From positions 212,699,971 to 212,763,970 of the forward strand of contig NC_085843.1 of the NCBI RefSeq assembly GCF_035594765.1: 64,000 nucleotides of DNA. Reading direction: 5' to 3'. A program made the position numbers and the translations under genes. Positions within the stretch are counted from its first letter, which is position 1, and every line of letters begins with the position of its first letter. Below the pieces are notes generated by a model that made no database searches, was not told where the DNA came from, and saw nothing but the letters and a program-made list of their open reading frames with translations. This document shows, one piece after another, positions 1 through 64,000 of this stretch. Source of the DNA: Anolis carolinensis (taxonomy: Eukaryota).

Positions 1-1851
1 GACAACTCATGCATCCTCTATCACATAGGGGCATCAGGGGCCCTGTCCCTTCTGTAATTAGATTGGGGAAAGTGTAGCAAGGCACATCGCTGCATTGCCG
101 TTTTCCCCCACCAAATGGGGGGAAAGGCCAAAAATGTAGGTAGCTCCATCGGAACTATTCAAAAGACGCATCGCTCACAATGGTTGGCGAGGAAGCTCCT
201 TGCAATGCTTCCTTGCCACTACAGCTATCAATGGGGTGGGGTCACAGCCTGTGTCATGTGATGAGGTTCATCGGGATCTGTCCCTGAAGAGGAGGCCTAG
301 TGCGGTAAGGGGCCAAAAACCTCTCGTGTTATGAGGCGGGTCAGCTCCCTACAAGTGCATTGCTATCATACAACCCATTGTAGGAGTAAAATGAAATATG
401 TTATTCCTATCGTGGAAAACCATAATTGGCAGATGAGTTGATGCTGGCCCCAGGGACTCTGAGCTATGCAATCCCCCCTGGCCTCCAGTGGCAGTGCAAG
501 ATCTAGGCATCTTTTTGAATTGTGCATGTGCCCCCTCCCAGATCTGGGAACAAAGAGTTTCCAGTTCCTCCAACATATTCAGTTTTTAAATATTGTACAT
601 TCTTTTAATGTCATGTTATTGATCAAAAATTGTACAAGATGTGTAGACATGGAGCACATCTGTTTATATAGAGCAGGTTAAAATGCTAAACATAAATAAA
701 AAAATAAAAATAATATTTGAAGCCAGCAAAACTTTATCTTACCTATTTTTCTGATGGGACTAGCCACATTACTTATGTCAAAAGTATATGAGTGTATAGG
801 TTTATGATATTTTTAGCTTAATCATATACAATTCTAAAATGTAGGTGTTCTATTGCCTCAATTATTACTTAAGGTGATAAAACAGAAAGTAAGTTCTCCC
901 TGAGAGTTAAACAGCCTACTACAGAAAGAGAAGATAGTGATCAAGTTAACATTGACCTAAGATGAAGTTTCCACTAGGCATCATCTGTCAACTGGCAACA
1001 CCACTGTCTTTGAGGACTTACTCTTCATCCATCTATTTGCATCCATGACCATTTTTGAAGTGACATTAGAACAGCCTAGAGGCTCTTCGTCTGAGTAACT
1101 GCCAAGGACTACTAAAGCTGGGTGTCACATACAACAGAAGTGATAAGCCAAGATAAGATAATGAACTGTGACAACTACTGTCAGCAGTTGTACAATAAGC
1201 AGCCATCAAGTATTATACCTGAGGGTTCATGAGAACTGAGTTGGAAAATAAACGGCTACCTTCATTCTCATATGTCATAACATGAAGATACAGAAAAATA
1301 TGCAGCAAGCCTCCTAGTCTTCTGTATTAAATATGTGATAACACTATGATCCACTGTAGTCAACAATATCCAGAGAAATAAGGTACAGTCTCCTGATGTG
1401 AATGAGATTACAGCAAGGTAAGTGGTAATTGAGCAACTAAACTAAGTTGCTAGATTCAGGTGTCTTCTAAATAACTAGGGTTGTATCACGGTTTCTAATG
1501 TGCTAAAGCTTAATACTGAAAAATAGCACTTAGTTTTACAGAAAAATATTTTTGTATCGAATGAGAAGGATCCACAAGTGGATCTACTGAAATTATGGGG
1601 AAAAATTGCTCTCCCATCATTGAAATTATGAGACAACACAACAGTGTGGGTTAACTATGAGCAACTTTTATTATATGTTACCAAGGCAGGGAGCGCGTTT
1701 CCACTGTTCCCGCCCACAATAAGTCCTGGCTGGGACTATTTTTTCTTTACCTTCACTGAAGGGGAGCAAAGCGCTTCCGCACCCTCATGCTGAGGGTGGG
1801 AAAAGAATTAGTTCAGTGAATTGCCTATAAGAAGGATTAAATCAGAATACA

Positions 1852-2380
1852 GTGTATTTACTCAAATGTAATGCTCACAATTTTTGGTTAAATTATCTTT
1901 CTAAACTTAGGGTTTGCGTTAGATATGTGTCATTCAGTAATCTTAGTGCTGAGCCAAAGCCAAAGGGGAAGCTGCTTCAGGAGCTGCACATGGAGCTCCT
2001 ATTTGAGGGGCGTCATCTCTCAGTTCATTGAGATTTGTAGTTTGGGTTGGGATGCATCAACATTCTTTGACAGAGAAAGATCAAGGCCTTGTCAAACTAC
2101 CACCCCCAAGATTCCATTATATTGAATCAAGGCAGTTAAAGGGCAGTCATTCCACAGCAGAGAGAGATCCCAAAAGTTTTATTTTCCATTGCTGGAAGCT
2201 TTGGTGCTCTAACACTTTTGTTTTTAGAGAAGAAATTCTCAGCAGGCAGGAACAACAAATGCTGGTGCGTAATACATTCGCCAGCAAATCCTTTTTTTTT
2301 TTTTTTTTTTTTTTGCTTCAGGCTTTTGGAAACTGAGGTGTTCATTAGACTTGGTGGCACATTAGACTCAAGTAAATGTA
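1852..2380. mobile_element. Longer member of the same Tc1/mariner MITE family as 63455-63623
   Basis: Ends gtatttactcaaatgtaatgctcac and cattagactcaagtaaatgta. Confidence 0.7.
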
Positions 2381-2667
2381 TTTTATTTAGTTCTTTCTTT
2401 TGGCATACATTTTTACTATTCAAATGTTCCTTCCACCCTGGCAGCTGTTCCTTTAAGTCTCCATGCTACCTACACATATTTCTCTCCCATTGGAATAGTG
2501 GCTCTTAATTTGTTTCAGTGATTCTAAGCAATACTTTCCTCCTTTTAAAAAGTCACATCCACATATTGCAGCTCAAAGGATGTGCAAAGTGTGCCCCATA
2601 GATTGAACGTAGCCACTGGTGCTTACTTTTATTCCTCTGACTCCCCATCCTCCAACACCCCCCCTTC

Positions 2668-2714
<47 letters not shown>
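2668..2714. repeat. (CTAT)n tetranucleotide microsatellite
   Basis: About 11 perfect units visible. Confidence 0.95.
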
Positions 2715-2715
<1 letters not shown>

Positions 2716-4065
2716 AATTGTATGCTTTTGGACAATGCTTTTGGACAATGTTATGCAGAACCCCAACACATGAAAGCATACATAAATCTCCCCATCCTGA
2801 CAAGCATCCCATAATCTTGCAGTGGTCCAATCGTTTCTTTTTCATCTGCAACCACTCTCAAAATAGCTTAGTTATCTTCCTATCTCCATTTTGAGAGTGG
2901 ATGCAGAGTGATTGGGGCATGGCATTGTGTGTATATAATTCACAGGTCCGGAATTGCCCAGACCTGTCCTAAATTATGTACCTTCAAGAAGGCATTATAG
3001 ATCTGACAGGTGACTATCTTATCTATGATAGTAAGTTGAAGAATGGGGAAACCATATTAAAGCCTGCAATGTAATGAGATAATACATCTAACATGTCAAT
3101 TGCACAATTCTTTCCTTGAAAGTGATTATGTGGATATACGGTGGTGATGTCTGCCTTTTTTCTCTCTTTCCCTCTCCCCAACCCATGTATATATTTTGCT
3201 TTGTATTATTTTCATTAACTGATTTTTATTTTGAGAGAGGAAAGGAGATTGTGGCCACCTTCAGCTGCAAGATAATTTTTCTCATTTGTACCTCCAGGTG
3301 AATTAGAGGCATGAAAATATATTTTCTGATCTTGCCTGGAAGTGGGTTACATGGAGGTATATCCATCACATACAAGAAAGAACCAGATATTTCTATGTGA
3401 TAAGAATATAAGATGAATTATCTTCTCAGATACATGTTGACAGTTCCTATGAGAGACATCAAGATGAAAAGCAGTTCAAGCCATGATAAACCATAGAGAT
3501 ATGCAAAATGGACTTGTCAGATAGGTGGGGAAGAGGAGAAAGTTGGGAAGATGTTGAATTGTACAGGTTCAATCACTTCATAATCTGTGAAATGTATGCA
3601 TGATACTTCACAGTTGTTAACTGTGTTGAATTTATTTGGGCCATGGAAAACAAATGCATATAAAATGGAAGTAGCAAATATCCTTGTACTCAGTGTGTTA
3701 AACGGGATTCTCTTTGAAAATCAATATGCATTTTATTTTAACAGGCCTCTGTGATTAAACAGGCTCTAAAAACAATGTTGAATGTATCTTAATTGCTTCT
3801 TTAAGTGCACGTCAAGGTTTGTTCCTTGCTCAGCACTGGAGATATTGAACTATTATGTCAGGGAAGTAAATGATTCATGAAAAACAATCAGATACTTCTT
3901 ACAATGGAAAGCTACTTTAATTTTACTCTGGAAGAATGGAATTAATATAAAATTATTCCACATTTGCATCTAAAGCCATCTAAGCTGGGATGCAAAAGGC
4001 AAATTCTGCTTATTATTCACTAAAAGGAAAGACTGGGGACCAATTTTCACAGTAACAAAAGCAAC

Positions 4066-4340
4066 TTTTTTATCGTGTCAGAAGAGACTTGAGAACATAC
4101 TGCAATTCGCTTCTGGTGTGAGAGAATTGGCCGTCTACAGTGATGATGTCTAGGGGATGCCCGGATGTGTTACCATCCTGCTGGGAGACTTTTCTCATGT
4201 CCCTGCAAGCTAGAACTGACAGATGGGAACTCATCCCGTCTCACAAATTCGAACTGGCAACCTTCAGGTTAGCAATCTAACCTTCAGATCAGCAGTCCAG
4301 CCAGCACAAGGGTTTAACCCATTGCGCCACCATGACTCCT
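4066..4340 (-). mobile_element. tRNA-derived SINE (Anolis SINE2-like)
   Basis: Reverse complement of the same family as 18898-19171 (ttctggtgtgagagaattggccgtct..., gggtttaacccattgcgccacc). Confidence 0.85.
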
Positions 4341-4789
4341 CCAAAAACACCTGACATGAGCCAAGTCCATTTGTACATAAATGAGGAAAAGACAATAAGC
4401 ACAATTACTTCTTTATTTCCAAGCAATTTCTCACCCTACAATGACGACTGTATACTTGGAAACTATGTTTCCCTCTCCCCACTGTCTGACAAGCAAGCTA
4501 GTTAAAATATACACATACCCCTACATCTTCCAGAGTACCTTTTGATAATGAAGCATTCAATTCCGTTTTGACTCCAAGCTTAAGTACTATGGGACTTCCA
4601 GCGATCATGGATTGTCATGCCCCATATTATTAAATGGTGATGACATGAACAGAGAAGCGGTGAGTTAATAGTATAGAGTATGATTCATATTACCACGAGA
4701 TTATCCACGTTTTTTCATATCCATGGTGGATTCCAGAATTGAATACCATGGACCAACTATATGCCCATTCATTACCTACTTAATGATTG

Positions 4790-5835
4790 TTAAATGGTTT
4801 CTGACATGGCAAACTTACCATCATACCCAGACACGACAGAAGTACTGATGGTCAGTTGTAGGGCTGAACAGGGTATTGGGCTGCAACCAGTGCTGGTTGG
4901 GTCCCCCCCTCCCGAAGGAGTAGGTTCACAGTTTGGGGGTCCTCCTGGACTCAATGCTGACCTTGGCAGTGGCCGGGACAACCTTTGCACAGTTAAAGGT
5001 TGTGCGCCCATAGCTCACAAAGCCCAATCTGGCTATGGTAGTATATGTTTTAGTCACATCCAGACTAGACTACTATAACACACTCTATGTGGGGTTGCTC
5101 CAGAAAAGGGTTTGAAAACCAACTGATGCAAAGTTCAACAGCTAGCCTGCTCATGGGAGTAGGATATAGAAAAAGAACTACCCTGCTTCTGAAGCAGCTT
5201 CACTGGCTTCCAGTTTGTTTCTGGGTGCAATTCAAGGTGCTGGCTTTAGCCTATAAAGCCCTAAATGGTTCAGGCCCAGCCTACTTGAGGGACAGGATCT
5301 CTTCCTATCAGTCTGCACGAGCCCTGAGATCATCAGGAGAGGCCCTTCTCTCGGTCACCACCGTCATGAGTACGGTTGGTAGGAATGAGAGAGAGTGCCT
5401 CTTTGGTGGTAGCTCCATCATTTTGGAACTCCCTCCCCAAAGAGGTGCATTTGGCCTCCTCATTACTGGCCTTCCGCTCCCAGGTTAAAACCTTTCTATG
5501 GAAGCAGGCCTTTCCCGACAACCCTTAACAAGCAGGCTATTTTGGTCTGGCAAGGCTCACGCAGCCAAAGATTTGGAGCTTCGAAATTTTGAGTACAATG
5601 TTTTAAGGATAACCTTAGTGGTCTGAGGCCCAGGGATTTTTAATTATAATGATAAATGGTGTTATTTATTACGCTTATTTTATATCATTTATGTAATGTG
5701 TTTATGTAATGTGTTGGTTTATTGTTTATTTGTTTGGGTTGGGAGGATGATGATGTGCTTTTGTATTATGAAATTTCTGTTTAACCATTTGTTCGCCGCT
5801 TTGAGTCCCACTCGTGGAAGAAAAGTGGGATGATG

Positions 5836-5881
<46 letters not shown>
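4790..5881 (+). mobile_element. L2 LINE 3' fragment with (AAT)n tail
   Basis: Translates to LKQLHWLPVCFWVQFKVLALAYKALNGSGPAYLRDRIS, homologous to the C-terminus of the 25.4-kb L2. Ends gttcgccgctttgagtcccactcgtggaagaaaagtggga plus (AAT)n. Confidence 0.88.
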
Positions 5882-6911
5882 GGTTTTTATTGCAAGATTT
5901 ATTCAGAAGAGTTTTGCCAGTTGTTTTTCTTTCACCCAGAAGATTTCCATGACTGAGTGGGCATTTGAATCTTGGTCTCCGACAATCCTAGTTCAGCACT
6001 CAAACCACTATACTATGCTGGCTGTCATGCTAAATGATATAATGCAAATTTTACTGATTCAATAGATCTACTAGATTTAAGATTAGTAATTGGATGTAAT
6101 CTCTTAACTGCAGAGAACAAGAAATTCTTGAAGAGCTCTCTATTCTGTGATCCATCTTAAGCATTGTTCATCCCCATCTACCATCATTAGCACAACACAC
6201 AAAATCTAAGTCTGGGAATGTGCAGAGGAAAAAAAAAAGCAGGGAAACTGGCTAGCAAAGAGAAGGAGGGGATAGAAACTTCTACAGGATGGGTCTTTAG
6301 AAAATTATTGTTTAATTTGTTCTTAAATCAGAAAAAAATAGTCCATTATCATAGGGATAGTCATTTTCCCCCTGGGCAAATAAGTATCTTTAATGGTTTA
6401 GATACTTTTATTACAAACCCCTTCCCCATCAAATATTCATAATAGAGGGAGTTCCCAAGTTACAGACAAGATAGATTCTGTAGGTTTGTTCTTAAGTTTC
6501 ATCTCTGTGCTTCTGTTAAAGTATATTCTAGAAAATGAGAAATATGAATTTGGCCTTTCACTTTTTGAAACACGCATGCACACAGACTGCTCTGTGGTAT
6601 AGAAGCATCCTAGGCTTTTTATCCACTGTGGTATTTCGGGGATGCTGAATGAATTAATAAGGAATGTCAATGCATGTTTCTTTACTGTCAGAGCTGGCAG
6701 CACTATGAGATGAGTGATATTTTTTGTGAATGCTAATTTTAATAAGAAATGCATTCACTCACATCATTCTTAGGGATCATTTCTGGCACTATGCCTATGG
6801 AAATGAGAAGCATTACAAGGATGTGCCCTGAAGTCAAAACATAAAATGAAATCAATAACATTCAAGTTGTCTTCATCACAAAATTTACTTTAATTGCCCT
6901 GCAATTCATTA

Positions 6912-9673
6912 TTATTTAGCAGGCTGATTAGCCAAGTGTTTTGATGTTCGCATAAGATGTGTTGTTGTGACTCCTAATGTTTTGGTTCATGGTTATTATG
7001 ATTTAGAGACAAATAAGAAGACTGGATTAATTCTAACAATTGCTCATGATACACGCTGTGCCTCATTATTTCTTTGAGCTCCCATCTATATCCTTATCCA
7101 TCTGGTAGCTTGCTTTATTATGGAAACTTTTCGAGCTGGGTAATCTTTTTCATGTTTTTAGCAAGCTCCCTTGTACTGAGTCAGACCAAAAATTGCACTT
7201 GTTCCATAGTCTCTATGCTGACACCTCTCTACATCTTTCTACTGAGGCAATCCTACTTCATAATCTCTCTTTATATAAATGTAATGTGCTGTTTTACTAT
7301 GGAGTAAACTCAGGGCCGGCCGGAGATATTTTTAAATGTTAAGCGGGGGGCTAAAAAGCGCCCCCGCCACCGGCCCCGCCTCCCACGCCCTGGCCCCGCC
7401 TCCCACGCTGTGTGGGAGGCGGGGCCAGGGCGAATAGTGCGGGGGGCGGGGCCAGAGTTGGCCCCGCCCCCCGTGCCCTGGCCGCGACCAGGAAGTAAGG
7501 CCCGAATGGCCTAGCTGTGCTGTGCGCATGCGCACAGCACAGCTAGGCCATTTTGCCCTTAGTCAACAAACTAAGGGCAAAAATGGCCTATCTGGCAGTG
7601 CGCATGCGCACAGCCAGATAAGCCATTTTTGCCCTTAGTTTGTTGACTAAGGGCAAAATGGCCTAGCTGTGCTGTGCGCACGCGCACAGCACTGCTAGGG
7701 CATTCGGGCCTTACTTCCTGGTCGCGGCCGGCGATCGCCCGGGCGATCGCCGGCCGCGACCAGGAAGTAAGGCCCGAATGGGCTATCTGCGCTGTGCGCA
7801 CGGGCACAGCGCAGATAGCCCATTCGGGCCTTACTTCCTGGTCGCGGCCGCCGGCCGCCCGGGCGATCGGCGGCCGCGACCAGGAAGTAAGGCCATTTTG
7901 CCCTTAGTAACAAACCAAGGGCAAAAATGGCTTATCTGGCTGTGCGCATGCGCACAGCCAGATAAGCCATTTTTGCCCTTAGTTTGTTACTAAGGGCAAA
8001 ATGGCCTAGGTGTGCTGTGCGCACGCGCACAGCACAGCTAGGCCATTCGGGCCTTACTTCCTGGTCGCGGCCGGCGATCGCCCGGGCGATCGCCGGCCGC
8101 GACCAGGAAGTAAGGCCCGAATGGGCTATCTGCGCTGTGCACACGGGCACAGCGCAGATAGCCCATTCGGGCCTTACTTCCTGGTCGCGGCCGCCGGCCG
8201 CCCGGGCGATCGGCGGCCGTGACCAGGAAGTAAGGCCATTTTGCCCTTAGTAACAAACTAAGGGCAAAAATGGCTTATCTGGCTGTGCGCATTTATTTAG
8301 CAGGCTGATTAGCCAAGTGTTTTGATGTTCGCATAAGATGTGTTGTTGTGACTCCTAATGTTTTGGTTCATGGTTATTATGATTTAGAGACAAATAAGAA
8401 GACTGGATTAATTCTAACAATTGCTCATGATACACGCTGTGCCTCATTATTTCTTTGAGCTCCCATCTATATCCTTATCCATCTGATAGCTTGCTTTATT
8501 ATGGAAACTTTTCGAGCTGGGTAATCTTTTTCATGTTTTTAGCAAGCTCCCTTGTACTGAGTCAGACCAAAAATTGCACTTGTTCCATAGTCTCTATGCT
8601 GACACCTCTCTACATCTTTCTACTGAGGCAATCCTACTTCATAATCTCTCTTTATATAAATGTAATGTGCTGTTTTACTATGGAGTAAACTCAGGGCCGG
8701 CCGGAGATATTTTTAAATGTTAAGCGGGGGGCTAAAAAGCGCCCCCGCCACCGGCCCCGCCTCCCACGCCCTGGCCCCGCCTCCCACGCTGTGTGGGAGG
8801 CGGGGCCAGGGCGAATAGTGCGGGGGGCGGGGCCAGAGTTGGCCCCGCCCCCCGTGCCCTGGCCGCGACCAGGAAGTAAGGCCCGAATGGCCTAGCTGTG
8901 CTGTGCGCATGCGCACAGCACAGCTAGGCCATTTTGCCCTTAGTCAACAAACTAAGGGCAAAAATGGCCTATCTGGCAGTGCGCATGCGCACAGCCAGAT
9001 AAGCCATTTTTGCCCTTAGTTTGTTGACTAAGGGCAAAATGGCCTAGCTGTGCTGTGCGCACGCGCACAGCACTGCTAGGGCATTCGGGCCTTACTTCCT
9101 GGTCGCGGCCGGCGATCGCCCGGGCGATCGCCGGCCGCGACCAGGAAGTAAGGCCCGAATGGGCTATCTGCGCTGTGCGCACGGGCACAGCGCAGATAGC
9201 CCATTCGGGCCTTACTTCCTGGTCGCGGCCGCCGGCCGCCCGGGCGATCGGCGGCCGCGACCAGGAAGTAAGGCCATTTTGCCCTTAGTAACAAACCAAG
9301 GGCAAAAATGGCTTATCTGGCTGTGCGCATGCGCACAGCCAGATAAGCCATTTTTGCCCTTAGTTTGTTACTAAGGGCAAAATGGCCTAGGTGTGCTGTG
9401 CGCACGCGCACAGCACAGCTAGGCCATTCGGGCCTTACTTCCTGGTCGCGGCCGGCGATCGCCCGGGCGATCGCCGGCCGCGACCAGGAAGTAAGGCCCG
9501 AATGGGCTATCTGCGCTGTGCACACGGGCACAGCGCAGATAGCCCATTCGGGCCTTACTTCCTGGTCGCGGCCGCCGGCCGCCCGGGCGATCGGCGGCCG
9601 TGACCAGGAAGTAAGGCCATTTTGCCCTTAGTAACAAACTAAGGGCAAAAATGGCTTATCTGGCTGTGCGCAT
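6912..9673 (+). repeat. 1381-bp direct tandem duplication (6912-8292 / 8293-9673)
   Basis: All ORF-track entries repeat with a 1381-bp offset. One difference noticed: G7105 versus A8486. Confidence 0.95.
7311..8292. mobile_element. Truncated duplicate of the left part of the palindromic hAT element
   Basis: Same left terminus preceded by AGTAAACT (7303-7310). By eye it matches 8692-9673 and ends abruptly at 8292. Confidence 0.85.
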
Positions 9674-10350
9674 GCGCACAGCCAGATAAGCCATTTTTGC
9701 CCTTAGTTTGTTACTAAGGGCAAAATGGCCTAGGTGTGCTGTGCGCACGCGCACAGCACAGCTAGGCCATTCGGGCCTTACTTCCTGGTCGCGGCCGGCG
9801 ATCGCCCGGGCGATCGGCGGCCGCGACCAGGAAGTAAGGCCATTTTGCCCTTAGTAACAGGATTCTTAGTTTGTTGACTTAGTTTGTTGACTAAGGGCAA
9901 AATGGCCTAGGTGTGCTGTGCGCACGGGCACAGCGCAGATAGCCCATTCGGGCCTTACTTCCTGGTCGCGGCCGGCGATCGCCCGGGCGATCGCCGGCCG
10001 CGACCAGGAAGTAAGGCCCGAATGGCCTAGCTGTGCTGTGCGCGTGCGCACAGCACACCTAGGCCATTTTGCCCTTAGTCAACAAACTAAGGGCAAAAAT
10101 GGCTTATCTGGCTGTGCGCATGCGCACAGCACAGATAGGCCATTTTTGCCCTTAGTTTGTTACTAAGGGCAAAATGGCCTAGGTGCTTGTCGCGGTTTGG
10201 CGTGGGCGCGGGGATTGAAGCCCCGCGGGCCCGCGCCAACACCGGAGGCGTCGGTGGCGCTACGGGGCGCTGTCGACGCCTCGACAGCGCCCCTAGCAGC
10301 CAGCGCCCGAGGCGGCCGCGTCAGCGGCCGCCTAGTAACAACCGGCCCTG
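8692..10350. mobile_element. Complete non-autonomous hAT-type DNA transposon (about 1.66 kb) filled with nested palindromes
   Basis: Termini CAGGGCCGG (8692) and CCGGCCCTG (ending 10350). Perfect 8-bp TSD AGTAAACT at 8684-8691 and 10351-10358. Subterminal GC-rich hairpins, no transposase ORF. Confidence 0.85.
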
Positions 10351-10644
10351 AGTAAACTGCAAAACCACTGAACCAAATCACATCCAATTTGGCTACAAAA
10401 GACATAGTCATCCAATCTATGTCTTTCAAACAAAAAACCTAGAAAAATAAAGCCCAAATTAGAGGACACGAAAGAGCCATTTTCCCCCTTTAGAAACAGC
10501 TCAGAACGGTAGGCCCCGGTCCCTCTAGGACCCGTCCATTTCGTATCCTAGGGCACAGGGCAGAGTGCACTTAGGCATCATCCACACTGCCTATAAAATA
10601 CAGATTATCGGATTTGAACTGGATTATTTGGCAGTGTAGACTCA

Positions 10645-10785
10645 AGTCCCTCCCATACGGCTATATAACCCAGAATGCCAAGGCACATAATCCACAGTAT
10701 CTGCTTTGAACTGGATTATCTTGAGTTCACACTGCCATATAACCCGGTTCAGTGTGGATTTTATACAGCTGTGTAGAAGGGGCCT
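10645..10785. mobile_element. Harbinger-like MITE nested in a related palindromic MITE
   Basis: Ends gtccctcccatacggctatataa and ttatacagctgtgtagaaggggcc are imperfect inverted repeats. Internal motifs cacactgccatataa and tggattat are shared with other MITEs in the window. Confidence 0.55.
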
Positions 10786-10864
10786 CATATAATCCAATTC
10801 TAAGCAGATGATATAAGATTATAAATATAATATATAATATTTACTGTGGTATAATAATACAGAA

Positions 10865-11560
10865 CAATATAATCTCTAAAATCAGGACAGTAAATAAAGA
10901 ACAACACTCTGAAAACAGGGAAATTCCAAACAGGAAACAATCGGGGCCAGCTAACAACTCCCAACAAAGGATTCCCCCAGGCAGGAAGTATCCAGACTTT
11001 GAAGCTGCAAGGCCATTAAATGCTAATCAAGGTGCCTAATTGCAGCATTCATACTTGCCACACCAAGACTATTAATTGCTGTTCAACCTGGGCAACCAAG
11101 GATTCCACAAGGTAGAAAGTGGCTAGGCTTGTAAGCTGCAAGACTATTCAGTGCAACTCAAGCTGGCCAAACAATGACTCCCCTACAAAGGAAGTAGCCA
11201 GGCTTCAAAGTGGCTCTTTGAATGAGGGTGCTACTCCAGCTCGCCAAACAAGGATTCCCCTAGCTATAACACAGCCAGGCATTGAAGCTGCAAGGCTATT
11301 CAGTGCAATTCAACCAGACTAACAAAGGATTAACCTTGGTAGAAGGCAGCCAGGCTTTGAAGCAGTAATACTACTCTGTATTATTGAAGCTGATCAACCA
11401 AAGATTTCGCTAGATAGCAAGCAGCCAGGCCTTGAAGTAGCAAGGCTATTCATTGCAATTCTAGCAGCCCAAAAAACCATTCCCCTAGAATCAAGTACCC
11501 AGGCTTCCAAGCAGCAAGCCTATTCCATTGTATTCCAGCTCACCAAACAAGAATACCAGC
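10865..11560 (+). repeat. Penelope-derived segment expanded into a degenerate minisatellite of about 75 bp (about 7 units)
   Basis: Recurring caaaggattcccc...agccaggctttgaagctgcaaggctattcagtgcaattcaa. The first unit and its upstream flank resemble the reverse complement of 44230-44410. Confidence 0.7.
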
Positions 11561-50600: not shown

Positions 50601-53463
50601 TGCTAGCTTAGAAATGCTAGTCTAGTTAAACTACTGGTGTTTCTGAACTTAGATTTTGTCCCTTTTGCACAACAATGGCTCATTTTAGACCCCTGTAGTC
50701 ATGTTTTGTTGAAGAATACATATAGGAGAAGACTCACGATACAGGTATTGCCCTTGTTAGCTGCACAGTTGTAAACAACCACACTTGCAAAGTACATTCC
50801 TCCATAATCAAAAAAGGATAGGAACAAAAAATAAATCCACTGATTTTTGCCTCTGTTCTTCCAGCCAAGATAACACCTTGCAACAACAACAGCAATGACA
50901 ATATGATATTTTTGTGGCAAATTATCATGGAGTAACCAGAACTACCATGCTCTGGCCACATTAATTCATCTTGATAGTGACTTATGCATGTGTAAGTATA
51001 GTTTATGTGTACGAGTCCCTTTCTGGGGGACATGGAGGGCTATTTATCCAGACAATACATCCAGACATACCGCCCCCCACCCCCAGCCACCACCCATATC
51101 AGCAACTGTTAAGCCCTGCAAGGACTATTGCTATTGTTGATAACTGATATAGATGGTAGGGAGGTAGATAACGGCTCCATCTACACTGCCATATAGTGAA
51201 GTATAGGAATCGCATTAGCCTGGTGCATCCATCAATTTTAAGTGTTGGGTCAGTGGGACTGCCATCCCTGATCCCCATGCGGGATTCAGGATCAAGTCCC
51301 AACAGCTATTACACACTCCTTGGGATCAGGCAGGAAGGTGGGATAGCAGTAGCTTTCTGCCCCCCCCCCCCCCCCGCACCTCCACCCTGCCAGAACAAAA
51401 ACAGAAAATTCTCCCTTACCAATGCTTCCTGCTGTGAACTTCCCGATTCTTTCCCATTCAGGAATCAAAGGAACTTTGGAGGAGGGCAAGGGACTTACTC
51501 CTCCCAAGTTCATTTGCTCCCTGAATTATGAAAAATCAGGAAGTAAAGAGCAGGTAGTGTCAGCAATGAGGGATTTTCTGTCATTTTGGAAAGGGGTGCA
51601 CAAAGGGTGAGAAACTGAGCTCATGCCCAGTCCTGCCAAACTGGGTTTGGCACAGCAGGGCTGTCAGGCCAGTGTCCCACCATGGAAGTGGCTTAGGACG
51701 GCCTTGTGTGGCTTCCTTGTGGCATTTTTATGCTGGTTCCGAATGGCATTTTGTGCCTATGTGGAAGGGCCTGATAATTCAGATCATGCAGATTTGGCTA
51801 CTCTCTGGGGAAGGAAAATGAAGGGCATTTCCATTAGGGGATATCCAAATGATATGAAACCAGCTGTTTCTCTATGGTGATCAAGTGCAATGAAAGGATG
51901 TAGTACTGTGTGTGAAGAGCTATGTTCACATGTAGAACCTGGACTTCTGGCAATTGGTCAGACTCATGTAGGTGAAACTGTAGTTTCTTCCATTGGAGGA
52001 ACCAAGGTCAAATAAAATCCCAAAATTACCCCAAAATGTGATTCCCCCCCCCCTGATTTTATTTTACTTTTACATAATCTTGTGCCTTCTGCCTCAGGAT
52101 ATGACTGAATGGACAGGTATCTGAACACACAAAGCTTCCTATGGACATGGTGTATTTTTTATGAACCAGAATACATGGGAATTTGTCACAGTGCTCAGAA
52201 ATAATGGTACAATTTAAACAATGTGGAGACTTAAAAAAATCCTAGCCCAAGAACAGTAAACTCTATGTTGATAATTTAGAGCACTTCTGAAAACAGGATG
52301 CTGTGGTAAAAGAAACTTATTTCTCGACAGATTAAACATGAGGAAATATTGTAAATACTCAATTCCAAACCTATTAAACTTCAAAGCACACATTCCTCTA
52401 AAGAACTCTAGGATATAATGTTCTATTTCTGTTGGCACAGTTAGGAAGGAATCTGGTAACTGTAACACTGTAATATTCTACCTATCAGGTAGAACAGAAT
52501 TCTTATATTCGATAGCCCATGTAAAATAAATAAAGAACACACTTCCCAAACATCCTATAATCTGGGGATGTTTTTTTTTCAGCCACTTCCTCAATTTGTG
52601 GATTGTTTTTCACTACCTTTGATACTTTTGATTCCCACATATGTATGGGACCATGCAAATTTTATTAATAAATACAACTATAAACATGGGGGGAGAGAGA
52701 GATCACCCTGGTAAATACATATAAGATCCCTTTATATCAGTATAACCCAGAAAGATGTGCTGACAATTATGTCATACATTTGACAGAGGACAATATCTCA
52801 CATTTTGCTTCTTTTGCTGAAAAGGCCTTGAAAAGGAAAACTCTTTCAAGATAAACAACTGATGTTACTGGAAAATTAAAGGAGTCACAGAATTATGGGT
52901 TTTCTAATGCTTGAGAAATTCCTATGAGAAGAACAGTAGCAAACGTTCTTCACACTTACAAAGCCTTTGCAGGACTTGTTTTACTCAAATGTTTTTTTCT
53001 ACATAAAAATATTTTGGGCGTAGAAAATTAGGAAGTGGGCTGCTATACTGAAAATATGTCTCCTCTACAGTGTTTCCTAGACATTTCCCCCTAAGATTCC
53101 CTGAAAGATTAGGGTGAGGGTTGCACAGAAGTCCTTGCTTTCTCAAACCGTGGAAAGACAGATGAAAAATGTAAAGATTTACATGATTTCTTGGTAATTT
53201 GAAGACTTACGGTGCATCTACATTGTAGAATTAATGCAGTTTAATCCCACTATATCTGCCCTGGCTCAGTGCTATGGAATTAAGTGAGTTATTTGATGAG
53301 GCACCATACCTTTTGGAAAAGAATGCTAAAGACCTTGTACAATTACATGAATCCATAGCATTGAGCCAGGTTTTTAAAGCAGTGCAAAACTGCATTAAGC
53401 GTAGATGCATCCCTAGAAACTGTTTCATATTTAGAGCATATTCACATAAACGATATCCTAAAG

Positions 53464-54038
53464 CAGGCATGGGCAAACTTTTTTTGCCTTGGGGCCATAT
53501 TGTGGGCCCAGCCAGGAGGGATGGGGACCAGGCACACACTAAGTGGGATGGGCTTGGGAGGAGGAGGGCCAGGAAAGGGCAGGGCCTGGGTCATCCTCAG
53601 GTTGTTCTCCCAGTGTAAGGATGGGGCTGCTCACCTGATCCTTATGCTGGGAGAAAGTCAAGACATGTGGTAACTGCCCCGATCCTCCCTCCTGATCCTC
53701 AGACTGTCATCCAAGGGAGGAGGGCGAGACAGGTGGTGGCTGAGAGTGCTCTGGGAGGCTCTCAGCCACCACGTGCCTTTCTCAAGCCATCCTCCTGACA
53801 TAAGGTTGGGACCACTCGCACTGTCCTCATGTCAGGAAGAGGGCGAGACACTTGGTGGCTGAGAGCACTCCAGAGAGCTCTCAGCTGCTGCTGTGTGCCT
53901 CCCTCCCTCATCTTTTTGGCATAAGGATGCAGCAAGTCACTGTGTGTTTATGCCAAGAGGACAAGGAAAATGAGGAGGGCCTGAGGTAACCACCCAGGGG
54001 GCTGCATCCAGCCCCTGGCCTTAGTTTGCCCATGCCTG
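53464..54038. mobile_element. Non-autonomous hAT (Charlie-like) element
   Basis: TIRs CAGGCATGGGCAAACT and AGTTTGCCCATGCCTG. Perfect 8-bp TSD TCCTAAAG. Internal palindromic repeats ggtggctgagag...ctctcagccacc. Confidence 0.9.
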
Positions 54039-54196
54039 TCCTAAAGTCTTTTGAAATCACCCCAAATAACACAATCTGAACTTTTAGGAAAATTGAAGAT
54101 AAACAAATCCAATTGTTAGAATCAAAACTTAATTTTTTCATAAATGTTGTATCATGAAAAAACACAGCTATATGACACATAATCCATCATGAATGA

Positions 54197-54346
54197 GGCT
54201 GGATCTACACTCCCTTATAATGCAGTTTCAGAATGCAGATTAACTGCATTGAACTGGATTACCTGGCACTGCGGATTCATATAATCCAGTTCAATGCAGT
54301 AAATCTGCATCTTGAAACTGCATTATATGGCAGTGTAAATCCAGCT
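54197..54346. mobile_element. Harbinger-like palindromic MITE
   Basis: Ends GGCTGGATCTACAC and GTGTAAATCCAGCT, flanked by TGA on both sides. A relative lies at about 34993-35140. Confidence 0.75.
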
Positions 54347-54474
54347 TGAGTATGTCGTTCATGCTGGAGTAAAGAGACAAGGAATAAGAGGGGCATGCAA
54401 GTGAAGAGCAAATTCAAGGTATAGTTCAGATCAACCAAGAAAAGTATGTCTTGTGCAACTTTTCTACTTGGAAC

Positions 54475-55440
54475 TAGAGTTGTGCATGGATTTATTTTCT
54501 TCTGGTACCTTAGGGATCCAGTAACAGTAAGGCTCTCCTGGTACGAAAACTCAGTTGACACGAAAGTAAGCGGTAGCCAACCTCGGCTACTCCTCCTCTG
54601 TTCAGCACCACAGTTGAATCTTTTTGATTACCCTTTATTTTCCTGATTCTTTTTTTTTAGTGGGACTGACTGGGAGTTGGGACTTGAAGGAAGGTGGACA
54701 GGGTGCGTGCATGCATTTGGGGGCTTTCACCTTTTTAGCTTCTTTTTCTCCTTCAGAAAATACTTCTAAAAGATAATTAGTAATTATTATTAATAATAAT
54801 AATCCCAGCAAACAAAAAGAGAAGCCTACCTCTCCTCTAGAATAGAAAGTAGAAACACTGGAAGCAAAGCCCCAAGCAGAATGGCGACTGCAGGCAAGAG
54901 AGGGGATTTTAAGGTAGTCCAGGGATGATAGCTCCACTGAGCTTCAGGTAATCACTCTTCCTTCCCTGGGCCTCCTTAAAATGCCTTGGAAAACTGTGTG
55001 GCGTGCTGCTGGGAAAGAAAATGTGCTCACCTGCATCTCCTCTAGAGTAGAAGAGCTTTAGGAAGCATTCAACCCAGTCTCCTCCTCTACAAAGTGGTAA
55101 GTCTGATGCTATTTTAATCCAGGTCCTAACAAAGATATGGAAGGGGAGCCTGTGGGACGTCCTCCCCATAATGGACTGTATAGAGTGCTTTCTTAACCCT
55201 GTTGCTGACACCCAGGCTTCCTTGAAGGGAAGAAAGAAAAGGCTCCCAGGGGAAAGGGGAGCCTTGTAAGTTCCCTATTGCCACCAATGGACCGAAAAGA
55301 ACATTTTTTTTGGATGTGGAACAAAAACGTCCATTCGGCAGTGTGCCTGTTTTTGAGAGGTGCTGGAAAATGGATATGGGAGGCTTATAGTATTAGGTAA
55401 GCAGAAACTGATAGCAATTCACCCAAAATGTACAAGCCTA
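54475..55440. mobile_element. Old non-autonomous hAT (Ac-like) element
   Basis: Ends TAGAGTTGTGCA and TGTACAAGCCTA. TSD CTTGGAAC / TTTGGGAC (6 of 8). Internal blocks are shared with 24790-25295. Confidence 0.65.
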
Positions 55441-56392
55441 TTTGGGACTGCAATGTTGTGATTTATGCTAAACCAATTATGTGGGTGGGGGGATAGGACT
55501 GGACCTTTAAAAAGTATATATGGGAACATATTGCACAATGAGTGGTGGCACAGCATGTGATTGTTGTGACCAATATATGATAAGAAAGTTTTTCAGATCA
55601 GAAGTGTCTGCAGACTTTTCTTCAAGTGAATATATACACACTATTTGCACTATATTAATACAATATGATTTCATAGTTTATGATTTTTGTACATTCATGT
55701 ACTATCTTTTTAATTATTTGTATAATCCCTTGCAGAAGCTTTAAAAATATCTACAAGCTAAACCAACTCAAACTTTTAATTACAAAATATTAATCTTCAA
55801 CATCTCAAAATGTGCCTCTTCTTTTCCCCGAGCTAGCAGTTTTTTGTCAGGTACATGTAGCTCTGTCACTCAAATACCAGATTTAACATTTCTAGGAAAC
55901 TGGTTTTGTTTGAGAAGACTCCTGGCAAAAAAGCATCTATGCTATATTCAAATCTTGCAGTTGGTTAAAAAGCCTTTATACATAAGTATATTTCATAAAA
56001 TAATAGCTGCAAAACAATCACTTTTCAAAAGTTTTATAGAGGAATTTCAACAAGAGACAATCATGGGATTCACACCTCCCCTCCTTTCTTATTGCTGCTT
56101 ACTTTCAGCACAGTAGAGCCTGATAAGATTTTGTATAGAAACCTCTGCATCATAAAAGAAACAAGGGAATGGAGGAAAGATAAAAAGAACTCTATATTGT
56201 GGCTTTATCGGTCTTGGAAACAATAATGGAATTGCAGCCTAATCTCGTGAGAGTACAAGAAGTACCTCTGTGTAAAAAACAAAACAAAACACACAATATA
56301 ATACTTCTGTTATCTAGAGGATTAAGAGCATTTATATGGCATTTAAGAAACCATCTGGGTGCAGTGTATTAAGTACACCATTATTTACTTAC

Positions 56393-56509
56393 TGGAGGGT
56401 CCTGATCTTCAGCCTCCACTGTTGTGATGACAGTTCCTTTGATTGCATCAGGAGCAACCATTCCCCTGTACAGAGGTTTGCTAAATACTGGGGAGTAATC
56501 ATTCATATC
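56393..56509 (-). CDS. PCDH15: PCDH15 coding exon (117 bp, phase 0-0; probably equivalent to human exon 21), EC8-EC9 linker and start of EC9
   Basis: Minus strand reads tttgcag|GAT ATG AAT GAT TAC...GAC CCT CCA|gtaagt, giving [39 protein letters not shown]. Contains the cadherin DxND linker and matches recalled human PCDH15 [39 protein letters not shown]. Not shown in the ORF track. Confidence 0.95.
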
Positions 56510-57180
56510 CTGCAAAACATAATTAAGAGTTTACTGCTGAAGCTGAAATGAGATTATGGACACAATCAGAATTGTTCAATCACATCAGCACCCATCCACT
56601 TTATTCTATTAGAGAACGGATTTACTGCTGTCAGGACTCCAGAACTCTCAATCATGTGATGTTCCTCATCTGAGATTGGTACTTAATAGGAAGTTAGTAA
56701 ATTTGAACTGTTCATGTTTTCCATGGATCAGGATCCTATCTCTATTCTCTCCATCTTTTCCTGCCTTTGGTACCAAATTTTCTGTTAAAGAATTAACAGG
56801 AATGTATCTATTTTGTTAATTGAGGTATTCCTGTTGGTGATTCCCTGTTTTTGGATCAGGTCAATATGTGAATCTGAATTATGTTACCCTAATTGAGTGA
56901 TATCAAGTGCCTGGTACAGCTTGGTATAGAACAAGGCTTCTTAAACATTTCCATATGGGACCCTTTATGGTCTGAGAAATTCTTATGTGATCCAAGGTGT
57001 ATAGCTATATAAAACAGGTATAAAAACAAAACATTTACTGATAACAAATCAGCATTTGCAAGGCTTGCTAAACAGACTGATTTCCTTTTTTTATGAAGTA
57101 CAGCTGAAGTGTCTTCTGCAGAGTACACTATAAACACTGCACAACAGATTCATGTAAATGTCAAAAACAGTGACTAGGAG

Positions 57181-57750
57181 ATGTTCAGGAAATGTTTACT
57201 GGTCCCATGTTTTCAGGACCCCAACACTGAACAAAGAGAACCCCATTTGGGGTTGGGGCCCACAGTTTAAGGACGTTATCACATGGACTTCTGGCTCCAT
57301 CCAAGAATGCTTCTAAGACTGAGTCCCCTGGAGCCCTTCACATGATGCAGGGCTACTTCTGGAAGGGCTCCATCATGCCACTAGGCAATGTTCAGAAAAC
57401 GTTTACTGTTGCCAAATTTTCAGGACCCCAACATGGAACAAAGTGGAGCCCATTTGGGGTTGGGGCCCGTTATCACATGGGCTTCTGGCTCCATCCAAGG
57501 ATGCTTCTAAGACTGAGTCCACTGGAGCCCTTCTCATGACATAGGGCTACTTCTGGAAGGGCTCCAACGTTTACTGGTGCCAATTTTTCAGGACCTCAAC
57601 ATTGAACAAAGGGGACCACATTTGGGGTTGGGACCCACAGTTTAAGGACCTCAACACATGGACTTCTGGCTCTATCCAAGGATACTTCCAAGACTGAGCC
57701 CCCTGGAGCCCTTCACATAACTTAGAGTTACTTCTGGAAGGGTTCCATCG
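57181..57750 (+). repeat. Three degenerate tandem copies (about 180-205 bp) of the hAT/Harbinger junction
   Basis: gtttactg...ttttcaggacc.caaca...catttggggttggg...cacatgg.cttctggctc.atccaag...ggagcccttc...cttctggaaggg is repeated three times. Confidence 0.9.
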
Positions 57751-58680
57751 TAGGCTATTGTTGTGACAGCCTTTGTGTGACTCTGATGAGGATTCTGGGA
57801 TGCAAGTGCATGATGATGGGATTCAGGTTCAGGATGAGTTTCAAGATGACTCTGATGGGAATTATGGGATTCAGGTGCAGAGTGTTCCTGCTGTGGGAGA
57901 GGAAGAGCAGGGAGGCTTTCCCACAGGAAGAAATGATGTTGTTTCTGATGATGGTTTTCAGGTGCAAGAATCAGAAAGGGAGAGCAGCTCCCAGCCTCTG
58001 CCTGATAACACTAACGGGCCCTTTGGCCTTGACGATGAGGCTGCTTCTCTCGATTGGGCTAGTCATTTGGAATTTCGGGGATTGCGCAGAAGTCTCCAAA
58101 TAGCAAATAAGAGGGAGGTCAAAGGGCAAAGAAATGCCTTAATGTCATGCTGAGAGGGAAATCTTTGTCAAAGCAATTTCCTCGCTTGAATCAAGAACCA
58201 AGTCTGCTTTCCTGTATCAAGTCTGCTGTCCTGTATTATCTTGCAGCCTGGATGTATTCCCATTTCTGGGACTTTGGCTTTTTTTTAAAAGACCTTGTTT
58301 CATGCCTAAAGTTTCTATGGATTTGTTCTTACAACCTTGTTTTTATAACTATCTTTTGGAACTGAACTTTTACTTTTTATGAACTATCTTTTCCCTATTT
58401 TCTAATAAACTACAAAAGACTACATTCTGTGTGCAGCCTGGTGTCTTTAGCAAGGTGAAGCTAACCTGAGGTGCAACAGCTATGGGAATTACCTATGTTC
58501 TCATAGTGTACAATAGGGCTAATGTGGGGGGAAGCTGAGTGGTGACACTTTCCCTTGTGTGATGGGGAAAGGAGCAATGTGGGGCATGGGATGATGGTTT
58601 TCCCTGCTGCCTCATGGATTCACTGCTCAGTGAATCCCCCAACTGTCATCTGTGTTAGGGACCTCAATGTGATGAGGTCC
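57271..58680. mobile_element. PIF/Harbinger-like element inserted into the hAT right TIR
   Basis: Ends GGACGTTATCACAT and ATGTGATGAGGTCC with a 3-bp TSD TAA on both sides. Confidence 0.75.
57759..58478 (+). mobile_element. Solo LTR (720 bp) of an LTR retrotransposon (BEL or Gypsy type)
   Basis: TGTTG...CAACA termini, perfect 5-bp TSD GCTAT, and AATAAA about 70 bp from the 3' end. Confidence 0.85.
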
Positions 58681-58790
58681 TAAGAAGCAATGGTATAGAA
58701 GATCTGGAACATAGTAGGCTACAACAGATATTACATTAAAGGAATTTGATTTGTGCCTATCTGCTTCTGAGGATGCAGAAGATGAACTAA

Positions 58791-58972
58791 GGATGCACCT
58801 ACACTACAGAATTAATGCAGTTTGACATGATGTACATGCCATGGCTTAATGCTATAGAATCCTGAGTTGTGTAGTTTGGTGACATACCAACACTTTTTGG
58901 CAAGGAAGACTAAATATCTTAAAAACTATAACTCCCACGAATTCCATAGTAATTAGTGGTGTAAATGGACCC
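58791..58972. mobile_element. Harbinger-like MITE
   Basis: Ends GGATGCACCTACAC and GTGTAAATGGACCC with TAA on both sides. A relative lies at about 53211-53412. Confidence 0.7.
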
Positions 58973-60085
58973 TAAGGCACAATTTACCTTGCATCACGGA
59001 GAATATGAGAGAGATACCTTTTGGGTTTTATGTTTGTTTGGAAATGGATACTTTCAAAACAAGGTCAGGATTTCTCCATAAAAATAGAAATTCAATATAG
59101 GACAAGCATACTTATTACATGGAATTGCCATGATAATGGTTTTCTAACAATAATTGGACCAATTAGATCAAGAGCATGGTTTAAACAAATACACTTTTTG
59201 ACTTGTTCAAACCATGTATGAGACAAAATTATTTCAAAGGAAACATATCCAGGCCTATCAAATATTGCTCTGTCCTTTTCTTGTGTCTCTAATGCTCTGT
59301 GATAACAGAAGACAAATAGAAAATGCCTAAAAATTTGTGTTCATCTTCTGCATGTCCTTACGTCCTTCATGTTGGGAAATCGGAGACTATAAATAGGAAT
59401 GCCAAAAAGAGAAATGACATAAACATCCTCTGATAAGAATTGTACAGAACACTCTCTTCTATGGGAAATGACTAGAAGGTTTTGTTTATATTTATAAGGT
59501 AAACAGATCAGGAGATGAAGAAAAAGCAGAAACATAAAGTCCTTTAGAAAGCTGAAATATAAAGTTTTGTCCTAAAACCATATTTTGGAGCAACAACAAT
59601 TCTTATATATGAATTTGATTTGGAAATAGTTATATAATTAGCAAGATAAAGTATTAGAAATACAAAAATCCTAATTTTAGTTGTTGATTTATCCCATGTC
59701 AAATTTTTAGGATAACAGTGCACATTTAAAGTTTGGACATGCAAAGAAATAGAATTTCTAAATACACATAAATGTAAGTAAATCCCATTGAAACTTTGAT
59801 TCCTTTTTTTGGGTGTCTGCACAGATCTGTCAGGGGTCCCAGGAATACTTATAAAAAGAGATTATCTGAAAAAGACTGGAAGGATGTTACCCTTCTTTCA
59901 TTCAAAACCTTTGACAAAAAATTGGATTAAATATCTCTGTTGTTGGTCACATCAACCCAAGAAAATTGGCTTTTATGAGTTGTCTTTCAAAAGATTATAG
60001 GGATCACGCTTACAGTGGGTAATTGGAAAATGCCTTTTCTGTTCCTTTTTAATGTAGTGTACAATGTTTTAGCATTAGCCAACTG

Positions 60086-60641
60086 CAGAGCTTTCCAAAA
60101 TGTGTGTTGGTACACACTAGTGTGTCACCTGTGGTCCCTAGGTGTGTCATGTGAAAATGCTTTCCCACCCCCCTAAAGACTGGTGCTGTTCAAGTGCAGG
60201 TACTGTTATAACTTTTATAATTTGCACAATTTGTTGATTGAGTTGCAGTAATTGCTACTAAAATGGTTAAGTTTCTAACTAAGAAAAGAAAGTTCATTGA
60301 CAATGATGTTTGTGATGAACTACATTGAGAGGCTATAGAGAAAACTACATAAGAATCAACTGTAGCACATAGGTGTAAAGGGAAAAAATCCAAACTTTNN
60401 NNNNNNNNNNNNNNNNNNNNNNNNNNNNNNNNNNNNNNNNNNNNNNNNNNNNNNNNNNNNNNNNNNNNNNNNNNNNNNNNNNNNNNNNNNNNNNNNNNNN
60501 NNNNNNNNNNNNNNNNNNNNNNNNNNNNNNNCTTATAAAGGGTTCATTTCACTAGTTTACCAGTAAAACTGAATTAGCATATCGTGAAAGGATGCATGCC
60601 TAAAAAGCATGCCACCAACATTAAAAGTTTGGAAAACTCTT
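60086..60641. mobile_element. hAT-like element spanning the assembly gap
   Basis: Ends CAGAGCTTTCCAAAAT and AGTTTGGAAAACTCT. Confidence 0.5.
60399..60531. other. Assembly gap (133 N)
   Basis: Run of N. Confidence 1.
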
Positions 60642-61076
60642 AACCTTTGCTAAGCATTTTTGCAATGCTTGAGAGCAACACATTGTTGCACATTCTGAGT
60701 TTATTGAGCAGAAAGAAGTTTCTGGTGCACTAGTGAGTTTTTTTCCAGATACCTTATTTTTATGGGGAATCATGCTGTTGCAAATGTCTAGAAATATGAT
60801 CCTGATTTAAAAAATGGGATACAAACCTGTGTATGGCTCATTTTCAACTTTAATAGTCAAGAGTTTGCCACTCTTGTTGTGCGTGTATGGTTCTTGGTGG
60901 GTCAAAGTGTCTGTGCATGTCCAATGCAGAGCCCCTGGAAATTCCCTGGTGTATGGAGATGCTATAATATATGGTGTAATCTCTCACGGGGGCAGCTTTA
61001 CACGAACACAAGGTTTCATAATTTGAACAATGGAAGACTTGACATATGAAGGTGACTAAAGTCTGGATTGTATGTA

Positions 61077-61507
61077 CAGGCAGTCCCCAAGTTATGAACA
61101 GGATAGGTTCTCTAGGTTGGTTTTTAAGTTTAATTTGTTTGTAAGTCAGAGTAAGCAAATGTTTAAGTGTAACTCCGGCCATATGTGTATCTATCTTTCT
61201 ATCTATCTATATAAGCTTTTGTTCACATAGGGAAGGGTTAACACCCCTGTAAAGTTTGTTTTGCTGTCTGTGCCCGTTCAGAAGATTTCACCTCACTTTA
61301 TGTCCCTGTAATAAATTGATTAATAATGGTTTTTTGTTGAAACAAGGATTGGTGATAAAGCTTAAGTGGAGATACCTTTTCTCCATGATAACTCTTTCAG
61401 GAGTGATTTTCCCTTCCTAAGGGTAAATTTCACTTCATGTTGTTTCACCCCCATTCTTAACTATGAGTAGTTTGTAAGTTGGATGTTTGCAACTTGGGGA
61501 CTGCCTG
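61077..61507. mobile_element. Tc1/mariner (Tigger-like) MITE
   Basis: TIRs CAGGCAGTCCCCAAGTT and AACTTGGGGACTGCCTG with TA on the left. A related fragment lies at about 23005-23290. Confidence 0.85.
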
Positions 61508-63454
61508 TGTATGTGTGCAAATGCCCATACATATGCCCGTACATCAGCACACTTTCAACATTTTACAGAGGAAAATCGGGGAACATGTGGCTTGGCAATA
61601 TTGTGGTCAAGTTAGCAAAAGTTACTAATGAGCAAAGCACAAGCTAAGAGGAGCTGCAGCAATTTACTTTTGCCTGAGGTTGCTAGAAAGGGCAAGACTC
61701 AGGCTCTTCCTATTCTTTCCCCCTTTGAACTCCGTGTGCAGTAACTGAAGTAAGTTGAGGACGAAAGTGATAAAGTGAAAAGAGAAAGAAACTGGGATAT
61801 TTGAAAAGCAGCTGAAAAAGTGGAACTATGGAGGATTACGACCTCATTAGATGGGCAAAACTGCCTGTCCTATGACTCTTTGACTTCACATGAGGCACTG
61901 AGCCCGCTGGCTCCCATAACACTTCCAGCAGGGCTCCATGCTTCAAGTGAAGTCGAAGTGTCTCAGGAGGCGGCAACAGTGGGGAAGCCAGGTGGTGACA
62001 CTCCCCCCCCCCCCCATGAGAAGAGGTGAGGAGGAAGGCAGGCAATGAAGGGTTTGGAGTGACAGATTCCCCTCGCTCCCACTGGATTTGCCATGATGTG
62101 TCATGAATCCCAGCCTGAATCTGATGAGGTCCTTAGTGGGGAGTGTACCTGTCAAATCATGGCATTTGCAAGGTACCAGTAGGATATAACATTGTCCATG
62201 TAAATGTGGACTGCAGTTTGCAGATTGACATTCTAGCTTTAAAAGAATCCCTATATTAAAATAGCAGTTCAGCATGAAGAACACTAATACATCAACAAGA
62301 GGGTGAGAGAATTAAAAAAAATTAACTATCCTTCTGTGATTGTCAGGGCAAAGTTCAGAAAGAACTCTTGATTTTAATGTCTTTGTATTTAAGTTTACTA
62401 CTGTAAAAGTTATTGCAATGACCTTTGAAGAATTCTATTCAAAGCCTGGAAGGACTGCATATAGCAGCAATTAGCCCACAAGAAAGGGACATTGAGTGCT
62501 TGTGAATGTATATATATGAACAATCAAAATTAGACAAAATTATAGTTTTAAAAGTGCAGTAATTTTCTCTAAATAAAATGGTATGGCTATGGACTCCATT
62601 TTTAAAATAAATGATTTGTAATTTCAAAAGCGTAGGGAAAAAGAAAGACAATCCATGTGAGATGAAAATAATGCATTTTTGAGAATTAAATGTTTTTAAT
62701 TTTTTCAGAAAGAACCCGTAATACAGCTTCTTACATTAAACTGGGAGATCTTTATAATCCACATTGCCTATTTGCGGAAAGGCCTAAATTGTACTGAAAA
62801 TAATTGAGCAAAATGCAGACCATTGGTTTAAAAGCCCAAAATTAGTCATTTAGAAATGTACAATTTCTTTTGTAATGTCTTTCAGCAAGTAGAAAGCTTT
62901 TGAAACTTCTGTTTCTATTTATATATATATATCAAAAGATTGAACATAATTTATTAGGAGTGCTAGTTAAGAACTCAGATTAATTGCCATTTTTATTTTC
63001 TTCATTTAGCAATTACTTGATAATGCTTTTTTGTAGCATGGACCACTCATACAACAGAAACATTATTATATATCTATTTAATAGGAAGAAAACTGTGGAT
63101 ATGACAATCTTTTTGATGTAGTATCCTAAAAATACAGAGCCAGTATTCTACATCAACTACATACAATGGGCCTTGATATCCACTGTGGTTTAGTTCCAGC
63201 CCCCCCTTCCTCTCCCCTGGTGGATATCAAAATTTGTGGATGCTGCAATCCCATTATATAAAATTATATATTATATAAATTATATAAAATTGCACACTAT
63301 CCCTTATTAAAATGGGAAAATCAAGGTTTCCTTTCGGGTGATTTTAAAAGTATTCTGAAGCTGTGAATAGTGGAATCTGTGGATGCAATCCATGGATCGG
63401 GAAGGGACGGCTTTAGATAAATATATTGGTCTGACTCCCCTGAGTCTTCAAATA

Positions 63455-63623
63455 CCATATTTACTCAATTCTAATGCTCACCTTTTTTTGACATAATTAT
63501 CTTCCCAAAATTAGAGTGCACATTTGATTTGCGTAATATGGTAAATACTTTTTTGGATTTCATGATTTTAAAAATTGAGGTGTGCATTAGATTTGATAGT
63601 GCATTAGACTCAAGTAAATATGG
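63455..63623. mobile_element. Tc1/mariner MITE
   Basis: TIRs CCATATTTACTCAATTCTAATGC and GCATTAGACTCAAGTAAATATGG with TA TSD. Confidence 0.85.
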
Positions 63624-63794
63624 TATATCATTCAATTGCTCCAATTGGTGTGGATTCCCATTCAGTAAAAGCAACCCACTGGGTGACCTAGGATAACTCA
63701 CACTTTCGCAGTCTAAGAGGAGACAATAGCAAACATCCTCTGGATACAGCTTCTCAAAAAAACCCTATGATAAGGTTTTAGTGGGCTGGAGTTG

Positions 63795-64000
63795 ATAGAA
63801 TCATAGAATAGTAGAGTTGGAAGAAACCTCATGGGCCATCCAGTCCAACCCCCTGCCAAGAAGCAGGAAATCGCATTCAAAGCACCCCTGACAGATGGCC
63901 ATCCAGCCTCTGCTTAAAAGCCTCCAAAGAAGGAGCCTCCACCACAGTCCGGGGCAGAGAGTTCCACTCCCAAACAGCTCTCACAGAGAGGAAGTTCTTT
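63795..64000 (-). mobile_element. CR1 LINE 3' end (runs off the window)
   Basis: atagaatcatagaat tail followed by agagttggaagaaacctcatgggccatccagtccaacccc and gagttccact...aggaagttc. Confidence 0.9.

What the first reader, a model, noticed from the sequence alone, without database searches (positions are those of the whole stretch)
8692..10350. hAT-type transposon built as a palindrome of palindromes
Seen: between 9-bp TIRs and a perfect 8-bp TSD, nearly every base belongs to a self-complementary module. Modules include an 80-bp perfect palindrome centred on CCC|GGG (cattcgggccttacttcctggtcgcggccggcgatcgccc plus its reverse complement), 40-50-bp palindromes centred on GCGCA|TGCGC, and a gccattttgcccttagt-loop-actaagggcaaaaatggc hairpin. 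These nest into larger ones: a perfect 118-bp palindrome (9614-9731), a 250-bp imperfect one (8861-9110, equal to 7480-7729) and a 214-bp imperfect one (9878-10091). There is also a 343-bp periodicity. Both subterminal regions are hairpin series, such as ggggcgctgtcga-cgcc-tcgacagcgcccc and aggcggccgc-gtca-gcggccgcct. Established: short TIRs with an 8-bp TSD define hAT, and long perfect palindromes are normally unstable. Inference: the interior grew by repeated fold-back template switching, so array length and module order may differ between copies. I do not know whether this family is already catalogued.
Basis: partly seen in the sequence, partly recalled or inferred. Interest (0 to 1): 0.85.

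Follow-up and report, generated by a model that had tools for sequence, protein, structure and literature searches.

The report
Palindrome-packed non-autonomous hAT-like transposon
A 1.66-kb non-coding, cut-and-paste (hAT-like) transposon from a very abundant, young family in a vertebrate genome carries a CpG-rich interior built almost wholly of hairpin-forming palindromes; the structure is real and unusual, but the kind of element is known.

Summary
Window 8692-10350 is a 1659-bp insertion with perfect 9-bp inverted ends (CAGGGCCGG) and a perfect 8-bp target duplication (AGTAAACT). Contigs from two public runs join the flanks with exactly element plus one duplication removed. The ends belong to a very high-copy, young family. 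About 88% of its bases pair in a single-strand fold, and the 118-bp and 80-82-bp perfect palindromes are as described.

The interior has three palindromic module types in a 343-bp unit. That unit is repeated directly about 2.7 times (96.5-99.1% identity), followed by a truly inverted tail. Much of the "palindrome of palindromes" therefore follows from tandem repeats of self-complementary modules. Orientation markers still show at least two real inverted duplications.

hAT-type is the best classification, but no transposase partner could be sought. The closest published relatives are the orphan Anolis families hAT-N6/N7/N8_AC.

The element sits in a 1381-bp near-perfect tandem duplication whose junction lies at the apex of the 118-bp palindrome. 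Whether that is real or an assembly artefact is unresolved. Other first readers noted this stretch (s1-517360, s1-517403) and similar elements elsewhere (s1-528333, s1-517374).

Verdict: new member of a known kind, moderate interest.

The parts
8684..8691 (.). left copy of the 8-bp target-site duplication AGTAAACT
   Evidence: The joint 8685->10353 skips 1667 = 1659 + 8 bases.
8692..8700 (+). left terminal inverted repeat CAGGGCCGG
   Evidence: Beyond 9 bp the two ends are not mirror images.
8692..8860 (+). left subterminal region (GC 73%). It has GC-box-like repeats and two long hairpins: 8767-8813 (arm 21) and 8821-8854 (arm 15).
   Evidence: It has the highest summed contig depth of the element (about 1e5-1e6 against about 44 for the single X1 contig on the flank).
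8861..10182 (.). interior array of palindromic modules: X (80-bp palindrome centred CCC|GGG), Y (about 40 bp, centred GCGCA|TGCGC or variants) and Z (41-bp hairpin in mirror forms F and R)
   Evidence: Module map, 91% of bases paired, CpG o/e 0.94.
8929..9841 (+). about 2.7 direct tandem copies of the 343-bp higher-order unit [F-Y2-R-Y-Xx-Y3-Xx']
   Evidence: repeat 1 vs repeat 2 is 96.5% identical, repeat 2 vs repeat 3 is 99.1%.
9614..9731 (.). perfect spacerless 118-bp palindrome (F-Y2-R). Its centre, 9672|9673, corresponds to the junction of the 1381-bp duplication.
8861..9110 (.). 250-bp imperfect palindrome (5 mismatched pairs)
9855..9892 (.). rearrangement junction between the direct array and the inverted tail. 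A Z hairpin is cut in its loop, followed by 5 filler bases and a 13-bp unit repeated 2.2 times.
   Evidence: TRF row 9865-9892
9878..10182 (-). inverted tail. 9929-10060 is a perfect reverse complement of 9389-9520. It includes the 214-bp imperfect palindrome 9878-10091.
   Evidence: inverted 100% against best direct 91%; I1, I2, I12.
10183..10350 (+). right subterminal region (GC 75%, CpG o/e 1.14) with hairpins at 10264-10293 and 10310-10333
10342..10350 (-). right terminal inverted repeat (CCGGCCCTG on the + strand)
10351..10358 (.). right copy of the target-site duplication AGTAAACT
6912..8292 (+). first copy of the 1381-bp tandem duplication: 399 bp of left flank (including the left TSD) plus the first 982 bp of the element (7311-8292). 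It ends at the position matching the apex of the 118-bp palindrome.
   Evidence: one mismatch, 7105 G vs 8486 A; runs X1 and X2 read only G at 8486.

Best explanation
This is one copy of a young, very abundant, non-autonomous cut-and-paste DNA transposon, most likely of the hAT superfamily. It inserted into another repeat and created the 8-bp duplication AGTAAACT.

It has no coding capacity. It must be moved in trans by a transposase that recognises the 9-bp ends and the two different GC-rich subterminal regions of about 170 bp (inferred).

Its 1.3-kb interior is cargo built from three self-complementary modules:
- X: an 80-bp palindrome carrying CAGGAAGT.
- Y: a palindrome of about 40 bp centred on GCGCATGCGC or variants.
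- Z: a 41-bp hairpin with GCCATTTT arms.

The array grew in two ways.
- Inverted duplication around palindrome centres. This is shown by the mirrored F/R forms of Z inside the perfect 118-bp palindrome, and by a perfect 132-bp inverted copy in the tail.
- More recently, ordinary direct tandem duplication of a 343-bp unit, as shown by 96.5-99.1% identity between successive units.

Because every module is its own reverse complement, most of the longer 'nested' inverted matches follow automatically from module order.

Breakpoints of later rearrangements sit at hairpin tips: the tail junction in a Z loop, and the 1381-bp duplication junction at the apex of the 118-bp palindrome. This suggests that extruded hairpins are cut or stall replication and are repaired with little or no homology (inferred).

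The high CpG content (o/e 0.94 against 0.24 in the surrounding DNA) is most simply explained by youth.
For: Ends and insertion:
- TIR and TSD are read directly. The 15-nt left end occurs only at 8692 and in the duplicated copy at 7311.
- Contigs in runs X15 and X6 join 8685 to 10353, skipping 1667 = 1659 + 8 bases. That is a precise empty site, allelic or in a paralogous copy of the host repeat.

Abundance and age:
- 734-5794 contigs per run match the laid stretch 8100-10600 at >=95%, in four runs from four studies.
- About 39-43% of those contigs are >=99% identical.
- Summed depth at the termini is 1e5-1e6, against about 44 (X1) and about 8 (X2) for the low-depth contigs on the flank.

No coding capacity:
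- No ORF of >=110 aa overlaps the element.
- No Rfam family reaches its threshold.

Structure:
- Palindrome statistics.
- Module order.
- Direct 343-bp repeats.
- Perfect inverted copy 9389-9520 / 9929-10060, with best direct match 91%.
- Filler and slippage at 9855-9892.
- Duplication junction at the palindrome apex.
- CpG figures.

Literature:
- hAT is defined by 8-bp TSDs and short TIRs (PMC3942097).
- The orphan Anolis families hAT-N6/N7/N8_AC have the TIR CAGAGSCGGYCC, which matches 10 of the first 12 bases here. Their TSD pattern NNTNNANN fits AGTAAACT (PMC3014272).
Against: - No transposase partner was seen or could be searched for, so superfamily assignment rests on one TSD and a 9-bp TIR.
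- The single TSD fits neither the Ac (nTnnnnAn) nor the Buster (nnnTAnnn) target consensus. Those two consensus patterns are from my own knowledge of Arensburger et al. 2011.
- The empty-site contigs have only 27 nt on their shorter side, and the flank is itself repetitive. They may come from paralogues rather than from an allele.
- No second full copy could be retrieved, so differing TSDs at other copies are not shown.
- Long-range module order rests on this assembly alone. Short-read contigs of about 60 nt confirm the pieces but not their order.
- Only 2 of 9 substitutions between 343-bp repeats 1 and 2 are CpG transitions. That is not the excess expected of heavily methylated DNA, so youth may not be the whole explanation for the CpG content.
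Confidence: 0.8

Rival explanations
1. Mobile CpG island. The palindromic modules are kept because they are binding sites for housekeeping-promoter factors: NRF1 at GCGCATGCGC, ETS/GABPA at CAGGAAGT, YY1 at GCCATTTT, SP/KLF at the GC boxes of the left end. Binding would hold the element unmethylated and open. That could favour its own mobilisation and seed promoter-like islands across the genome. This adds to the transposon reading rather than replacing it.
For: - Each module type carries one such motif: GCGCATGCGC x5 (GCGCAYGCGC at 9 sites), CMGGAAGT x13, AANATGGC x18, GGGAGGCGGGGC x3. The first and last have no matches in the other 56.9 kb; CMGGAAGT has 3 and AANATGGC has 5.
- GC 62% and CpG o/e 0.94 over 1.66 kb meet CpG-island criteria, in a genome with o/e 0.24.
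- There is no excess of CpG transitions among internal-repeat differences.
- Precedent: a DNA-transposon wave spread YY1 motifs of the form GCCATTTTG in Poecilia picta (PMC10760456).
Against: - Motif identities are consensus matches recalled from knowledge, not tested binding.
- Counts are inflated by repetition. There are only three or four independent modules.
- No match to the stricter YY1 form AANATGGCG.
- High CpG is expected of any young GC-rich insertion.
- No methylation, accessibility or RNA data could be examined.
Confidence: 0.2
2. The ends belong to a different 8-bp-TSD superfamily (P-like, Merlin, Zisupton or similar), or to an as yet undescribed group, rather than hAT.
For: - Only a 9-bp TIR and one TSD support hAT.
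- The TSD fits neither the Ac nor the Buster target consensus.
- The similar Anolis families are 'orphans' with no known autonomous partner.
Against: - The ends start CAGGG, which fits the hAT terminal pattern YARNG (own knowledge).
- The TIR is short, as in hAT.
- The nearest published TIRs are classified as hAT.
- P-like and Merlin ends start differently (own knowledge).
Confidence: 0.08
3. The interior array is captured host DNA, for example a bidirectional CpG-island promoter or a local satellite. It would have been picked up by a short MITE with these ends (Pack-type capture) and then amplified, rather than built up inside the element.
For: - Termini are about 5-100 times deeper than interior modules in the contig depth tables. 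Most family members therefore seem to lack this array or carry less of it.
- The array begins and ends in partial modules: a partial x at 8861 and a partial Y at about 10174-10182.
- Other notes on this genome report Pack-type hAT elements (unverified).
Against: - No source locus is known.
- The modules occur nowhere else in the 64-kb window.
- Interior pieces are themselves at high depth (1e3-1e5) and so travel with the family.
Confidence: 0.2
4. Part of what is seen is an assembly artefact. The 1381-bp tandem duplication, and possibly the module count, would come from mis-joined haplotypes or from reads broken at the palindrome, not from the organism's DNA.
For: - The two copies differ at one base only.
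- Runs X1 and X2 read only G at 8486, where the second copy has A.
- In X1 the contig entering 8293 comes from 25 bases that do not match 8268-8292. Its depth (43.7) is about equal to that of the palindrome-centre bin (39.4), as expected for a single copy.
- No listed contig bridges 8292|8293.
Against: - There is no gap (N run) near the junction. The only N run is at 60399-60531.
- All 30 depth bins of the stretch are covered by contigs >=95% identical in X1 and X2, and 27 of 30 in X15 and X6, so the modules themselves are real.
- A break at a palindrome apex with 1 bp of microhomology is also what a biological hairpin break or a replication template switch would give.
- Most contigs were not listed, so the absence of a bridging contig proves little.
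Confidence: 0.5

Closest known systems
Orphan non-autonomous hAT families hAT-N6_AC, hAT-N7_AC and hAT-N8_AC of Anolis carolinensis (Novick et al. 2010, PMC3014272)
   Same: - The terminal repeat CAGAGSCGGYCC matches 10 of the first 12 bases here (CAGGGCCGGCCG).
- 8-bp TSD with the pattern NNTNNANN, which AGTAAACT fits.
- Hundreds to over a thousand copies, very low divergence, and no known autonomous partner.
   Different: - Those families are 288-810 bp, and no palindromic array is described for them.
- Two of the 12 terminal bases differ.
- I could not compare internal sequence, and the species of this window is not known to me. Context suggests a squamate.
Foldback-type transposons with repeat-built arms, such as Drosophila FB and Tetris (PMC4079207, listed; not read here)
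   Same: - The element is dominated by inverted and tandem sub-repeats.
- It is able to snap back into long hairpins.
- Its internal repeats can expand.
   Different: - Here the true TIR is only 9 bp and the two subterminal regions are unrelated.
- The TSD is 8 bp.
- The palindromes are internal cargo, not the arms of the element.
Transposons whose internal tandem repeats expand towards satellite DNA (general phenomenon, own knowledge)
   Same: A 343-bp higher-order unit is amplified in tandem inside a mobile element.
   Different: The units are themselves made of perfect palindromes, and no free-standing array was seen.
Transcription-factor-motif-bearing transposon waves, such as the YY1-motif DNA transposon on the Poecilia picta X chromosome (PMC10760456)
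   Same: A non-autonomous DNA transposon carries GCCATTTTG-type YY1-like motifs in many recent copies.
   Different: There is no evidence here of binding, methylation difference or chromosomal bias. Several motif types are combined in palindromic form.
Fragile long palindromes, such as human PATRRs and yeast hairpin-capped breaks (own knowledge)
   Same: Rearrangement junctions lie at the exact centre of a perfect 118-bp palindrome and in a hairpin loop.
   Different: These palindromes are GC-rich rather than AT-rich and are shorter. One of the two junctions may be an assembly artefact.

Membership tests
hAT superfamily (non-autonomous member) | 8-bp target-site duplication | tested here: met
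   AGTAAACT lies on both sides. The empty-site joint skips exactly 1659 + 8 bases. Definition from PMC3942097.
hAT superfamily (non-autonomous member) | short terminal inverted repeats (about 10-25 bp) beginning YARNG | tested here: met
   Perfect 9-bp TIR CAGGGCCGG. It is one base shorter than the range quoted in PMC3942097. The YARNG pattern is from own knowledge.
hAT superfamily (non-autonomous member) | mobilised by a transposase with BED finger, DDE/RNase-H-like core and hATC dimerisation domain | not testable with these tools
   The element has no ORF of >=110 aa. No hAT transposase turned up in the window: of the five ORFs scanned against Pfam, two are reverse-transcriptase fragments and three have no family. 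No eukaryote genome collection is available.
hAT superfamily (non-autonomous member) | many copies, each with a different TSD | tested here: inconclusive
   Termini are at very high depth in four independent runs, but no other full copy with its flanks could be read.
hAT superfamily (non-autonomous member) | family-specific target consensus (Ac nTnnnnAn, Buster nnnTAnnn) | tested here: inconclusive
   The one TSD fits neither. It fits the NNTNNANN pattern of Anolis hAT-N7/N8. One site cannot define a consensus.
MITE (miniature inverted-repeat element) | small size (roughly under 800 bp), non-coding, high copy number, with TIR and TSD | tested here: not met
   This copy is 1659 bp. The other criteria are met. 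Depth and joints suggest that shorter forms exist.
Foldback (FB-type) transposon | long terminal inverted repeats built of tandem sub-repeats that reach the element ends | tested here: not met
   The ends mirror each other for 9 bp only. The subterminal regions show just a weak, gapped 31-column local similarity at unequal distances from the two ends.
CpG island (sequence criteria only) | length >=200-500 bp, GC >=50-55%, CpG observed/expected >=0.6-0.65 | tested here: met
   1659 bp, GC 62.3%, o/e 0.94. Whether it is unmethylated or promoter-like is not testable here.
Rfam microRNA precursor families | score at or above the family's gathering threshold | tested here: not met
   The best hits (MIR838 65 bits against 190, mir-2545 64 against 94) are all below threshold. 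They are generic matches of perfect hairpins.

The most novel reading that the evidence does not exclude
Thousands of copies of this family act as mobile, self-protecting CpG islands. Palindromic NRF1, ETS, YY1 and SP/KLF sites would keep them unmethylated and open, so the family scatters promoter- or insulator-like islands and hairpin-prone fragile sites through a squamate-like genome. The same palindromes would drive rearrangements that break at hairpin tips, as with the 1381-bp duplication here.
Probability: 0.15. Interest if true: 0.75.

Novelty: new member of a known kind. Interest (0 to 1): 0.4.

Why it matters
- If the family is as abundant as the contig depths suggest, it may make up a sizeable share of the sequence-defined "CpG islands" and of the long perfect palindromes in this genome. 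That affects promoter prediction, methylation analysis and assembly quality.
- Two breakpoints at hairpin tips within 3.5 kb make the family a natural test bed for palindrome-induced breakage in a vertebrate germline.
- The combination of housekeeping-promoter motifs in one mobile element gives a directly testable hypothesis about how a DNA transposon might avoid silencing.
- None of this changes the classification. It is a non-autonomous hAT-like element with amplified cargo.

Tried and rejected
- Other copies outside the window. Two exact-match scans of metagenome contigs, one with an X-module 24-mer and one with the 22-nt left end, found nothing. The scan's own index found no look-alike by sequence.
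- Other copies inside the window. The TIR and a degenerate TIR pattern occur only at 8692 and in the duplicated 7311. The X-module core occurs only within 7486-10018. No other kilobase of the window has raised palindrome density.
- Structured RNA. Rfam gave only sub-threshold miRNA-like hairpin hits, so this was rejected as an RNA gene family.
- Literature. The string CAGGGCCGGCC occurs only in unrelated papers. Searches for NRF1/YY1/CpG-island DNA transposons and for palindrome-apex duplications found no description of such a family.
- Longer TIRs. Local alignment of the two subterminal regions gave only a weak GC-rich match.
- Motif enrichment against shuffles is not independent evidence, because the modules are repeats of one another.
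- Settling the 1381-bp duplication from public runs. Only Logan contigs were laid; the two raw-read runs listed were of other organisms. The result leans towards absence in other individuals but is not decisive.
Full report
**What is there**

The window looks like a CpG-depleted vertebrate genome: GC 39%, CpG o/e 0.24 outside the element, and LINE reverse-transcriptase ORFs. Titles of other notes on the same genome (Penelope, SPIN hAT, SCAN genes, a 12.5-kb hAT) point to a squamate-like animal. I did not verify that.

At 8692-10350 lies a 1659-bp GC-rich block (62% GC). It starts with CAGGGCCGG and ends with the reverse complement. AGTAAACT directly precedes it (8684-8691) and directly follows it (10351-10358).

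**Is it an insertion?**

I laid Logan contigs of four public runs of the same organism, from four studies, on 8100-10600.
- Runs X15 and X6 each hold a contig that joins 8685 to 10353. It skips 1667 bases, exactly the element plus one copy of the 8-bp duplication.
- Related joints and loose ends at 8690 show paralogous copies of the flanking repeat running straight through the site.
- The flank is itself repetitive and these contigs are short (27 nt on the shorter side). I cannot say whether the empty site is an allele or a paralogue.

**Abundance and age**

- Between 734 and 5794 contigs per run match the stretch at >=95%, and about 39-43% of them at >=99%.
- Summed depth at the termini is 1e5-1e6. 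The low-depth contigs on the flank read about 44 (X1) and about 8 (X2).
- Interior bins are 5 to 100 times lower than the termini.

The depth sums are rough, but they indicate thousands of terminus-bearing copies. Many are nearly identical to this one, and most carry less of this array or none.

**The palindromes**

- Perfect hairpins (arm >=9, loop <=6) cover 62% of the element, against 0.07% in shuffles and 3% window-wide.
- The single-strand DNA fold pairs 88% of all bases.
- One 343-nt unit folds at -211 kcal/mol, z = -32.7.
- 9614-9731 is a perfect 118-bp palindrome. Perfect 80-82-bp palindromes lie at 9082-9161, 9424-9505 and 9944-10025.
- 8861-9110 (250 bp) has 5 mismatched pairs and 9878-10091 (214 bp) has 4.

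**Anatomy**

The interior (8861-10182) parses into three self-complementary modules.
- X: 80 bp, centred CCC|GGG.
- Y: about 40 bp, centred GCGCA|TGCGC or variants.
- Z: a 41-bp hairpin.

Z is slightly asymmetric (four T against five A in its arms, and a directional loop). It therefore exists in two mirror forms, F and R. These alternate strictly along the array.

The higher-order unit [F-Y2-R-Y-Xx-Y3-Xx'] is 343 bp. It is repeated directly about 2.7 times across 8929-9841. Repeats 1 and 2 are 96.5% identical, and repeats 2 and 3 are 99.1% identical.

**How much of the nesting is trivial?**

A tandem array of modules that each equal their own reverse complement must show many long inverted matches. 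Most of the 95 inverted pairs are of that kind.

Two features are not trivial.
- The 118-bp palindrome contains F on one side and its exact mirror R on the other. It is therefore a true inverted duplication about the central GCGCATGCGC.
- The tail of the array is truly inverted. 9929-10060 is a perfect reverse complement of 9389-9520, while its best direct match elsewhere is only 91%. In addition, the Y variant centred GCGCACGCGC in the three direct units appears as GCGCGTGCGC in the tail.

The direct array and the inverted tail meet at 9855-9892. There a Z hairpin is cut in its loop, followed by 5 filler bases and a 13-bp unit repeated 2.2 times. That is the signature of a low-homology repair or template-switch junction at a hairpin tip.

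6912-8292 and 8293-9673 are a 1381-bp tandem duplication with one mismatch (7105 G, 8486 A). Each unit holds 399 bp of left flank plus the first 982 bp of the element. The junction 8292|8293 corresponds, to the base and with 1 bp of microhomology, to the centre of the perfect 118-bp palindrome (9672|9673).

Evidence from the public runs:
- X1 and X2 read only G at 8486.
- The X1 contig enters 8293 from 25 bases that do not match the element.
- In X1 the flank depth (43.7) is about equal to the depth of the palindrome-centre bin (39.4).

These points lean towards a single copy in other individuals. The duplication is therefore either private to the assembled animal or an assembly artefact, such as two haplotypes joined at a read break. 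I put this at about even odds. There is no N gap nearby.

**Classification**

An 8-bp TSD with short TIRs defines hAT (PMC3942097). The CAGGG start fits the hAT terminal pattern (own knowledge).

The closest published ends I found are those of the orphan Anolis carolinensis families hAT-N6/N7/N8_AC (PMC3014272).
- Their TIR is CAGAGSCGGYCC, which matches 10 of the first 12 bases here.
- Their TSD pattern NNTNNANN fits AGTAAACT.
- They have hundreds to over a thousand copies at 0.3-1.7% divergence from consensus.
- They have no known autonomous partner.

The transposase criterion could not be tested. The element has no ORF, the window holds no hAT transposase, and no eukaryote genome collection is available. 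It is too long to be called a MITE. It fails the foldback-element criterion, because its ends mirror each other for only 9 bp.

**Composition and motifs**

CpG o/e is 0.94 over the element against 0.24 around it. Each module type carries a motif that I recognise as a housekeeping-promoter site:
- GCGCATGCGC (NRF1), 5 perfect sites.
- CAGGAAGT-type ETS sites, 13.
- AANATGGC (YY1 core), 18, but no match to the stricter AANATGGCG.
- GC boxes in the left end.

It has a precedent in a YY1-motif DNA-transposon wave in Poecilia picta (PMC10760456). The counts are not independent, since the modules are repeats of one another. Binding was not tested, and youth alone explains the CpG content. I keep this as the novel reading at about 15-20%.

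**What led nowhere**

- Metagenome scans for other copies.
- Rfam, which gave only sub-threshold generic hairpin hits.
- Text searches for the terminal string and for comparable elements.
- The scan's own index searched by sequence.

**Verdict**

It is a real, young, high-copy, non-autonomous hAT-like transposon whose cargo is an amplified array of perfect palindromes, with rearrangement junctions at hairpin tips.

The kind of element is known. A family this abundant is probably already in repeat libraries, which I could not check. I rate it a new member of a known kind, with interest 0.4.

Noticed in passing
window 6912-9673: A 1381-bp tandem duplication (6912-8292 = 8293-9673) with a single mismatch (7105 G / 8486 A). 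Its junction lies at the exact apex of the perfect 118-bp palindrome. Public runs X1 and X2 show only G at 8486. It is either a real private rearrangement or an assembly artefact.
   Followed up: partly
window 9855-9892: Internal rearrangement junction. A Z hairpin is broken in its loop, followed by 5 filler bases (GGATT) and a 13-bp unit (CTTAGTTTGTTGA) repeated 2.2 times. It joins the direct array to an inverted tail, and is a second breakpoint at a hairpin tip.
   Followed up: partly
window 8604-8691 and 10351-10451: The transposon sits inside another high-copy repeat (summed contig depth 2e3-3e5). Paralogues read ...GAGTAAAC then AACAAAACCACTGAACC straight through the site, without the insertion.
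   Followed up: partly
window 8557-8603: Run X1 has no contig >=95% identical here. Its 624-nt contig leaves the assembly at 8556, while X2 covers the region. This may be a structural or sequence polymorphism in the left flank.
   Followed up: no
window 25829-27820 (+) and 18512-18916 (+): A 663-aa open frame with a reverse-transcriptase domain (RVT_1, E = 6.5e-37) lies in a GC-rich 25-28 kb block, which is probably a fairly intact LINE. A second reverse-transcriptase fragment lies at about 18.5 kb.
   Followed up: partly
window 60399-60531: The only run of N in the window (133 bases). It is an assembly gap or masked stretch and was left untouched.
   Followed up: no
window 8905, 9057, 9400, 9743, 10040: The Y-module centres differ by single CpG-type transitions: GCGCATGCGC, GCGCACGCGC and GCGCGTGCGC. 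The perfect NRF1-like palindrome and its variants are therefore one deamination step apart. The variant's strand also serves as an orientation marker.
   Followed up: partly

What the first reader, a model, noticed from the sequence alone, without database searches (positions are those of the whole stretch)
7311..10350. Mobile CpG island: the palindromes are housekeeping-promoter motifs (NRF1, ETS/GABPA, YY1, SP1)
Seen: eight perfect TGCGCATGCGCA sites (7523, 7599, 7943, 8904, 8980, 9324, 9667, 10115) plus variants at hairpin apices. By my count there are about 22 CAGGAAGT sites in both orientations, many AAAATGGC/GCCATTTT sites, and a GGGGCGGGGC cluster near each left end (about 7370-7470 and 8750-8850). 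CpG is abundant although the surrounding intron is CpG-poor. Established: these match the NRF1, ETS, YY1 and SP/KLF consensus motifs that typify bidirectional CpG-island promoters. Inference: the element may mimic a promoter to stay unmethylated and accessible, and may act as a portable bidirectional promoter or enhancer. Here it lies about 3.4 kb downstream of the 13710 exon, so it could yield antisense RNA or an N-terminally truncated PCDH15 transcript.
Basis: partly seen in the sequence, partly recalled or inferred. Interest (0 to 1): 0.8.

Follow-up and report, generated by a model that had tools for sequence, protein, structure and literature searches.

The report
CpG-rich hairpin transposon with promoter motifs
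A young, non-coding jumping element in an intron of the green anole PCDH15 gene really is packed with sequences that look like housekeeping-promoter sites, but their large numbers come from one short piece copied back and forth, and nothing yet shows that the element works as a promoter or escapes DNA methylation.

Summary
There are 8 TGCGCATGCGCA sites, 22 CAGGAAGT sites, 28 AAAATGGC/GCCATTTT sites and GC boxes near each left end. CpG o/e is 0.92 against 0.23 in the rest of the window.

The stretch is not one element. The true element is 8692-10350: a 1,659-bp non-coding hAT transposon with the 8-bp target duplication AGTAAACT and ends CAGGG...CCCTG. 7311-8292 is its left part, re-copied by a 1,381-bp tandem duplication of flank plus element.

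The interior is a zig-zag of fold-back copies of about 100 nt. Collapsed to 440 non-redundant bases, it holds one ETS core, one YY1 core, two Sp1 boxes and no NRF1 site. The NRF1 palindrome is written wherever two arms ending in TGCGCA meet.

The element meets CpG-island rules by composition. A young LINE in the same window is also CpG-rich. Published anole and axolotl data show that CpG-island-like DNA of this sort is mostly not unmethylated.

The only hint in its favour is that arm-to-arm differences show no excess of CpG decay.

This scan has already noted the same family, and the same reading, on other DNA of this genome.

The parts
8692..10350 (+). Full non-autonomous hAT-type element, 1,659 bp. 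GC 0.62, 152 CpG, CpG o/e 0.94. No long reading frame.
   Evidence: Ends and target duplication read directly. Composition and open frames of at most 110 codons.
8684..8691 (.). Left copy of the 8-bp target-site duplication AGTAAACT
   Evidence: identical to 10351-10358
10351..10358 (.). Right copy of the 8-bp target-site duplication AGTAAACT
8692..8700 (+). Left terminal inverted repeat CAGGGCCGG (begins with the hAT terminal motif YARNG)
   Evidence: hAT definition in PMC3014272
10342..10350 (-). Right terminal inverted repeat, a perfect 9-bp complement of the left one
8692..8866 (+). Left subterminal region (GC 0.74). It holds the only GC/Sp1 boxes (8754, 8774, 8799, 8824-8826, 8842), which are themselves arranged as direct and inverted copies.
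8867..10185 (.). Fold-back (zig-zag) array. It has 12 apices of NRF1 type, 6 apices around CCCGGG and about 10 small loops. It holds 13 ETS cores, 18 YY1-type cores, 5 perfect NRF1 palindromes and 4 one-mismatch ones.
   Evidence: A 381-nt part folds at -244 kcal/mol, z = -33.7.
10186..10350 (+). Right subterminal region (GC 0.75, CpG o/e 1.16). It has short GC hairpins and one EGR-type site, and none of the four motif types of the array.
7311..8292 (+). Partial second copy: the left 982 bp of the element, ending at the centre of an NRF1 palindrome. It is identical to 8692-9673.
6912..9673 (+). Two units of a 1,381-bp tandem duplication (6912-8292 and 8293-9673) covering host flank plus the left part of the element. 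One mismatch (7105 G versus 8486 A).
13633..13848 (-). Context: PCDH15 cadherin-repeat exon. The gene runs on the minus strand, so the element lies in the downstream intron.

Best explanation
This is one recent insertion of a non-coding hAT cut-and-paste transposon in a PCDH15 intron of the green anole. Its left part and flank have been re-copied by a 1,381-bp tandem duplication.

The interior grew by repeated fold-back (mirror) copying of about 100 nt. That master piece carries one ETS-type core and one YY1-type core, and it ends in TGCGCA. Each fold-back at that end therefore writes an NRF1-type palindrome at the hairpin tip. GC/Sp1 boxes sit only in the left subterminal 175 nt. The matches to promoter motifs are genuine, but their numbers (8, 22, 28) are products of copying, not of separate selection.

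The CpG-island composition mainly reflects youth: a GC-rich palindromic element that has had little time to lose CpGs. This is inferred, not shown.

In the animal this copy is most likely methylated and silent, like most CpG-island-like young transposons of cold-blooded tetrapods. It is most likely not a working promoter for antisense or truncated PCDH15 RNA.
For: Anatomy:
- 8-bp target duplication, 9-bp perfect inverted ends and CAGGG termini.
- hAT features as defined for the anole in PMC3014272.

Copying:
- The duplication units differ at 1 of 1,381 positions.
- The array has a 343-bp period built from nested palindromes and resolves into arms of three kinds.
- The non-redundant 440 nt holds ETS x1, YY1 x1, Sp1 x2, EGR x1 and NRF1 x0. 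Per-motif chance values of 0.002-0.08 are unremarkable for a 25-motif panel chosen after the fact.
- The NRF1 site is apex-made and not specially kept. Of 12 apices, 5 are perfect, 4 have one mismatch and 3 are broken. All 14 loop-to-apex arms end in TGCGCA, but only 1 of 9 of the other arm type does.

Youth as the explanation for CpG content:
- The target duplication is intact and the duplicate is near-identical.
- Anole hAT families are mostly under 2% from their consensus and probably arrived by lateral transfer (PMC3014272).
- The only other CpG-rich island in the 64 kb is a young LINE with an intact 663-codon RT frame, CpG o/e 0.63.

Base rates against an unmethylated state:
- CpG-ratio predictions in Anolis reach only AUPRC 0.105 and are 'almost exclusively false positives' (PMC5161304).
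- Overlap between predicted CpG islands and non-methylated islands (NMIs) is poor in lower vertebrates (PMC3583005).
- Axolotl transposons under CpG islands are younger and more methylated (PMC7618676).
- NRF1 binding is itself blocked by methylation (PMC7605266).
Against: - Differences among the arms show no excess of CpG transitions: 4 of 17 variable sites, where 19% of positions are CpG. A 5-fold CpG hypermutability is rejected at P = 0.012 and a 10-fold one at P = 0.0001. For the two 343-bp units the figure is 2 of 8 substitutions. If these differences arose as ordinary germline point mutations, the array's ancestors were not methylated for long.
- CpG o/e of 0.93-1.16 means no depletion at all, which is higher than the young LINE (0.63).
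- In mouse ES cells, GC-rich, CpG-dense inserts with Sp1- or NRF1-type sites tend to stay unmethylated (review PMC8286816).
- The 30-nt block around the ETS core is almost invariant among arms: 1 variable column of 30, against 7 of 20 in the neighbouring block (P = 0.005).
- Bio-CAP maps may miss multi-copy DNA, so the Anolis base rate could be biased.
- No methylation or RNA data were seen for this locus.
Confidence: 0.6

Rival explanations
1. One reading: the element is a working mobile CpG island. Sp1, NRF1, ETS and YY1 bind it, it stays unmethylated and open in the germline, and it can act as a bidirectional promoter or enhancer wherever it lands. Open chromatin may also help it to be cut out and moved.
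For: - The composition passes every CpG-island rule: 1,659 bp, GC 0.62, o/e 0.94, 9.2 CpG per 100 bp.
- NRF1 and Sp1 sites are perfect and ETS cores are good.
- There is no excess CpG decay among arms.
- The ETS-bearing block is nearly invariant.
- In mouse cells, CpG density together with TF sites keeps inserted DNA unmethylated (PMC8286816).
- Repeats carrying YY1 motifs coincide with hypomethylated regions on the Poecilia picta X chromosome (PMC10760456).
Against: - The motif numbers come from copying. At the non-redundant level there are only 1-2 of each motif and no NRF1 site.
- NRF1 apices are the least conserved part of the arms.
- NRF1 cannot bind methylated DNA, so it cannot start the protection (PMC7605266).
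- CpG-island-like DNA in Anolis is mostly not an NMI (PMC5161304).
- Axolotl transposon CpG islands are heavily methylated (PMC7618676).
- A non-coding element needs no promoter of its own.
- No expression or methylation data exist for this locus.
Confidence: 0.2
2. The motifs are inherited cargo. On this view the master piece and the GC-box end are a remnant of the parent hAT's own promoter region, or a piece of a host bidirectional promoter captured by the transposon. This piece was later multiplied by fold-back copying. That would explain why real promoter motifs are present without any present function. It concerns origin and is compatible with the best explanation.
For: - The GC boxes lie only in the left subterminal region, where a transposase promoter would lie.
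- Four different promoter-type motifs co-occur within about 275 nt of unique sequence.
- Anole hobo-type hATs are described as capturing foreign DNA (PMC3014272).
- Unchecked earlier notes of this scan describe anole hATs carrying promoter-like cargo and a YY1-NRF1 mirror palindrome at a host promoter.
Against: - No autonomous relative or host source sequence could be compared, because no tool here searches this genome.
- The closest published families (hAT-N6/N7/N8_AC) are orphans without a known parent.
- The NRF1 site does not exist in the unfolded master piece, so it was not captured as such.
Confidence: 0.2
3. The repeated short sequences and hairpins serve transposition itself, for example as binding sites for the transposase or a host factor, or as cruciform or Z-DNA-prone structure. 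On this view their likeness to NRF1, ETS and YY1 sites is incidental.
For: - hAT transposases are known to bind short repeated subterminal motifs (own knowledge).
- Hairpin stability is extreme, z = -33.7.
- Arms of one hairpin differ from other hairpins yet stay complementary to each other.
- Each NRF1 apex sits in a 16-nt alternating pyrimidine-purine run, and the tandem duplication breaks exactly at one such apex.
Against: - The motifs fill the interior rather than the roughly 170-nt ends, which have a quite different sequence.
- Complementary arms follow automatically from fold-back copying.
- No transposase is known for this group.
Confidence: 0.1

Closest known systems
Orphan non-autonomous hAT families hAT-N6_AC, hAT-N7_AC and hAT-N8_AC of Anolis carolinensis (PMC3014272, Table 1)
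   Same: Same host, with an 8-bp target duplication. The published 12-bp end CAGAGSCGGYCC matches this element's end at 10 of 12 positions. The target AGTAAACT fits their pattern NNTNNANN. These families are non-coding, very young (0.3-1.7% from consensus) and have about 1,000 or more copies.
   Different: Two end positions differ. This element is longer (1,659 bp, against 288-810 bp). The paper mentions no hairpin arrays, CpG content or promoter motifs. The internal sequences could not be compared.
Mouse LINE-1 5'UTR monomer arrays (PMC11602158; PMC7605266)
   Same: Both are CpG-rich repeated units inside a mobile element that carry YY1 and ETS/GABPA sites. TF binding there appears mainly when methylation or deacetylation is removed.
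   Different: The L1 monomers are head-to-tail repeats forming the real promoter of a coding retrotransposon. Here the units are mirror copies inside a non-coding DNA transposon, with no shown promoter activity.
Amplification of transcription-factor sites by MITEs in plants, such as E2F sites (PMC5950925)
   Same: A short non-autonomous DNA transposon spreads ready-made TF binding motifs through a genome.
   Different: The plant MITEs are small and carry one or a few sites per copy. Here one copy carries tens of sites through internal fold-back copying and has CpG-island composition.
Repeat expansion carrying YY1 motifs on the Poecilia picta X chromosome (PMC10760456)
   Same: A recent repeat wave carries YY1 motifs in a vertebrate and is linked to hypomethylated regions.
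   Different: Methylation there was measured by bisulfite sequencing and is sex- and chromosome-specific. No methylation data exist here.
CpG islands overlapping young transposons in axolotl (PMC7618676)
   Same: A cold-blooded tetrapod in which 60-80% of likely active DNA-transposon and DIRS copies are covered by predicted CpG islands. CpG-island composition is thus a usual mark of young elements.
   Different: Those transposon CpG islands were shown to be more methylated in sperm. The state of the anole element is unknown.

Membership tests
hAT superfamily, non-autonomous element | 8-bp target-site duplication | tested here: met
   AGTAAACT at 8684-8691 and 10351-10358
hAT superfamily, non-autonomous element | Terminal motif YARNG and short terminal inverted repeats | tested here: met
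   The ends are CAGGG...CCCTG with a 9-bp perfect inverted repeat. The definition is from PMC3014272.
hAT superfamily, non-autonomous element | No transposase gene | tested here: met
   The longest open frames are at most 110 codons, all within repeat DNA. They were not scanned against Pfam.
hAT superfamily, non-autonomous element | Dispersed copies elsewhere in the genome | not testable with these tools
   No other copy lies in the window. Unchecked earlier notes call the family abundant.
hAT-N6/N7/N8_AC group (PMC3014272) | 12-bp end CAGAGSCGGYCC | tested here: inconclusive
   10 of 12 positions agree with CAGGGCCGGCCG
hAT-N6/N7/N8_AC group (PMC3014272) | Target pattern NNTNNANN (N7, N8) | tested here: met
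   AGTAAACT has T at position 3 and A at position 6
hAT-N6/N7/N8_AC group (PMC3014272) | Internal similarity to the family consensus | not testable with these tools
CpG island by composition (Gardiner-Garden/Frommer and Takai/Jones rules, own knowledge) | Length of at least 500 bp, GC of at least 0.55, CpG o/e of at least 0.65 | tested here: met
   1,659 bp, GC 0.623, o/e 0.94
Non-methylated island / CpG-island promoter (functional) | CpGs unmethylated in germline or soma | not testable with these tools
Non-methylated island / CpG-island promoter (functional) | Transcription start sites or H3K4me3 on the element | not testable with these tools
   No RNA or chromatin data could be reached
Non-methylated island / CpG-island promoter (functional) | Binding motifs of CpG-island promoter factors | tested here: met
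   NRF1, Sp1, ETS and YY1 core matches are present. They are multiplied by copying.
Non-methylated island / CpG-island promoter (functional) | CpGs retained over evolutionary time | tested here: inconclusive
   4 of 17 arm differences are CpG transitions, so there is no excess. The differences may stem from copying errors rather than elapsed time.
MITE in the strict sense | Small size (under about 800 bp) | tested here: not met
   1,659 bp. It is better called a non-autonomous hAT element with an internal array.

The most novel reading that the evidence does not exclude
The family is a true mobile non-methylated island. Most copies would escape germline methylation because of their CpG density and their Sp1, NRF1, ETS and YY1 sites. 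They would bind these factors, seed orphan CpG islands and new start sites across the anole genome, and owe part of their transposition success to that open state. The many young, partly polymorphic insertions would then be a natural genome-wide 'ectopic CpG island' experiment in a non-mammalian amniote.
Probability: 0.12. Interest if true: 0.75.

Novelty: new variant of a known kind. Interest (0 to 1): 0.4.

Why it matters
Transposons that spread transcription-factor sites, and young transposons that score as CpG islands, are both known. What is unusual here is a non-coding DNA transposon whose body is 1.3 kb of mirror-copied DNA carrying the classic housekeeping quartet (NRF1, ETS, YY1, Sp1) at CpG-island density.

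If the copies are methylated, the family helps explain why CpG-island predictors fail in the anole.

If they are not methylated, hundreds of recent insertions at known sites would let one test directly, in an amniote outside the mammals, which DNA features keep an island unmethylated and whether a mobile island can create promoters.

For PCDH15 itself there is no sign of an effect.

Tried and rejected
- **Public reads.** Copy number, presence or absence of the insertion in other animals, reality of the tandem duplication, RNA starts and family-wide CpG decay were therefore not tested. The two short motif patterns were searched only inside the window.
- **Older family copies in the window.** I looked for these to measure CpG decay and found none.
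- **Control for CpG hypermutability.** I compared the young LINE with an older LINE fragment (26725-27929 against 18408-19875). At 27-31% divergence the comparison is saturated and uninformative.
- **Literature on this family.** I found nothing on hairpin arrays, CpG content or methylation of this family in Anolis. PMC3014272 has no mention, and three further searches gave nothing specific.
- **Earlier notes of this scan.** They repeat the same reading on other copies but report no methylation or RNA test.
- **Rejected ideas.** The stretch is not a single 3-kb element. The motif counts cannot be treated as independent events.
Full report
**Observation.**
- TGCGCATGCGCA occurs eight times at exactly the stated places and nowhere else in the window.
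- CAGGAAGT occurs 12 times on the plus and 10 times on the minus strand inside 7311-10350, and only three times in the other 61 kb.
- AAAATGGC and GCCATTTT occur 14 times each, and GC boxes cluster at 7373-7470 and 8754-8851.
- CpG o/e is 0.92 in the stretch and 0.23 in the rest of the window, with the 5-kb flanks at 0.20-0.22.
- The open frame at 13633-13848 on the minus strand is a cadherin repeat whose best solved relatives are protocadherin-15 chains at E 1e-14. The element therefore lies in a PCDH15 intron about 3.4 kb downstream of that exon, as stated.

**Anatomy.** The stretch is not one element.
- The real element is 8692-10350 (1,659 bp). It is flanked by a perfect 8-bp duplication, AGTAAACT, and has 9-bp perfect inverted ends beginning CAGGG. 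This fits the hAT definition used for the anole: 8-bp duplication and YARNG termini (PMC3014272).
- It has no long reading frame.
- 6912-8292 and 8293-9673 are two units of a 1,381-bp tandem duplication differing at one base. The duplication takes in 780 bp of host flank and the left 982 bp of the element, and it ends at the centre of an NRF1-type palindrome.
- So 7311-8292 is a partial second copy and 8293-8691 is ordinary CpG-poor intron (o/e 0.24).
- I could not tell whether the duplication is real or an assembly artefact.

**How the motif numbers arise.** The interior (8867-10185) is a chain of nested palindromes with a 343-bp period.
- A 381-nt part folds as DNA at -244 kcal/mol, against -83 +/- 5 for shuffles, z = -33.7.
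- Cut at its turning points, the array resolves into arms of three kinds that all read along one master piece of about 100 nt. The piece runs from a CCCGGG apex, through a 30-nt block with the ETS core, then either directly or through a small hairpin with the YY1-type cores, to an end reading TGCGCA.
- Where two such ends meet, an NRF1-type palindrome is written.
- In 440 non-redundant bases (both ends plus one arm of each main kind) there is one ETS core, one YY1 core, two Sp1 boxes, one EGR site and no NRF1 site. The chance values of 0.002-0.08 are unremarkable for 25 motifs tried after the fact.
- The huge excess over shuffles of the whole element (13 against 0.02 for CAGGAAGT) is therefore a repeat effect.

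**Motif quality** (consensus forms from my own knowledge).
- NRF1 and Sp1 are perfect matches.
- ETS is a good class-I core, but it is the CAGGAAGT form rather than the CpG-bearing CCGGAAGT typical of housekeeping promoters, which is absent.
- YY1 matches only the short GCCATNTT core, and the long AAGATGGCGGC form is absent.
- Bidirectionality follows trivially from the palindromes.

**Conservation among arms.**
- The 30-nt block holding the ETS core is nearly invariant: 1 variable column of 30, against 7 of 20 in the next block (P = 0.005). The whole block is invariant, not the motif alone.
- The NRF1 apex is the most variable spot. Of 12 apices in the full element, 5 are perfect, 4 have one mismatch that still fits YGCGCAYGCGCR, and 3 have lost a half-site.
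- This does not look like selection to keep NRF1 sites.

**CpG-island composition and its meaning.** The element passes the usual rules: GC 0.62, o/e 0.94, 9.2 CpG per 100 bp. Four points bear on what that means.
- Youth is enough to explain it. The target duplication is intact. Anole hATs are mostly very young and probably arrived by lateral transfer (PMC3014272). The closest published ends belong to hAT-N6/N7/N8_AC, at 0.3-1.7% from consensus.
- The only other CpG-rich island in these 64 kb is a young LINE with endonuclease and reverse-transcriptase frames, o/e 0.63.
- In Anolis, predictions from CpG ratio reach an AUPRC of only 0.105 and are described as almost exclusively false positives against testis Bio-CAP maps (PMC5161304; PMC3583005).
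- In axolotl sperm, transposons under predicted islands are younger and more methylated, and 60-80% of likely active DNA-transposon and DIRS copies are covered by islands (PMC7618676).
- NRF1 binding is restricted by methylation, and YY1 and GABPA reach L1 monomer arrays mainly when methylation or deacetylase activity is removed (PMC7605266).

- In mouse cells, GC-rich CpG-dense inserts stay unmethylated, and TF sites such as Sp1 matter for this (review PMC8286816).
- Within this element, differences among arms show no excess of CpG transitions: 4 of 17 variable sites where 19% of positions are CpG. Five-fold hypermutability is rejected at P = 0.012.
- The two 343-bp units differ by 8 substitutions, of which 2 are CpG transitions, among 36 CpGs.
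- This would fit a germline-unmethylated history. However, half the differences are transversions, and they may be copying errors made at the fold-back events rather than time-dependent decay. I count the test as inconclusive.

**What could not be done.** After that I kept the element's letters out of all outside searches. No tool here searches this genome, so other copies were not seen. The window holds none.

**Earlier notes of this scan.** These are unchecked. They describe the same hairpin-array hAT family many times on other DNA of this genome, call it abundant and young, report one insertion missing from four other individuals, and twice give the same 'portable CpG-island promoter' reading. 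None reports a methylation or RNA test.

**Verdict.**
- The element is a young non-autonomous hAT transposon with a fold-back array, plus a tandem duplicate.
- The promoter motifs are real matches multiplied by copying.
- The claims of promoter mimicry and promoter action are untested, and on published base rates more likely wrong than right (about 0.2 for an unmethylated state, about 0.1 for promoter action).
- It is a new variant of known kinds: site-spreading non-autonomous transposons and CpG-island-like young transposons.

Noticed in passing
window 6912-9673: A 1,381-bp tandem duplication of host flank plus the left part of the element. The units differ at one base (7105 G, 8486 A), and the junction lies exactly at the centre of a TGCGCA|TGCGCA apex with at most 1 nt of microhomology. 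It could be real or an assembly artefact.
   Followed up: partly
window 8901-8918 and every other NRF1-type apex: Each perfect apex sits in a 16-nt strictly alternating pyrimidine-purine run (TGTGCGCATGCGCACA). Such a run can in principle adopt Z-DNA, which might help explain why fold-backs and the duplication break there.
   Followed up: no
window 8870-8881 and the other 21 ETS cores: The ETS core is followed by AAGG, so each copy also reads GAA|GTAAGG. This resembles a 5' splice donor with GTAAG at +1 to +5. About half of the copies are in the sense of PCDH15.
   Followed up: no
window 10199-10207: A perfect EGR-type site (GCGTGGGCG) lies in the right subterminal region. That region is otherwise made of short GC hairpins and has the highest CpG o/e of the element (1.16).
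   Followed up: no
window 25374-27820 (+): A young LINE with an endonuclease frame (159 codons) and an intact 663-codon frame holding a reverse-transcriptase domain. GC is 0.55 and CpG o/e 0.63. An older, 27-31% diverged fragment of a related LINE lies at 18408-19875.
   Followed up: partly
window 10961-11546: Six copies of a 75-79-nt tandem repeat (63-73% alike) lie just right of the insertion. A SINE-like stretch lies at about 10480-10700.
   Followed up: no
window 57191-57749: Three tandem copies of a unit of about 184 nt (63-86% alike).
   Followed up: no
window 5120-5289, 19596-19765, 27650-27819, 36589-36758: Four dispersed copies of a 170-nt repeat (65-71% alike), probably an older SINE or a LINE tail.
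   Followed up: no
window 60399-60531: A run of 133 N (assembly gap or mask), left untouched.
   Followed up: no
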